Shown: in pieces, positions 1 to 59,036 of the stretch
Position numbering within the stretch: position 1 is the stretch's first letter
Layout: each line of letters opens with the position of its first letter
Virus record (IMG/VR): IMGVR_UViG_3300047548_001221
Location: 1-59,036 of that record
From: a virus
Lineage: Duplodnaviria; Caudoviricetes
Direction: 5' to 3' (one strand)
Length of the DNA stretch: 59,036 nt
Position numbers and translations under genes: made by a program
The notes under the pieces: model-generated
Told to the model about the DNA's origin: nothing
The model's input: only the letters and a program-made list of their open reading frames with translations
Databases searched by the model: none

Positions 1-980
1 CCCGATGTACCACTCCAACCGCTAATACCACTCCAACCTGAAGTTCCACTAGTGCCTGAAGTTCCACTAGTGCCTGAAGTACCAGAAGTACCACTAGTTC
101 CCGAAACACCACTCCAACCACTGACTCCTGTGAATCCGCTAACACCTGAAATGCCGCTAGTACCAGACCATCCTGATATACCAGATATACCAGAAACACC
201 CGACGTACCACTAATTCCCGAAATACCAGACCAGCCACTTACGCCTGTAATACCTGATGTACCGCTGGTACCTGAAATGCCACTGGTTCCCGAAACACCA
301 GACCAACCACTGACTCCTGTGAATCCACTTATACCACTTATACCTGATATACCTGAAGTGCCACTGAAACCTGATATACCAGATTCACCCGATATACCCG
401 ATGTACCACTAAACCCACTGATACCTGATTCACCTGTAAAGCCACTGATACCTGATTCACCACTAAAGCCACTTGTTCCACTAAAGCCAGAAGGTCCTTG
501 TAATGGTCCTATGTTAGACCATGTATTGTTACCGTTACTTACTGCACCGTCACCTGCATTGTATCCTCCACCTGCATTTAGTATGATAAATACCACTCCT
601 TGTGGTTGTCCATTTGGAAGAAATGTATAATCAAATACGCTTCCTGCAAGTTGAATACCTTTACCTGAAAACCCACTAAATCCAGATGCACCTGAAAACC
701 CGCTTAATCCTAATCCACTAAATCCTGATTTACCCGATACACCTGTTAAACCACTAGCGCCAGACCAACCCGACAATCCCGATCTGCCTGAAAAACCTGA
801 CAATCCTGAAAAACCTGATATGCCTGAAGTGCCACTTATACCTGTAAATCCTGATATACCTGAACCAGAATAACCACTTAATCCAGATAGACCACTTAAT
901 CCAGATAGACCTGAAAAACCTGACCATCCTGAAGGACCACTATAACCTGATTTACCAGAGCTACCAGATATACCTGATAT
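1..980 (-). repeat. Degenerate 9-bp coding repeats (Gly-X-Ser triplets) in two tracts, ~1-500 and ~660-980
   Basis: Plus strand shows repeated ccact/cctga/ccaga units; minus-strand translation has Gly at every third residue. Confidence 0.9.
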
Positions 981-1502
981 GTTTGTTAAATTACTACCAT
1001 CACCATAGAAATATTCTGCATATACATTACCACTAGACGTAATTGTATTTGCTATCAAATCTCCTGTTACGGTGGCATCAAATGTCACTAATCCATTGGT
1101 AATAACATTTCCAGGTACATTTAAATTGCCAGTTGTTTTATCAAAAGTAAAGCCGGCAAATCCACCAAACTCACCTGCATCGTTAAACTGTACTTGAGTA
1201 TTCGATCCGCCGGGTGTTCCATTGCCACCACCACCATTGCCGCCGGCGGCCCAAGTTAAATTGCCTGTTCCGTCTGTCTGCAAGAAATAGCCATTATCAC
1301 CACCATAAATTGTAACATTTAAAATGTCACCTAAATTAACATTATCTGTTACAACAAAATTGTTAGTAGATATGTTATTAGCAACTACGTTGCCGTTAGG
1401 TATCATTACGTTTGTAACGACATTGCCGTTTGCGTCGATAACAGTGTTAGCTGGTATGCCTACACTAAAGCCACCCGCAGAATTGAATGGTTCAGATGCC
1501 AT
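1..1502 (-). CDS. Collagen-like (Gly-X-Ser) fibre/virion protein, partial (3' end runs off the window)
   Basis: ATG at 1502 ([11 protein letters not shown]...) and the frame stays open to position 1, so the ORF track missed it. N-terminal fibre-type motifs [18 protein letters not shown] and [12 protein letters not shown], then long [14 protein letters not shown] tracts. GATAAATA promoter and AGGA upstream. Confidence 0.85.
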
Positions 1503-1531
1503 ATTTTATCCTAGAATGTATCTCAATAATA

Positions 1532-1539
1532 TATTTATC
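1532..1539 (-). promoter_or_regulatory. T4-like late promoter (GATAAATA)
   Basis: Resembles the T4 gp55 consensus TATAAATA; ~30 nt upstream of ATG 1502. Confidence 0.7.
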
Positions 1540-1619
1540 TAAACCAATCAAATAGATTTAAGGAAAAAAGCACTAAGGATATCTTTTCGTGTTGACTGCT
1601 CAAACTAAAAACATACCCA

Positions 1620-1649
1620 ACAAAAGGGGCACTTAAGTGCCCCTTTTGT
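1620..1649. terminator. Intrinsic, potentially bidirectional terminator after the major capsid gene
   Basis: Perfect 30-bp palindrome ACAAAAGGGGCACTT/AAGTGCCCCTTTTGT with T-runs on both strands. A second hairpin TTAATATCT-GTAA-AGATATTAA lies at 1654-1675. Confidence 0.85.
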
Positions 1650-1688
1650 GTTGTTAATATCTGTAAAGATATTAAAATGTACTGAATT

Positions 1689-2885
1689 TCACTGGAAGGT
1701 GAGGTTCTGTACGGCAATCTCACCAACATAGTCAGCAGCATTACCGAATGATGATGCTGTGTTTGTTAATTCGATGTAGCCATAACGTGTCATGAACGAT
1801 ACGACTGGTTCGAATGTTGATGGATCTAGAACAACACCACTGCTCATCAATGGAATGTATGGGCAATAGAATGCTGCTGCGTCAGTTTCGCTAGAACCCT
1901 TATAACCAACTAACACAGGTGTTGTGTCAGGAGCATAAGAGTCAACGAACACGCGCATTGCACCGTTCAATGTACCAACAAACTTAGTATTTGTTGGAGC
2001 TTCAAATGTACCTTCTGTTGTACGTGCAAATGCAGAAGTTGTAGCACTTTGTAGTACTGTCAACGCTGCGCTTGAAACAACTGCCCAGTTACCTGCACCA
2101 CGGCGAGTGCGTTGAGCAATCAAGTTAGCAACACGGTTGATTAGAACTGCTAGAGCAGCATGTTCATCACCAACATATGTAGCAGTACCGGAAACAGTTG
2201 CTTGGTTGTATGTGAACTCTGTGCTTGCTAGAGTACGTAGAGACAATAGAATTTCTTGGTCGATTTCAGCAGTAATTTCTTGTGCTAAAGCGGCCATGAT
2301 TTCTGCTTCGACGTCAATGCCATGCTGACTTTGTGCGTCTTGAGCAGCTTCGAATGTCCAACGTGCTTGTAACTTACGTGACTTAGCTTCAACAGCTTGA
2401 CGTAGAATCTGTACGCTAATTTGCTTACCACCGTTGCCTTCAAGAGCTGCAGTATCATTAGCAGTATAGAAGTTGGTTGATCCGGTATTCTGAGGTACAC
2501 GTGAGTATGCCTGTGCAATCTTGAACGGACTTAGTGCTTCTTCACCTGCTGTTACGCTTGTCTGTGCGGCACTGTTGTCTGTCAATGACTGAGCATAACG
2601 AACACGTAATGTGTGAATCTGACCAACTGGACCTGTCATTGGCTGAACGCCTACCAACTCGTTAGCAATAACTGTTGGCATTACACGACGGATAACTGGA
2701 AGAATAACACGGTTAAGTGTAGCAATGTTACCTGCTGTAGTTGTGCCTGCTGAAGATTCCTTCAACAGAGCTTTTTTGGTGTTTTCTAGAATAACACCCA
2801 TTGTTGAGCGGCGAGTGCCCTTTAAGCCTTCTAACAGGGCCTCTTTGGTCTCGTCCCAACGGCTTTCTAATAGAACTTTTGACAT
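1689..2885 (-). CDS. gp23: Major capsid protein (T4 gp23-like)
   Basis: Motifs GVQPMTGPVGQI, AKSRKLQARWTFEAAQD, EITAEIDQEI, AAFYCPYIPL, FEPVVSFMTRYG; position in the head module. Confidence 0.97.
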   Translation of the reverse strand: MSKVLLESRWDETKEALLEGLKGTRRSTMGVILENTKKALLKESSAGTTTAGNIATLNRVILPVIRRVMPTVIANELVGVQPMTGPVGQIHTLRVRYAQSLTDNSAAQTSVTAGEEALSPFKIAQAYSRVPQNTGSTNFYTANDTAALEGNGGKQISVQILRQAVEAKSRKLQARWTFEAAQDAQSQHGIDVEAEIMAALAQEITAEIDQEILLSLRTLASTEFTYNQATVSGTATYVGDEHAALAVLINRVANLIAQRTRRGAGNWAVVSSAALTVLQSATTSAFARTTEGTFEAPTNTKFVGTLNGAMRVFVDSYAPDTTPVLVGYKGSSETDAAAFYCPYIPLMSSGVVLDPSTFEPVVSFMTRYGYIELTNTASSFGNAADYVGEIAVQNLTFQ

Positions 2886-2910
2886 TTTATCTTTCTCCTA
2901 TATATGTCGT

Positions 2911-4020
2911 TTATAGCCCTGCCAAACGCTTAAAGTCGATAAGGTTATCATTACCTTCTTCTACTTCAGTTTGTTTCTTGGCAGCTTTATCACCAGTAAT
3001 TTCACTAATCATTTTTGATTCTGATAATGATTGCTTTGCAGCAACTTTCTTTTCAGAACCTGTATTAAGAACTGCTGGTAAATACTTGTCGAAAGCAGAC
3101 TTTAGCTTTGGAGTCTGTACGCTTTCTAGTAAATTTTTCATCACATTAGCCTTTTCCTCATTCAATGGAGCTAGCAATTCTGCCATTGTCTTTTCACGTA
3201 GGTTAGACTCTTTAATGATTCGGACCTCGCGGTCTTTACTTTCAACTAATCTTTTAGCATTATCCAAAATTTGTTTAGCTTCTGCTAACTGTTGATCTTT
3301 TTCTTGTAGCTGTGATATTAACTTGCGTGTTTCTGCTTTCTCGTTAAGATGTGTAACAGAAAATTCGCTTGCAAAACTTTCAAAAATTTTGCGTCCAAAA
3401 TTATTTTCACGTGCTGCTTGAATATCTTCTTTAAGTTGTGATAACTCACCCCTTAGATGATTAGCAACAGCGCCGCTTACTTTTTTTGCACTTTCAGCAA
3501 CAAATTTTGCTTTTAGTGTTTCTAATTGTCTGCGACCTTCAGCAACTAACTTAACCTTAGCTTCCACAACTGCTTTTTTGTCTTGTGTGAATTCTTTGAT
3601 TTCACGTGCTAATGCATGAACAATGAATTGTTCCAATTTTTGTTGGCTTTCTTTCATTGATACACGATCTGTACGTAGTTCACGAATTTCTTCTGCAAGT
3701 TTTGTGACCATAAAGTCATTAAATTTTGCAGCATTTTCACGCAACTTGTGCTGTGCTTTAACACGTTCTTCGTTTAGTGCCTGTCTTTCAGAGTGAAATT
3801 CTTCAATTTCTCCTGATAAACTTTCTGTTACCATCTTATCGAGGGCTTCAACCATCACACTTCTATCATGCTCGTAACGTTGTGCAAATTCTTCACGTAG
3901 TTCTGCACGAACTTGTTCGCGTGCCTCATTCAACTTAATTTCCCAGGCTTCATTAATTTGTTGCCCGATATCTTCGTTGATTAAGCCGCTCTCAAGTAAT
4001 GGTTTGATAGCATCAAACAT
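2911..4020 (-). CDS. Prohead core scaffold protein (gp22-like)
   Basis: Glu/Lys-rich coiled coil between protease and MCP; many L-X-E sites. Confidence 0.8.
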   Translation of the reverse strand: MFDAIKPLLESGLINEDIGQQINEAWEIKLNEAREQVRAELREEFAQRYEHDRSVMVEALDKMVTESLSGEIEEFHSERQALNEERVKAQHKLRENAAKFNDFMVTKLAEEIRELRTDRVSMKESQQKLEQFIVHALAREIKEFTQDKKAVVEAKVKLVAEGRRQLETLKAKFVAESAKKVSGAVANHLRGELSQLKEDIQAARENNFGRKIFESFASEFSVTHLNEKAETRKLISQLQEKDQQLAEAKQILDNAKRLVESKDREVRIIKESNLREKTMAELLAPLNEEKANVMKNLLESVQTPKLKSAFDKYLPAVLNTGSEKKVAAKQSLSESKMISEITGDKAAKKQTEVEEGNDNLIDFKRLAGL

Positions 4021-4033
4021 TTGATGTTCCCCT

Positions 4034-4675
4034 TTATTTGATTTTGAGATCCTTGATGAGGCGCTTTACTTCCTCAGCTAGAAATCTTTGTACTTTTTTG
4101 TCACCTTTAGCTTCTTTTGCAATATCTAACAATCTATGACCATGACGCATATTCATCATACCTTCATAAATTGCTTTAGGATACGCATTAGGAGCACTTG
4201 GTTGAGCGACAATATCCACAGTGACAATTTCAAAGTCACTGACACGGCCATCTAAATCGTTGACGTTACCGCTGCCACGACTAGATACACCTAGCTTAAC
4301 ACCACTCTCCAACATTGTAGTTACTAACTGCCCCATTGGAGTTGGTAGAATCTTTAATTTTCCAAAACCATTAGGACCGTCCATCCACATACTTGTTATC
4401 ATATGTGATACACGATCCAAATTAATTTTTAAATCATCTGGGTGATCTACTTCACCTAAAACTGAGTAACCTTCTTGTATTTGTTTATTAAGAGTGTCTA
4501 CAGCAGTTTCAATTTCAGAAACGGGGTAAACACGCTCATTAGCGTTTTTTACCCCACCCTGAATGAAGATACCTTTCATATATAGGCTCTTCAAACTACC
4601 GTCACCTTCCTTAACCGATTCAACAATTATGCCGGCTCGGTCAAAAGTTAGATGTTCTTTTAAATAAGTTGCCAT
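4034..4675 (-). CDS. gp21: Prohead core protease (T4 gp21-like)
   Basis: GIFIQGGVKNANERVY, LGEVDHP, DRVSH, GVSSRGSG, DIVAQPSAPNA motifs. Confidence 0.95.
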   Translation of the reverse strand: MATYLKEHLTFDRAGIIVESVKEGDGSLKSLYMKGIFIQGGVKNANERVYPVSEIETAVDTLNKQIQEGYSVLGEVDHPDDLKINLDRVSHMITSMWMDGPNGFGKLKILPTPMGQLVTTMLESGVKLGVSSRGSGNVNDLDGRVSDFEIVTVDIVAQPSAPNAYPKAIYEGMMNMRHGHRLLDIAKEAKGDKKVQRFLAEEVKRLIKDLKIK

Positions 4676-5298
4676 CAGTGATTACCTTTCGGTTGAAATG
4701 ACCAACCATTTGTATTATTTTTTGCCCATCTACGGACTGTAGTAGCAGCTACTTTATGTTTTTTAGCAGCTTCCCAAGATGATGAGTATTTTTGATTTTC
4801 AGGTGATATATAATATCCTAAAAATCTAGAAGTTTGCTCACCTTTGCGATTTTTTACTAAATCCGAATTTTTCAAACCTGTTCTAATTGCGTCACGATGA
4901 GCATTAGATTTAGATACACCTAATCGTGATGCACTCATTTTATTTTTTGTAGCAGCAGAAGCGTTGACTCCAGTAGAAGTAAATTTTCCGTCGCCGTTGT
5001 GTCTATTAAAACACATTGGATCATTTTTAGCATCTGTTGATATCAAATAACTAGTTTCTAAATCAAGAATATATTTTGAATCACCTATAGCTAATATTTC
5101 TCTTGACCATTCGGATGATTTAGAAACAATCATAGGTTTTACAATCTTACTGGAACAAAAATAACCATCGGACGGATTAGATCCGAAAGCAGTACGGGAT
5201 CCCACATACCATTTTTGTGTAGGTATGTGGGTCCATTTGTACAGATACGCTTGAGTATTAGCACTCAAACGATCTTTTGCTCGGAGATACAAAGCCAT
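4675..5298 (-). CDS. Free-standing GIY-YIG (Seg-like) homing endonuclease with NUMOD3-like segment
   Basis: AYLYKWT...WYVGSR...DGYFCSS N-terminal nuclease motif; basic SAATKNKMSASRLG repeat; C-terminal HTH-like AAKKHKVAATTVRRW. Confidence 0.8.
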   Translation of the reverse strand: MALYLRAKDRLSANTQAYLYKWTHIPTQKWYVGSRTAFGSNPSDGYFCSSKIVKPMIVSKSSEWSREILAIGDSKYILDLETSYLISTDAKNDPMCFNRHNGDGKFTSTGVNASAATKNKMSASRLGVSKSNAHRDAIRTGLKNSDLVKNRKGEQTSRFLGYYISPENQKYSSSWEAAKKHKVAATTVRRWAKNNTNGWSFQPKGNH

Positions 5299-5312
5299 TG
5301 CTCTCAGTTTCC

Positions 5313-6197
5313 TTATCTAACAATTTTCTTTACAGACTTCTTAGTCTCAGACACCGGGCTCTTTGTGTTTACGCCACTAGCTTGTGACTTAACTGCTGCT
5401 GGTGCCTTTTCTAAGTCTTGTCCTGCTTGAGCAGGAGCATTTTTCCATTGCTTTGCATGTTTAACTTCGGTTTCACCCTTAGAATATGCATTGCTTGGAT
5501 TTTTGGGACTTGTTGGAACTGCTTCAGATTGACCAGAGAATCTTACTGGCTTGCTGTCCATTCCTGCTTGTCCGCTATTTTGAAGGCCTGGGCTTTTGGT
5601 TTGCGCACCATTGTCGCCCATTTTTCCAAATGTGTTATATGTTTGTCCGCCGACTTTTTTCAATGTGATAGCTTCCATGACAGATTCTTCACCTTCTTCT
5701 TCGTCGCCTTCTTCGCCTTCTTCGTCACCCATGTCAGCAACATCTTCTTCGTCACCCATGTCGTCGTCATCACCCATGTCGTCGTCATCACCCATGTCGT
5801 CGTCACCACCCATGTCGTCATCACCGCCGCCCATGATTTCTTCGAACTCAGCCATTAATTGGTCTAACTTATCTTCAATACGGATAACAGCATCTTCAAC
5901 TTCGCTGCTTTCTTCACCCATATCATCTGGTTCGATGTCAACTGTTTCTTCATCATCGATTGCTAGTTCATCTTCTTCGGTCATACCACCGGCTTCTTCT
6001 GCATTGATTTCATCCATTAAATCACCGACTTCACCAACCATGCCTGGTTCGCCCATTTCCATCATTTCTTCATCCATGATAGATTCGTAGATTTCTCTAG
6101 ATTTTTCGACAACTATTTCGTGAAATAATTCACGTGCTTGTTCTTCGTTCTCATTGATAATAAGATCAATGAGCTTTTCAAATTTTTTGTTATCCAT
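5313..6197 (-). CDS. Highly acidic prohead core/scaffold-associated protein
   Basis: D/E-rich 294 aa in the head module; own late promoter and AGGAG RBS. Confidence 0.6.
   Translation of the reverse strand: MDNKKFEKLIDLIINENEEQARELFHEIVVEKSREIYESIMDEEMMEMGEPGMVGEVGDLMDEINAEEAGGMTEEDELAIDDEETVDIEPDDMGEESSEVEDAVIRIEDKLDQLMAEFEEIMGGGDDDMGGDDDMGDDDDMGDDDDMGDEEDVADMGDEEGEEGDEEEGEESVMEAITLKKVGGQTYNTFGKMGDNGAQTKSPGLQNSGQAGMDSKPVRFSGQSEAVPTSPKNPSNAYSKGETEVKHAKQWKNAPAQAGQDLEKAPAAVKSQASGVNTKSPVSETKKSVKKIVR
5752..5823. repeat. 4 x 18-bp tandem repeat (TCACCCATGTCGTCGTCA) encoding DDDMG(D/G)
   Basis: Three exact copies plus one with 2 mismatches. Confidence 0.9.
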
Positions 6198-6235
6198 TTG
6201 TTAGTTTCTCCTGAATAGAATGGCTTTGTAATAAT

Positions 6236-6243
6236 TATTTACA
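6236..6243 (-). promoter_or_regulatory. Late promoter (TGTAAATA)
   Basis: NNTAAATA motif upstream of ATG 6197. Confidence 0.55.
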
Positions 6244-6339
6244 CTATATCTTAGAAAAGTGCTCAATAAGCATGTATTTTTTACGTTTTAGCTTAAAATA
6301 TAACCAAAAGTTACCTAATACTCCCGTATAACTTATTTG

Positions 6340-6564
6340 TTACATATTAGAAGCAGCTTCGGGTTTAGGACCATATTGAGTATGCACTCTTTTGAGATGT
6401 TGCTTCTTTTCGTAATTTCGAACATCTAGCATCTTACGTAATTTTCTAATTTGTTTTAGTGTTAATTTTGTTTTTCTAGATTGTTTCCATATAGGTTTAC
6501 TATTATCTTGATTTACATCTTGATATCCAGCTACAGGTGGATCAAACATTTCTAATAATTTCAT
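6340..6564 (-). CDS. Small basic head-module protein (possible internal/core protein)
   Basis: 74 aa, K/R-rich helix RKTKLTLKQIRKLRKM; AGGA RBS and late promoter upstream. Confidence 0.7.
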   Translation of the reverse strand: MKLLEMFDPPVAGYQDVNQDNSKPIWKQSRKTKLTLKQIRKLRKMLDVRNYEKKQHLKRVHTQYGPKPEAASNM

Positions 6565-6583
6565 TTTGATATTTCCTATAGAA

Positions 6584-6591
6584 TATTTATC
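6584..6591 (-). promoter_or_regulatory. Late promoter (GATAAATA)
   Basis: Immediately after the portal stop codon, upstream of ATG 6564. Confidence 0.7.
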
Positions 6592-8385
6592 TTACATTGG
6601 TGCACCTACTGGGCCGCCGGGGGCGCCTGGCGCTGCGGCACTACCCGGGGCTGATTGAACCGGACCTGCAACGTCAGGTGCCATTGGTTCTTCACCTTCT
6701 GGTGCTTCTGGTTCACTCATTTCTTCGCCGGACTGTTCGTCAGATTCTATATCCCCTACACTAATACCCACATTACGCAAATCTTGCCCTTCCGGTTCAT
6801 CATCTTTAGTTTCATCGTTTTCTTCACGCCATAATTTTTCATTTTTAGTAATTTCTTCTTCTGTCAATCCTAAAAATCTTTCCAGTGCAAACCGTTTGGA
6901 CATGTAGGGGAAAGCTTCCATTGTACTGAATGTAGAAACTCTAGCAGTATCTAATTCACTTTGACGATATGCGGCAAAATTTTGCGGTGGATTAAACTTT
7001 AATTGGAACAATCCACTATCAATATTAAAACCTCTCCAACGTAAGAATAATTTAAATTCTTCATCAAGTTTCAATGCAACATAATTTTGCAATCGTTCAC
7101 AATACTGATTGAAACGAAACTCTTGTATCATTGCTGTACCCACACGACCATCGCTCAATGGTGTAGTATTATCATCAGGACCTGTAGGTAAATAGGAACT
7201 AGGAACACGCAAGCCGCGCGCTAATCTATTATTGAAATAACGTAGGTCGTCAATTTCACCCAAATTTTGTCCGCCTGGTAAAACTTCTACACTAGAACCT
7301 CTGCCATCAGCCGTGACCGGAAAGAAGTAATCTTCGTTCATTGAAAGTGGGTTGTATGTGGCGTCGACAATTGATTGACCACCGTAGAGTGATGGAATTC
7401 TACGTTGGTGAATCTCGTTCTTGATGCGTTCTACGAATGCCATAGCCATATGACTTGGCATGTTTCCAACGTCAATTTTGAACATCCTACGTTCGGGGGC
7501 GCGTTGAACACGATAGATTAGAACAGCATCTTCTAATAATTCTTTTTGTTTATATACTTTGAAAATATTTTCTAATATGGATTGACCGAAAGGCCAAAAG
7601 CGATCCAACCCTTCTGTCAAACTTAGATGAACGATATGTTTTGCATCTATGGCGGACTCGCTCTGGCCTAATGTAAATCGACTTCCAGTTGTATTGTATG
7701 GCATTGCCGGAACAGTGTAGGGCGTATTAGTTCCTCCTCCTGTTCCACCCAATCCAGTTGCAGGATTGGCAGCGAAGTCTGTATTTGTTTTTTGTGCTAC
7801 ACTTAAATTTTGTAGGTTAATATTAATGTCTTTTAATACGTATTGTTCTGGCTTCTTGCCTTCACTCTCATTAACAATAACCTTAATAACTTTGACCATA
7901 TCGACCCAATACAACTTGAAGTTTTCTGGATCACGAACAAATACTTGATCTCCGTACTTAATAACATTACGAAAAATTTTAAACAACCTTACGTCAAATT
8001 CGTTTAATTTACACCACTGTTGTAACTGAGTTTTTAATAATTCCACTTCGTGTGGAGTAGGATCTTCTTTAAATTCAAACATGAAGGGAGTTTTGTTCTG
8101 TTCATTTTTCATTGTGCTGAATTCTGAAATAATGTCTAAACATGCGTTAATTTCAGCATCAACGTCCATCATTTCATATTGATTATATCTTTCAATACGA
8201 TTTGGATGACCTGTATAAACTTCAGGGAGCCTACTCATATAGTTTCTATAACCCCATTCTAGGTTATCTCTGGCTCCTATACTCATGTTATTTTCACTAT
8301 TATTCCATGAGCCAGAAGTACTATTAGCACCCGAAATGGGACTAGAAACACCACTTCTATTTAAAAATCGTTTTTTATACGTCAT
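6592..8385 (-). CDS. gp20: Portal protein (T4 gp20-like)
   Basis: LLEDAVLIYRVQRAPERRMFKIDVGNMP, EDYFFP, LPGGQNLGEIDD, LRVPSSYL motifs. Confidence 0.96.
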   Translation of the reverse strand: MTYKKRFLNRSGVSSPISGANSTSGSWNNSENNMSIGARDNLEWGYRNYMSRLPEVYTGHPNRIERYNQYEMMDVDAEINACLDIISEFSTMKNEQNKTPFMFEFKEDPTPHEVELLKTQLQQWCKLNEFDVRLFKIFRNVIKYGDQVFVRDPENFKLYWVDMVKVIKVIVNESEGKKPEQYVLKDININLQNLSVAQKTNTDFAANPATGLGGTGGGTNTPYTVPAMPYNTTGSRFTLGQSESAIDAKHIVHLSLTEGLDRFWPFGQSILENIFKVYKQKELLEDAVLIYRVQRAPERRMFKIDVGNMPSHMAMAFVERIKNEIHQRRIPSLYGGQSIVDATYNPLSMNEDYFFPVTADGRGSSVEVLPGGQNLGEIDDLRYFNNRLARGLRVPSSYLPTGPDDNTTPLSDGRVGTAMIQEFRFNQYCERLQNYVALKLDEEFKLFLRWRGFNIDSGLFQLKFNPPQNFAAYRQSELDTARVSTFSTMEAFPYMSKRFALERFLGLTEEEITKNEKLWREENDETKDDEPEGQDLRNVGISVGDIESDEQSGEEMSEPEAPEGEEPMAPDVAGPVQSAPGSAAAPGAPGGPVGAPM

Positions 8386-8405
8386 ATCTTTACCGAATTA
8401 TTATA

Positions 8406-8413
8406 TATTTAGT
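8406..8413 (-). promoter_or_regulatory. Late promoter (ACTAAATA)
   Basis: 20 nt upstream of the portal ATG. Confidence 0.65.
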
Positions 8414-11400
8414 TTATATCCTGGATACTTGCAATAACTTGTCCTGTATAGAGTTACTTTGCGATATTTTTTCAGCAATGTTTCCCAAAAGATCAACAAC
8501 TTCTGACATAGAATTGCTGCCAGTATTACCTTGATTTCCAATATTTTCATCTATATTTGGTATTAATTTATCTACAAGTGTTGTTAATGCATCTCTAAAT
8601 TCTTGTGCTAACTTTTCAACTGATGAATTAACCGTATTTCCTTCATTGATCATTTCTTGTAACCTATCACCCAAAATATCTCCTACATCTCCACCAAAAG
8701 CTTTTGTACCTACGGTAGCTGGACCTAACTGATAATTTGTTGCTATACCGGAGTGTAATATGCTTTTCCATGCATCAGTGTCTGTGATATTTTTAGTTTT
8801 TTCATCATACGCACCAATTTTACTAGCTATTTTTTGTATAGCCGTTAAATCAGTTGTCATGTTCCCTTGATTAAATCCAGTGTATTCATTCACACCAAAT
8901 GCAGTTGGACCCATTTCGTCAGAAAATAATTTAACAGATTTCTTAGCTATAGATGCAATTTTTTCGGTTGGTATTACAGTTTCATTGCCATGTAATTCTA
9001 CTATGTATCCTGACTCAGGTCCTTCGAAAACACCTCCTTTTTCTGCTTTTGGTATTTTATCTTTATTAACTCCTGCAACCATTGTATCTGCTGAAGGTCG
9101 AATACCCTGTATTGCACCGGAAGATGAATAACTTGAAACTTTTTGCATCGTTTCATTTGCTAAAAATCCTCCTGCTTTTCTAACATCAATTCCTGCAATT
9201 TGACTTGTTGCTAACAAATTGGCTTGTTCTTGGGTCATGTTTCTTTCATCAAACCCCATTTTTGTAGCCATTTTTGTTTTACTACGTTCCATATACCAAG
9301 CAACGACATCTGCTGCTATCTTAGGATCATTAACTAAATCAGGATTTTTAACAAGTCTATCATCACCGAATATAGCACGTGATGCTGAAGCATAATTTGA
9401 TTTACCGGTTAATTGAATGTACCCTCTACCTCTATATTTCCATCCATCACCAGGTTCTAAATTGCCCATTCGTTTACCAATAGCAGTGTCTTTGCCATAC
9501 ATAAACTCACCCATAGATTCTGGATTTGATTTAATTCTGTTCAATTCTTCATCTGTTTTTCCTGCTGCTCTTGAACCGAATATTGATCGGATTCTTTCGT
9601 TTTTTGTTTTACTATAGTCTAGGTTTTCGTTGATGACTTTGCCACCAGATTCTTTCATGACGTTGCCTAAAACAGCATTTAAATAATTGCTATCCGTCAC
9701 ACCTCGCTTCATTAATGCAGCTTTGACTTCACCTAAATTCTGTTTTACATCTTGTTTGACTGAAGGAGGTGCTGACGGTGCGCTAGGTGCTGACGTATTT
9801 GCACTGGAATCTGGAGCAGATGATTCACTTTTTAAAGCTTCACGCAATCTTGAAGTGTCACCCACGCCGGCCCTAAGTGCATCTTCCATTGCCTCTTCAA
9901 TATTTTCTGGAATCTTCTTGATTCTATTATCAAATTTTGTAAAAGATGCACCAGTTGAACCCATGTCTTCAAGTGCAGTATCAAGTATTTTTGTAAATTC
10001 TTCAAATGTACCTGAAAGTTCTCTACTTGAGGTAGACAATCTACCAAAAATACCATCAGACGTTTCGTTAGGAGATCCAATGCCTCGCTGTACTGTAAAT
10101 GGATTCTGTTCTCCTAATTGTTTACGTAAATTTTCTTGTGCTTTGCGTAGTGCTTCTGCTTGCCCGGGTTCTGCAATTATACCTTCATCGGTGAGTCTTC
10201 CTGCAAGTTTTCCGTTTATAGTTATAGGTATGCCTTCTTCATTTTTCTTTTCACTTATTTCTTTTTTAGCTTTATCAATTTCTTTATTTGCATTATCGGT
10301 CATCTTAGCAATGCTGCCGCCAGCAGCTTCACCTATAGCTTTTCCACCTTTACTACCTAACCATCCGCCTACTGCTGCACCTATTATGCCACCAATTGCT
10401 ATTCCAATGGGGCCTCCGGCGGCCCCTAACACAGCACCTGCTTTGGCGCCTGCTAATGCTCCCCCTGTACCTGCTGCCGCGGCACCAACTCCTCCACCTA
10501 CTGCCTCACCTTTTTTCTCTCTAGCTTCTTCTTTAGTAATTTTACCTTCTTTTAATTCTTTTTCGGCTGCTTTTATTCCTTGATATATATCAACTACTCC
10601 TCCACCTACAGCAGCCGCTGTACTCACCACTGGTGCTGCGCTTGCTAATTTACTAAGAGGACCAGCTAAATTTGCTAAAGCTGTTCCAGCGCTTGTGGCC
10701 GCCGATGCTGCAGACGCGGCTCCAGACACAGTTGTTGCACCGGTTATTACTTTTTCTGCGTTTACTCCAGGTAACTTAGGTCCTCCACCTCCGCCACCAG
10801 GTGAAACTGTGCCACCTGTGCCCGGCAATCCACCTCTTGCTGCGCCACGCGCAGCATCAATTGCGTCTTTACCCCTAGAAGCCAACCCTCCTAATATTTT
10901 ACTTCCCTGTCCGAGTGCAAGTGCACCTAGGGCGGCGGCCGCTAATGTTGCTGCTATAGTGAGGCTATTGAATCCGCTTAGTAATGGGTTAGCCTCAGCT
11001 ACTAAATTATCAACAAATTTACCAAATTTTTGTTCGTATGTAGTTAACGCTGCACGTGCATCCTGTGAAGGATCTTTGCCGGCTTTTTTAGCAGCTTCTA
11101 TTCTATCCTTTTCAGCCTTATTTGCTTCTTTGAAATTTGTATCTCTTTGTTGATTAAATTTTTCTAATGCACTTTCTGAAATACCAAACAGTCTAGCAAC
11201 CTCTTTAGAAATTTGAGCTGCAAAACCAACATTGTCAATAGTTTCACCAAATTTTTTATTATATGCGTCTTGAAATTTAGACGTAGCCTGTTGTACATCA
11301 GCCCCATTTTGTATTGCTTGGCGCAGTTCTGTAAGGTCTTCCATGAGACCCATTCTAGTTAACGCTTGTGCTTCTTCACCTGATATAGTTCCTGTAGCTA

Positions 11401-12517
11401 AGAACGATCTAGCTCCTTTAGTTACTGTTTCATTACCTAACGCTGAGATTCTATCAAGTGTCTGCTGCCGTGCTTTTGCTTCGTCACGTAATTTTTTAGC
11501 TTCTTCTGTTCTTCCTTCTGCTTCTAATTTTCTTGCTTTGTTTTCTAATTGAATTTGAGAAATTTGCCATTCAACTGCTCTGGATGCTTCTTGTTGTTTT
11601 TTCTTTACAGCTTCGACGTCTTGACCTGTTAATGTAGCAAGTTCTAATAACGTATCTTGATATTCTAAGGACGCTCTTTGAAGCGCGGCCCTATCTTTCA
11701 TTTCAGCTTTTAGGTTTCTACCCGCCATGCTTTGCAAGGCAACATAGTCAGCCTGAGTTTGCAATAATTCTTCTTGACTTACACCTAATCTTTGGTATTC
11801 TTCACGTTGTTGATATGATATCTTTGCTAAGTCAGCAAAAGCTTTAACACTATCACCGGTATTTTTACCCAACAACATCATGTTAGAACCCATAGATGCT
11901 ATTGGTTTAGTAAATAACTCTAAGTTTTTAGATGTAAGATTGGCACCATGTGCCATCTGTAATAATTCTTTGCTTGTGAAAGAACCTGCTGTTCCGAACT
12001 TTGCTAATTGATCATTGGCTTTTAAAACTCGGTCAGCCTGTTCCATATATACGGAACTTAATTTACCAACTACATCAACTGTTGCTCCTAATGCTTTTCC
12101 TAAAAGACCAAATGTAGATAGAAATTGACCTATTGCCCCGGTAAATCCTTCGACAGATTTACCATATTTTTCAAAACCTGCTTTTTGACTAAGTAATTCT
12201 TTGCTAAAATCTTTTATAGCACCGGTACCGGCTTTTAGTGCTTCAGCTTGTGTCTTTAATTTCTTTTCGTATTCGTGTGCTGCTTTTAATTGATCAATTT
12301 GTGCTCTTGTCAACCCACGTGAACTATACCCTAGTTCTTCTAATTCTTTATCAACATCTCCTGCTGTGTTACCAAGACGATTAAAATATTTGATGGTATT
12401 TTCGCTAGGTGTGCTTGCTGCTCCAGGCATACGTGATGTTCCCAAAATCGAACTTTGGTCACGCATTGCACGTAACTCATCCAACATTGCAAGTAATATT
12501 TGTTTTTCTTCATCCAT
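8414..12517 (-). CDS. Tape-measure-like tail protein with GH19 (chitinase/lysozyme-type) peptidoglycan-hydrolase domain
   Basis: Long helical N-terminal region, glycine-zipper hydrophobic segment, GH19 motifs GNVMKESGG / ENLDYS / GDGWKYRGRGYIQLTGKSNY / LVKNPDLV (~9140-9740), and GGVFEGPESGYIVELHGNETVIP motif. Confidence 0.8.
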   Translation of the reverse strand: MDEEKQILLAMLDELRAMRDQSSILGTSRMPGAASTPSENTIKYFNRLGNTAGDVDKELEELGYSSRGLTRAQIDQLKAAHEYEKKLKTQAEALKAGTGAIKDFSKELLSQKAGFEKYGKSVEGFTGAIGQFLSTFGLLGKALGATVDVVGKLSSVYMEQADRVLKANDQLAKFGTAGSFTSKELLQMAHGANLTSKNLELFTKPIASMGSNMMLLGKNTGDSVKAFADLAKISYQQREEYQRLGVSQEELLQTQADYVALQSMAGRNLKAEMKDRAALQRASLEYQDTLLELATLTGQDVEAVKKKQQEASRAVEWQISQIQLENKARKLEAEGRTEEAKKLRDEAKARQQTLDRISALGNETVTKGARSFLATGTISGEEAQALTRMGLMEDLTELRQAIQNGADVQQATSKFQDAYNKKFGETIDNVGFAAQISKEVARLFGISESALEKFNQQRDTNFKEANKAEKDRIEAAKKAGKDPSQDARAALTTYEQKFGKFVDNLVAEANPLLSGFNSLTIAATLAAAALGALALGQGSKILGGLASRGKDAIDAARGAARGGLPGTGGTVSPGGGGGGPKLPGVNAEKVITGATTVSGAASAASAATSAGTALANLAGPLSKLASAAPVVSTAAAVGGGVVDIYQGIKAAEKELKEGKITKEEAREKKGEAVGGGVGAAAAGTGGALAGAKAGAVLGAAGGPIGIAIGGIIGAAVGGWLGSKGGKAIGEAAGGSIAKMTDNANKEIDKAKKEISEKKNEEGIPITINGKLAGRLTDEGIIAEPGQAEALRKAQENLRKQLGEQNPFTVQRGIGSPNETSDGIFGRLSTSSRELSGTFEEFTKILDTALEDMGSTGASFTKFDNRIKKIPENIEEAMEDALRAGVGDTSRLREALKSESSAPDSSANTSAPSAPSAPPSVKQDVKQNLGEVKAALMKRGVTDSNYLNAVLGNVMKESGGKVINENLDYSKTKNERIRSIFGSRAAGKTDEELNRIKSNPESMGEFMYGKDTAIGKRMGNLEPGDGWKYRGRGYIQLTGKSNYASASRAIFGDDRLVKNPDLVNDPKIAADVVAWYMERSKTKMATKMGFDERNMTQEQANLLATSQIAGIDVRKAGGFLANETMQKVSSYSSSGAIQGIRPSADTMVAGVNKDKIPKAEKGGVFEGPESGYIVELHGNETVIPTEKIASIAKKSVKLFSDEMGPTAFGVNEYTGFNQGNMTTDLTAIQKIASKIGAYDEKTKNITDTDAWKSILHSGIATNYQLGPATVGTKAFGGDVGDILGDRLQEMINEGNTVNSSVEKLAQEFRDALTTLVDKLIPNIDENIGNQGNTGSNSMSEVVDLLGNIAEKISQSNSIQDKLLQVSRI

Positions 12518-12528
12518 GGTTTTTGCAC

Positions 12529-12536
12529 ACTAAATA
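12529..12536 (+). promoter_or_regulatory. Late promoter (ACTAAATA) for the gp26-like gene
   Basis: One half of the inverted repeat ACTAAATA-N7-TATTTAGT. Confidence 0.65.
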
Positions 12537-12543
12537 TAATTAG

Positions 12544-12551
12544 TATTTAGT
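12544..12551 (-). promoter_or_regulatory. Late promoter (ACTAAATA) for the tape-measure gene
   Basis: Other half of the same inverted repeat, 26 nt upstream of ATG 12517. Confidence 0.65.
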
Positions 12552-12589
12552 ATTGGGCAAATACCAATTTTTAACTTAGAGGAAGATAA

Positions 12590-13420
12590 ATGTCACTATC
12601 AAATAACCCGCTAAAACAGTATTTTCGTAGACCAGCAGTCTATATTAAACTACCTAGTGGTGGAAAATACTATCCACCGGGTGTAATAGATATACCAGAA
12701 AACGGAGAATTACCAGTATATCCAATGACTGCAATTGATGAAATTACCACCAAAACTCCTGATGCACTATTCAATGGGTCAGCAATGACCGAGTTGATAA
12801 AGAGTTGTGTACCTAATATCAAGGATCCGTGGCAAATTAATAGTATGGACTTAGATGCAGTATTAATAGGTATACGTGCTGCTGCAAATGGCACAGATTT
12901 AGAAATAGAATCCACATGTCCTTCATGTAATGATTACGGAAAATATGGTATCAATTTGATTAACATGCTTGTTCAAATGAAACCCGGTGATTATGAAAAT
13001 GAATTTGTTATAAATGATCTTTCTATTAAATTTCGACCACTAAACTACAAAGAAATGAATGAAGCTAGTTTAGGACAATTTGAGTTACAACGTCTTTTTA
13101 TCGCGTTGGAAGATGAAAAAGATGATGAAGTTAAGAAAGAAAAAGGTCAAGAAGCACTGAAACAAGTAACACAGTTAACTATTAAGTTGTTAACTGGAGC
13201 TATCCAATATATACAAACACCAAGTATACGAGTTACTGAAAAAGAATATATCATGGATTTTTTGAATAATTGCGACAAAAATATGTACGTTGCAATTCGT
13301 GATCATAATGCTGTTCTTAAATCTACAACCGAAATAAAACCACTCAAAATAAAGTGTGTGCATTGTGGTCATCAATACGATCAACCATTCACATTAAATA
13401 CCGCTGATTTTTTCGGATGA
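12590..13420 (+). CDS. Baseplate hub protein (T4 gp26-like)
   Basis: LPSGGKYY, PMTAIDE, DLDAVLIGIR, CPSC and CVHC zinc-binding pairs, C-terminal DFFG; GAGGA RBS. Confidence 0.8.
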   Translation: MSLSNNPLKQYFRRPAVYIKLPSGGKYYPPGVIDIPENGELPVYPMTAIDEITTKTPDALFNGSAMTELIKSCVPNIKDPWQINSMDLDAVLIGIRAAANGTDLEIESTCPSCNDYGKYGINLINMLVQMKPGDYENEFVINDLSIKFRPLNYKEMNEASLGQFELQRLFIALEDEKDDEVKKEKGQEALKQVTQLTIKLLTGAIQYIQTPSIRVTEKEYIMDFLNNCDKNMYVAIRDHNAVLKSTTEIKPLKIKCVHCGHQYDQPFTLNTADFFG

Positions 13421-13644
13421 CGCTTCTTCGTCTCGATCCCGAGAGACTACAGAAGCTAATCGATGACTACGAAAAAGCAGTAATCGAGATTAAAAAAAAT
13501 GCCTTGCAAATGGCATGGTATATGCGGGGTGGTGCGACATATGAAGATATCTTAAATATGTCCGCCACCGAACGACAGCAAATCAATCAAATAATAGAAG
13601 GTAATTTAGAAGCCACTAAGAAATCCGGAATGCCGTTCTTCTAA
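13417..13644 (+). CDS. Baseplate hub assembly catalyst (gp51-like)
   Basis: 75 aa with WYMRGGATYEDILNMSATER; ATGA overlap with the gp26-like gene. Confidence 0.6.
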   Translation: MTLLRLDPERLQKLIDDYEKAVIEIKKNALQMAWYMRGGATYEDILNMSATERQQINQIIEGNLEATKKSGMPFF

Positions 13645-13698
13645 ATTTACCCATAACTATTCATTTATCTAATTTTTTTACGTTTATGTTTCTACTAA

Positions 13699-13742
13699 AG
13701 ATGTCCTTCGGACATCTAAGAATTCGCTGACGCTCATTCTTA
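13699..13742 (-). other. Tandem hairpins: 8-bp stem with C-GAA-G triloop and 7-bp stem with GAGCGTCAGCGA loop
   Basis: AGATGTCC/GGACATCT at 13699-13717 and TAAGAAT/ATTCTTA at 13717-13742. Confidence 0.75.
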
Positions 13743-13799
13743 TTTTCTTAACTCTTTTTACTCTGTATTCTCATATAGGTCATTTTAGTTACTCACTGC

Positions 13800-14145
13800 A
13801 CTTGAAGCCATGGTAGTGCTAATTAGCACTACCAATGGCTAAGACTAATCATGCCCGTCATCCATAGTTGTCTATCCCCCAGTGTTTAACTATTTCTGTT
13901 AACATCTGCTACCGGTTGCCCTGTAAAGTTTATGGGACTGTAGTGAAGCTATATCATTTAGTGATACTCTTCGGCAACGCACATTCTATATCATCAAGAC
14001 AAAGTAGATATAGACTTGTTGAGTGTTCGCTTTGTCGATTGCACTCTCGGTATTCCAAGAAAATTAATTCTTGCTACTCCAGAATCCGACGGCACAGCAC
14101 TACCTGTACAATCTCAAGGAGAGTCGAGGATCCCCGACCAAACAA
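13800..14145 (-). ncRNA. Putative large structured ncRNA, family not recognised
   Basis: No credible ORF; visibly more GC-rich than the flanking intergenic DNA; about 10 helices, a possible loop-loop pairing and a terminal 24-bp palindrome. Lies directly downstream of the resolvase stop on the same strand. Confidence 0.6.
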
Positions 14146-14162
14146 ATTTAACGACAAAAAGG

Positions 14163-14726
14163 TTATTTGAGTAAGTTTATTACTGATATGTTTTCGATAG
14201 ATGACTTGGTGTCTGTTTTGGATCTTGAGTATGTTTTAAGTAGGTCTTTGTTGTGTTTGAAAAAATGATCGAATTCAATTATGAGCCAATCATTATATTT
14301 TTTAGATGTATAGTACAAAAATTGGTCTGTAATCCAAGTTAGTTTAGATTGCACGCAAACAAACTTTCCTTTTCTATTAAATTTCATAAACAGTATGTTC
14401 AAATCATGTGGTTCTGATACTGTCATTACTTGATCTATCCAACTGTCTAATATCTTACAGTCTCCTGTTAATACTAGATGAAAAGGGAAATCCGCGTAAG
14501 ATTTGCATTCAGCGTTAAAAAATGAAAAGCTTTGTCCCGGAACAATGTCACCCTTAAAACTGCGAACTTGTCCCTCATGTAAGAATTCTTTTCGACTTTG
14601 ATTCTTACCGCCCACATAGGCTCCAGACCCCGGTGCTCGTATAAACGATTCGCCGTATGTTTTTGATAGATATGTTGCGATTTCTCGCTCAAAACTTGAT
14701 CCTTTTGCTTTCTGTGGACTGACCAT
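14163..14726 (-). CDS. Holliday junction resolvase-like PD-(D/E)XK nuclease (Hjc-like)
   Basis: KAKGSSFERE, GDIV, AECKS motifs. Confidence 0.75.
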   Translation of the reverse strand: MVSPQKAKGSSFEREIATYLSKTYGESFIRAPGSGAYVGGKNQSRKEFLHEGQVRSFKGDIVPGQSFSFFNAECKSYADFPFHLVLTGDCKILDSWIDQVMTVSEPHDLNILFMKFNRKGKFVCVQSKLTWITDQFLYYTSKKYNDWLIIEFDHFFKHNKDLLKTYSRSKTDTKSSIENISVINLLK

Positions 14727-15373
14727 TATGTTGACTTTTTGTTTTTACAGTTATCACCGTGCCAACGATGAAACATATTAATACTTATGCTCTTGTCGCA
14801 GTGCCTGCAAGTTTTTTTTATTTGTGAAGTATGTTTACCTTCGGCTAACATTTTTTGATTAATATCACCGCCTAAAAAATGATGTTTACCTTCAACCACT
14901 CGTTTTTTTGCTAGTTTTCGTTGGATCACCCCGCCAACAAACGGATTGGTTCCTTCTTCTACTCTTTTTAAATTTCTTGCTCTAGTAATTTCCCCGCTAT
15001 TTAAAAAATGGTGGGTTCCGTTCTTGACACGATCAGAACTAACACTAGTTCCATCATGTCTTTTAAGCAAATGATGTGTACCATCGGCAACTCTTTCTTG
15101 TGCCTGTTTAGATGAAAGATTTGATCTTTCTTCTGGTGTCAGATTCACTCTACTGCCGATCAAATTACATGCTCCCCAATCACCCTGATGATAATGTATA
15201 TCATAGTGTTCTTGTATTGTAACTAACTTCAAATTAGATATATTATTGTTATCATGGTTGCCGTCAATATGGTGTATGTCCATTGGTCTACCGTCTTTAT
15301 CTTTTGGAATAGATCCAAAATGCTTTTTGTAGATATCCCGATGATTATTAGGTTTGTTATGTGAACTAGGCAT
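14726..15373 (-). CDS. HNH homing endonuclease
   Basis: DIHHIDGNHDNNNISNL...EHYDIH; five RVxxGTHHF-type repeats; C-terminal CRHC...HRWHGDNC. Confidence 0.85.
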   Translation of the reverse strand: MPSSHNKPNNHRDIYKKHFGSIPKDKDGRPMDIHHIDGNHDNNNISNLKLVTIQEHYDIHYHQGDWGACNLIGSRVNLTPEERSNLSSKQAQERVADGTHHLLKRHDGTSVSSDRVKNGTHHFLNSGEITRARNLKRVEEGTNPFVGGVIQRKLAKKRVVEGKHHFLGGDINQKMLAEGKHTSQIKKTCRHCDKSISINMFHRWHGDNCKNKKST

Positions 15374-15378
15374 ATATT

Positions 15379-15386
15379 TATTTATG
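15379..15386 (-). promoter_or_regulatory. Late promoter (CATAAATA), probably giving a leaderless HNH mRNA
   Basis: Only 5 nt (AATAT) between the motif and ATG 15373. Confidence 0.65.
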
Positions 15387-15397
15387 CTTAGTTAAAT

Positions 15398-17152
15398 TTA
15401 TTCTATCTCGGTGGCTGTACTATAAGTAGTGAACCCTTTTTCTTTGATAACTTTCAAAACGCTAGGTACACGTCCTGCTAACTCTTCCCTGTGTGAGACT
15501 AACCAAATAGACTTGTTTCTTCTTCTGGACATGTCCTTGAGAATAGCAATAGAATTTTCAACACCGATTGTATCCAATCCACTGTCAATCAACTCATCAA
15601 TAAACAACGTATTGATTGGACTATACAAGTTTTCCCAAACATCACGGAAAGCAAAACTTAGACCTAAAATTAATCGGTTACGTTCACCTCTGCTGAGATT
15701 GTCAAAATCAAGTTCTCTACCTAATTCGGTAATCTCAACAGTTAAATCATTTTGGAATACTACTTGGTGAGGTAGACCTATCTTATCCAAATAATAAGTC
15801 AGTCTAGCATTTAGATAACTCAGGTTCTGATCAATAATCTTTTTACGAACGAAACTATCCTTGCTTGTTAGTATTTCAAGTAAGAATTTTTGGTGATCTA
15901 ACGTCTTTGTTAATTCATTGATCTTGTCAAAATTGATTTCTTGCAAAGCCTTACTTTCCATTTCAACAATCTGCTCACCATATGGATCTGCTTCGTTTGC
16001 TTTTTGTTCTATCTGCTTGATTAAGTTTTCTAGCTGCGAACTATGTTTAACTGCCTCAGCTTCAGTTTCGTAGTGAGTAACAGGCATATCCATAACCGTA
16101 ACAGGATTATCAATTAATGCATCTAACTGAAAATTTAAATCTTTGACATGTGTTTTACTCTCACCAAGTAACTCTTGTTTTTTCTGCAAAACCGTTGTAT
16201 GCTGTTCATCGTGTAATTCATGACCACAAGCGTAACACTTGTGATCTTTCAACATCTTTACTTCAGCGTCAAGTTTTTGTAAATTCTTATCTTCTTTTGC
16301 TATTTCTTTACGTAAACTTTCTACCTTACTATCGTAAGCAGTTTTTAGTTGAACTTGATGATTATACGTCACGAGGTCTTTATGCGCCTGCAACTCAGTA
16401 ATAATATCTATCTCGCTCAATTGCTCATATTCAGTGGCAATTCTAGACAAATCTTCTTCATGTTTTGTCTTCCAAAGCTTTTGTCTACGTTTCAATGCCT
16501 CGATTTGTTCTTTGACTCGTTTGTTTGCTTCTTCAATTGCTTTAACACGAAATTCTTCTTGTTGAATGTTATCTTTACTTTGGCGAATCAGTTCTTTAAT
16601 CACTTCAGCCTTCTCACTCAACAACGTAATACCCAACAATTGTTCGATAATATTGCGTTGTTCATTAGACTTAAGTGCTAAGAACGGCTCACTATAAGTA
16701 TTCAATGCTATGATATGCCTAAACATATCAGAGGACATGTTTAGTACACGCTCAATATTTGCCTGTGTTTCTTTGTTCTCGCCTTGGGCATCATCTGTGC
16801 CTTTTTGTAGCTTATTGTTTACATAGAATTTTAGTATGTTTGGCTTTCGACCACGTTCTATTTTGTAGTCTGTGCCGTTAACATTAAAGTCTAATGTGAC
16901 TATCATGTTTTTAGCGTTGGTTCTATTAACTAGATTATCTTTTCGAATATTGTTAATAGGAACACCAAACAATGCATAGCACAAACCCTGGATCAATGTA
17001 GTTTTACCTGTGCCGTTTCTAGCACCGTCACCACCCAAATCAAGATTCTCCCCTAAGATTAGAGTAAGTTCTTTTTTGTTAAAATCGACTGCTTGTGTTA
17101 CCTGCCCAATCGATAAAAAATTTCTCAATGTTATATTTTTTAGTACAATCAT
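15398..17152 (-). CDS. gp46: SbcC/Rad50-like recombination ATPase (T4 gp46-like)
   Basis: Walker A NGTGKT, coiled coils with zinc hook CYAC, signature LSRGE, Walker B LFIDE, D-loop SGLD, H-switch VSH. Confidence 0.95.
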   Translation of the reverse strand: MIVLKNITLRNFLSIGQVTQAVDFNKKELTLILGENLDLGGDGARNGTGKTTLIQGLCYALFGVPINNIRKDNLVNRTNAKNMIVTLDFNVNGTDYKIERGRKPNILKFYVNNKLQKGTDDAQGENKETQANIERVLNMSSDMFRHIIALNTYSEPFLALKSNEQRNIIEQLLGITLLSEKAEVIKELIRQSKDNIQQEEFRVKAIEEANKRVKEQIEALKRRQKLWKTKHEEDLSRIATEYEQLSEIDIITELQAHKDLVTYNHQVQLKTAYDSKVESLRKEIAKEDKNLQKLDAEVKMLKDHKCYACGHELHDEQHTTVLQKKQELLGESKTHVKDLNFQLDALIDNPVTVMDMPVTHYETEAEAVKHSSQLENLIKQIEQKANEADPYGEQIVEMESKALQEINFDKINELTKTLDHQKFLLEILTSKDSFVRKKIIDQNLSYLNARLTYYLDKIGLPHQVVFQNDLTVEITELGRELDFDNLSRGERNRLILGLSFAFRDVWENLYSPINTLFIDELIDSGLDTIGVENSIAILKDMSRRRNKSIWLVSHREELAGRVPSVLKVIKEKGFTTYSTATEIE

Positions 17153-17382
17153 GAATCAGCGTATCCTAAATTATGTGCGTAATCTACAATTGTTGTAGCA
17201 GCATTCAAGCCATCTTCGTCAGTAAAAGTTGGGTTACTAAGATGAATATAACCACCTTTATGAAATTTAATATACCAGCTTGGCTCACCATATGATTTAC
17301 AAAATTTTGCCATAGATATTTGTTTACCGTTAACATGTGGCAATCTATTAATACTTCTTATGTATTTTTCTACGTCATTCAT
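17149..17382 (-). CDS. Hypothetical protein (77 aa) between gp47 and gp46
   Basis: ATGA start/stop overlap at both ends. Confidence 0.65.
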   Translation of the reverse strand: MNDVEKYIRSINRLPHVNGKQISMAKFCKSYGEPSWYIKFHKGGYIHLSNPTFTDEDGLNAATTIVDYAHNLGYADS

Positions 17383-18392
17383 AAACTATTGTAAATTTCT
17401 AGAAGTATCTTCTTGTCAAATGACTTGCTTTCGATAGCATTGATTTGATCAACAATGATTTGGTCTACGCTTTCAAATTTTAGACCATCGGAATTTGATT
17501 GTTCCATCTGATCTAACTTCATAGGAATTAGTGTCATTTCACGTAAATGATATTCTGGGATCCATGTTTCACGTAAAAAGTTTGCCTCTTCATAACTTAT
17601 TTCAATGTCTAAGTTAACTCGTACATGACTATCTATCAGTAAATAAGCTTCAGGCTTTTCGATAATGTCACTGAGTTTGTGAATTCTAAAAATAGGTTGT
17701 CTTGGCCAACTATAAAATTCTGGATCTTTGCCCCATTCTATAATTGCCATTCCTCTTGCATCGTCACCTGCATCTGCATAATTGTGTGGGAACGCATTAC
17801 CAACATACCAAATATTTTTACGTGCTTGTCTTTTGTGAAAGTGACCACTGAATGCTTTATCAAATCCAACTAAATGGCTTTCATTGATTTCCCCGTAATC
17901 AGGCATCTCAACCATGGCATTCATGTAAAAGTGTGGAAGTTCAAGGTGTCCGAACAAATATTTGCCAGACATTTTTTGTAGTTTCTTATAATCTTGTTGC
18001 ACCAACCACGGGGCAATAACAACATCACCTTCCTTGAGGAAATCATTTACGATTCGAACATTGGGTAGATGTTTAGCCCATTCGACACTATGTATATCCC
18101 TTCGATCCCTATAATATAGATCGTGATTTCCGGGAATAAAATACACTTGGTCAAAAGCTTTACTTAGTTTTTCTAATGCCAATAAACCGAATTGCAAGGT
18201 GTGAATGTTGATACTTGCCCTATGATGATTCCAGTCACCTAGAAAAAGACAAGTCTCGCAATTTTCTTTTTTGGCTTTCTCAATGAACCAGTCTACAAAA
18301 TTTAAACAATCTTGGTTGTGTTGTAGGCTGTTTGACTTGAGGCCAAAATGTATATCTGTAAATATAGCTGCTTTTTTGAAAAGATTACTCAT
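17379..18392 (-). CDS. gp47: SbcD/Mre11-like metallophosphoesterase nuclease (T4 gp47-like)
   Basis: TDIH, GDWNH, GNHD, GHFH motifs. Confidence 0.95.
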   Translation of the reverse strand: MSNLFKKAAIFTDIHFGLKSNSLQHNQDCLNFVDWFIEKAKKENCETCLFLGDWNHHRASINIHTLQFGLLALEKLSKAFDQVYFIPGNHDLYYRDRRDIHSVEWAKHLPNVRIVNDFLKEGDVVIAPWLVQQDYKKLQKMSGKYLFGHLELPHFYMNAMVEMPDYGEINESHLVGFDKAFSGHFHKRQARKNIWYVGNAFPHNYADAGDDARGMAIIEWGKDPEFYSWPRQPIFRIHKLSDIIEKPEAYLLIDSHVRVNLDIEISYEEANFLRETWIPEYHLREMTLIPMKLDQMEQSNSDGLKFESVDQIIVDQINAIESKSFDKKILLEIYNSL

Positions 18393-18398
18393 CTTTGT

Positions 18399-18427
18399 AT
18401 TATGATCAATTCTGCATGATATATCAA
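18399..18427 (-). promoter_or_regulatory. Sigma70-type promoter for gp47 (TTGATA-17-CATAAT), likely leaderless
   Basis: -35 at 18422-18427, -10 at 18399-18404, 6 nt to ATG 18392, no SD. Confidence 0.6.
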
Positions 18428-18436
18428 GTGCATTGG

Positions 18437-19333
18437 TTAATTTTCTTCATAGAACGCAGCAGCACTTGCAGTTCCTTGTCTGGACCAACTTGGATTTAAT
18501 CCATTAATTTCAAGAATATCATCACGGATGTTTTGGTTTCTTTTTTCCGTGTTTAACACCCTACAGAAACTGTTTGTAATAGCAGCAGTGTAATATGCAA
18601 AAGGATTACTAGATTTGGCTTCGTTGAATCTTAATCCCACGTAAGTCAATTGCAATATTGCACTATTTCTCATTTCATCATTGTATGTGTATCCTCGCCA
18701 GTTATATTTCATGGCGTATTTTTCACACATCATAATATACATACGTGCTAATTTATTAGTGATTTGTCCATGGTCCTTACTAAAATAACCATCTGTTAAA
18801 GAACCTACCCAATGACTTTTACCTACACAGTAAAAACTATTATTTTCATCGATTTTAAAATGCTGAAATGGGGGAAAGTTTACTTTTACATGAACCATGT
18901 CATCAACTTCAGCTTTAGTCATAGAGTCTTCTAACTCAGCAAAAATTTCATCACTTTCATCTTCAAAATCAAAAATATCTTTTGCAGTTTTTTTCTTAGT
19001 AGATTTTCTAGGTTGTTTTTGCGATACAGGAATATGATCCCAAGTCATAACTCTAAAAACTAAACTAGTTAACGGAATAGAATCTGCTGTAACTGTGTTA
19101 CCAGTTTCCTGAGTTAGCCTATTCGCTCTGTTTTCTTTAGCTTGCTGCACTACTTCAGGTTTCAAAGCATATTCAAACGACTTTTCTAGTGATTCCTGCG
19201 GCATGTCAATGATGACATCATACCTATGATAGTCGGGTTTTGAAAAGTAGCAGTATGTTGATTTGCTTTCGTGAATCTCTTTTAAGATATCCTTGTTATT
19301 AAGGTAGTTGACGGGTTTTTTGATTATAGACAT
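18437..19333 (-). CDS. gp55: Late-transcription sigma factor (T4 gp55-like)
   Basis: NYLNNKD N-terminus; NWRGYTYNDEM; SSNPFAYYTAAITNSF; adjacent to gp47/gp46 as in T4-like phages. Confidence 0.85.
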   Translation of the reverse strand: MSIIKKPVNYLNNKDILKEIHESKSTYCYFSKPDYHRYDVIIDMPQESLEKSFEYALKPEVVQQAKENRANRLTQETGNTVTADSIPLTSLVFRVMTWDHIPVSQKQPRKSTKKKTAKDIFDFEDESDEIFAELEDSMTKAEVDDMVHVKVNFPPFQHFKIDENNSFYCVGKSHWVGSLTDGYFSKDHGQITNKLARMYIMMCEKYAMKYNWRGYTYNDEMRNSAILQLTYVGLRFNEAKSSNPFAYYTAAITNSFCRVLNTEKRNQNIRDDILEINGLNPSWSRQGTASAAAFYEEN

Positions 19334-19356
19334 AATTTCCTTGTGATTTTGCTAAA

Positions 19357-19385
19357 ATGTTAGCATAACAGTTGCATAAAAGCAA
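19357..19385 (-). promoter_or_regulatory. Sigma70-type promoter for the gp55-like gene (TTGCTT-17-TAACAT, extended TG)
   Basis: -35 at 19380-19385, -10 at 19357-19362, AAGGA RBS downstream. Confidence 0.55.
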
Positions 19386-19420
19386 CATATATGGATGTGA
19401 AAAGGTGAAAGGTATACTTG

Positions 19421-19428
19421 TATTTATC
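19421..19428 (-). promoter_or_regulatory. Late promoter (GATAAATA) facing the gp55-like gene
   Basis: Exact match to the commonest variant in the window, intergenic. Confidence 0.5.
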
Positions 19429-19483
19429 TCTCAATTTTTGACCAATAGTTATTAACTTTTCTAAAAAATGATTTTTTTGGCAC

Positions 19484-19491
19484 GATAAATA
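19484..19491 (+). promoter_or_regulatory. Late promoter (GATAAATA) for the baseplate operon
   Basis: 19 nt upstream of ATG 19511, with AAGGA RBS in between. Confidence 0.7.
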
Positions 19492-19510
19492 TAGATAAGG
19501 ATAAACTAAT

Positions 19511-20383
19511 ATGGCACAGCGTGGACTACAAGGACAAATATTAAACACTAGGCAACAAGCAACTGCTCAGGATGAGTATAATTATGCTTCTCAACGTGAT
19601 TGGCGTGTAGTGTTAAGCTTGGCGCCACAGGCTAATTATCTGTATAGAGCCCAAGATCCAGGCATATTGCTTCCATTAGTGGATACAGATGGTGTTGTTT
19701 TCCCTTATACACCGCAAGTTCAAGTACAATATACTGCTAACTATGACACATCTGATATTGTCCATAGTAATTACAAAATATTTCAATACAAAAACAGTTA
19801 CGTCGATTCTGTTAACATAACCGGTGAATTTACTGCTCAAGACACATACGAAGCCAATTACCTATTAGCAGTTATACATTTTTTTAGAAGCGTGACAAAA
19901 ATGTTTTATGGGCAAGATAGTAACCCAGTAAATGGAACTCCTCCGCCACTCTGTTATATTTTTGGTTTGGGTGAGTATCAATTTAATAAACATCCTATTG
20001 CAATTACAGGTTTTACTTATAATTTACCAAACGACGTAGATTACATTAGAGCTGATGTGGGGAGTTCTTCTGGTTTATCCAGTGGTTCGCAAATATCAAA
20101 TTTTAGATTTCAAAGTACATCCAATCCCTCTAACCTAAGATTAGGATCTGCAGGTGTTGAACCGGGAGGATTTGCACCGCCACCAGCATGGGAAGGTATT
20201 AGAAATGGAAATTCTCAAGGTTCTATTCAACCCACATATGTCCCTACTAAGATGCAAATTCAAATATCAGCGATACCAATCGTATCACGCCTAGATATAT
20301 CCAGTAGATTCAGTCTTAAAGATTATGCTACAGGTAACTTAATGTTAGGTGCGCGAAATAGCAAAGGTGGAGGTATTTGGTAA
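19511..20383 (+). CDS. Baseplate/tail-tube-initiator-like structural protein
   Basis: First gene of the baseplate operon; FPYTP, ITGEFTAQ, GTPPPL motifs; precedes the gp53-like gene. Confidence 0.55.
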   Translation: MAQRGLQGQILNTRQQATAQDEYNYASQRDWRVVLSLAPQANYLYRAQDPGILLPLVDTDGVVFPYTPQVQVQYTANYDTSDIVHSNYKIFQYKNSYVDSVNITGEFTAQDTYEANYLLAVIHFFRSVTKMFYGQDSNPVNGTPPPLCYIFGLGEYQFNKHPIAITGFTYNLPNDVDYIRADVGSSSGLSSGSQISNFRFQSTSNPSNLRLGSAGVEPGGFAPPPAWEGIRNGNSQGSIQPTYVPTKMQIQISAIPIVSRLDISSRFSLKDYATGNLMLGARNSKGGGIW

Positions 20384-20697
20384 TGTCTACAATTAACGGT
20401 GTATATCCCCCAACTAGTCCATATTATATCACAGATATCACAAATAGAAAATATTTGGATATAATGAGTAATAGAGTTATACCTGCGTTAGGGTCAGATA
20501 TATATTGGACTATAACTCCTGTCTATGAATATAGACCAGATACATTGGCATATGATTTGTATAATGATTCTAGGCTTTGGTGGGTGTTTGCTCAAAGAAA
20601 TCCCAATAGATTAAAAGATCCATTATTTGATTTTGTCACCGGAGTTCAAATTTATCTTCCTAAAATGGACACATTAAAACTATCGTTAGGTTTATAA
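20383..20697 (+). CDS. Baseplate wedge protein (gp53-like, LysM-type)
   Basis: YEYRPDTLAYDLYNDSRLWWVFAQRN; start moved to ATG 20383 (TAATG overlap). Confidence 0.75.
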   Translation: MSTINGVYPPTSPYYITDITNRKYLDIMSNRVIPALGSDIYWTITPVYEYRPDTLAYDLYNDSRLWWVFAQRNPNRLKDPLFDFVTGVQIYLPKMDTLKLSLGL

Positions 20698-20698
20698 T

Positions 20699-22978
20699 AT
20701 GGAATTTACTGGATACGAATCTGCATTTATACCTACCCCACCCGGTACAGTGTCGCAAGACGAGACTCCGACACAACAAACCCCTGCACCTGAACGTGCA
20801 GTATATGGATCAACGTATGCAGAAACATTACGTAGAAACATACGAAAAAATCCATTAGCAGCCTATTCTAGTTATACATATCAGTTGTCACTTTATATGA
20901 TAACTCCTGATGCTTATGATGTGTTTGTTAGAAACGGTAGAAAAGACATAGAAATAGTAAATCAAGCAGGCTCAGGTTGTGATCGAGGTGCATATCTAAT
21001 TGCACAGAGTGGTGGTATTAATAACACAACAACTATCCGAGCCCCTGGCTTTCATTATGATTATTTGATAGATGATTTAGTCATCAATGCTGTAGTTAGT
21101 CCAACTGGAACATCCGCACCAACTACTAATGCTGAACTAACCTTTACTATCTATGAACAATATGGTTTTTCATTTATATCTAATTTGAAACGTGCTAAAG
21201 ATGAACTTAATCTATATAGTACAACACCCAATATAAGAGATGCTACAAATGCCAGTAGGCAATTTTTTATATTGGGTGTTCAATTTTTAGGATACGATGA
21301 AAATGGGAATATATTCACTGGTTTAGAAAATACCTTTAAAAGATATTATGATATTCTTTTTACAAAAATAGATTTTAAGATTGATGGTAGAGCAACAACA
21401 TATAAAATTACTGCAGTAGCAATTCCTCCTACTATAGCGTTTGGACAAAAAAGAGGTGTTATTGATAAGGGTGCCAATCAATTGATAGGATCCACAGTTA
21501 AAGAATTATGTGATGCGTTATGCGCCAAGCTCAATAATGACCAAAATATTCAGGTACCAAAAGATCGAGAGTTTGCAAATAAGTATACAGTAGATTTTTC
21601 TTTGGCTCCTGAGATAGGTCAATCTAAAATTATTAGCACATTGGACGTAGACAAAATAAAATGGCCAATGGCAGTAGCTAATAACAAGACTAATATAAAT
21701 CCCGGACTTGAAATTAAAGCGCAGCCCAACAAAGACGCAAGAATAGTAGCATTCAATAGAGATACACCTATCATACAAGCGATACAAACAATTATTAATC
21801 AAAGTAATTTTTTAATAGATGGATTGCAATTGGCATACAGCACTAAGCCACAACCCAATAAAGAAGGCAATAGAGAAGACATTGAAAGTAATAAAAGAGC
21901 AAAATGGTTTAATATTTCTACAGTGGTATCCAATGCTAAATGGGATACAAAATTAAAAGACTTTGCGTTTGACATCACTTACGTGGTTAAAACTTACGAA
22001 ACACCCTTTGTATTATCAGTAGCTGCGGATAAAACTTCTGAGTATTATGGACCATTCAAACGTTATGAATATTGGTTAACTGGTCAAAATTCTGAAATTT
22101 TAAGATACGAACAAACCATGAACAACGCTTATTTTACTGTTGCTATAGATACAATGGGCGCCGACTCTACCACAGGCAATACAGCTACAGGTGGAAATGC
22201 AAATATACCGATTGGTTTGAACAAACGAACTCCTGGACAACGAATTAATAAATTAGATTTGGGTATGGAAGCTCAAAACAATTATGTTACTAATTTAATA
22301 GATCCAGGAGCCTATGCAAAGGCTAGTGTATTAATTTTAGGCGATCCGGATTTGTTAAGTAACGACATGCCTACAGGAAATCCTGAGTTAGATAAAAAAA
22401 ACACACCATTTTATGGACCAGATGGATACAGTCTTGATTCTCGCAGTGGTCAAACGTTTATCGAAATAGATTTCAGAGAAGCAATTGATTACGATCATAG
22501 TCAAGGATATATGCGGGTAAACGATAAAATATTGTTTTGGGATTACCCACCTTCAGTGAAGAAAAATATTCAAGGAATAGTGTTTTATCTTACCAATGTA
22601 AAAAGCATATTCAGAGCTGGCAAATTTACACAAGATTTAGATTTAACAATGGCGACATTTGGATTTACTAGAGATTATGGTGGATCGGATCAAGGGCGTG
22701 AGGATGCTAGACAGCAGCAATATAATGACAATGAGATAGCTAGACTGCAAAAAAGAGGTAATCCTCCTGTGGGTCTACGTGAAGATTCACCACCGACTGG
22801 TGCATCTTCAGGTGGAGATCCTTGTGGCCCGGCAGCACTTCCGCAACAAAATAATCAACAAGCTACTTCAAAGGGCGTAGCAGATGATGATGCTTCATCT
22901 AACAGCGTAATCATAACAGGTGAAGCAAACCAAGACGTTAACGGAAATACAATAAATTCATTAGGGGCAGCACCATAA
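20699..22978 (+). CDS. Baseplate hub protein (gp27-like)
   Basis: Position between gp53-like and gp5-like genes; ILGDP and FRAGKFTQDLDL C-terminal motifs. Confidence 0.55.
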   Translation: MEFTGYESAFIPTPPGTVSQDETPTQQTPAPERAVYGSTYAETLRRNIRKNPLAAYSSYTYQLSLYMITPDAYDVFVRNGRKDIEIVNQAGSGCDRGAYLIAQSGGINNTTTIRAPGFHYDYLIDDLVINAVVSPTGTSAPTTNAELTFTIYEQYGFSFISNLKRAKDELNLYSTTPNIRDATNASRQFFILGVQFLGYDENGNIFTGLENTFKRYYDILFTKIDFKIDGRATTYKITAVAIPPTIAFGQKRGVIDKGANQLIGSTVKELCDALCAKLNNDQNIQVPKDREFANKYTVDFSLAPEIGQSKIISTLDVDKIKWPMAVANNKTNINPGLEIKAQPNKDARIVAFNRDTPIIQAIQTIINQSNFLIDGLQLAYSTKPQPNKEGNREDIESNKRAKWFNISTVVSNAKWDTKLKDFAFDITYVVKTYETPFVLSVAADKTSEYYGPFKRYEYWLTGQNSEILRYEQTMNNAYFTVAIDTMGADSTTGNTATGGNANIPIGLNKRTPGQRINKLDLGMEAQNNYVTNLIDPGAYAKASVLILGDPDLLSNDMPTGNPELDKKNTPFYGPDGYSLDSRSGQTFIEIDFREAIDYDHSQGYMRVNDKILFWDYPPSVKKNIQGIVFYLTNVKSIFRAGKFTQDLDLTMATFGFTRDYGGSDQGREDARQQQYNDNEIARLQKRGNPPVGLREDSPPTGASSGGDPCGPAALPQQNNQQATSKGVADDDASSNSVIITGEANQDVNGNTINSLGAAP

Positions 22979-22979
22979 T

Positions 22980-25900
22980 ATGGCAGAGGATATCTTTAAA
23001 CCAGCTGGCGCAACTAAAGCAAGTAAACCCGACGCGGGTGGTGGCGTCATTAGAAGTGTTCCAGTATACGGTATCGTTAAAAATAATATTGATCCCACAC
23101 GTTCAGGAAGAATACAAGTTTATATTTCTGATTTAGGCGGCAATGATCCTGATAATCCTGCTAATTGGGCTACTGTTTCCTATATGTCACCTTTTTATGG
23201 TTTTGTTCAACCCACAGCACCTAATCAAGGTGAGGGAGATTTCGTAGCAAATCCTGCAAGTTATGGAATGTGGTATAGTCCGCCAGATTTAGAATCACAA
23301 GTTATATGCATATTCATCAACGGAGATCCTAACTACGGTTACTATATAGGAGCAGCACCAAAACCCGAAGCATTGCATATGGTACCTGCTATCGGCTCTT
23401 CGGATAAAATTATCACAAATAACAGTTCTGAATCACAAAGCTACGGCGGCGCCTCTATTCTTCCAGTAACTAATATAAACACTAATAATACATCTACTTC
23501 TGACGATGATAATTTCTTGGATTTACCCAAACCTATTCATAGTTACCAAGCTGCTATACTTTTTAAACAAGGTATAATAAGAGATACTTTGCGCGGCCCC
23601 ATTACATCTAGTGCTAATAGAGAGTCTCCTAGTAGAGTAGGTTGGGGAGTTAGCACTCCTGGTAGACCAATTTATGCAGGTGGATTTACTGACGCTAATA
23701 TTGCTCAAGCTGCTAGTGAAGGGAAAAATGATGAAAGTTTGCGTGTTATTTCTCGTGTGGGAGGACATTCTATTGTTTTAGATGATGGCGATTTGATAGG
23801 CAGAGACAATCTAGTACGAATACGTTCATCTGCGGGACATCAGCTATTAATGAGTGACGACGGGCAAACAATTTTTATAATACATAGCAATGGTCAATCT
23901 TGGATCGAGATGGGCAAAGAGGGCACCATTGATCTGTTTTCTACAAACAGTTTTAATATACGAACACAAGGTGATATTAATTTTCATGCAGATAATAACA
24001 TAAACATCCACGCTAAGAAAAAACTTAATATCAAAGCAGAAGATATCTATATTCAATCTGAAAAGAGTACATGTCACAACATAGGATCTGATTATAAATT
24101 ACAAACTTCAGGTAAATATTCGCATAAAATTGCCGGAATAATGAGTATGCAGTCCGGCGGTGATGCTTCGTTTGAAAGTGCAGGAACTTTGTATGTTAAT
24201 GGAAGTAGAATCAATTTAAATTCGGGTTCGGGTCCTAGTGCAGATGATGTGCAACCTTTACAAGATATCGCACATACTGATACATTATTCGATAATGTCA
24301 AGGGTTATTTAGCAGCTCCTGGACTACTGAAAAGTATAACTTCACGTACTCCTGCACACATGCCATGGGTAAATGCAAATCAAGGTGTGAATGTAGAAGT
24401 TTCACCCTCAACCGATGATAATTTACCATCTGCTCCTAATGCAGCATTAGAAAGAGCTACACAAATAGCAGAGAGTTCAACATCAGCAAGTCCGTTAAGT
24501 GCAGCAGGACTAGCAACTGTACCTTCAGTAAAACCAGTAAGTAATAGTATAGATGGTCCCACAACAAGTGCTATTGTGGGCGCATTAGCAACCAATGCTG
24601 CTAACGGTCCCGCATCACTCGCAGTAAAAACAGGCGCCGGTGTAGTTCCTACTTCTGATGGACCAGTTGTAGCTTTGGGCTCTTTGGCACAAACACCAGC
24701 ACAATTAGAAGCTGCCGGATTTTTAAAACCCGGCGCTGCAGTGTTGGTAGATGCATTAATTAAAGCAGGTCAACCGTTAAACAGTGCTTTAACTAAAAAT
24801 TTGTTTACCGGCAAAAACGGTGTTGGTGATCTTAATGCATTCTTGAACAATCCGGCAGCGCAAATTTCAGGAATGGTCGATAATTTACAAAAATCACAAA
24901 CATCGTTGACTAATGCAGGAATATTGACAGGAAGTGAATCACCGGTTGCTATTGCAGGACTAGTAATGTCGGGATCAACATGTGGTGTACCCGAAACATT
25001 AGCTGCAGTTAAAAATGTAACGGGAGGTACAAATCAACCTGCTAATGCAGGACTACCTGGAGTAACTAATCCAGTCTTTAATGCCTTAAATTCAGGTAAT
25101 TTTGCAGCAGGATTGTCACAATCTAGTACATCAGGATTGGGATCTATTGTTGGTGCTGTTGCAGCCATGGGCGCCGCTTCTAAAATTATGGGTAATAAAA
25201 ATAAAGGCGCTACAGCAATGGCAGTTGCAGCAATAGCCACAACAATGTTACCACTCCCAAATAAAAAACCCGCTAATCTAAAGACTATTAGTGCAGAAAA
25301 TATGGCTATAGCAGAAGCTAGATCATTGCGAGTTGCAGATCCATTTAAAGACGCAAAAGATTTCTTAAAATTAACTGGAAGAATAGGTGGGGGTAAAGTT
25401 AATCAAATAGCCGGAGCTGTTATAGGTGGATTAAATGCTGTTAATAGGTATAACAATGCTAAAAATCCACAACAAACTATAGGTGCAATTACTGGAATAA
25501 TAGGAAGTGTAGGCAGAATAGGTTCAGCGACTGGAAATAATAATCTTGCAAAACAGACGAGACAAGTAAACACTGTAATAAATGCGGCTAACCAAATCAA
25601 CAATTCACTCAATACAATTAGTAACGCAAAAACAGTAGTTGGACAATTAGGTGGGTTAGGAAGAATATTGGGTTCTGTTGGTCAAGTAGGCCGAGCGTTC
25701 GGAAATAAAAACTTAGTGAGAAGTACACGTAAGGCGGGCACAATAATATCAAGTTCTCAGGGAATATTACGCGGAGTAGATAAACTTACTACTAGTAAAA
25801 ATATCAATACAACTTTAGGTGCATTAAATTCTATTGTTAGAAACGCAAGTAGAATTAAAGGCACCGTAGGTAGATCAAGTAAGGCTAGTGGAATGTCTAT

Positions 25901-26663
25901 GATACCTGGTGGTAATTTGAGTATAGGATCAGTAGTAAATAAATCTTTAGGAAAACTTGGTATTCCTAGAAACCCAGCGTTAGCAAGTATTATTACAAGT
26001 GCTGTAACAGCCGCAATAAATGACATTGCATATCCTAAAGCAGTTAAAGCTGGTGCCGGATTACCTCGAGGAATTGCAGGACCAACCAATTTTACAGGAC
26101 CAACTAATTTTGACTCTCTAAACGGAATTCAAACAGACATAACTAAATCTTTAAGTGGAATCCAATCGGATATAGTTAAATCTTTAAGTGGAATTCAATC
26201 ATTAGGTAAAAACTTAACAACACTTTCTATCAGTGATTTAAATGCAGGAGAAGCTGCTCAATTAAATGCTGCAATGGGCGCTATTGGATTCGGTGGTGCA
26301 GGCGCAGTAAAAATGCCAACTGTTGGGGAAAATACTTTTAATGATTCTGCAGTCAATGCACAATTAAATTCATTACTTGAAGATTCAAGAATTCCTGCTA
26401 TCAACTTTGGTGACGAACCCGATTCTGGAGGTATAGCGGCGTTAGAAGCAGCAATACAGGCTAATAACGCAGTCGATGCAGAATTCAATTCTTTAGAATC
26501 ACTATTCTCACAAGTAGAAACAGCTAAACAAAAATTCTATGATTTGGAATCATCATTGCCAACTGGTTCTCTTGAAATAATAGAAGCACAAAATGAATGG
26601 TTGCAATTGCAAGAAAAAGCTAATAGGTTATTAGACAGCATTGAGAATAAAATTAATTACTAA
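22980..26663 (+). CDS. Central spike protein (gp5/VgrG-like) with long C-terminal extension
   Basis: OB-fold NIDPTRSGRIQVYI...SPPDLESQVICIFINGD; GGHSIVLDD/GHQLLMSD and beta-helix repeats ending NGSRINLNSG; followed by a gp25-like gene. Confidence 0.8.
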   Translation: MAEDIFKPAGATKASKPDAGGGVIRSVPVYGIVKNNIDPTRSGRIQVYISDLGGNDPDNPANWATVSYMSPFYGFVQPTAPNQGEGDFVANPASYGMWYSPPDLESQVICIFINGDPNYGYYIGAAPKPEALHMVPAIGSSDKIITNNSSESQSYGGASILPVTNINTNNTSTSDDDNFLDLPKPIHSYQAAILFKQGIIRDTLRGPITSSANRESPSRVGWGVSTPGRPIYAGGFTDANIAQAASEGKNDESLRVISRVGGHSIVLDDGDLIGRDNLVRIRSSAGHQLLMSDDGQTIFIIHSNGQSWIEMGKEGTIDLFSTNSFNIRTQGDINFHADNNINIHAKKKLNIKAEDIYIQSEKSTCHNIGSDYKLQTSGKYSHKIAGIMSMQSGGDASFESAGTLYVNGSRINLNSGSGPSADDVQPLQDIAHTDTLFDNVKGYLAAPGLLKSITSRTPAHMPWVNANQGVNVEVSPSTDDNLPSAPNAALERATQIAESSTSASPLSAAGLATVPSVKPVSNSIDGPTTSAIVGALATNAANGPASLAVKTGAGVVPTSDGPVVALGSLAQTPAQLEAAGFLKPGAAVLVDALIKAGQPLNSALTKNLFTGKNGVGDLNAFLNNPAAQISGMVDNLQKSQTSLTNAGILTGSESPVAIAGLVMSGSTCGVPETLAAVKNVTGGTNQPANAGLPGVTNPVFNALNSGNFAAGLSQSSTSGLGSIVGAVAAMGAASKIMGNKNKGATAMAVAAIATTMLPLPNKKPANLKTISAENMAIAEARSLRVADPFKDAKDFLKLTGRIGGGKVNQIAGAVIGGLNAVNRYNNAKNPQQTIGAITGIIGSVGRIGSATGNNNLAKQTRQVNTVINAANQINNSLNTISNAKTVVGQLGGLGRILGSVGQVGRAFGNKNLVRSTRKAGTIISSSQGILRGVDKLTTSKNINTTLGALNSIVRNASRIKGTVGRSSKASGMSMIPGGNLSIGSVVNKSLGKLGIPRNPALASIITSAVTAAINDIAYPKAVKAGAGLPRGIAGPTNFTGPTNFDSLNGIQTDITKSLSGIQSDIVKSLSGIQSLGKNLTTLSISDLNAGEAAQLNAAMGAIGFGGAGAVKMPTVGENTFNDSAVNAQLNSLLEDSRIPAINFGDEPDSGGIAALEAAIQANNAVDAEFNSLESLFSQVETAKQKFYDLESSLPTGSLEIIEAQNEWLQLQEKANRLLDSIENKINY

Positions 26664-26666
26664 ATA
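26659..26666 (+). promoter_or_regulatory. Late promoter (ACTAAATA), probably giving a leaderless gp25 mRNA
   Basis: 5 nt (AATAT) to ATG 26672; overlaps the gp5-like stop codon. Confidence 0.6.
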
Positions 26667-26671
26667 AATAT

Positions 26672-27121
26672 ATGCCACAATACATAGGTTTCAGCACACG
26701 TGGAGCGAATAAACCAAAAACTACTAACCAACCTACCGGCAATGATGGGGGTGTAGGTACAATAAAGAAATCATTAAACACTGGTAGAAAATTTCGTTTG
26801 GTTGATGAAGCGTTGGTCATTAATGATTTTATAAACGCCATAAACATTAAACAAGGTGAAAAAGTAGGACAACCTGGTTATGGAACAACATTATGGGGAT
26901 TTGTTTTTGAACCAAATACATCTAGCGTACAGTTTCAATTAGAAACTGAAATTCGCAGAATAGCTAATTTAGATCCTAGATTAATACTTAACTCAGTAAA
27001 AGCTTTTCCTCAAGATAATGGAATTCTACTTGAAATTGAAATTGCTGTTGCCCCATTCAACCAAGCACAAGTTCTAAGTCTATTTTTAGACCAAGGAACT
27101 AATCAAGCTATTATTCAGTAA
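26672..27121 (+). CDS. gp25: Baseplate wedge/sheath initiator (gp25-like)
   Basis: GEKVGQPGYGTTLWGFVFEP...DPRL motif. Confidence 0.9.
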   Translation: MPQYIGFSTRGANKPKTTNQPTGNDGGVGTIKKSLNTGRKFRLVDEALVINDFINAINIKQGEKVGQPGYGTTLWGFVFEPNTSSVQFQLETEIRRIANLDPRLILNSVKAFPQDNGILLEIEIAVAPFNQAQVLSLFLDQGTNQAIIQ

Positions 27122-27148
27122 ACCGAAAAAAATACGGTTTTTAGGTAT

Positions 27149-27156
27149 GATAAATA
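27149..27156 (+). promoter_or_regulatory. Late promoter (GATAAATA)
   Basis: 18 nt upstream of ATG 27175; preceded by weak hairpin AAACCG-N9-CGGTTT (27120-27140). Confidence 0.7.
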
Positions 27157-27174
27157 CTTAAAAGAGATAAACCT

Positions 27175-30100
27175 ATGGCTACAAGTTCACGACAATCTGC
27201 AATTTTTGGGGTAAATGACTGGCAAGCAATCTACCAGACGTTTAGGGAAGCCGATTTCAGAAGCTACGACTATGAAACTTTACGTAAAAGTTTTATAGAT
27301 TATTTGCGGGTGTATTATCCTGAAACATATAATGATTTTATCGAATCAAGTGAATTTATAGCATTACTAGATGTTATTGCATTTATGGGACAGGGTTTAG
27401 CGTTCCGTAACGATTTAAACACACGTGAAAATTTTATAGATACAGCCGAGCGCCGCGATAGTGTAATTAAGCTAGCCAATTTGGTTAGTTATAATCCAAA
27501 AAGAAATTTAGCCGCGCAGGGATATTTAAAAGTTGTTAGTATTCAAACTACACAGAATATTAGTGATTTGAATGGAACTAATTTAGGTAATTTACCTATT
27601 CTTTGGAATGATCCAGCTAATCCAAATTGGTTAGAGCAATTTAATACCATTATTAATGCAGCATTAGTCGATACACAACGTGTAGGTAGACCAGCGAATG
27701 TTGCGGATCTTTTAGGTGTAACTACAAGCGAATACACACTAAGAATTCCAAACACTACATTACCTATTGTACCGTTCACATCTACTGTCGATGGTATAAA
27801 CATGAACTTTGAATTATGCAGCGTTACTAGTGTTGATGCTGATTATATGTATGAAATTCCTCCTGCACCTAGTGGTCGTTTCAATATGCTATATCGAAAT
27901 GATAAGTTAGGATATGGTAGTCCAAACACTGGGTATTTCTTCTATTTCAAGCAAGGTAACTTACAAAATTACGACTTCACGTTAGAACAACAAATAGCTA
28001 ATCAGGTTGTTTTTATTGGAGACATCCAAGGTATCAATAATGAAGATACATGGTTGTATCAATTAAATGAAAATAATGGTACTAGAACTCTATGGACAAA
28101 GGTAGAAAACATCTATGCTGATGCTTACCTACAAACTGAAACAAGTAACAGAACAATATTTTCTGTAAGTTCTAGATTCAATGATCAGGTAAGTTATGTT
28201 TTCGGTGATGGAGTTTTCAGTCAGATTCCTGTAGGCACGTACCGAGCATATGTACGTGCAGGAAACGCACTAACTTATACTATCGATCCTACTGAAATGC
28301 AAGGTATTACAGTGTCTTTTACCTATATCAATAGGTTGGGTAAAGCAGAAATACTCACCGTAGGTTTAGAGTTACAATTACCGGTTAGCAACGCACAAGC
28401 ACGTGAACCAATAGCACAAATTAAACAACGTGCTCCTACTAGATATTATACGCAGAACCGTATGGTTAATGGTGAGGACTATAATAACTTCCCCTATACA
28501 TTGTATAGCTCTATCATAAAATCGAAGGCAATAAATCGTAGTAGTATTGGTGTTAGTAAAAATCTAGATTTACTGGATCCTACTGGAAAATATTCCAGCA
28601 TTAATAGTTTTGCTAACGATGGTGCATTATGGCAAAACACAGATGATGGTTTCCTAACACTAACTATAAGCACTATCGGTAATATCATTACGTTCCTAAC
28701 AGATTCATTGGGAAATGTTTTATCTGGCAATAGAGTGGTGCAGTATTATACTCAAAATTTCACACAATATTCTATTAATAGTGCATCAGGAGATGGTACT
28801 GTTTATTGGAATACTAATTCAGTAGATACCAATTCGTTAACTGGATATTTTTACAACATTACAGATAATAGTCCATTGCCAATTCCAATTGGTACTTATT
28901 CAACAAACAATGTAAAGTATATTACACCTGGTGCATTGATAAAATTTGTGGCTCCTAGTGGTTTCTATTTTGATGCTAATAATCGCTTAGTCGCAGGAAT
29001 TCCTGGACCAAGTAATCAAACGTATATTTGGACAACTGTTTTATCAGTAATAGGTGATGGATATAATAACGGTCAAGGTGGATTCGCAAATGGTACAGGT
29101 CCAGTAACATTAAATGGATATGTACCAAATGGAGCAATTTTAACTACAGTATTACCTGCTTTTGATAATTCTCTTTCTAATGAAATAGTACAAGAATGTA
29201 TCATTAGAATGGAATTGCAACAAAACTTTAGTTTAAAATTTGACAACTCATTAACTGTTGCGCAAGATAGATGGAGTATACAACTTTATAATGACCCTAA
29301 TTGGTTTGTCAGATTTGAAAGTCAAGCCGGCGGAAGATATACAGTCACGTACCGTTCACTAAGATATTATTTTGGTAGTGTAGAAGATACAAGATTTAGT
29401 TTCGAAAGAGACAAGCTTGTATATGATCCACTGAGTGGTAAAATTCTTCAAGATTTTATCAAGGTGTTAGCAACCAATACACAACCAAATAATAACAACG
29501 CATTAGCCAAAGATGTGCAAATTAATATCGTTGGACAAACCGTTGAAAGCGACGGATACATAAATGACTTTGAGGTAGAAGTTGCTAGCAATGATATCAA
29601 CAATAGAGGATTGATTGTTAACCCTGATTTCTTCCAAACTGTTACTGGGTACGTGACCGGATCTTCGAATATTGGTGTGTATGTATTTTTTGAGTTAATT
29701 GAAGATGCGATTAATCTATCTAGGTTACAAATAGTTCCGACTTCTGACGTTGTGCAATATCAAACAAAAACACAAATTGAAGTATCAAAGTATGATTATC
29801 CACTAGGACAATTATTTTATGCATATGGTGAAAATACTTTTTGGAAAACTATACAGGACAATACTGTAACAACACCTTTTTATAATCTTGTTGCACAACC
29901 ACAATACTCAATTAAATATGGTCGCCAAGGATTACAGTTTCAGTACCGTCATAATAGTAATAATACCACACGCATCGATCCTGCTACGACTAACATTATT
30001 GATTTATATGTAGTTACTCAAAGTTACTATACGCAATATCAAAATTATATTCAAGACACTACCAATACAGTTCCTATGCCTCCTAAACCCACAATCAACG

Positions 30101-30546
30101 AATTAAGTGAGGAATACGGACAACTAAATAATTATAAGATGCTTAGCGATAGCGTAGTTTTAAACAGTGTCGTTTTTAAACCATTGTTTGGACCTAAAGC
30201 AGCACCAAACTTGAGAGCAACGATTAAAGTGATAAAATCATCAAATACAAATGCAAGTAATAGCGAAATTAGAAGTTCGGTATTGGCCGCGATGAACACG
30301 TATTTTGACATTAATAATTGGAACTTCGGGGACACCTTCTATTTCTCGGAGTTAAGCGCATACCTACATGATCAATTGGGCGAACTAATTAGTTCGGCAG
30401 TGTTAGTTCCAAACGATCCTACAATGAAGTTCGGAGACCTTTATGAAATAAAATGTTCACCCTATGAAATCTTTGTAAACGCTGCTACTGCAGATGACGT
30501 AGTAGTAATAGCTGCACTAACACCAGCTGAATTGCAAATCGCATGA
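27175..30546 (+). CDS. gp6: Baseplate wedge protein (T4 gp6-like)
   Basis: ENFIDTAERRDSVIKLANLVSYNPKR, FGDGVF, EPIAQIKQRAP, QNRMVNGEDY motifs. Confidence 0.9.
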   Translation: MATSSRQSAIFGVNDWQAIYQTFREADFRSYDYETLRKSFIDYLRVYYPETYNDFIESSEFIALLDVIAFMGQGLAFRNDLNTRENFIDTAERRDSVIKLANLVSYNPKRNLAAQGYLKVVSIQTTQNISDLNGTNLGNLPILWNDPANPNWLEQFNTIINAALVDTQRVGRPANVADLLGVTTSEYTLRIPNTTLPIVPFTSTVDGINMNFELCSVTSVDADYMYEIPPAPSGRFNMLYRNDKLGYGSPNTGYFFYFKQGNLQNYDFTLEQQIANQVVFIGDIQGINNEDTWLYQLNENNGTRTLWTKVENIYADAYLQTETSNRTIFSVSSRFNDQVSYVFGDGVFSQIPVGTYRAYVRAGNALTYTIDPTEMQGITVSFTYINRLGKAEILTVGLELQLPVSNAQAREPIAQIKQRAPTRYYTQNRMVNGEDYNNFPYTLYSSIIKSKAINRSSIGVSKNLDLLDPTGKYSSINSFANDGALWQNTDDGFLTLTISTIGNIITFLTDSLGNVLSGNRVVQYYTQNFTQYSINSASGDGTVYWNTNSVDTNSLTGYFYNITDNSPLPIPIGTYSTNNVKYITPGALIKFVAPSGFYFDANNRLVAGIPGPSNQTYIWTTVLSVIGDGYNNGQGGFANGTGPVTLNGYVPNGAILTTVLPAFDNSLSNEIVQECIIRMELQQNFSLKFDNSLTVAQDRWSIQLYNDPNWFVRFESQAGGRYTVTYRSLRYYFGSVEDTRFSFERDKLVYDPLSGKILQDFIKVLATNTQPNNNNALAKDVQINIVGQTVESDGYINDFEVEVASNDINNRGLIVNPDFFQTVTGYVTGSSNIGVYVFFELIEDAINLSRLQIVPTSDVVQYQTKTQIEVSKYDYPLGQLFYAYGENTFWKTIQDNTVTTPFYNLVAQPQYSIKYGRQGLQFQYRHNSNNTTRIDPATTNIIDLYVVTQSYYTQYQNYIQDTTNTVPMPPKPTINELSEEYGQLNNYKMLSDSVVLNSVVFKPLFGPKAAPNLRATIKVIKSSNTNASNSEIRSSVLAAMNTYFDINNWNFGDTFYFSELSAYLHDQLGELISSAVLVPNDPTMKFGDLYEIKCSPYEIFVNAATADDVVVIAALTPAELQIA

Positions 30547-30556
30547 GTAAGTAATT

Positions 30557-33500
30557 ATGGCAACAAGAATTAGAACACTAAATTTTCTTCCTGAAATATT
30601 TCAGACACCTACAAACGCACAATTTTTAGCGGCTACTTTAGATCAAGTGGTAGCACAACCAGAAACTAAAAAAATTCAAGGATATATAGGAAGTAAATTT
30701 GGTTATGGTATAAATGCAAAAGACTATTATGTAACTGAACCTACTAAGGTAAGAAAAGATTACCAGTTAGATCCTGGTATTGTATTCACAAAAAAGAATG
30801 AAGCAGTAGCGCAAGATTTTATTAGTTATCCTGGTATATTAGATGCGTTAAAATTGGAAGGTGGATTAACGAAAAACAACGATCGGTTATTTAACAGTGA
30901 ATTTTACTCATGGGATAGCTTTACCAATCTAGACAAAATAATTAACTTTAATCAATACTATTGGATACCAAATGGTCCTGATAGTGTTATAGTTTCAAGT
31001 GAAACAGTTTTTTCTAGCAATGATTATATAGTTAAAAGTTTATCCAATGGATATAGCATTGTTCCATTGACTGCTAGTGAAGGTGCCAGCAGCACCAACC
31101 CAACAATTATTTTACTTCGTGGAGGCACGTATACATTTGAAGTAAATCAAGATTCACAATTTTGGATTCAAGGCGAACCCGGGGTAACTGGTTATAGTGC
31201 AACTCAACCAAATTTACAAACAAGAGATGTGTACGGAGTTAACAACAATGGCGCTAGTGTTGGCATTGTTACTTTTAATGTTCCTCCAAAAGACGCACAA
31301 GACGAATACAATTTCCCAGGAAATAATTTAGTTGATGTTGTATCTACTCTACCTTTCTCTGAGATAAATGGCAAACCATTAAGTGAATTAGGTAATATAG
31401 ACGGTATATCATCGTTAGAAAATCTAACAGTTATGTTTTATAACACAGGTGATGTAAACGAAATTGGGTACATATCTAACTTTTTTGATTCTACGGCATA
31501 CGATGTTAATAACGGATTAGTTGGCCCACAAACAGTAACTGTTACATCAACATCTGGTACTACGAATCTAGTTACTTGCGCTAACACTAATAATTTAACC
31601 GTAGGAGGTACAGTAACCTTCACTGGTTCTCCCTTCGGCGGGCTTTCTGCGTATTCTCCTACACTACCTAGTACTATATACTACATCACATCCATAGTTA
31701 ATGGTACTCAATTTACGGTGTCTACACAGCAACCTGATATTGCTCTTGCCACTCAACTAGTAGCAGGAAAAATATACATCATCACAAGTCTAGGAACTAC
31801 CGATTTTACTATATATGGCGCACCCACTAACGTTGTTGGAACTATATTTACAGCAACAAGTTCTGGTATAGGTACAGGCACAGCGAGAGAGTTAACAACT
31901 GGACTAAATTTTGAAATCGGAGAAACATACACCATCACGTCATTGGGAACTACAGATTTTACCCTAATGGGTGCAGCTAGCAATACAGTTGGATTAACAT
32001 TCATAGCAACCGGTAGCGGAGTAGTTACTGCAGGATCTTTCGTGCCGGGATTGAATTATGTTATTACATCACTGGGAACTACAGATTGGAATGCTGTAGC
32101 AGGAACAACAGGTCTTTCCTATATAGTAGGTGATATCATAACAGCAGCCACATCAGGTAGTGGTACCGGTCAGGCAAATCAAATGACAACTGGTTCAGGT
32201 ACTGGTACTGCGTATGTTGGAGCAACGAATGCAGTTTTAAGTTCTTCCAGCGGGTCAATGATATTAAATTACAATTTAGGATTATATGAAGAAGGATATT
32301 ATACAAACGTTAGTGATTATTTTTATCGTATAACCTATATAGGAGATCCTTCTAATCCTGTAATTAGATTAGTAGAAGATTCTCAAATACCTACTAACGA
32401 AAAAATTACAGCAGTATATGGTACACAATGGATATCTAGAAATTTTTATAAAAATGACGCCGGAACCATTTTATTAATACCATACATTACTGCTCCATTA
32501 GATACTTTATATTACCAAGACGGTACGTCACCTAATAAAGTCGGTACAATTAGAATTATCGAAAGTAACATTCTCAACACATTAGATGTAGAGCGTGATA
32601 TTTTAGGAAAAACGCAATTTACTGCTACTAATGGGGTCGTGTTTACAAATGGGTTAAAAGTAAAGTTTCAAGGAGATGTAGTACCTAGAAGTTATCTAAC
32701 AGGAGAGTATTATGTAGAAGGTGTAGGTACTAGTATAGAATTGCTCCCAGTAGAAAATTTTGTTTCTCCTGAAGGATTTACTTCTGGTAAATACGATCCA
32801 TGGGATACTATTCCATGGGACACTGCAGCATGGGAAGGTGATTCCTACATACCTGTTACCCCTGATTACATTACTATATCTAGAAATTCAATTGATAAAA
32901 ATGCTTGGTCACGAAGCAATAGGTGGTTTCATATTGATGTAATAAATGCAACTGCAACTTACAACAATAACCCTAATTTAGTAACACTATATACTCTACC
33001 CGAGTATAAAGCAAAACGTCCTATTATTGAATTTTATCCTAATCTAAAATTATTCAATTTAGGTATCGAAGGAAAAAATCCAGTTGATTTTATCGATCAA
33101 AGAACTACGGATGCATTTGGTTTAGTAGCAGGACAACAGAATTATTATCCAGACGTTGAAGTATACACCAAATATGCTGGAACTATTAGTGCTACTAATT
33201 ATTCTCCTACTCGATCACTAACATCATATAGTTTGTCTACAAACGAATTTACAGTAAATTCTACTGCAGGTTTTAGAGTGAATGATCTTGTTGTCTTTAA
33301 CGATACTCCACCTGCCTTAGGAATTACAACTGGTTCAGTTTATTATATTACTGAAATATTAACAGGAACAACCTTTAAAATATCATCTACTAGAGGCGGA
33401 GCTAGTGTAGGTTTTACTATAGATTTGCCAGATCCACCTACTTATACTGGTCCATGGTCAATGACATGGACTCCTCAAAGTACTACAATCACTATTTCTG

Positions 33501-36500
33501 CTGATGATGTCATCGGGGCGTTTACAGTAGGACAATACATTACTGATTCTACTAATCAACTTCCTAAAAATTCTCAAATTGTGGCTATTTCAGGTACAAC
33601 AATTATTACACTGGAAGTAGAATGGGAAGTTGGATCTTCGGTATACATACCGATTACAAGTAATGCATCATTAATAGCTACGGACACAACCAATGACAAT
33701 TATGCACTGTTCGAAGGATCAACTATTATTTTTGCAGCAGATAATGATTTAAATGTAAGAAATAAGATTTACGTTTCACGTTTTTCTGACATTGCAGGGT
33801 CATCTATTCCCGTAATTACATTAACAGAAATTCAAGATGGTAATGTACTACCGGAACAGCAAACAGTTGCACTCAGAGGTTACTTTAATCAAGGAAAAGA
33901 ATTTTGGTTCAATGGAGATAATTGGATTGATGGTCAACAAAAAACTGACGTAAATCAACCACCACTCTTTGATATTTTTGACAGCAATGGCATAAGCTTT
34001 GGTAATTCTGATATATACCAAGGTACATCCTTCATTGGTTGCAAACTGTTTGGATATGGAATAGGAACAGGACCTGATGACTCTATTTTGGGATTTCCGA
34101 TAAGATATAGCTCAGTAGAAAATTTAGGAGATATAAGTTTTGATGTATCATTAAATTTGGATACGTTTGATTATGTTAGTGGAACTTCTCCCATAACACA
34201 AAAAGTTAACACAGGTTATGTATACCAATATAACACACCTAACCAACCTGTACGTCAGATAGGTTGGCAGACAGCAGTAGCTCCTAGCGTCCAATATCAA
34301 TTGTTTGAATTTGAGTATGATGTTTTAAAACCTACATTAGAATTCGTATGCGACATTAATACTATAAATTCTACTGATATTGCATGGCCAGTTATTAAGG
34401 TTGCAATTAACAATGTAATATTGTCAGATTCAGAATATACAGTTTCTTCAACAAATGTTTCTACTACTATAACGTTGAATAGCAGTCCTGTCACTAATAC
34501 GATAATTCAAATTGCTTTATTAAGCAATCAAACAAGTCAACAGGCTTTCTATTCAATACCAATTAATTTAAATAATAATCCATTAAATGCAGACATCGTT
34601 GTTGCTAATGTGGGTGACATTCGCGGGCAATACCAAAGTATGTTTTACAACAATCCAAATACAACTGGAGAAGTATTTGGATCAAACAACTTTAGAGATT
34701 TAGGTAACATGGTTCCCTGGGGGGACAAGATTATTCAGAATAGTGCAAGTTTAGTTCTTCCTGGCACATTGTTGCGCAAGACAGAACATAACCTATTTAA
34801 TGCATTGATGTTCAATAGCAAAGAATATGTAAAATTCAAGAATTTATTAGTTTACACAGTGCAGAATGCTGATTATCAGCAAAGATATGACGCAGCTACA
34901 ATGTTGGATGACGCACTTGACTATATAACGGCAACTAAAACTGATAGCCAGCCGTTCTTTTGGTCAGATATGATACCGAACAAAGCTGCTTATATTGTTA
35001 ATACATATTCATTTGCTAATAGTTTAGATGTTAGTATCTATCCGTTATCGAAAACATATGACTTTACAAAAGCAAATTACTATGGTGTGCTTGTTTACCT
35101 AACTCGCGCTGTCAATAATATTTTAGTTACACGCCAACTAATTAAAAATACAGATTACACCATAAGCACAGATTCTCCTTCATTAACGATCACCTTAGAT
35201 TTATTGCCTGGTGACGTAATTACTATAAAAGAATATAACCAAACATATGGAAGCTATGTTCCTAACACACCTACAAAATTAGGTCTGTATCCAGCACATA
35301 TACCACAAGTCATTCTAGATAGTAACTACTCTACCCCTACATATTTTATTAAGGGTCACGATGGATCATATACAAAATTATACGGTGAATATGATCCTAA
35401 TACAGGTATTTTAGTTGACTTTAGAGATCAGGTACTATTAGAATTTGAGTTGAGAATTTACAACAACTTAAAATTAAGTGCGACAATTCCTATTCAAGAG
35501 TACGAAATAGTTCCTGGATTCTTTAGGGAAACAGACTACACATATGAAGAATGGTTGTACATGTATAGTACAGCATTCTTGAATTGGGTAGGTCAAAACC
35601 GTTTAGATTTCAAGACACAAATCTATAACGCTGCTGATCCATATACGTATAATTATTCTCAGAGTGGTAACGCATTAAACAAGAAACCAATATCACAAGG
35701 ATATTGGAGAGGTATATACCAATACTTCTATGATACAACCAATCCTAATACAGCACCGTGGGAAATGCTAGGCTTTACAGAAATGCCAAGCTGGTGGACA
35801 TCACGTTATGGTCCTGCCCCATATACAAGTGACAACTTAGTGTTGTGGGAAGATTTAGCAAATGGTATCAATTGGAATAACGGCAATCCTATAGTTATTG
35901 AACAGGCCGTGCGCCCAGGTCTATTAGATGTTATTCCAGTAGACAGCGCAGGAAACTTATTAGAACCATTGAATTGTATTGTAGGAAACTACAATCAAAA
36001 TCTATTCAGACGTGATTGGAAAGTAGGAGATGATGCGCCGGTAGAATTCAGCTACAGACGCAGCAGCACATATCCATTCGATCTAGTAAGATTGATGGCA
36101 TTGATGAAGCCAGCGCAATTCTTTAACTTAGCAGTAGATTTAGACAATTACAAGTATAATGAAGAATTCAATCAATATCTAGTAAACGATAGAAGCCATC
36201 TTGTTATTAAAGATGTAGAAATTTACGGGGATGGAACAGCTAAAACCAGTTATTTAAACTGGATAGTAGATTACGAAAAACAAATAGGAATAGCTGCTAC
36301 TGAAAACATAAAAACTCTCTTTGACAATTTAGATGTTCGTTTAATTTACAGACTAGCAGGATTCAGTGACAAAATATTATTGCAGTTCTTTGTAGAAAAA
36401 GGAACCCCAAACTCTAATAATGCAAGTTTATTGATTCCTGACGAAAGCTATAGTGTATTGTTATATGACAATCAACCATTCAATAGGGTAATGTATTCAA

Positions 36501-39500
36501 GTATTATCGTTCAGCAAGGTAATGCCGGCGAATATATTGTATATGGAAATTCACAAAGTTCTGCATACTTTACAACATTAAAACCTAAATTTAGTGGGAA
36601 CTGGAAGACCTTCGAGGTAGAAGACGCAACTGTTCGTATTACAACCGAGCATTTTGAACAAGAACAAATTATTCCATATGGAACAAAATTTTATTCTATA
36701 CAAGAAGTAGCTCAATTTGTTTCTGATTACGGTGCATATTTAGAATTTTTGGGTATGCAATTTACAGAACAAGAAAATGAACTTACTATTAATTGGGATC
36801 AGATGATAGCTGAGTTCTTGTATTGGTCTCAGACAGGATGGGAAGCAGGTAGTATAGTAACGTTGAACCCTGCAGCTAAGATTCTTGTCATCAATAAAGA
36901 TAGCAATATTGTTCAGCCATTGACACTTCAACAATCTAACTTTGTGTTGAATCAGAATTTATATCCTGTACAACTCACAGATTTGGCTATAGTACGCGAT
37001 GATACATTGTTCTCCGTAACAGCACTAAACGACGGAGACACAATATCATATGGACAGTTTAATTTAAGTAATTTTGAACACGGAGTTGTGTTTGATAATG
37101 TAACTGTATTCGGTGATATTATCTATAACCTTATTACCGGATTACGTCAAACACGTATTGCAGTACGGGGTACAAAATCAGCAGCATGGAACGGCACAGT
37201 TAACGCAGCTGGATTCATTTACAATCAAAACAATATTAAAGAATGGAACAAATTTACCAAATATACAAAGGGTGAAATTGTAATATATAAAAATAAGTAT
37301 TGGGTAGCTACTAAGGTTATACAGGCTAGTGAAATTTTCAAGGAAGAAGATTGGAAACGCACAGACTACAATGAAATACAAAAAGGATTGTTAGCTAACC
37401 CAAGTACTAGAAGTTATGAAAGTACACTGTATTATGATACAAACCAAACTAACTTAGAAAAAGATGCGGATCAATTGTCATTTAGTTTAATAGGATACAG
37501 ACCTAGAGATTATTTGGCATTGGCAGATTTAACAGATATAACTCAAATCAATGTATACAAAAACTTGATAAAAAATAAAGGAACAAGAAATTCTACAAAT
37601 GCCTTTAAGGGAGCCAATTTACCTCAAGGTGGTATAGATTATGACGTATACGAAAATTGGGCTATTAAGTCTAGTCAATTCGGTGGTGTTTTAAACAATA
37701 ATTTTATAGAGGTTAAGTTAAATGAAAAATATTTGACCGGTAATCCATCAATAGTAGGGTTAACCAATGGAGTATATAATTTAGGAGTACAACAAGAAAT
37801 TCCGTTGTACTCAATATTCAATTATGAACGACCAGTTACAGATGTAAACATACTATCTACTATATCACCTGATGAACCATCAGTAATATATCCTACTGCA
37901 GGATATGTGAATTTTAATGACGTAAAATTGACATCATTCTTTTATTCACAGTTACCAATTGGAGTAAACAAAAATGGCATAGTAATTCCTATACAAGAAT
38001 TTTATGTTAGAGATTACGCATGGGTAGCAAATTATAAAGAAAGATGGGAAGTATTTACACCATCTTCTATTGGAAGAGTAGTCAATGCAAAGAACAATTT
38101 AAATGAAACTGTAACTTTAACATTTGACGTTCCGCACAATTTGCGACAATATGATCCTTTTGCAATTGTTAACTTTGAAGAAAATATAGATGGTTATTAT
38201 ATAGCAACAATTGTTATAGATCCATACCGAGTTATGGTTAATAAAGTTCTTGATCCAAGTATCAAAACTATCACTGGTCAGGGCGTTGGATTAAGATTAA
38301 AAACACAAAGAGTTGCTACTCCGGCGGATATTGCTTCTCTGCCTTTGTTAAACACAGAATTTACAAAAAATACAGTTTGGGTAGATACCAATACAGATGG
38401 ATCTTGGGGAGTTTATCGTAAAGGTATTAATTATCAATTACAAGATCAATTAACAAAAACTTCATCTCAATCTTTAGGTAGTGCAGTAGCTATAGGAGAG
38501 AATTTAGGTTACCTAATAGGCGATGCAGATGATGGTAAGGTTTATAGATATACTTTTAATGATTTAACACAAACTTATCAATTAGTACAAACACTAACAG
38601 GTGGCGCTAGTTTTGGTAGCACTATTGCATATGCCGATGATTTATATGCTATAGCTGAAACAACTGGGACAACCAGAAACATTAAGTTATACCAGCTACA
38701 AAATACAACTGAATCTGATGACTTGGTATTATACCAAACTTTAAGTGTACCCGGCGTATCAACCACAAACTGGGGACAGTCGATATCTATATCCGGTGAC
38801 AAATATTGGATTTATGTTTCTGATATTGTTCAAAACACAGTTTACGTGTATCGCCGTTCACATGTTACTACCCCAGCGGGTAATTTTACAATAGGACAAA
38901 CATACACGATAGCTGAATTGGGTGACACTGATTTCAAACTTGTAGGTGCAACGACCAATGTAGTTGGAATATCGTTCATAGCTACAGGAGTTGGTAGTGG
39001 TACTGGTGTTGCAATCAAATCAACATATGTTGAGGCTGCAATAATCGATGCTGATGCATTGTCATTAACAACTGCAGGAGACAATTTCGGAACTTCAATA
39101 AGTACTGACTATTCAGGTGATCGTGTGGTTATAGGGGCACCTAATCAAAATTATGGAACAATCGACAACTGGGGTTATGCTTATATCTTTAACAGATTAG
39201 TTCAAAATATAGAAATACAAAACAATGTAACTCCTACTACATTACAATTAGCTTGGACTCCTACAACTGTTCAAAAAACCGTATCTGCTACAAACGGTGC
39301 ACCAAATTATACGATCACATTAAACGATGTGGTTGGATTGAATGTCAATGATCCTGTAGTGTTTACTGCTACAGGAAGTGGCCTCAGTGGTACAAATATT
39401 GTTTCTGATCAAATTTATTATGTCCACAGCATTCCTTCGGGAACTGAAATAAAAATTAAAGAAACTAGGTTCGCAACATCACCATATGCTGTTACTACCA

Positions 39501-42500
39501 ATGCATCCGTCAGTGCCACATTGCATGTTCAAACAGAAAGCTTATTAGTTTACAGGAATGGTACTATCGTTGATGACAACAATTATGCCGTTATAAACGA
39601 TAAATTATTATACACGGGAGCTTTAAGTGCAGGAGACATTGTAACAGTAAGTAGTAATGAAATAATTTATACCCAGACATTAACTACTGAAGAATCACCT
39701 CAAATTGGTTCTCAATTTGGTATTAGTTTAGATGCAAATACCTACGCTAGTGAAATATTAATCGGTGCACCATTTCAACTTAATTCACAAATTCAAGAAG
39801 GTGCAGTATATAGATTTACTGATGGCGGCGCAAAATACGGTACAATTATAGGTACGGGAGAATGCAATGTCACTACTGCAAGAAAAATTTTGATTAATGG
39901 ATATTTAGTTTATTTGGCAGCAGGAAATGCAGAGGACAGCGCAAATATTATCAAAGCATCAAACATTACAAATGTTACTGCAACCGCAATTAACAACAAA
40001 TTGGTTATATCTTTGATAAACATTGATCTAGCACCAAATAACGAAAAGCTATCATTGAGTGTTGATGATTATGTAACTTTGCAAGAATTAGGTATTAGCA
40101 TATTCACAAAAACACAAGAAATTTTGTGCCCGCATACAGAAGGACCTACACAATTTGGAACTGTTGTTAAATTTAATCAATACGATAGTTTTATAGCAAG
40201 TGCGCCAGCTGGTACACGTTATAGTGCAACCACTTTTGATTTTATTGATGATGAAAATCAAGATAATGACACTATTTTTGATAACAATGCAACTCAGTGG
40301 ATAGACCAATCTCCTAATTTTGGTGCAGTATACATGTTTGATTTTATACCGCAATATCAGTCAAACATTTTAAATCCAGGTAAATTCATATACGCTCAAA
40401 GTGTGAATTCCCCAAATATTGTTTATAGTCCATTTAATACTTACGATCAAGATACGGATGTGACAGAAAACAATCAACCTCGTTATGGAACTGCATTAGA
40501 TTTCAATGGTTACTCATTGATTGTGGGAACTCCGGGAGACACAGGTTCTACTTCAGGAACTACATATTCTGGTTCTATTACAACATACAATAATATCTTA
40601 AATGTAAAAGATTGGACATTATTTAGATATTCTGCTCCGGTAGTAGATGTGAATAAACTATTCAACATACAACTGTTTAGTGCAGAAACTAATAATACAT
40701 TGATTAATATGGACTATATAGATCCATGGCAAGGTAAAATATTAGGTGCAGCTAGAGAAAATATAGATGTCATTTCTAATGACGATCCAGCAACATACAA
40801 TAATACGGGAACCGCACCAGGCGGGATAGTTTGGGGCGCAGCACAAATAGGAAAAATATGGTTTAATACGTCAAATATTAGATATGTAAATTATCATCAA
40901 AACAATGATGTTGTGTACAATAGTCAATACTGGGGAACATTGTTTCCTGGTAGTGATGTTGCAATATATACTTGGATAGCAAGTAACGTATTACCCGCAG
41001 ATTATCAAGGTCCCGGAACGCCGTATCAAATAGATTCGTATTCAATTCAATATGTAATTAACTCAGCCGGAGCATTAACTCCTGTATATTACTACTGGGT
41101 AAGAGATACTAATATTATTTTTGCTGACAATGGAAAAACTCTAGCAGATTCTATAATTGCATCATACATTGAGAATCCCAAAAATTCAGGTGTAAGTTAT
41201 TTTGCTCCATTACTACCGAACGTTTATGGATTATATAACAGTGGAGAATACATTAATGCAACTGATAGTGTGTTGCATTTAGGGTTCGCAACTGGTAAAA
41301 ATGATGATCCATCTCATCAGCAATTTAATTTAATACGTGATGGGTATGCAAGTGATTTCTTACCAGGTGTTCCATTATTACCTGAACAACTACCTGAAAA
41401 TCTTTATGATAGAATGTTAGACAGTTTATGTGGTGTAGATGAAACAGGTCAAGTTGTTCCTAATCCATATTTGCCACGCGCAGTTCAAACTGGTGTTCTT
41501 GCAAGACCTAGACAAAGTTTCTTCTTTAACCGTTTCACCGCGTTACAAAATTATCTACAATATGCTAACACGGTGTTAGCACAATATCCTATCAGTGAAA
41601 TTAGACAATCATTGTTCTTGAACTCATCTGGTCCTTTTTACGAAACTGCTGATTACTGGCAATATGTAAATTGGTGGGCTCCTGGCTACGATAATAACAC
41701 AAAGTCTGCAATGCAGGTTTCAATCTACGCTGATTTGTCAACTCTTACTGTTCCGGTAGGAACTATTGTAACTGTATTGACTAATAATGAAGGTAAGTCT
41801 GAAACATACGTTTATGAAGCAATCGGTAATTGGAACCGCATAGGATTAGAAAATGGTACAATAGAATTTAAATCTTCATTGTGGGATTACGCTAGCGTGA
41901 GATTAGGATACGGTGACAATTTCTTTGACACAGACATATATGATCAGTATCCTAGCGAAGAAACAAGAAAAATTATACGTGCGCTGAACGAAGAAATTTA
42001 TGTTCAAGATTTATTAATTCATCGCAATAAGAGTTTGATATTGTTGTTTGAATATATTCAAAGTGAAACAAGTGAAAATCAAAATTATTTGCCGTGGTTA
42101 AATAAAACATCGTTGATAGATGTATCTCATACCATACGTGAATTGAGACCGATAGAAGTATTTCAAACTGACAATCAAGAATTTTTGGCAGGATACTTGA
42201 ATGAAGTAAAACCATATCACGTTGTAATTAAAGAGTTTGTATTTAAATACACCGGTGAAGAGTTATATACTGGTAACATTACAGATTTTGATTTGCCGGC
42301 AAAATATAATAAATCGTTGGAGCAATTTGTCAGCCCGCAGTTGGTGTATAGCAATCCAAGCGGTTCAACTGAATTTTTACCAAATAATACGATTTGGCAA
42401 GAACCTGAATATTCTCAGTGGTTTGAAAATAAAGGTGTAAGTATCACAGGTGAAAAAGATTTCCAGTTAACAACACTGGCATCATATATTTCATTGAATA

Positions 42501-45500
42501 CTGCATCTTTTGCAGTTGATAATGCCCAGGGATTCCCTACTAACGGCGTAATAACGATCGGTACTGAAAAAATAGGTTATTCTTCTGTAGATCGTGCTAC
42601 TAATATTATTTCCGGATTAACGCGCGGAGTCGACGGAACCAATGTGTCTACACATATACCAGGCGCATTAATTTATACCGATTTACCACCTGTATTACTA
42701 TTGAATGGTGGTAGAGGATATACAGAACCTCCTAAGGTTGTTGCATACTTGGATACAACAATATATCCAGCTCCTACAAGAACTGCGGTATTAGAGGCAG
42801 TAATGAGTTTGGACAGTGTATTAAGAATTGATGTAATAGATCCTGGCCAAGGATATGCTGCGTTACCTACAATTAAAATAGATCCGGCAATTACAATTAA
42901 TTTTTCTAGTGAAGACGTAAATCCTAACATTGATACAATTAGATTGTATGCTCCATTATTAGAAACAGGGGATTTGGTTCAATATAAAGTCGGAGCAAAC
43001 AGCACTGCAATAGGTGGATTAGAAAATAATCAATGGTATTATGTTAATGTATTAGAAACGGTACCGACAGTTGTTGTGGGTTTATATACAAATTATTTAA
43101 ATTCATTGGTTGACCATGACAGAATTGCAATCTATAATGCAGGAACAGGTGTAAATCATTCACTTAATTTAGGTGCAAGAGCAAGTGCAATTTCAACTGC
43201 GTATCCAATTAGAGAAAATGATATAACATTAAGATTTGACAGAACTACTTACAATTCTGATATTATAGAATGGATTGCAGGAAGATATTACGGTGCTTTC
43301 TATGCAGGTAGCTATTCTAATAGTGAATCAGTAGCAAGTTCTTCAATAACTCTACAAAGTACACAACCTCCTATTGCAGACATATTGGCAAGTGCACAAG
43401 GTGTGGCATTTGAAATTACCGATTTAAGGAATGAAAGAGTAATTACTTATAGTTCCTTTGTTCGTAACGTACAAAGCACTGAAAATTTTGATAATTCAAT
43501 AAGATTAATACTGCAAGATGATGGATCAGGCAATCCAAATGCTTCAGGAGGTACATTAGGTTTCTACGTAGGAATGCCTATAAAATTTAAAGGAGCTACC
43601 GGAACAAGTAATTTAATTAACGATACCGTTTACTATGTAAACAGTATTATCAGTTTGACTGATTTTACTATTTCTGCAAATTCTTCAGGCAGTCCTATAC
43701 TTACACTTAATGATTTCAACCCCACAACAGTAGGAGGATTAGAATGTTATGTTGGTGAAGTAACTGATACTGCAGTAATTACTGTTAATTATCCAGGTAT
43801 TAGAAATATAACAGCCACCACTGCAATAACAAACAAAGTAACGATACCGTTTAACATTACTGGAACCGGTGGAACAGAAGGATTCTATATTGACCTTCCT
43901 ATTTTCTTTACAGGGACAAACAACACTTTACCTCAGAACGGTGTATTCGGTGGAATTGTAGAAAATCAAGTTTATTACGTCACGACAGTAGTTGACGAAC
44001 AAACGTTTACAATGTCTACTACTACCAATCCACTAGTATTTACAGTTTTATCTACTGATGCAGGTACTGATGCAGTATCTATCGACGGCGATACTTCTAA
44101 ATTGTATATCAATGAGCCTATAATCTTCAATACAATGGTAATTTCAGGCTCTAAAGCAACATCGTTTGGAAACATCGTATCAGGTAAAACTTATTACGTT
44201 TCTGCTATTACTTCACCTAGCACTTTCCAAATATCTGAATCTATAAACGGTCCGGTATTTGCACTATCTACTGTATCGGCTGCTAATAACACCTCATCCT
44301 TAGTAACGAGCCAAAAAGATACTGTACCTTTGGATACAGCTACAGGTTCTACTATGGTTGTAAACATCAGTTTACCAGTAAGTCCTGGACAGGTTAATGG
44401 CCAACTATTCACAATGTATGAAACTTCAGAACAATATCCTAATTTAGTAGGTAATGATGGAAGTTTAATTACTAGAGGAGTTGCATCTTTAATTGGACAA
44501 AGAATTATTGACGGTAATCCAGTAGATGTTAACAGAATAGTTTTGACTAATTTTAATGCTGGAACTAATGTAGCATTATTATTAACCAATCTATATGTTA
44601 ATATGCCAATGGAAATATCAGAAGATTTATTTGATAGCAGTTCATATTTGACTCTAGGCACAACGTATTACATAGTAGATATGGATATAATTGAGGTTGA
44701 AGTTACAAACACATCTCAAGTTACAACTGGAGTAACAGTTACTGCAGGCAATTTTGTTACAGGTAGTACATACATAATTGTAACTTTAGGAACTACAGAT
44801 TTTACCTTAATCGGTGCAACATCAAATACTATTGGATTAAAATTTACTGCAACAGGTCCAGGAGTAGGTACAGGAACTGCCAATGTTGTAAGAAATCAGC
44901 TAACATGTGATACTACAGAATCATTATTTGCAGATATGCCAATTAGTTTTACTGGTGCAGGCATAGGCGGAGTGAATATTGACGTTGAGTACTATGTCAA
45001 AGAAGTAGTAGATGATCACCATTTCACGATAACAAACACGCCTGGTGGTTTAGAAATTGTAGTTCAAACTGCTAATGGATTGATGACAGGCATTGGGTTA
45101 CCTTATATTAAGTTGGCTACAACTATAGGTGGAACAGATGTTAATCCAGGAGACACAGAACAGGCAGCATCAATCAATGTAGCAAGCCCTGCGGTTGTAA
45201 CTGTAACCGAAGCTCCACAAAACGGAAATACCATTATATTTAGAAATGGTAATGTTCCTAACGGCGTAGCATTGAATACTACATATTATGTACGTAACGC
45301 ATCCTCAACAACATTTAATATATCTTTAACTCCCGCCGGCGCATTAGTTAATTCATCTGGTTCTTCTGGATCTACAACGATGATTAATACTACTAGCGCA
45401 ACAATGGATCAAACACCATCAGGTATTCCTGAATTTGATGTAAGTTACATTTTAGGAGGATATAGAGCTATTATCAGTTCTCCAGGCTCAGGATATGCGA

Positions 45501-48500
45501 TTGACAATAAAATTACTATTTCAGGTACTGATATGGGAGGGGTATCTCCAGAAAATGATTTGACCTTGACAGTTAATTCTATAGATAGTTTAGGTGAAAT
45601 TACTAGTGTAATTTGTGCAGGTACTGTACCCGGACAAAACAATCAATACTACTTGAAAGTTATTTCTCCTACGGAGTTTGAAATATATCAAAATGCGTTA
45701 ATGACAGTTCCGGTTAGTGGATTGGGATTACCTTATAAAGGTGTAACGCAGTCTATAGTTAATAATTTAACTTCAGGAACAGAAACGTTAACATTAGATG
45801 ATGCTTCAGGATTTGCTGTTAACGATGCGGTTGTCTTCACCGGAAACCTAACACCTACAGTAGGCTCTAATCCTACAATAACTGCAGGAAAAACATATTA
45901 CATAACAAGTATTGTAGGCAATGATATCACTATTTCCGATGAGCCCGGTGGCACTAATGTTGATATTTTAACTACTGTGGCAGCCGATTTCACAATAGCA
46001 AAATCTGGATCATTTGTATTGTTACCAGAACCGTTCATATTCAATCAGAGTATTGTGAAATATAATAATCGTGTTTATGTCTGTATCATTTCTAACAATG
46101 ATGATGAATTTGTTTTTGGTAAATGGGAATTATTAACAAGTGGAGATAGAAGATTAAATGCTATGGATCGTGTTATAGGGTATTATGATCCTACAAGTAA
46201 CATGCCTGGTGTTGATTTAAGTCAATTGTTCGAAGGAATAACATATCCAAATAGCATTTATTTAGGAAATCCATTCCAACCTGATGAACAATTCCCAATT
46301 GATACTATACTACAAGATCAACCATTTTATCCAACTGATGTTGATATAAAAGCGGTAGCGTGGGATGGTACAAAATATTTTGCCCCAGCTGACACGCCGG
46401 AATATTCAGCAGTCATCACAAGCGAAAATACCAATGAATGGGAAATTTCAAAATTAGCAAATACTCCATTGGGCGTTACTGATATAATTTATGCAGGTGG
46501 TTTTTACATCATAACGACTAACAATAATGCTACTCCTATATTCAGAAGTAATGACGGGGTAACATGGACCACAAACAGTACTGGTCTAAATGTTGCATCA
46601 ATTTCTTTAAATTCTGTGTCATATCTCAATTCTCTTTGGGTAGCGGTAGGAGAAAATATTGTTTCTAGCGACGATACTTATATTTGGAGAGAAAGATTTG
46701 AATTTTCTAATCCATCATTAGAAAATATATTATACGGTGTCTTAGGTATATCTCTAACAAATTATACAGGATTTATCGCTGTAGGTAAAGGACAACAATT
46801 TGACTATTCTACAGGAATAACTTTACAAGAAGATATCAACTTGATTGTAACCAGTACTGATGGTATAATATGGAATCAATTAACACCGGTCTCTGCAAAA
46901 GGCTTATACGGAATAGCATATAATGCTAACAATATTGTTGTCGTAGGTGAAGACGGAATTATTTATACTTCAACTAACGGTAATAATTGGTTGGGAGTAA
47001 ATGAAGTAAAAATTATAAGTGCTAACAGCGTTGCAAATGAATTGAACGTAACCAACACTAGTGGTTTTACAGTAGGAGACATTGTTTATTTCAGTGAATC
47101 ATTTAACGTTATTGTAGCCGGTACTCCATATTATGTTGTTAACATAATTTCTTCAACTCAGCTTCAAGTAAGCTTAACATCAGGAGGCCTTCCAATTACG
47201 TTAAATTCTAATGATCCACTTGTAAACACCTATATGCATTTGGCATATACTTCGTCTTTACGTGACGTTGCATATTCAAATGGAGTTTACATAGCAGTAG
47301 GAGATAATGGATTAATTAAAACATCTACTACTGGATCTGGATTGTGGAATACTCAAATTTCAGGTACAACAAAAAATCTCAGAGGCATAACATATAACAG
47401 TGATGATGGCATTTGGATAACAGTAGGAGACGATAATACAATATTAACAAGTGTTGATAATGGAATCACTTGGATCGCTTCGTCAATTTTTGCTCCGCAA
47501 TCAACTATTTACGATGTTCAAGGTGCAGAATTCACATTTGGTTATGGACCAGAAGAATTAGTTCCTGGAGTAGTTACAGATAACCTTACTATGATTGTTG
47601 CTACTAGACCAGGTACAAACTGGAATGAAACTATATATCAACACGTAGGGTATAATGTTGCCTCATTGGAATTATCACCACAATCAGGAACACAAATAAC
47701 CTATAGTTTTGATGTGGCCAATGTCAATAATATTCAAACACCAGCCAAACTATCAGTGTTTGTAATAAACGGAACAACTGGACTATGCACAACCATTTAT
47801 GAAGGATTAGATTACAGTATAGATTGGATCACATTGACAGTAACATTGAATACTCCGTTGGCATTTACACCTGTCGCCGACAGATTAAGAATAGACATAT
47901 ACGAAGTAGGAAATGGTAGTCAATTAGTGAAAGCAAGCACTAAAACCGATCCTATCAGAATAAATGAAACAACTGGATGGAATGAAATTTATGTCAATTG
48001 TAATTATTCAGGGGAAATATACCAAGGTTCAGGAGTAATTAGACCAGGAACAAGCCCAATAGATGCAGTGTGTGTTGAAACTGATGCTGTTTCTAATTCT
48101 ATTTTGTGTGAAGATGTATCTGGTTTTGTTTTAAATAATGCAATTACGTTCCAGGGAACTACATTTGGTGGTATACAAGAAGATACAGTTTACTATGTAA
48201 AAACAATTAGTTATGTAACCAATAGGATTACTATTTCTACCACGTTCAATGGTGGCACAGGAACAGCAGGACCTACATTATCTCTAACTGATGGTTCTGG
48301 GTACATGACAGCTATTATATCTACAGGTACTGGGTTAGTATGGACAGACCCTATAATTTATCATAATGGAAACAAGTTGTTATTAGGGACTACCGGCACC
48401 GTCACTAGAACAAAAGCAGCACCATTTAATACAATAACATGTAGCACTACATCATCATTGGCTATAGGTGAACGTGTGGTATTTAGTGATACTATGTTTG

Positions 48501-50800
48501 GTACTGTAGTTCAGCCACAGATTACGTATTACGTTGCTTCGATATATGATTTTAATGAATTTAGAATTTCAGAAAACAGTTCTGCAACTGTAGCAGGAAG
48601 CTTTGTAATAGGAAAAGAGTATGTTATTATAGATCCGGGCACAACAAACTTTACGTTGATTGGTGCTTCAAGTAATGTTGCAGGAACCATATTCACTGCT
48701 ACTGGAAACGGAACAGGTAATGGCACCGCATGGGAAATCCTACAATTATCTGATGCAACCGGTGGTGCAGAGTTTATTTCTAATGATTATACATTTGGAA
48801 TTGCCGATAATGGAATTTCTGCATCGTTAATTTTCGCAACAGGTGCATATGATGCAACAGTGGATTATATAACATATACTTTATTCGGTGAAACTGTACC
48901 TATCCAATACGGATACACAATACCGGAAATGCAATTATTTACCGGCGACGGATCAACTACAACGTTTAGTTTAGTTAATTTTGTAGGTGATGATAATGCA
49001 AACAATGCAATTGTTGAAGTTAATGGATTAAGGCAAGATATTAGTGATTACACTATCAATACAATTACTAATGAAATTATTTTTGGAACAGCTCCATTGA
49101 ACGGAGACACTATTGCTGTTACGACTTACAATCAAACCGACAGGCAATATTTCAATACTCAATATAATATTACAGGTTCTACTGTAGCTAAAATAACTAA
49201 CATTAACAATAACATTGTTAATCCTATAGTAGTATCAATAACTGCAACAACATCAGGAACCAATGTTATCACATGTATTGATACTTCATTATTTGTTGCA
49301 GGTCAAACCATTGTGTTCAAAGGAATAAGCTTTGGTGGATTAGCAGTAGATGGTACTGTTTATTTTGTTAGAAACATTTTAAGTTCTACAACGTTTACGA
49401 TCGAGGATGAAAATGGAAACATCATTGTATTAAGTAATGGTTCAGGATCAATGTTTGCTGAAATAGGTGGTCAACCTTCTGTCAGAATTATAACAGTTAA
49501 TCCACACAATTTCAGTTCTCCGGTTAATGGCAATCAATTAATAAGAATTGACGGGGTGTTTGGATCAACACAATTGAATAACAAAACTTATTACGTGCAC
49601 GTAATAGACAGCTATACAGTAGATTTATATGAACAACCATATGATTCTGCGTTAGCGGCTATAAATTATCCTGTAACAAATGTAAGCACTTATACCGGCG
49701 GAGGATATATTTTCAACAATGATCTGTATACTATTGTAACTGTAAACGTGACATCTACAACAACAAGTCCTACATTAGGAAACAGATTAATTGTAGCAGA
49801 TACAAGCATGTTGATTGAAGGTACACCGATAATTTTCACAGGAACTTCATTAGGTGGAATAAGCTTGAACACAACTTATTATATTAAAGAAGTAGCTACC
49901 CCAACAGCATTTACTATTTCTGCCACTCGCGGTGGAGATGAAGTAATTCTAGCCAATGATTCAGGTTCTATGAATGCTACCCAATGGGAGCAAACCAATG
50001 TAGATAGACTTTGGGTAACGGTTAACGGTTATCGTGTTCCATCTTCATCACTGGTGTTAAATGAAAACAACCAATTAAGTATTTTAACAGAAATCAATCC
50101 TGCTGATTCAGTAATTATTACTAGTATGATGCCTAGTGCAACACCCAACGAAGAAGTATATTTATTAAACGTGGAACAAAATAATGCAGGAGTTGTATTC
50201 CGAGCAAATACGCAAACTAGAACTTGGTTAACACAACCATTAAGTAATACTAGTTCTACGATTTATGTTCAGGATGTGACAAGGTTGACAGATGTGATTA
50301 CACAAAATGTAACTGCACCTACTCCGGTAAATAACATTTATAACATCGGGTTGACATCAGATAAGAACATCATTTCTAGTGTAACAGTTGTTAATAATAC
50401 AACAGGACAAACAATATCTAGTTCTAATTTCAATGTAGCTGTTATTAGTTTGGCTCCAGTTTTACAAATCACAGATGGATCATATATAAATCCAGGTGAC
50501 TCTCTAACTATTATAGTATTAGAGGGCAACTTAATTTATGTTAACGGAGAGCAAATTAAATTTACTTCGGTTGATTTAGTCAACAACACATTAACAGGAT
50601 TACAGCGGGGAACTAATGGTACAGGTGAACAACAGTTTATTCCTAAATATGCTGAAGTTTACGGATTGCTATCTAATAACCAAATGAGTGATCCAAATTA
50701 TTCTAAAACATGGAATTCTAATGTATATTCAAATGACGGAGATCCATTGCAAATAAGTGTAACTGATTCGGCAATATTCTTGCGAACCGATATAAGTTGA
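30557..50800 (+). CDS. Giant mosaic baseplate/receptor-binding protein (6747 aa, gp7-like position)
   Basis: Uninterrupted 20.2-kb ORF after gp6; LNFLPEIFQT N-terminus, NEVKPYHV motif, FG-GAP-like and Asp-box propellers, many repeated beta-rich modules. Confidence 0.8.
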   Translation: MATRIRTLNFLPEIFQTPTNAQFLAATLDQVVAQPETKKIQGYIGSKFGYGINAKDYYVTEPTKVRKDYQLDPGIVFTKKNEAVAQDFISYPGILDALKLEGGLTKNNDRLFNSEFYSWDSFTNLDKIINFNQYYWIPNGPDSVIVSSETVFSSNDYIVKSLSNGYSIVPLTASEGASSTNPTIILLRGGTYTFEVNQDSQFWIQGEPGVTGYSATQPNLQTRDVYGVNNNGASVGIVTFNVPPKDAQDEYNFPGNNLVDVVSTLPFSEINGKPLSELGNIDGISSLENLTVMFYNTGDVNEIGYISNFFDSTAYDVNNGLVGPQTVTVTSTSGTTNLVTCANTNNLTVGGTVTFTGSPFGGLSAYSPTLPSTIYYITSIVNGTQFTVSTQQPDIALATQLVAGKIYIITSLGTTDFTIYGAPTNVVGTIFTATSSGIGTGTARELTTGLNFEIGETYTITSLGTTDFTLMGAASNTVGLTFIATGSGVVTAGSFVPGLNYVITSLGTTDWNAVAGTTGLSYIVGDIITAATSGSGTGQANQMTTGSGTGTAYVGATNAVLSSSSGSMILNYNLGLYEEGYYTNVSDYFYRITYIGDPSNPVIRLVEDSQIPTNEKITAVYGTQWISRNFYKNDAGTILLIPYITAPLDTLYYQDGTSPNKVGTIRIIESNILNTLDVERDILGKTQFTATNGVVFTNGLKVKFQGDVVPRSYLTGEYYVEGVGTSIELLPVENFVSPEGFTSGKYDPWDTIPWDTAAWEGDSYIPVTPDYITISRNSIDKNAWSRSNRWFHIDVINATATYNNNPNLVTLYTLPEYKAKRPIIEFYPNLKLFNLGIEGKNPVDFIDQRTTDAFGLVAGQQNYYPDVEVYTKYAGTISATNYSPTRSLTSYSLSTNEFTVNSTAGFRVNDLVVFNDTPPALGITTGSVYYITEILTGTTFKISSTRGGASVGFTIDLPDPPTYTGPWSMTWTPQSTTITISADDVIGAFTVGQYITDSTNQLPKNSQIVAISGTTIITLEVEWEVGSSVYIPITSNASLIATDTTNDNYALFEGSTIIFAADNDLNVRNKIYVSRFSDIAGSSIPVITLTEIQDGNVLPEQQTVALRGYFNQGKEFWFNGDNWIDGQQKTDVNQPPLFDIFDSNGISFGNSDIYQGTSFIGCKLFGYGIGTGPDDSILGFPIRYSSVENLGDISFDVSLNLDTFDYVSGTSPITQKVNTGYVYQYNTPNQPVRQIGWQTAVAPSVQYQLFEFEYDVLKPTLEFVCDINTINSTDIAWPVIKVAINNVILSDSEYTVSSTNVSTTITLNSSPVTNTIIQIALLSNQTSQQAFYSIPINLNNNPLNADIVVANVGDIRGQYQSMFYNNPNTTGEVFGSNNFRDLGNMVPWGDKIIQNSASLVLPGTLLRKTEHNLFNALMFNSKEYVKFKNLLVYTVQNADYQQRYDAATMLDDALDYITATKTDSQPFFWSDMIPNKAAYIVNTYSFANSLDVSIYPLSKTYDFTKANYYGVLVYLTRAVNNILVTRQLIKNTDYTISTDSPSLTITLDLLPGDVITIKEYNQTYGSYVPNTPTKLGLYPAHIPQVILDSNYSTPTYFIKGHDGSYTKLYGEYDPNTGILVDFRDQVLLEFELRIYNNLKLSATIPIQEYEIVPGFFRETDYTYEEWLYMYSTAFLNWVGQNRLDFKTQIYNAADPYTYNYSQSGNALNKKPISQGYWRGIYQYFYDTTNPNTAPWEMLGFTEMPSWWTSRYGPAPYTSDNLVLWEDLANGINWNNGNPIVIEQAVRPGLLDVIPVDSAGNLLEPLNCIVGNYNQNLFRRDWKVGDDAPVEFSYRRSSTYPFDLVRLMALMKPAQFFNLAVDLDNYKYNEEFNQYLVNDRSHLVIKDVEIYGDGTAKTSYLNWIVDYEKQIGIAATENIKTLFDNLDVRLIYRLAGFSDKILLQFFVEKGTPNSNNASLLIPDESYSVLLYDNQPFNRVMYSSIIVQQGNAGEYIVYGNSQSSAYFTTLKPKFSGNWKTFEVEDATVRITTEHFEQEQIIPYGTKFYSIQEVAQFVSDYGAYLEFLGMQFTEQENELTINWDQMIAEFLYWSQTGWEAGSIVTLNPAAKILVINKDSNIVQPLTLQQSNFVLNQNLYPVQLTDLAIVRDDTLFSVTALNDGDTISYGQFNLSNFEHGVVFDNVTVFGDIIYNLITGLRQTRIAVRGTKSAAWNGTVNAAGFIYNQNNIKEWNKFTKYTKGEIVIYKNKYWVATKVIQASEIFKEEDWKRTDYNEIQKGLLANPSTRSYESTLYYDTNQTNLEKDADQLSFSLIGYRPRDYLALADLTDITQINVYKNLIKNKGTRNSTNAFKGANLPQGGIDYDVYENWAIKSSQFGGVLNNNFIEVKLNEKYLTGNPSIVGLTNGVYNLGVQQEIPLYSIFNYERPVTDVNILSTISPDEPSVIYPTAGYVNFNDVKLTSFFYSQLPIGVNKNGIVIPIQEFYVRDYAWVANYKERWEVFTPSSIGRVVNAKNNLNETVTLTFDVPHNLRQYDPFAIVNFEENIDGYYIATIVIDPYRVMVNKVLDPSIKTITGQGVGLRLKTQRVATPADIASLPLLNTEFTKNTVWVDTNTDGSWGVYRKGINYQLQDQLTKTSSQSLGSAVAIGENLGYLIGDADDGKVYRYTFNDLTQTYQLVQTLTGGASFGSTIAYADDLYAIAETTGTTRNIKLYQLQNTTESDDLVLYQTLSVPGVSTTNWGQSISISGDKYWIYVSDIVQNTVYVYRRSHVTTPAGNFTIGQTYTIAELGDTDFKLVGATTNVVGISFIATGVGSGTGVAIKSTYVEAAIIDADALSLTTAGDNFGTSISTDYSGDRVVIGAPNQNYGTIDNWGYAYIFNRLVQNIEIQNNVTPTTLQLAWTPTTVQKTVSATNGAPNYTITLNDVVGLNVNDPVVFTATGSGLSGTNIVSDQIYYVHSIPSGTEIKIKETRFATSPYAVTTNASVSATLHVQTESLLVYRNGTIVDDNNYAVINDKLLYTGALSAGDIVTVSSNEIIYTQTLTTEESPQIGSQFGISLDANTYASEILIGAPFQLNSQIQEGAVYRFTDGGAKYGTIIGTGECNVTTARKILINGYLVYLAAGNAEDSANIIKASNITNVTATAINNKLVISLINIDLAPNNEKLSLSVDDYVTLQELGISIFTKTQEILCPHTEGPTQFGTVVKFNQYDSFIASAPAGTRYSATTFDFIDDENQDNDTIFDNNATQWIDQSPNFGAVYMFDFIPQYQSNILNPGKFIYAQSVNSPNIVYSPFNTYDQDTDVTENNQPRYGTALDFNGYSLIVGTPGDTGSTSGTTYSGSITTYNNILNVKDWTLFRYSAPVVDVNKLFNIQLFSAETNNTLINMDYIDPWQGKILGAARENIDVISNDDPATYNNTGTAPGGIVWGAAQIGKIWFNTSNIRYVNYHQNNDVVYNSQYWGTLFPGSDVAIYTWIASNVLPADYQGPGTPYQIDSYSIQYVINSAGALTPVYYYWVRDTNIIFADNGKTLADSIIASYIENPKNSGVSYFAPLLPNVYGLYNSGEYINATDSVLHLGFATGKNDDPSHQQFNLIRDGYASDFLPGVPLLPEQLPENLYDRMLDSLCGVDETGQVVPNPYLPRAVQTGVLARPRQSFFFNRFTALQNYLQYANTVLAQYPISEIRQSLFLNSSGPFYETADYWQYVNWWAPGYDNNTKSAMQVSIYADLSTLTVPVGTIVTVLTNNEGKSETYVYEAIGNWNRIGLENGTIEFKSSLWDYASVRLGYGDNFFDTDIYDQYPSEETRKIIRALNEEIYVQDLLIHRNKSLILLFEYIQSETSENQNYLPWLNKTSLIDVSHTIRELRPIEVFQTDNQEFLAGYLNEVKPYHVVIKEFVFKYTGEELYTGNITDFDLPAKYNKSLEQFVSPQLVYSNPSGSTEFLPNNTIWQEPEYSQWFENKGVSITGEKDFQLTTLASYISLNTASFAVDNAQGFPTNGVITIGTEKIGYSSVDRATNIISGLTRGVDGTNVSTHIPGALIYTDLPPVLLLNGGRGYTEPPKVVAYLDTTIYPAPTRTAVLEAVMSLDSVLRIDVIDPGQGYAALPTIKIDPAITINFSSEDVNPNIDTIRLYAPLLETGDLVQYKVGANSTAIGGLENNQWYYVNVLETVPTVVVGLYTNYLNSLVDHDRIAIYNAGTGVNHSLNLGARASAISTAYPIRENDITLRFDRTTYNSDIIEWIAGRYYGAFYAGSYSNSESVASSSITLQSTQPPIADILASAQGVAFEITDLRNERVITYSSFVRNVQSTENFDNSIRLILQDDGSGNPNASGGTLGFYVGMPIKFKGATGTSNLINDTVYYVNSIISLTDFTISANSSGSPILTLNDFNPTTVGGLECYVGEVTDTAVITVNYPGIRNITATTAITNKVTIPFNITGTGGTEGFYIDLPIFFTGTNNTLPQNGVFGGIVENQVYYVTTVVDEQTFTMSTTTNPLVFTVLSTDAGTDAVSIDGDTSKLYINEPIIFNTMVISGSKATSFGNIVSGKTYYVSAITSPSTFQISESINGPVFALSTVSAANNTSSLVTSQKDTVPLDTATGSTMVVNISLPVSPGQVNGQLFTMYETSEQYPNLVGNDGSLITRGVASLIGQRIIDGNPVDVNRIVLTNFNAGTNVALLLTNLYVNMPMEISEDLFDSSSYLTLGTTYYIVDMDIIEVEVTNTSQVTTGVTVTAGNFVTGSTYIIVTLGTTDFTLIGATSNTIGLKFTATGPGVGTGTANVVRNQLTCDTTESLFADMPISFTGAGIGGVNIDVEYYVKEVVDDHHFTITNTPGGLEIVVQTANGLMTGIGLPYIKLATTIGGTDVNPGDTEQAASINVASPAVVTVTEAPQNGNTIIFRNGNVPNGVALNTTYYVRNASSTTFNISLTPAGALVNSSGSSGSTTMINTTSATMDQTPSGIPEFDVSYILGGYRAIISSPGSGYAIDNKITISGTDMGGVSPENDLTLTVNSIDSLGEITSVICAGTVPGQNNQYYLKVISPTEFEIYQNALMTVPVSGLGLPYKGVTQSIVNNLTSGTETLTLDDASGFAVNDAVVFTGNLTPTVGSNPTITAGKTYYITSIVGNDITISDEPGGTNVDILTTVAADFTIAKSGSFVLLPEPFIFNQSIVKYNNRVYVCIISNNDDEFVFGKWELLTSGDRRLNAMDRVIGYYDPTSNMPGVDLSQLFEGITYPNSIYLGNPFQPDEQFPIDTILQDQPFYPTDVDIKAVAWDGTKYFAPADTPEYSAVITSENTNEWEISKLANTPLGVTDIIYAGGFYIITTNNNATPIFRSNDGVTWTTNSTGLNVASISLNSVSYLNSLWVAVGENIVSSDDTYIWRERFEFSNPSLENILYGVLGISLTNYTGFIAVGKGQQFDYSTGITLQEDINLIVTSTDGIIWNQLTPVSAKGLYGIAYNANNIVVVGEDGIIYTSTNGNNWLGVNEVKIISANSVANELNVTNTSGFTVGDIVYFSESFNVIVAGTPYYVVNIISSTQLQVSLTSGGLPITLNSNDPLVNTYMHLAYTSSLRDVAYSNGVYIAVGDNGLIKTSTTGSGLWNTQISGTTKNLRGITYNSDDGIWITVGDDNTILTSVDNGITWIASSIFAPQSTIYDVQGAEFTFGYGPEELVPGVVTDNLTMIVATRPGTNWNETIYQHVGYNVASLELSPQSGTQITYSFDVANVNNIQTPAKLSVFVINGTTGLCTTIYEGLDYSIDWITLTVTLNTPLAFTPVADRLRIDIYEVGNGSQLVKASTKTDPIRINETTGWNEIYVNCNYSGEIYQGSGVIRPGTSPIDAVCVETDAVSNSILCEDVSGFVLNNAITFQGTTFGGIQEDTVYYVKTISYVTNRITISTTFNGGTGTAGPTLSLTDGSGYMTAIISTGTGLVWTDPIIYHNGNKLLLGTTGTVTRTKAAPFNTITCSTTSSLAIGERVVFSDTMFGTVVQPQITYYVASIYDFNEFRISENSSATVAGSFVIGKEYVIIDPGTTNFTLIGASSNVAGTIFTATGNGTGNGTAWEILQLSDATGGAEFISNDYTFGIADNGISASLIFATGAYDATVDYITYTLFGETVPIQYGYTIPEMQLFTGDGSTTTFSLVNFVGDDNANNAIVEVNGLRQDISDYTINTITNEIIFGTAPLNGDTIAVTTYNQTDRQYFNTQYNITGSTVAKITNINNNIVNPIVVSITATTSGTNVITCIDTSLFVAGQTIVFKGISFGGLAVDGTVYFVRNILSSTTFTIEDENGNIIVLSNGSGSMFAEIGGQPSVRIITVNPHNFSSPVNGNQLIRIDGVFGSTQLNNKTYYVHVIDSYTVDLYEQPYDSALAAINYPVTNVSTYTGGGYIFNNDLYTIVTVNVTSTTTSPTLGNRLIVADTSMLIEGTPIIFTGTSLGGISLNTTYYIKEVATPTAFTISATRGGDEVILANDSGSMNATQWEQTNVDRLWVTVNGYRVPSSSLVLNENNQLSILTEINPADSVIITSMMPSATPNEEVYLLNVEQNNAGVVFRANTQTRTWLTQPLSNTSSTIYVQDVTRLTDVITQNVTAPTPVNNIYNIGLTSDKNIISSVTVVNNTTGQTISSSNFNVAVISLAPVLQITDGSYINPGDSLTIIVLEGNLIYVNGEQIKFTSVDLVNNTLTGLQRGTNGTGEQQFIPKYAEVYGLLSNNQMSDPNYSKTWNSNVYSNDGDPLQISVTDSAIFLRTDIS

Positions 50801-50802
50801 AA

Positions 50803-50810
50803 GATAAATA
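50803..50810 (+). promoter_or_regulatory. Late promoter (GATAAATA)
   Basis: 6 nt upstream of ATG 50817. Confidence 0.7.
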
Positions 50811-50816
50811 ATTACT

Positions 50817-50969
50817 ATGAATGAAAAACCCTCACAAAATATAAAAACCGAGCAAAAACCTGCTGAAAAAAAACCAAATGAACACGGTGGGTTTTACTTT
50901 TCTTCGTACCTGAAGATTTTTGATCCGAACACTAAACAAGTACTAGTTGCAAAAAGAGGTGATTCCTGA
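50817..50969 (+). CDS. Small protein (50 aa) not in the ORF track
   Basis: MNEKPSQNIKTEQKPAEKKPNEHGGFYFSSYLKIFDPNTKQVLVAKRGDS*; fills the gap exactly, own promoter, TGATG coupling to the next gene. Confidence 0.75.
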   Translation: MNEKPSQNIKTEQKPAEKKPNEHGGFYFSSYLKIFDPNTKQVLVAKRGDS

Positions 50970-51589
50970 TGTCAGTCATTACTTTATCATACAAAATTGA
51001 GGGTTTTCTCAAAATTTACGACCCTAATAACGGAGAAGTATTCGTAGACAAGAAAAATGCTATCAATTATGAAAACATGTCAGAAGCTATAGCTGATACA
51101 TTGAGCAGCCGTGGTTATGGGGAAATTTATGAAATGGCATTTGGTAACGGTGGCGCCAGTGTAGACGAAACAGGAGTTATTACGTATCTTCCCCCTAACA
51201 CTACAGGGCAAAATGCTGCACTTTATAACCAAACTTACGCCAAAATTGTAGATGATACTAGCGTTTTTAATTTAGATCCTACAAGAAATAAGATGACAGT
51301 TTCTCATACAACAGGTCGCGTATACACCGATATTTTAGTGCAATGTTTATTAGATTATGGCGAACCGGCCGGTCAGTCCGCCTTTGACAATAGTACTCAA
51401 ACTGATGGAGAATATGTTTTTGATGAATTAGGATTGTTGGCGAATTATGGTACAGATAATAACGGAAATGTAATTACTAGGTTACTGACTCATGTCATCT
51501 TTCACCCAGTACAAAAATCATTGAATAGACAAATTCAAATTGACTATACTGTTAGAATTCAGGCTTTAACTAATTTGGTAACTATATAA
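50969..51589 (+). CDS. Baseplate/fibre-attachment structural protein
   Basis: MAFGNGG, YVFDELGL, LLTHVIFHPVQKS motifs; context between the giant baseplate protein and fibre genes. Confidence 0.55.
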   Translation: MSVITLSYKIEGFLKIYDPNNGEVFVDKKNAINYENMSEAIADTLSSRGYGEIYEMAFGNGGASVDETGVITYLPPNTTGQNAALYNQTYAKIVDDTSVFNLDPTRNKMTVSHTTGRVYTDILVQCLLDYGEPAGQSAFDNSTQTDGEYVFDELGLLANYGTDNNGNVITRLLTHVIFHPVQKSLNRQIQIDYTVRIQALTNLVTI

Positions 51590-51597
51590 GATAAATA
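51590..51597 (+). promoter_or_regulatory. Late promoter (GATAAATA)
   Basis: Upstream of GGAG RBS and ATG 51622. Confidence 0.7.
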
Positions 51598-51621
51598 AAA
51601 TAATAGTGGAGTGATTTGAAA

Positions 51622-52839
51622 ATGGCATATACAATCGTTAAAAGTGATGGAACAGTTTTAACTACCATACCTGACGGCACAATAAATACGACAAGTACAT
51701 CTATAGGTCTTCCCGGAAGAAATTACGCAGGATATGGACAAACTTTAGATACTAATTTTGTCCATCAATTAGAAAATTTTGCAGACACCACTCCTCCCTC
51801 AAATCCATTAAGAGGTCAACTTTGGTTTAATACGAACAACAGTACTCTGTATGTTTGCCCTACTGACGGGGAAGCAAACGCATTAGCTTGGTTAGCACTT
51901 TCATCTACTAGTTCAGGTGGAACAACTACTTTCGGCGCTGTAACAGTTACTGGAAATGTCCAGGCTAATAATCTATCAGCAACTAATAATATAACAGCTA
52001 ACGCCGCATCTTTGAGTTATGTTACAGTATCTGCGAATGCGAACATTGCAGATGCAAATATAACTACAGCCAATATCGGGACTTTAACTACAACGCTAAT
52101 AACAACAGGTGCAAATACAACAACTGGATCATTGGTTGGTACTTGGACTATTAACGGTGGCGCCGGCGGCAATGCCTGGGTTATAACCAATGGTAATATT
52201 TTTATCGGTAATTCGGGCGGAGCTAATTTATACGGCATAAGAACAGACAAATACATGTATGCGAATGGTGATCCAATATCTTTTGCAGGTACATACGGTA
52301 ATAGTAATGTAGCAGGTTACTTACCGGTTTATAATGGAAACATTCTAACAGTTCAAACCCAAGCTACTGTAATCACTACTGGTGCTAATACAACACCTGG
52401 AAATATTACTGGTAACTGGACATTAACTGCAGGATCAAGATTTAATGCTACTTATGCTGACTTGGCAGAAAGATTTGAAGCAGATTCTGTCTACGATGCC
52501 GGAACTGTTGTCGAATTGGGCGGTGAAAAAGAAATTACTGCAGTTCAGTATGAATTAAGTGAAGATGTATTTGGGGTAATTTCAAATACTGCTGCATACT
52601 TAATGAATTCAGCCGCAGGTGACGATGAAACACACCCAGCAGTAGCAGTTTCAGGACGTGTAAACGTTAAAGTTATAGGCAAAGTTAAAAAGGGACAAAG
52701 ATTAGTAAGTGCTGGAAAAGGAATTGCCCGTGCAGGGAAAGCCGGTGAAGTCAATGCATTTAATACTATCGGAAGATCCCTACAGTCAAAAACAACAGAT
52801 GGAATTGGCACAGTCGAAGCCATTGTAATTATCAGATAA
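51622..52839 (+). CDS. Tail fibre protein with C-terminal intramolecular-chaperone-like domain
   Basis: N-terminal LPGRNYAGYGQ...LENFA...GQLWFN anchor; two ITTGANTT repeats; C-terminal YADLAERFEAD...GTVVELGG...GRVNVKV. Start set at ATG 51622 (GGAG at 51608). Confidence 0.7.
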   Translation: MAYTIVKSDGTVLTTIPDGTINTTSTSIGLPGRNYAGYGQTLDTNFVHQLENFADTTPPSNPLRGQLWFNTNNSTLYVCPTDGEANALAWLALSSTSSGGTTTFGAVTVTGNVQANNLSATNNITANAASLSYVTVSANANIADANITTANIGTLTTTLITTGANTTTGSLVGTWTINGGAGGNAWVITNGNIFIGNSGGANLYGIRTDKYMYANGDPISFAGTYGNSNVAGYLPVYNGNILTVQTQATVITTGANTTPGNITGNWTLTAGSRFNATYADLAERFEADSVYDAGTVVELGGEKEITAVQYELSEDVFGVISNTAAYLMNSAAGDDETHPAVAVSGRVNVKVIGKVKKGQRLVSAGKGIARAGKAGEVNAFNTIGRSLQSKTTDGIGTVEAIVIIR

Positions 52840-52848
52840 GGATCAATA

Positions 52849-53799
52849 ATGAGTTACGCACAGTATGGCTTAATAGAAGCAGCAGACTTCAATAACTTAG
52901 TAGGTGGGAACCCTGTAACTGCTAGTGGTAAATTAAATACTGTCTGGGCTACGGGCGGAACAAATGCAGGATATGGACAGACGGCAGTCGCAAACGTCAG
53001 TGCAGGATCACCTGTAGCTGCATCTAATTGGGCTTCTTTAGTAAACAATACAGCAAATGCCGCAACACACCAAGGATCTAGTATTACTAGCGTTACGGCC
53101 CCTTCATCTGGTGGAACAATAACCTTTCTTTCTGCTATTCCTACTAACCTTACTACAATTTATAATAATAGATTGAACGCAGGAAGTCAAGGTTCAACCA
53201 CTTCAAATACTGCAACTTATGCAAGTACGTGGAGTTCAGCAATAACGTTTACTCATACTGCTACATTTGCAAACGGTGACGCTGCTAGATATTTTTTTAA
53301 TGCAGGTGGACAGTTAGCTATTACGTGTTCACACCCTAGCGGTACCGGTATTAACTTACTCTTAAACAACTTAGCCAGCAATATCGGTACAGTAGTTTTA
53401 AGCGCCCCAACATCAGGTACAGCAACCATCGCAGGTACAGCATACAACGGAATTACTAAAGTCGGTGGAGGTGGAAACTCACCTACGACTTCTCCGAATA
53501 CTGGATACTACGCACTTACAACTGCAAATGCTACAGTATTCACACAAACAGCCAGCACAGGTCCTAGTGGATATTTAGCTACATTTATTCGTGTAATTAT
53601 TAGATCAAACGGTACACAAGGTTCTAATGGTGACGCCGGCAGTGTAATTACAATTCACACAGTTTGGGATGAAGTTCCCGACGGTTTAGTAGCTTCTGCA
53701 AACTCAGCTACTACCTTAACAGTAAGACCCCCATCGACTACTAACATAGCAAATAGTTGGGGATCAATAACATTAACCGGAACTGTCACGGGATCATAA
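52849..53799 (+). CDS. Virion structural/fibre-associated protein (Ala/Gly/Thr/Ser-rich)
   Basis: AARYFFNAGG motif, beta-rich composition, AAGGA RBS. Confidence 0.55.
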   Translation: MSYAQYGLIEAADFNNLVGGNPVTASGKLNTVWATGGTNAGYGQTAVANVSAGSPVAASNWASLVNNTANAATHQGSSITSVTAPSSGGTITFLSAIPTNLTTIYNNRLNAGSQGSTTSNTATYASTWSSAITFTHTATFANGDAARYFFNAGGQLAITCSHPSGTGINLLLNNLASNIGTVVLSAPTSGTATIAGTAYNGITKVGGGGNSPTTSPNTGYYALTTANATVFTQTASTGPSGYLATFIRVIIRSNGTQGSNGDAGSVITIHTVWDEVPDGLVASANSATTLTVRPPSTTNIANSWGSITLTGTVTGS

Positions 53800-53821
53800 T
53801 TTTTAAGTAAAAAAATATCCA

Positions 53822-53829
53822 TCTAAATA
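53822..53829 (+). promoter_or_regulatory. Late promoter (TCTAAATA) heading the glycosyltransferase/radical SAM operon
   Basis: Followed by AGGAG and ATG 53846. Confidence 0.6.
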
Positions 53830-53845
53830 CTTTTAGGAGTGCTTG

Positions 53846-54151
53846 ATGGATACAAAAAACCTAATTAATGAAGCTAAGGCTCGTTTTAACCACAATTCTG
53901 CCAAAGCTTATCTTAAAGAAAAATACCAAACACGACTGATTATTGCTGAGCAAGGCGGTCTTTGGCGTGCCAATATCGAAACTATTAACTTTTTGAGTAT
54001 AGCCAAAAGTGATCGAGTAATTTTAATAGATACATTTGAAAACCCTGTTGAAGTTAATCGAGAAGAATTACTATCTAAGTTGCTGGAAGTATACAATAGG
54101 GTGATGAAAGAATGGCACCAAGAATGGTCAGAACTTGAGAAAAAAAGATGA
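53846..54151 (+). CDS. Hypothetical helical protein (possible fibre chaperone)
   Basis: AGGAG RBS at 53835; ATGA overlap with the next gene. Confidence 0.65.
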   Translation: MDTKNLINEAKARFNHNSAKAYLKEKYQTRLIIAEQGGLWRANIETINFLSIAKSDRVILIDTFENPVEVNREELLSKLLEVYNRVMKEWHQEWSELEKKR

Positions 54152-54957
54152 GTCGCGGCGCAATTCTTTTTGCTTTTAACTCTACAAAATTTAATTATTA
54201 CACAATGGCAGAATTTACTGCTAAGAGAGTTAATCATTTTTTAGGTCTGCCGGTAACTCTAATCACAGATGAAAATAGTTTGCCAGAAGTACCTAATTTC
54301 AATTTTGACAACATTGTATTAGTAGAACCCGATAAAAGTAATATCAGAGATTATTCAGTTTGGATTAATAAAGGTAGGTATCAAGCATATGAGTGCAGTC
54401 CGTATGATGAAACTATATTACTTGATACTGATTATGTGGTAAACTCAGACAAGCTACTAAAAACATTTGATTTAGATACAGATTTTTGCTGTCATGATAC
54501 AACATCCTTTTTAATGCACCCTAATGCACCACAAGAAGTGTTAAGTGCATATAGTTTTAAAACATTATGGGCAACGGTTATAACGTTTAAAAAAACTAAA
54601 CGCGCAAAACAAATTTTTGAATGTTTAGAAATGGTTCAAAAGAACTATGAGCATTATGCTAACATACATAGTTTTATTGCAGGTGTTTATCGCAATGATT
54701 ATGCATTGACATTGGCACTTAGAATCGCAAACGGGCACCAATTATTACCTAACGATATTATTCCATGGAATTTATTACATGTTGGTAAAAATACATCGGT
54801 CTACGCAGATAGTAACGATGAATTTAATACTGCATATACCGTAATGTTTGATAACTGGCAAAGAGGTAAAATACGTAAAGAGTATATCAACATAAAAGAT
54901 ATGGACTTTCACGTGATGAATAAAGAATCGTTTATGGAGTTAATCAACAATGAATAA
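54148..54957 (+). CDS. Glycosyltransferase-like protein (GT-A fold)
   Basis: RGAILFA N-terminal strand; AYECSPYDETILLDTDY DxD motif; RNDYAL. Confidence 0.65.
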   Translation: MSRGAILFAFNSTKFNYYTMAEFTAKRVNHFLGLPVTLITDENSLPEVPNFNFDNIVLVEPDKSNIRDYSVWINKGRYQAYECSPYDETILLDTDYVVNSDKLLKTFDLDTDFCCHDTTSFLMHPNAPQEVLSAYSFKTLWATVITFKKTKRAKQIFECLEMVQKNYEHYANIHSFIAGVYRNDYALTLALRIANGHQLLPNDIIPWNLLHVGKNTSVYADSNDEFNTAYTVMFDNWQRGKIRKEYINIKDMDFHVMNKESFMELINNE

Positions 54958-55756
54958 AGGGTTCGTAATTATTTCTCAAGATGAAGGTGCTACAGATACG
55001 TATCAGAAATGTGCAGAAGCATTGACAATCAGTATTAAAAATGCTATGCCAGAAGCCAAAGTATCTATCATCACAGATAACAAAATTAAAAATGTTAAAT
55101 TGTATGACAAGATCATACCATTACCCTACGGTGATTTAGCACCTAAAAAATATTGGAAACTTGTAAATGATTGGCAGGTGTACGATGCTAGCCCCTACGA
55201 GTATACAATTAAATTAGAGTCAGATTTATATTTACCAAAATCTATCGATCATTGGTGGAATGTGTTAGTACAAAGAGACCTTGTAATTTCTACTACGGTA
55301 AGAGATTTTAAGCAGGATATTAGTCAATCGAGAGTATATCGTAGATTTATCGATGACAATAAGTTACCTGACACATATAACGCAATCACATACTTTAAAA
55401 AATCTGATACTGCTAAAAGGTTTTTCGAGATAGTGAAAAATATTTTTGAAAATTGGGACGAATATAAAGCAATTTTGAAGTGCAATGCACATGAAGAAGC
55501 TACGACTGATTTCGTGTACGCACTAGCAGCACACATTGTGGGAATAGAAAATTGTATATTACCTGATTTTAACGAAATGTCCATGGTGCATATGAAACGT
55601 TTAATTAACAATTTGCCTACTGAAGATTGGACAGATGCATTAGTGTATGAAATATTACCACACAGTTTAAGAGTTAATACTTGCCCGCAACAATATCCCT
55701 TTCACTACCACGTTAAATCTTTTTCTGATAAGATACTACAAGCATATGCAAAATAA
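54950..55756 (+). CDS. Glycosyltransferase-like protein, paralog of the preceding gene
   Basis: KGFVII; VYDASPYEYTIKLESDL (ExD); TDFVYAL; HMK. Confidence 0.6.
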   Translation: MNKGFVIISQDEGATDTYQKCAEALTISIKNAMPEAKVSIITDNKIKNVKLYDKIIPLPYGDLAPKKYWKLVNDWQVYDASPYEYTIKLESDLYLPKSIDHWWNVLVQRDLVISTTVRDFKQDISQSRVYRRFIDDNKLPDTYNAITYFKKSDTAKRFFEIVKNIFENWDEYKAILKCNAHEEATTDFVYALAAHIVGIENCILPDFNEMSMVHMKRLINNLPTEDWTDALVYEILPHSLRVNTCPQQYPFHYHVKSFSDKILQAYAK

Positions 55757-56087
55757 CGAAAACGATATTGTCATTATTTGGGAAGCACCCAAAATTATTC
55801 CTCCAGAATTTAGATTATATTATGATGATGCGGGAAAAGTAATATGCTACACCTGTGAAAAACTAGAGGGAAATTACATTATTATTGATGCTATAACCTA
55901 CGCGCAGTCAAGACCCGATGTAAGAGTTGTCGACGGTAAGATTTCAACTGTATCTAGTCATTGTATTGTTTCTAAACTAATGCCAAATAATAACGAAGGT
56001 ATAACATGTGAAGAAGAAGATATCAGTATTGTATCGTTAGAAAGTATTGGCACGACAAAATGGAAACTGAATACATATGAACTTTAA
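55746..56087 (+). CDS. Hypothetical protein
   Basis: 113-aa ORF overlapping the previous stop, same operon. Confidence 0.65.
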   Translation: MQNNENDIVIIWEAPKIIPPEFRLYYDDAGKVICYTCEKLEGNYIIIDAITYAQSRPDVRVVDGKISTVSSHCIVSKLMPNNNEGITCEEEDISIVSLESIGTTKWKLNTYEL

Positions 56088-56105
56088 ATTTTACAGGAGA
56101 CTTAT

Positions 56106-57056
56106 ATGCGCGAAATAGTTGATGTTGCTGATCTTTCTATCATTTATCTTTCTTATGATGAGCCACAAAAAGAAGAATTTTGGCTTAAAATAAAAAACAT
56201 GGTGCCATGGGCAAAGCGTGTAGATGGGGTCAAAGGAAGTGATGCAGCACATAAAGCTGCCGGCGAAGCAAGTGACACAGAACGATTTATTCTTATCGAC
56301 GGCGATAACATGCCCGATGAATCATTCTTTAACATGCAATTAGATTTTACAGACAAAGATCCTGTTTATCAAAAAGCACAATTTCGCTGGAAAGCAGTTA
56401 ATAATATTAACGGATTACGTTACGGTAACGGTGGTATGAGTAGTTGGACAAAGACATATGTTGCTAGTATGAAAACACATGAGGCGCAAACTGAAGGTGA
56501 TGCAACACGTATTGTTGATTTTTGTTTAGATAGCACTGATAATTTATACTGGGCAATGCATGACTGTTATTCAATTACATATCCAAATTATACACCATTT
56601 CAAGCATGGCGCGCCGGATTTAGAGAAGGGGTAAAAATGTGTTTAAATCGCGGCAAAGTTCCTAGTATCGATGAGTTTAGAGAAAATGTATCAAGTCGCA
56701 ATCTAAACAATTTAACTATTTGGCATAATGTGGGCACAGATGTTGAAAATGGTATTTGGGCAATTTATGGTGCACGTATGGGAACGTTATACACATTCTT
56801 TATAGACAGTTGGGATTACAAAGATGTTCAATGGTTTGATAATTATCCTATAATGTTTGAAAAAATTAAAAATTCAGATCCAGCTGAACAAGCTGAAGAA
56901 ATAGGTCATAAATTAAGTGATAAATTGGGGTTACCTATTTGCACAATGAGCCCAGAACAAAGCAAATTTTTCAAACGACATTATGGTGCTGACAAGTATA
57001 ATAGGGGTCCATTGATAAAAGAAATGGATGTTATTAGAGAAATAGAGGGCTGGTGA
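56106..57056 (+). CDS. Glycosyltransferase-like protein (GT-A fold)
   Basis: IIYLSYDEP, VDGVKGSDAAHKAA, FILIDGDN (DxD), YGNGG, AWRAGFREGVK; AGGAG RBS. Confidence 0.6.
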   Translation: MREIVDVADLSIIYLSYDEPQKEEFWLKIKNMVPWAKRVDGVKGSDAAHKAAGEASDTERFILIDGDNMPDESFFNMQLDFTDKDPVYQKAQFRWKAVNNINGLRYGNGGMSSWTKTYVASMKTHEAQTEGDATRIVDFCLDSTDNLYWAMHDCYSITYPNYTPFQAWRAGFREGVKMCLNRGKVPSIDEFRENVSSRNLNNLTIWHNVGTDVENGIWAIYGARMGTLYTFFIDSWDYKDVQWFDNYPIMFEKIKNSDPAEQAEEIGHKLSDKLGLPICTMSPEQSKFFKRHYGADKYNRGPLIKEMDVIREIEGW

Positions 57057-58435
57057 TGACAACGGAAACTGAACGTATAAAAAAAATAATACCCATTATG
57101 AATGCGGTGAGTCCAACCTTTTGTTTGGCTAAATGGCACCATACAAGTATATACCTTCATACGGGTCAAACGCATAGTTGTTATCACCCTAGACCACATG
57201 ACATATCATTGGAAGAAATAAAAAATAACCCCAGCGCGTTGCACAATACACAAGTCAAAAAACAAGAACGAGCACTAATGTTAGTGGGAGAAAAACCTAG
57301 TGGATGTCAGTATTGCTGGAACGTCGAAAGTCTTAGTGATAGTCACATATCAGATAGAATGATAAGAAATGAATCTATCTTTACACCAGAAAGATTGAAT
57401 GATATCACTAGTAATACTTGGCAGTATGATATTAATCCAGAATACATAGAGCTGGCATTCAGTAATGAATGCAATTTCAAGTGTGGATATTGCCATCCCA
57501 TGTCCAGTACTAGTTTTCAAGCGGAAATAAAACAATATGGGCCGTACGACACTGTAAAAAATCACCGTCTAGCCATTGATTGGTTTAAACCACATGTGGA
57601 AGAAGAAAACCCATACATTGAGGCTTGGTGGAAATGGTGGCCTGAAATGAGTAAAACATTAAACATACTACGCATTACAGGAGGGGAACCATTGATGCAT
57701 AGAAGTACTTGGAGATTATTTGATCATCTTAGAAACGATCCTAAACCAAATCTAGAATTGAATTTGAATAGTAATTTGGGTACAAAATCTGCTATGGTTG
57801 AAAGATTGGCCGAAAATGTAAATGATCTTTTAGTTAATAAAAAGGTTAAAACGTTCAAATTATTTTCAAGTATGGATACATGGGGTAAAAGAGCAGAATA
57901 TCTAAGAACAGGTTTGAATATCGAATTGTGGGAAAAAAACTTAGATATATATGTAACCACTGTAAAAAAACCAGTTACTTTTATGTGTACATTTAATATA
58001 TTAAGTGTCACTAGCTTTACTGAATTTTTAGCTAAGGTATTGGAGTGGAGAAGTAAGTATGATTCTATATTTACGGATAGAAGCAATTCTAGAAAGATAC
58101 GATTTGATACTCCATACTTAAAAGAACCATTGCAATATGATATGCATATTCTTCCCAAAGAAGAATATTTACCTCACTTCGATAAAATCTTAAAATTCAT
58201 CGATGATAACCGTGACGAAGCTGATAGAACAAAGTTTAGTGATTTAGAATATGAAAGATTTCGTAGAGTAAGAGACTATTTTGCAAATGTTCAATATGAT
58301 GAACATAAAGTAAAAGAAGGTAGAATTGATTTTTACAATTGGTTCACCGAATATGATTCTAGACGACAAACTAATTTCCTACAAACGTTTCCCGAAATGT
58401 CTAAATTTTGGTTTACCTGTCAGCAAATAAAATGA
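57056..58435 (+). CDS. Radical SAM protein with N-terminal Cys-rich (SPASM/twitch-like) domain
   Basis: CNFKCGYC (CX3CX2C), ITGGEPL, NSNL; N-terminal CLAKW...SCYH...CQYCW. Start at ATG 57056 (TGATG overlap). Confidence 0.9.
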   Translation: MTTETERIKKIIPIMNAVSPTFCLAKWHHTSIYLHTGQTHSCYHPRPHDISLEEIKNNPSALHNTQVKKQERALMLVGEKPSGCQYCWNVESLSDSHISDRMIRNESIFTPERLNDITSNTWQYDINPEYIELAFSNECNFKCGYCHPMSSTSFQAEIKQYGPYDTVKNHRLAIDWFKPHVEEENPYIEAWWKWWPEMSKTLNILRITGGEPLMHRSTWRLFDHLRNDPKPNLELNLNSNLGTKSAMVERLAENVNDLLVNKKVKTFKLFSSMDTWGKRAEYLRTGLNIELWEKNLDIYVTTVKKPVTFMCTFNILSVTSFTEFLAKVLEWRSKYDSIFTDRSNSRKIRFDTPYLKEPLQYDMHILPKEEYLPHFDKILKFIDDNRDEADRTKFSDLEYERFRRVRDYFANVQYDEHKVKEGRIDFYNWFTEYDSRRQTNFLQTFPEMSKFWFTCQQIK

Positions 58436-59036
58436 AAAAAATAAATTTGAGGTTTCAACTATGTCAATTGGATGGACCTTGTGAATTTGAACATGCTCCT
58501 ACTATCAATGGCTACAAATTAGGTAACTTGTTGGGTATACACCAATATCATTATAGATTTTCTCAAATAATAGAATCAATGATTGATTTTGATAGAAATC
58601 AAATCAATATTGAAAATTTTGAGGTTGATAACAATTCACCTTATATATTTCCAACTGCGGTTGGCTATGGACCATACGATTATACAGATTTATATGTAAA
58701 CCAAAAATCAGTATTTGAATATTTACCAGAAAAACTATTAAATGATTTGAGAAGTAAAAAAGCACTATTATTATTAGATCAAAGTGTTGAGGGGTATAGT
58801 GATAATAGACTATGGTCTTGGTTTCATGATAAGTGTACACGATATAATTTAAATCCTGAATCTATTATGTATAGTACAGGGGATCAATCTTGTACTGATT
58901 CGTATAATGAATGGTGTGTTGATACAAACTACAATGGACCTAAATTATTGGTATTCCCATCGACAACATTATTCTTTTATGTAAAAAGAAGATACGATTG
59001 GGATAAGATAAATATTGACTTTGATGACATTATTCA
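58432..59036 (+). CDS. Hypothetical protein, partial (runs off the window)
   Basis: ATGA overlap with the radical SAM stop; MKKINLRFQLCQLDG... open to the end of the window; missed by the ORF track. Confidence 0.75.
   Translation, partial: MKKINLRFQLCQLDGPCEFEHAPTINGYKLGNLLGIHQYHYRFSQIIESMIDFDRNQINIENFEVDNNSPYIFPTAVGYGPYDYTDLYVNQKSVFEYLPEKLLNDLRSKKALLLLDQSVEGYSDNRLWSWFHDKCTRYNLNPESIMYSTGDQSCTDSYNEWCVDTNYNGPKLLVFPSTTLFFYVKRRYDWDKINIDFDDII

What the first reader, a model, noticed from the sequence alone, without database searches (positions are those of the whole stretch)
13800..14162. Candidate novel large structured ncRNA downstream of the Holliday-junction resolvase
Seen on the minus strand, 5'->3': GUCGGG/CUCGAC (14138-14123); GUACAG/CUGUGC (14109-14092); UCGG-AUUC/GAAU-A-CCGA (14089-14047) enclosing CAAGAA/UUCUUG; GAGUG/CACUC (14046-14021), whose loop GACAAAG (14036-14030) is complementary to CUUUGUC (14004-13998) in the loop of the 8-bp stem UCUAUAUC/GAUAUAGA, giving a possible kissing loop; GUUGCC/GGCAAC (13978-13915) enclosing GAAG/CUUC and UAUCA/UGAUA; CAG-UGU-UAAC/GUUA-ACA-CUG; possible long-range pairs GUCCC/GGGAU, CCAUA/UAUGG and CCGUC/GACGG (the last competes with a neighbouring stem); and a terminal AGCCA/UGGCU-flanked palindrome. 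G-U pairs favour the minus strand. This is the largest non-coding gap in a genome otherwise packed with overlapping genes. I see no hallmarks of tRNA, tmRNA, RNase P, or group I/II introns. Inference: a multi-domain RNA at the end of the gp55-gp47-gp46-HNH-resolvase transcription unit, acting as a replication primer, ribozyme, scaffold or nuclease partner.
Basis: partly seen in the sequence, partly recalled or inferred. Interest (0 to 1): 0.88.

Follow-up and report, generated by a model that had tools for sequence, protein, structure and literature searches.

The report
New large structured phage RNA
The gap holds a real, roughly 350-base folded non-coding RNA with two pseudoknots, found in many uncultured freshwater giant phages, matching no described RNA family and still of unknown function.

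Summary
Window 14142-13788 (minus strand) is a conserved block of about 355 nt, as conserved as the flanking genes. It is non-coding. It folds into about 15 helices with strong covariation: 93.1% of cells paired against 82.4% in shuffles, and 48 of 77 pairs with changes on both sides, reached by 0 of 500 shuffles.

Two pseudoknots and one covarying base triple are supported. The CUUUGUC loop pairs instead with AGACAA at 13873-13868.

Rfam 15 gives no match. I collected 183 distinct copies from viral and metagenome contigs and none from 185,579 prokaryote species genomes. Four 300-525 kb phage genomes each hold one copy.

The gene order PDDEXK nuclease, then RNA, then a convergent baseplate-hub operon is nearly universal. 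Adjacency to the nuclease is still not obligatory.

In more distant relatives the same slot holds Rfam Polynucleobacter-1 plus an undescribed 3' extension, a hybrid, or a third non-coding block.

Function is undetermined. I favour an autonomous RNA made from the operon's 3' end.

The parts
13788..14142 (-). Whole conserved structured RNA ('type A'), about 355 nt. The ends are inferred from where conservation drops, not mapped.
   Evidence: Conservation profile over 23 sequences: 0.64-0.90 inside (0.50 in the variable apical part of H6, 13962-13943), 0.39 at 14162-14143, 0.47-0.60 at 13802-13743. nhmmer hits span this block in 34 of 73 protein-fetched loci.
14122..14139 (-). H1 hairpin (GGUCGGG/CUCGACU), variable in sequence, directly followed by the invariant CUCCUUGAG.
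   Evidence: Pairs covary. Folds as a single hairpin in 87 of 97 sequences where the anchors were found.
14118..14121 (-). CUCC, 5' strand of an invariant helix with GGAG; part of the invariant (Y)CUCCUUGAG.
   Evidence: 100% paired with almost no variation. The hybrid loci L037-39 lack both CUCC and GGAG.
14077..14080 (-). GGAG, 3' strand pairing with CUCC.
14088..14113 (-). H2 hairpin: GAU 14113-14111 with GUC 14090-14088, and GUACAG 14109-14104 with CUGUGC 14097-14092.
   Evidence: 4 of 6 counted pairs change on both sides (helix 4). G-U 65 against A-C 0 in the basal part.
14056..14073 (-). H3 variable hairpin (CAAGAA/UUCUUG).
   Evidence: Single hairpin in 89 of 94 sequences. GNRA tetraloop (GUGA, GCGA, GUAA, GCAA) in 50 of 94.
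14048..14052 (-). Stem A, 5' strand (UACCG), closing the central junction.
   Evidence: Pairs with 13914-13910; 98.5% paired in 107 sequences. 14052-13910 covaries.
13910..13914 (-). Stem A, 3' strand (CGGUA).
14021..14046 (-). H4 hairpin (GAGUG/CACUC with inner UCG/CGA and a conserved internal loop).
   Evidence: 100% paired; 4 of 5 outer pairs covary. Single hairpin in 104 of 104.
13981..14019 (-). H5 hairpin (ACA/UGU plus UCUAUAUC/GAUAUAGA) with a 14-nt loop.
   Evidence: 8 of 8 counted pairs covary; 99.5% paired (helix 9).
13997..14002 (-). Pseudoknot PK2, 5' strand (UUGUCU in the H5 loop).
   Evidence: Pairs with 13873-13868: 6 of 6 pairs 100% paired, 4 of 6 covary (helix 10). Among the top MI pairs: 14002-13868, 14000-13870, 13998-13872.
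13868..13873 (-). Pseudoknot PK2, 3' strand (AGACAA).
13973..13978 (-). Stem B, 5' strand (GUUGCC).
   Evidence: Pairs with 13920-13915; covaries (L272 GUUUC/GGAAC, L126 GUUAC/GUAAC, L081 GUUAUA/UAUAAC).
13915..13920 (-). Stem B, 3' strand (GGCAAC).
13945..13972 (-). H6 variable hairpin (GAAG/CUUC, with UAUCA/UGAUA in the apical part).
   Evidence: Single hairpin in 90 of 90 sequences. 3 of 4 basal pairs covary.
13934..13937 (-). Pseudoknot PK1, 5' strand (UCCC).
   Evidence: Pairs with 13879-13876; 4 of 4 pairs covary; 100% of cells with letters paired (helix 13).
13876..13879 (-). Pseudoknot PK1, 3' strand (GGGG).
13921..13944 (-). Nearly invariant strands ACUACAG and AUAAACUUUACAG inside stem B, on either side of the PK1 strand. 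U13927 covaries with the 14052-13910 pair, suggesting a base triple.
   Evidence: States at 14052/13910/13927: UAU 50, CGC 18, AUA 7 of 107. Per-column conservation.
13880..13908 (-). H8 hairpin (CAG-UGU-UAAC/GUUA-ACA-CUG).
   Evidence: 8 of 8 counted pairs covary (helix 14). Single hairpin in 87 of 87.
13844..13867 (-). Conserved single-stranded stretch (consensus GGAUGACGGGCCAUGGCAAUG), including direct repeat R1 (13856-13844).
   Evidence: Invariant columns in A1. R1/R2 same-base covariation between 13854 and 13799: GG 110, UU 30, CC 19 of 183; examples.
13812..13833 (-). H9, a nearly invariant 9-bp terminal hairpin, followed by the invariant AUGG.
   Evidence: In A1 (23 sequences), 6 of its 8 pairs never vary. 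Also detected as an inverted repeat in the window's own record.
13788..13801 (-). Direct repeat R2 (window GUGCAGUGAGUAAC; consensus AA-N-CGGCAAUG).
13697..13741 (+). Separate conserved element: two hairpins. On the + strand the first has a UUCG tetraloop and the second is followed by a U-rich tail. Probably the terminator of the convergent hub-orf75 operon, not part of the RNA.
   Evidence: Sequence read; conservation 0.60-0.74. The same motif is present in type B, type C and hybrid loci. Not called by the strict terminator scan.

Best explanation
Window 14142-13788 (minus strand) encodes a previously undescribed, single-copy structured non-coding RNA of about 350 nt. It occurs in uncultured freshwater giant myoviruses.

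Shown:
- The fold has a 5' domain (H1, a long CUCC...GGAG hairpin carrying H2, and H3) followed by a central junction. Stem A encloses H4, H5 and stem B; stem B encloses H6.
- Two pseudoknots lock the fold: the H5 loop with 13873-13868, and UCCC with GGGG.
- There is one covarying base triple, an H8 hairpin, a long conserved single strand, and a nearly invariant terminal hairpin H9.

Inferred:
- No promoter is recognisable, and the RNA always lies a few tens of bases behind a gene on the same strand. It is therefore probably made by read-through of the gp55-gp47-gp46-nuclease operon and then kept as a stable RNA derived from the 3' end.
- It probably acts on its own, as a specific binding platform or a catalytic RNA, rather than as an obligatory partner of the neighbouring PDDEXK nuclease.
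- Related phages fill the same slot with other large RNAs (Polynucleobacter-1 plus an extension, a hybrid, a third block). This suggests interchangeable RNAs with an analogous function that may be specific to the host or shaped by an arms race.
For: Conservation:
- 66-82.5% nucleotide identity over about 345 nt in relatives whose nuclease is 64-77% identical in protein.
- The block is as conserved as the flanking coding DNA.

Non-coding:
- tblastn hits to the 100-aa plus-strand ORF break over different frames.
- Spacing between conserved anchors is spread over all three residues modulo 3.

Structure:
- RNAalifold predicts 56 pairs, 31 of them with compensatory changes.
- My curated structure of 77 pairs is 93.1% paired against 82.4% in shuffles. 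48 pairs and 220 cells change on both sides, reached by 0 of 500 shuffles. Slid controls give 31-42% paired.
- In 183 unique sequences, 47 of the top 60 MI-APC pairs fall in the listed helices.
- Variable hairpins fold as single hairpins in 87-104 sequences each; H3 carries a GNRA loop in 50 of 94.
- Triple states are UAU 50, CGC 18, AUA 7 of 107.

Strand:
- G-U far exceeds A-C in the well-aligned helices: H2a 65 to 0, PK2 24 to 1, stem B 13 to 0, PK1 9 to 0.

No known family:
- Rfam at gathering scores gives 0 matches in the window.
- At E up to 10 only chance-level hits appear, in the window, in L021 and in L038.
- No tRNA or tmRNA.

Distribution:
- Metagenome contigs: 113 of 120 stretches.
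- Prokaryote genomes: 0 of 28 pattern hits are real.
- No blastn match in 50,697 GenBank phage records.
- One copy in each of four 300-525 kb genomes.

Autonomy from the nuclease.

Alternative RNAs in the same slot.
Against: - There is no expression evidence. All 23 listed sequencing runs are DNA, so the transcript, its ends and its strand are inferred from sequence only.
- The consensus scans found no promoter or terminator.
- The very tight synteny with the nuclease also fits a functional link: 123 of 124 loci with enough upstream sequence, and 72 of 72 metagenome loci.
- Nothing in the data identifies a ligand, a protein partner or a catalytic activity.
- Pattern-fetched copies were selected through H9, so its invariance among them is partly circular. 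It is nevertheless nearly invariant in the 23 protein-fetched sequences of A1.
- Shuffle controls ignore phylogeny.
Confidence: 0.55

Rival explanations
1. The RNA is a functional partner of the upstream PDDEXK nuclease. It would be an RNP scaffold or cofactor, a specificity element, or a 3'-UTR element that controls the nuclease mRNA in cis.
For: The nuclease gene lies immediately upstream on the same strand in 123 of 124 loci with at least 700 nt upstream and in 72 of 72 metagenome loci. The slot behind this gene also holds a large RNA in distant relatives: 62 of 73 protein-fetched loci carry some conserved non-coding block there.
Against: - L136 keeps the RNA, but the nuclease gene is replaced by radical-SAM, SPASM and SegE GIY-YIG genes.
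- In the complete 372-kb genome G001, Polynucleobacter-1 lies about 220 kb from the PDDEXK gene.
- 11 of 73 relatives and the cultured jumbo phages PA5oct and SCTP-2 have the nuclease with no RNA gap behind it.
- No hypervariable unstructured segment looks like a guide. The variable parts are all hairpins.
Confidence: 0.15
2. It is a purely cis-acting 3' end element. It would act as a block to exonucleases, a processing site or an insulator that protects the operon's mRNA or stops read-through into the convergent late baseplate operon.
For: It always lies at the 3' end of a co-directional gene and faces a convergent operon. It has no promoter of its own.
Against: About 15 helices, two pseudoknots, a base triple and long invariant single strands are far more than 3' end protection needs. 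A separate conserved double hairpin (13741-13697) already sits between the operons. In G001 the syntenic RNA type lies between co-directional genes.
Confidence: 0.13
3. It is a ribozyme of a new class, for instance self-cleaving to release itself from the mRNA or acting on another substrate.
For: Its size, pseudoknotted core, frequent GNRA-capped peripheral hairpin (H3) and invariant junction nucleotides resemble large ribozymes.
Against: It matches no Rfam ribozyme model, including group I and II introns, RNase P, hammerhead, twister, HDV and glmS. No exons or splice-site context are present: the upstream ORF is complete against its Pfam profile. No activity data exist.
Confidence: 0.1
4. It is a ligand-sensing, riboswitch-like RNA.
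For: It has a highly conserved junction and pseudoknots. The covarying triple at 14052/13910/13927 could also be read as two alternative pairings, which would make a switch.
Against: No gene lies downstream on the same strand. It is far larger than known aptamers. It matches no riboswitch model.
Confidence: 0.04
5. It is not an RNA at all. It would be a protein-coding or decayed gene, or an element acting as single-stranded DNA, such as an origin or a priming site.
For: A 100-aa ORF is open on the plus strand (13868-14170). G-T wobble pairs can also form in single-stranded DNA.
Against: - The ORF translation is low-complexity, and its tblastn hits in relatives break across frames.
- Anchor spacing is not a multiple of three.
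- On the opposite strand only 29 of 107 sequences have a stop-free stretch of 80 aa or more.
- GNRA tetraloops, pseudoknots and a base triple are hallmarks of RNA.
Confidence: 0.03

Closest known systems
Polynucleobacter-1 RNA (Rfam RF01718; Weinberg et al. 2010, PMC2864571; I saw only its table entry and the passages found)
   Same: - It occupies the same slot, directly behind the PDDEXK nuclease gene on the same strand, in 9 of 16 distant relatives scanned with Rfam and 20 of 73 loci by my HMM.
- It comes from freshwater environments.
- Its function is unknown.
- It starts with three hairpins in series followed by a closing stem that encloses two hairpins, and has GGAU after the second hairpin (my reading).
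- In these phages it is followed by a 3' module with a hairpin between covarying direct repeats, as in type A.
- Hybrid loci L037-39 join the type A H1-H2 module to the type B 3' extension.
   Different: - No sequence or CM similarity: RF01718 does not hit the window at E up to 10 or L021.
- The type B extension HMM does not hit type A at E up to 1.
- RF01718 is 141 nt; this RNA is about 350 nt with a different core and pseudoknots.
- Homology is not shown.
GOLLD and ROOL, large ornate RNAs associated with phages and prophages (Rfam families; cryo-EM preprint 10.1101/2024.12.08.627333 seen only in search listings; properties otherwise recalled)
   Same: Large, intricately folded orphan RNAs of unknown biochemical function that are carried by phages.
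   Different: No Rfam match to either. This RNA is smaller. No tRNA genes lie nearby. Self-assembly was not tested.
Group I introns of T4-like phages
   Same: Similar size, a pseudoknotted core, GNRA-capped peripheral hairpins, and a homing-endonuclease gene nearby in this window.
   Different: - There are no flanking exons: the upstream ORF is complete and nothing is coded downstream.
- The helix order does not fit P3-P9.
- No Rfam intron model hits.
- The HNH gene is absent from this position in relatives.
Nuclease-associated guide or scaffold RNAs (HEARO/IscB omega RNA, TnpB omega RNA; properties recalled)
   Same: A structured RNA of some hundreds of bases adjoining a nuclease gene.
   Different: - The neighbour is a PD-(D/E)XK protein, not a RuvC/HNH effector.
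- There is no variable guide-like end.
- The RNA persists without the gene next to it.
- No HEARO match.

Membership tests
Polynucleobacter-1 RNA (RF01718) | Score at or above the family's gathering threshold (37 bits) against the Rfam covariance model | tested here: not met
   No RF01718 hit in the window at gathering scores or at E up to 10 on 13400-14400. None in type A locus L021. The same model scores 54-103 bits in 9 distant loci.
Polynucleobacter-1 RNA (RF01718) | Genomic position as seen in the phage members: directly downstream of the PDDEXK gene, same strand | tested here: met
Group I intron | Interrupts a gene (flanking exons, with P1 and P10 pairing to them) | tested here: not met
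   The upstream ORF matches 2-160 of the 164-position PDDEXK_15 profile and ends with its own stop codon. There is no downstream coding continuation.
Group I intron | Match to the Rfam group I covariance models and the P3-P7 core order | tested here: not met
   No hit at E up to 10. In the covariation-supported helix order, 14 nt and stem B lie between the PK1 5' strand and the stem A 3' strand.
RNase P RNA / tmRNA / SRP RNA / 6S RNA | Match to the Rfam models; ARAGORN call for tmRNA | tested here: not met
GOLLD, ROOL, HEARO, OLE, raiA (large orphan RNAs in Rfam) | Match to the Rfam covariance model | tested here: not met
   0 matches at gathering scores in the 59-kb window. None among the 6 weak hits at E up to 10.
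Small self-cleaving ribozymes (hammerhead, twister, pistol, hatchet, HDV, glmS) | Match to the Rfam models; self-cleavage | tested here: not met
   No model match. Cleavage activity cannot be tested with these tools.
Riboswitch | Lies in the 5' leader of a regulated gene, with an aptamer plus an expression platform | tested here: not met
   No co-directional gene lies downstream; the next genes are convergent.
RT-associated template RNAs (retron msr/msd, DRT2 ncRNA; recalled) | A reverse transcriptase gene in the same genome | tested here: not met
   RVT_1 (PF00078) was found in 0 of 5 large phage genomes carrying type A or B, 4 of them at least 90% complete. The control rang in 3 of 14 genomes.
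Structured non-coding RNA (generic) | Conserved helices kept through compensatory changes, above controls; non-coding substitution pattern | tested here: met

The most novel reading that the evidence does not exclude
This is one member of a set of interchangeable, modular, ornate RNAs: type A, Polynucleobacter-1 plus extension, hybrids, and type C. Giant freshwater phages keep them in one fixed slot. They share a 3' module in which covarying direct repeats flank a conserved hairpin. The module would bind one partner twice, either a nucleic acid target in trans or a head-to-tail protein dimer. The large pseudoknotted body would be a new catalytic or self-assembling RNA used for host takeover or counter-defence.
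Probability: 0.2. Interest if true: 0.9.

Novelty: new variant of a known kind. Interest (0 to 1): 0.74.

Why it matters
Natural RNAs above 300 nt with pseudoknotted, highly conserved cores are rare. Most such classes whose function has been established turned out to be ribozymes or central machines, and a few remain orphans.

This one has at least 183 distinct natural sequences, which is enough for firm covariation modelling and for structural work. It occurs as a single copy in 300-525 kb phage genomes.

The analysis also shows that the Rfam family Polynucleobacter-1, unexplained since 2010, is the 5' part of a larger phage RNA. It further shows that related phages swap different large RNAs, and modules of them, at one genomic position.

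That gives a concrete system for asking what large non-coding RNAs do for giant phages.

Tried and rejected
- Expression: the look-up of sequencing runs listed 23 DNA runs (freshwater, lake, subsurface) and no RNA holder. I did not use read laying, because only DNA contigs were on offer.
I did not build a shorter model and used nhmmer profiles and my own counts instead. Distant members that only a CM would find may therefore be missing.
- Coding hypothesis: rejected.
A basal extension of H9 in shifting registers remains possible by eye only.
- Switch between stem B and the R1/R2 repeats, all of which contain GGCAA: rejected, because stem B covaries on its own.
- Reverse-transcriptase template idea: no RVT_1 in 5 of 5 large genomes.
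- A link to the 75-aa ORF: it is conserved in 172 loci, but it does not accompany the RNA in G001.
- Bacterial copies: the 28 pattern hits in genome contigs are about the number I estimate by chance for such a pattern, and none carries the element.
- Polynucleobacter-1 was not found in 4 plus 151 sampled bacterial genomes, so its bacterial context could not be examined.
- PDB sequence search and NCBIfam scan for the nuclease: nothing. No structure prediction was run.
- RNAalifold on the type B extension recovered only 8 pairs from a poor MAFFT alignment. Its structure is therefore not established here.
- Literature: searches found no description of this RNA. 'Polynucleobacter-1' occurs in one paper only.
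  - PMC12619734 holds none of my search terms.
Full report
**What is there.** The window is a 59-kb fragment of a viral record, estimated 17% complete. It carries major head, portal, tape-measure and baseplate genes. On the minus strand it carries, in order:
- a gp55-like late sigma factor;
- SbcD/gp47-like and SbcC/gp46-like nuclease subunits;
- an HNH endonuclease;
- a 187-aa PDDEXK_15 protein, which PHROGs calls a RusA-like resolvase.

That gene ends at 14163. A convergent baseplate-hub gene and a 75-aa ORF end at 13644. The 518-nt gap between them is the largest between ORFs of 70 aa or more in the window.

**Is it more than chance?** The minus strand of 13800-14162 folds to -105.6 kcal/mol against -90.6 +/- 5.1 for shuffles (z = -2.97). 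The plus strand gives z = -2.70. That is modest on its own; the decisive evidence is comparative.
- The PDDEXK protein retrieved 73 viral loci.
- In 34 of them the DNA just behind the gene matches the window over about 345 nt at 66-82.5% identity.
- Across 23 sequences the block 14142-13803 is as conserved (0.64-0.90, dipping to 0.50 only in the variable apical part of H6) as the adjoining coding DNA (0.74-0.81). It is bounded by poorly conserved stretches.

**It is not coding.**
- The 100-aa plus-strand ORF (13868-14170) translates to a Cys/Arg/Ser-rich string.
- Its tblastn matches in relatives break over different frames.
- Distances between conserved anchors fall in all three classes modulo 3.

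**Structure.** RNAalifold on a MAFFT alignment of 23 distinct sequences (A1) gave 56 pairs, 31 with compensatory changes. A1 left out L013, which is cut by a contig end, and L029, which has an insertion; duplicates were collapsed.

A pattern for the terminal hairpin brought in at least 119 more viral stretches and 120 metagenome stretches. All 119 and 113 of 120 carry the element. That gave 107 and then 183 distinct sequences.

Mutual information on these alignments recovers the helices and adds two pseudoknots:
- PK2: the H5 loop UUGUCU (14002-13997) with AGACAA (13873-13868).
- PK1: UCCC (13937-13934) with GGGG (13879-13876).

On A1 my structure of 77 pairs scores as follows:
- 93.1% paired against 82.4% in shuffles;
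- 48 pairs and 220 cells changed on both sides, reached by 0 of 500 shuffles;
- slid controls reach only 31-42% paired;
- PK2 is 100% paired with 4 of 6 pairs covarying;
- PK1 has 4 of 4 pairs covarying.

Hairpins too variable for MAFFT still fold as single hairpins in each sequence:

| Hairpin | Single hairpin / sequences tested |
|---|---|
| H1 | 87 of 97 |
| H2 | 87 of 97 |
| H3 | 89 of 94 |
| H4 | 104 of 104 |
| H6 | 90 of 90 |
| H8 | 87 of 87 |

H3 ends in a GNRA tetraloop in 50 of 94 sequences.

Position 13927 covaries with the 14052-13910 pair: UAU 50, CGC 18, AUA 7 of 107. This is the pattern of a base triple, or of two alternative pairings.

G-U far outnumbers A-C in the well-aligned helices, so the minus strand is the folded strand.

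Most hairpins and GUCCC/GGGAU are right. The following are no better than shuffles:
- UCGG-AUUC/GAAU-A-CCGA;
- the GACAAAG/CUUUGUC kissing loop;
- CCAUA/UAUGG;
- CCGUC/GACGG.

ACCG (14051-14048) pairs with CGGU (13914-13911) instead. The CUUUGUC loop pairs with 13873-13868.

**Known families.**
- Rfam 15 gives nothing at gathering scores in the whole window.
- At E up to 10 it gives only chance-level hits in the region, in a divergent member and in a hybrid locus.
- ARAGORN finds no tRNA or tmRNA in the window or in 45 related loci.
- blastn against 50,697 GenBank phage records finds nothing.
- The nearest cultured homologues of the nuclease (SCTP-2 44.5%, PA5oct 40%, Phosso 39%) have no gap behind the gene.
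- The 28 pattern hits in 185,579 prokaryote species genomes are chance matches to the hairpin alone.
- Four phage genomes of 300-525 kb hold one copy each.

**Context.** The nuclease gene is immediately upstream in 123 of 124 loci with enough sequence, and the hub operon is convergent downstream in 124 of 124. Some contigs were fetched twice by different routes. In metagenome contigs the figures are 72 of 72 and 69 of 69, partly the same assemblies as the viral set.

The HNH gene of the window is a stray. A homologue appears in 1 of 102 relatives, and there it lies elsewhere.

Adjacency to the nuclease is not obligatory:
- In L136 the nuclease is replaced by radical-SAM, SPASM and SegE-like genes, and the RNA remains.

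**The slot in distant relatives.** An Rfam scan of 16 more distant loci found Polynucleobacter-1 (RF01718, 141 nt, function unknown) directly behind the PDDEXK gene in 9 of them. There it is followed by a further conserved stretch of about 250 nt.

Among the 73 protein-fetched loci the slot holds:

| Content of the slot | Loci |
|---|---|
| Type A (this RNA) | 34 |
| Polynucleobacter-1 plus extension | 20 |
| The extension with another 5' module | 2 |
| Hybrid of type A H1-H2 with the type B extension | 3 |
| A third conserved non-coding block | 3 |
| Nothing detected | 11 |

The third block is described. In a complete 372-kb genome, Polynucleobacter-1 lies about 220 kb from the PDDEXK gene, behind a DUF5591 gene. 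Type A and type B share no detectable sequence similarity.

**How it probably works.**

Shown: a single-copy, strongly constrained, compactly folded RNA-type structure on the minus strand.

Inferred:
- Its own promoter is not recognisable.
- It always follows a co-directional gene by a few tens of bases.
- So it is most simply made from the operon's 3' end and retained as a stable RNA.

The invariant junction strands, pseudoknots, triple and GNRA-capped arm point to a specific three-dimensional fold that binds something or catalyses something. The replacement of one large RNA by another at the same position suggests analogous roles that may depend on the host. I put 0.55 on this autonomous-RNA reading, and less on the nuclease partner (0.15), a pure 3' end element (0.13), a new ribozyme as such (0.10), a riboswitch (0.04), and no RNA at all (0.03).

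**Unexplained.** Two direct repeats flank the terminal hairpin and change together.
- Columns 13854 and 13799 read GG 110, UU 30, CC 19 of 183.
- Matched variants include GGCAG/GGCAG, AGCA/AGCA and GUUGAA/GUUGAA.
- Type B shows the same arrangement, with six matched variants.
- Stem B, which also contains GGCAA, does not covary with the repeats.
- No reverse transcriptase is present in 5 large genomes.
- Confounding by phylogeny is not excluded.

**Limits.**
- No RNA data were available.
- No full-length covariance model was built.
- The shuffle controls ignore phylogeny.
- H9 invariance among pattern-fetched copies is partly circular.
- Supplementary tables of the one large viral RNA survey (PMC10690425) were closed.

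Noticed in passing
L044:4536-5003; L052:4522-4940; L056:4526-4999 and other type B loci: Rfam Polynucleobacter-1 (141 nt) is followed in these phages by a further conserved non-coding stretch of about 250-320 nt (motif GAGGUACCGGNCAACCGCCUC, then a hairpin between covarying direct repeats). The Rfam family therefore seems to be the 5' part of a larger RNA.
   Followed up: partly
L037:5290-5700; L038:5293-5680; L039: Hybrid RNA. The H1-H2 module of type A (about 80 nt, 83-88% identical to the window) is joined to the type B 3' extension. It lies behind an inserted 261-aa ORF with no Pfam or PHROG match.
   Followed up: partly
L036:3114-3970; L040:4500-5130; L050:4503-5350: A third conserved non-coding block ('type C') occupies the same slot: 75-79% nucleotide identity over 417-867 nt among three loci. 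It has no Rfam match and no similarity to types A or B.
   Followed up: partly
window 13697-13741: A conserved double hairpin lies between the RNA and the 75-aa ORF. On the + strand it reads as a UUCG-capped hairpin plus a second hairpin and a U-rich tail, a likely terminator of the hub operon. The loop motif UGAGCGnnAGCGAA (minus-strand reading) is kept across type A, B, C and hybrid loci.
   Followed up: partly
window 14726-15373 (-): An HNH_3 'intron-like' endonuclease gene lies between the gp46-like and PDDEXK genes. It is absent from this position in relatives (a homologue in 1 of 102, elsewhere), so it is a free-standing homing-endonuclease insertion. L136 has a SegE-like GIY-YIG gene in the same neighbourhood.
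   Followed up: partly
window 30557-50800 (+): A single open reading frame of 6747 aa in the structural-gene region. Not examined.
   Followed up: no
window 13417-13644 (+): A conserved 75-aa protein (motif WYMRGG...NLExTKKSGxPFF) ends the baseplate-hub operon. It was found in 172 loci and has no Pfam or PHROG family.
   Followed up: partly
L224:3636-4541 (G001, 372-kb complete phage): Where Polynucleobacter-1 lies away from the PDDEXK gene, the gene in front of it carries a DUF5591 domain (E = 2.5e-6), a domain otherwise known (recalled) from archaeosine-type tRNA modification enzymes.
   Followed up: no
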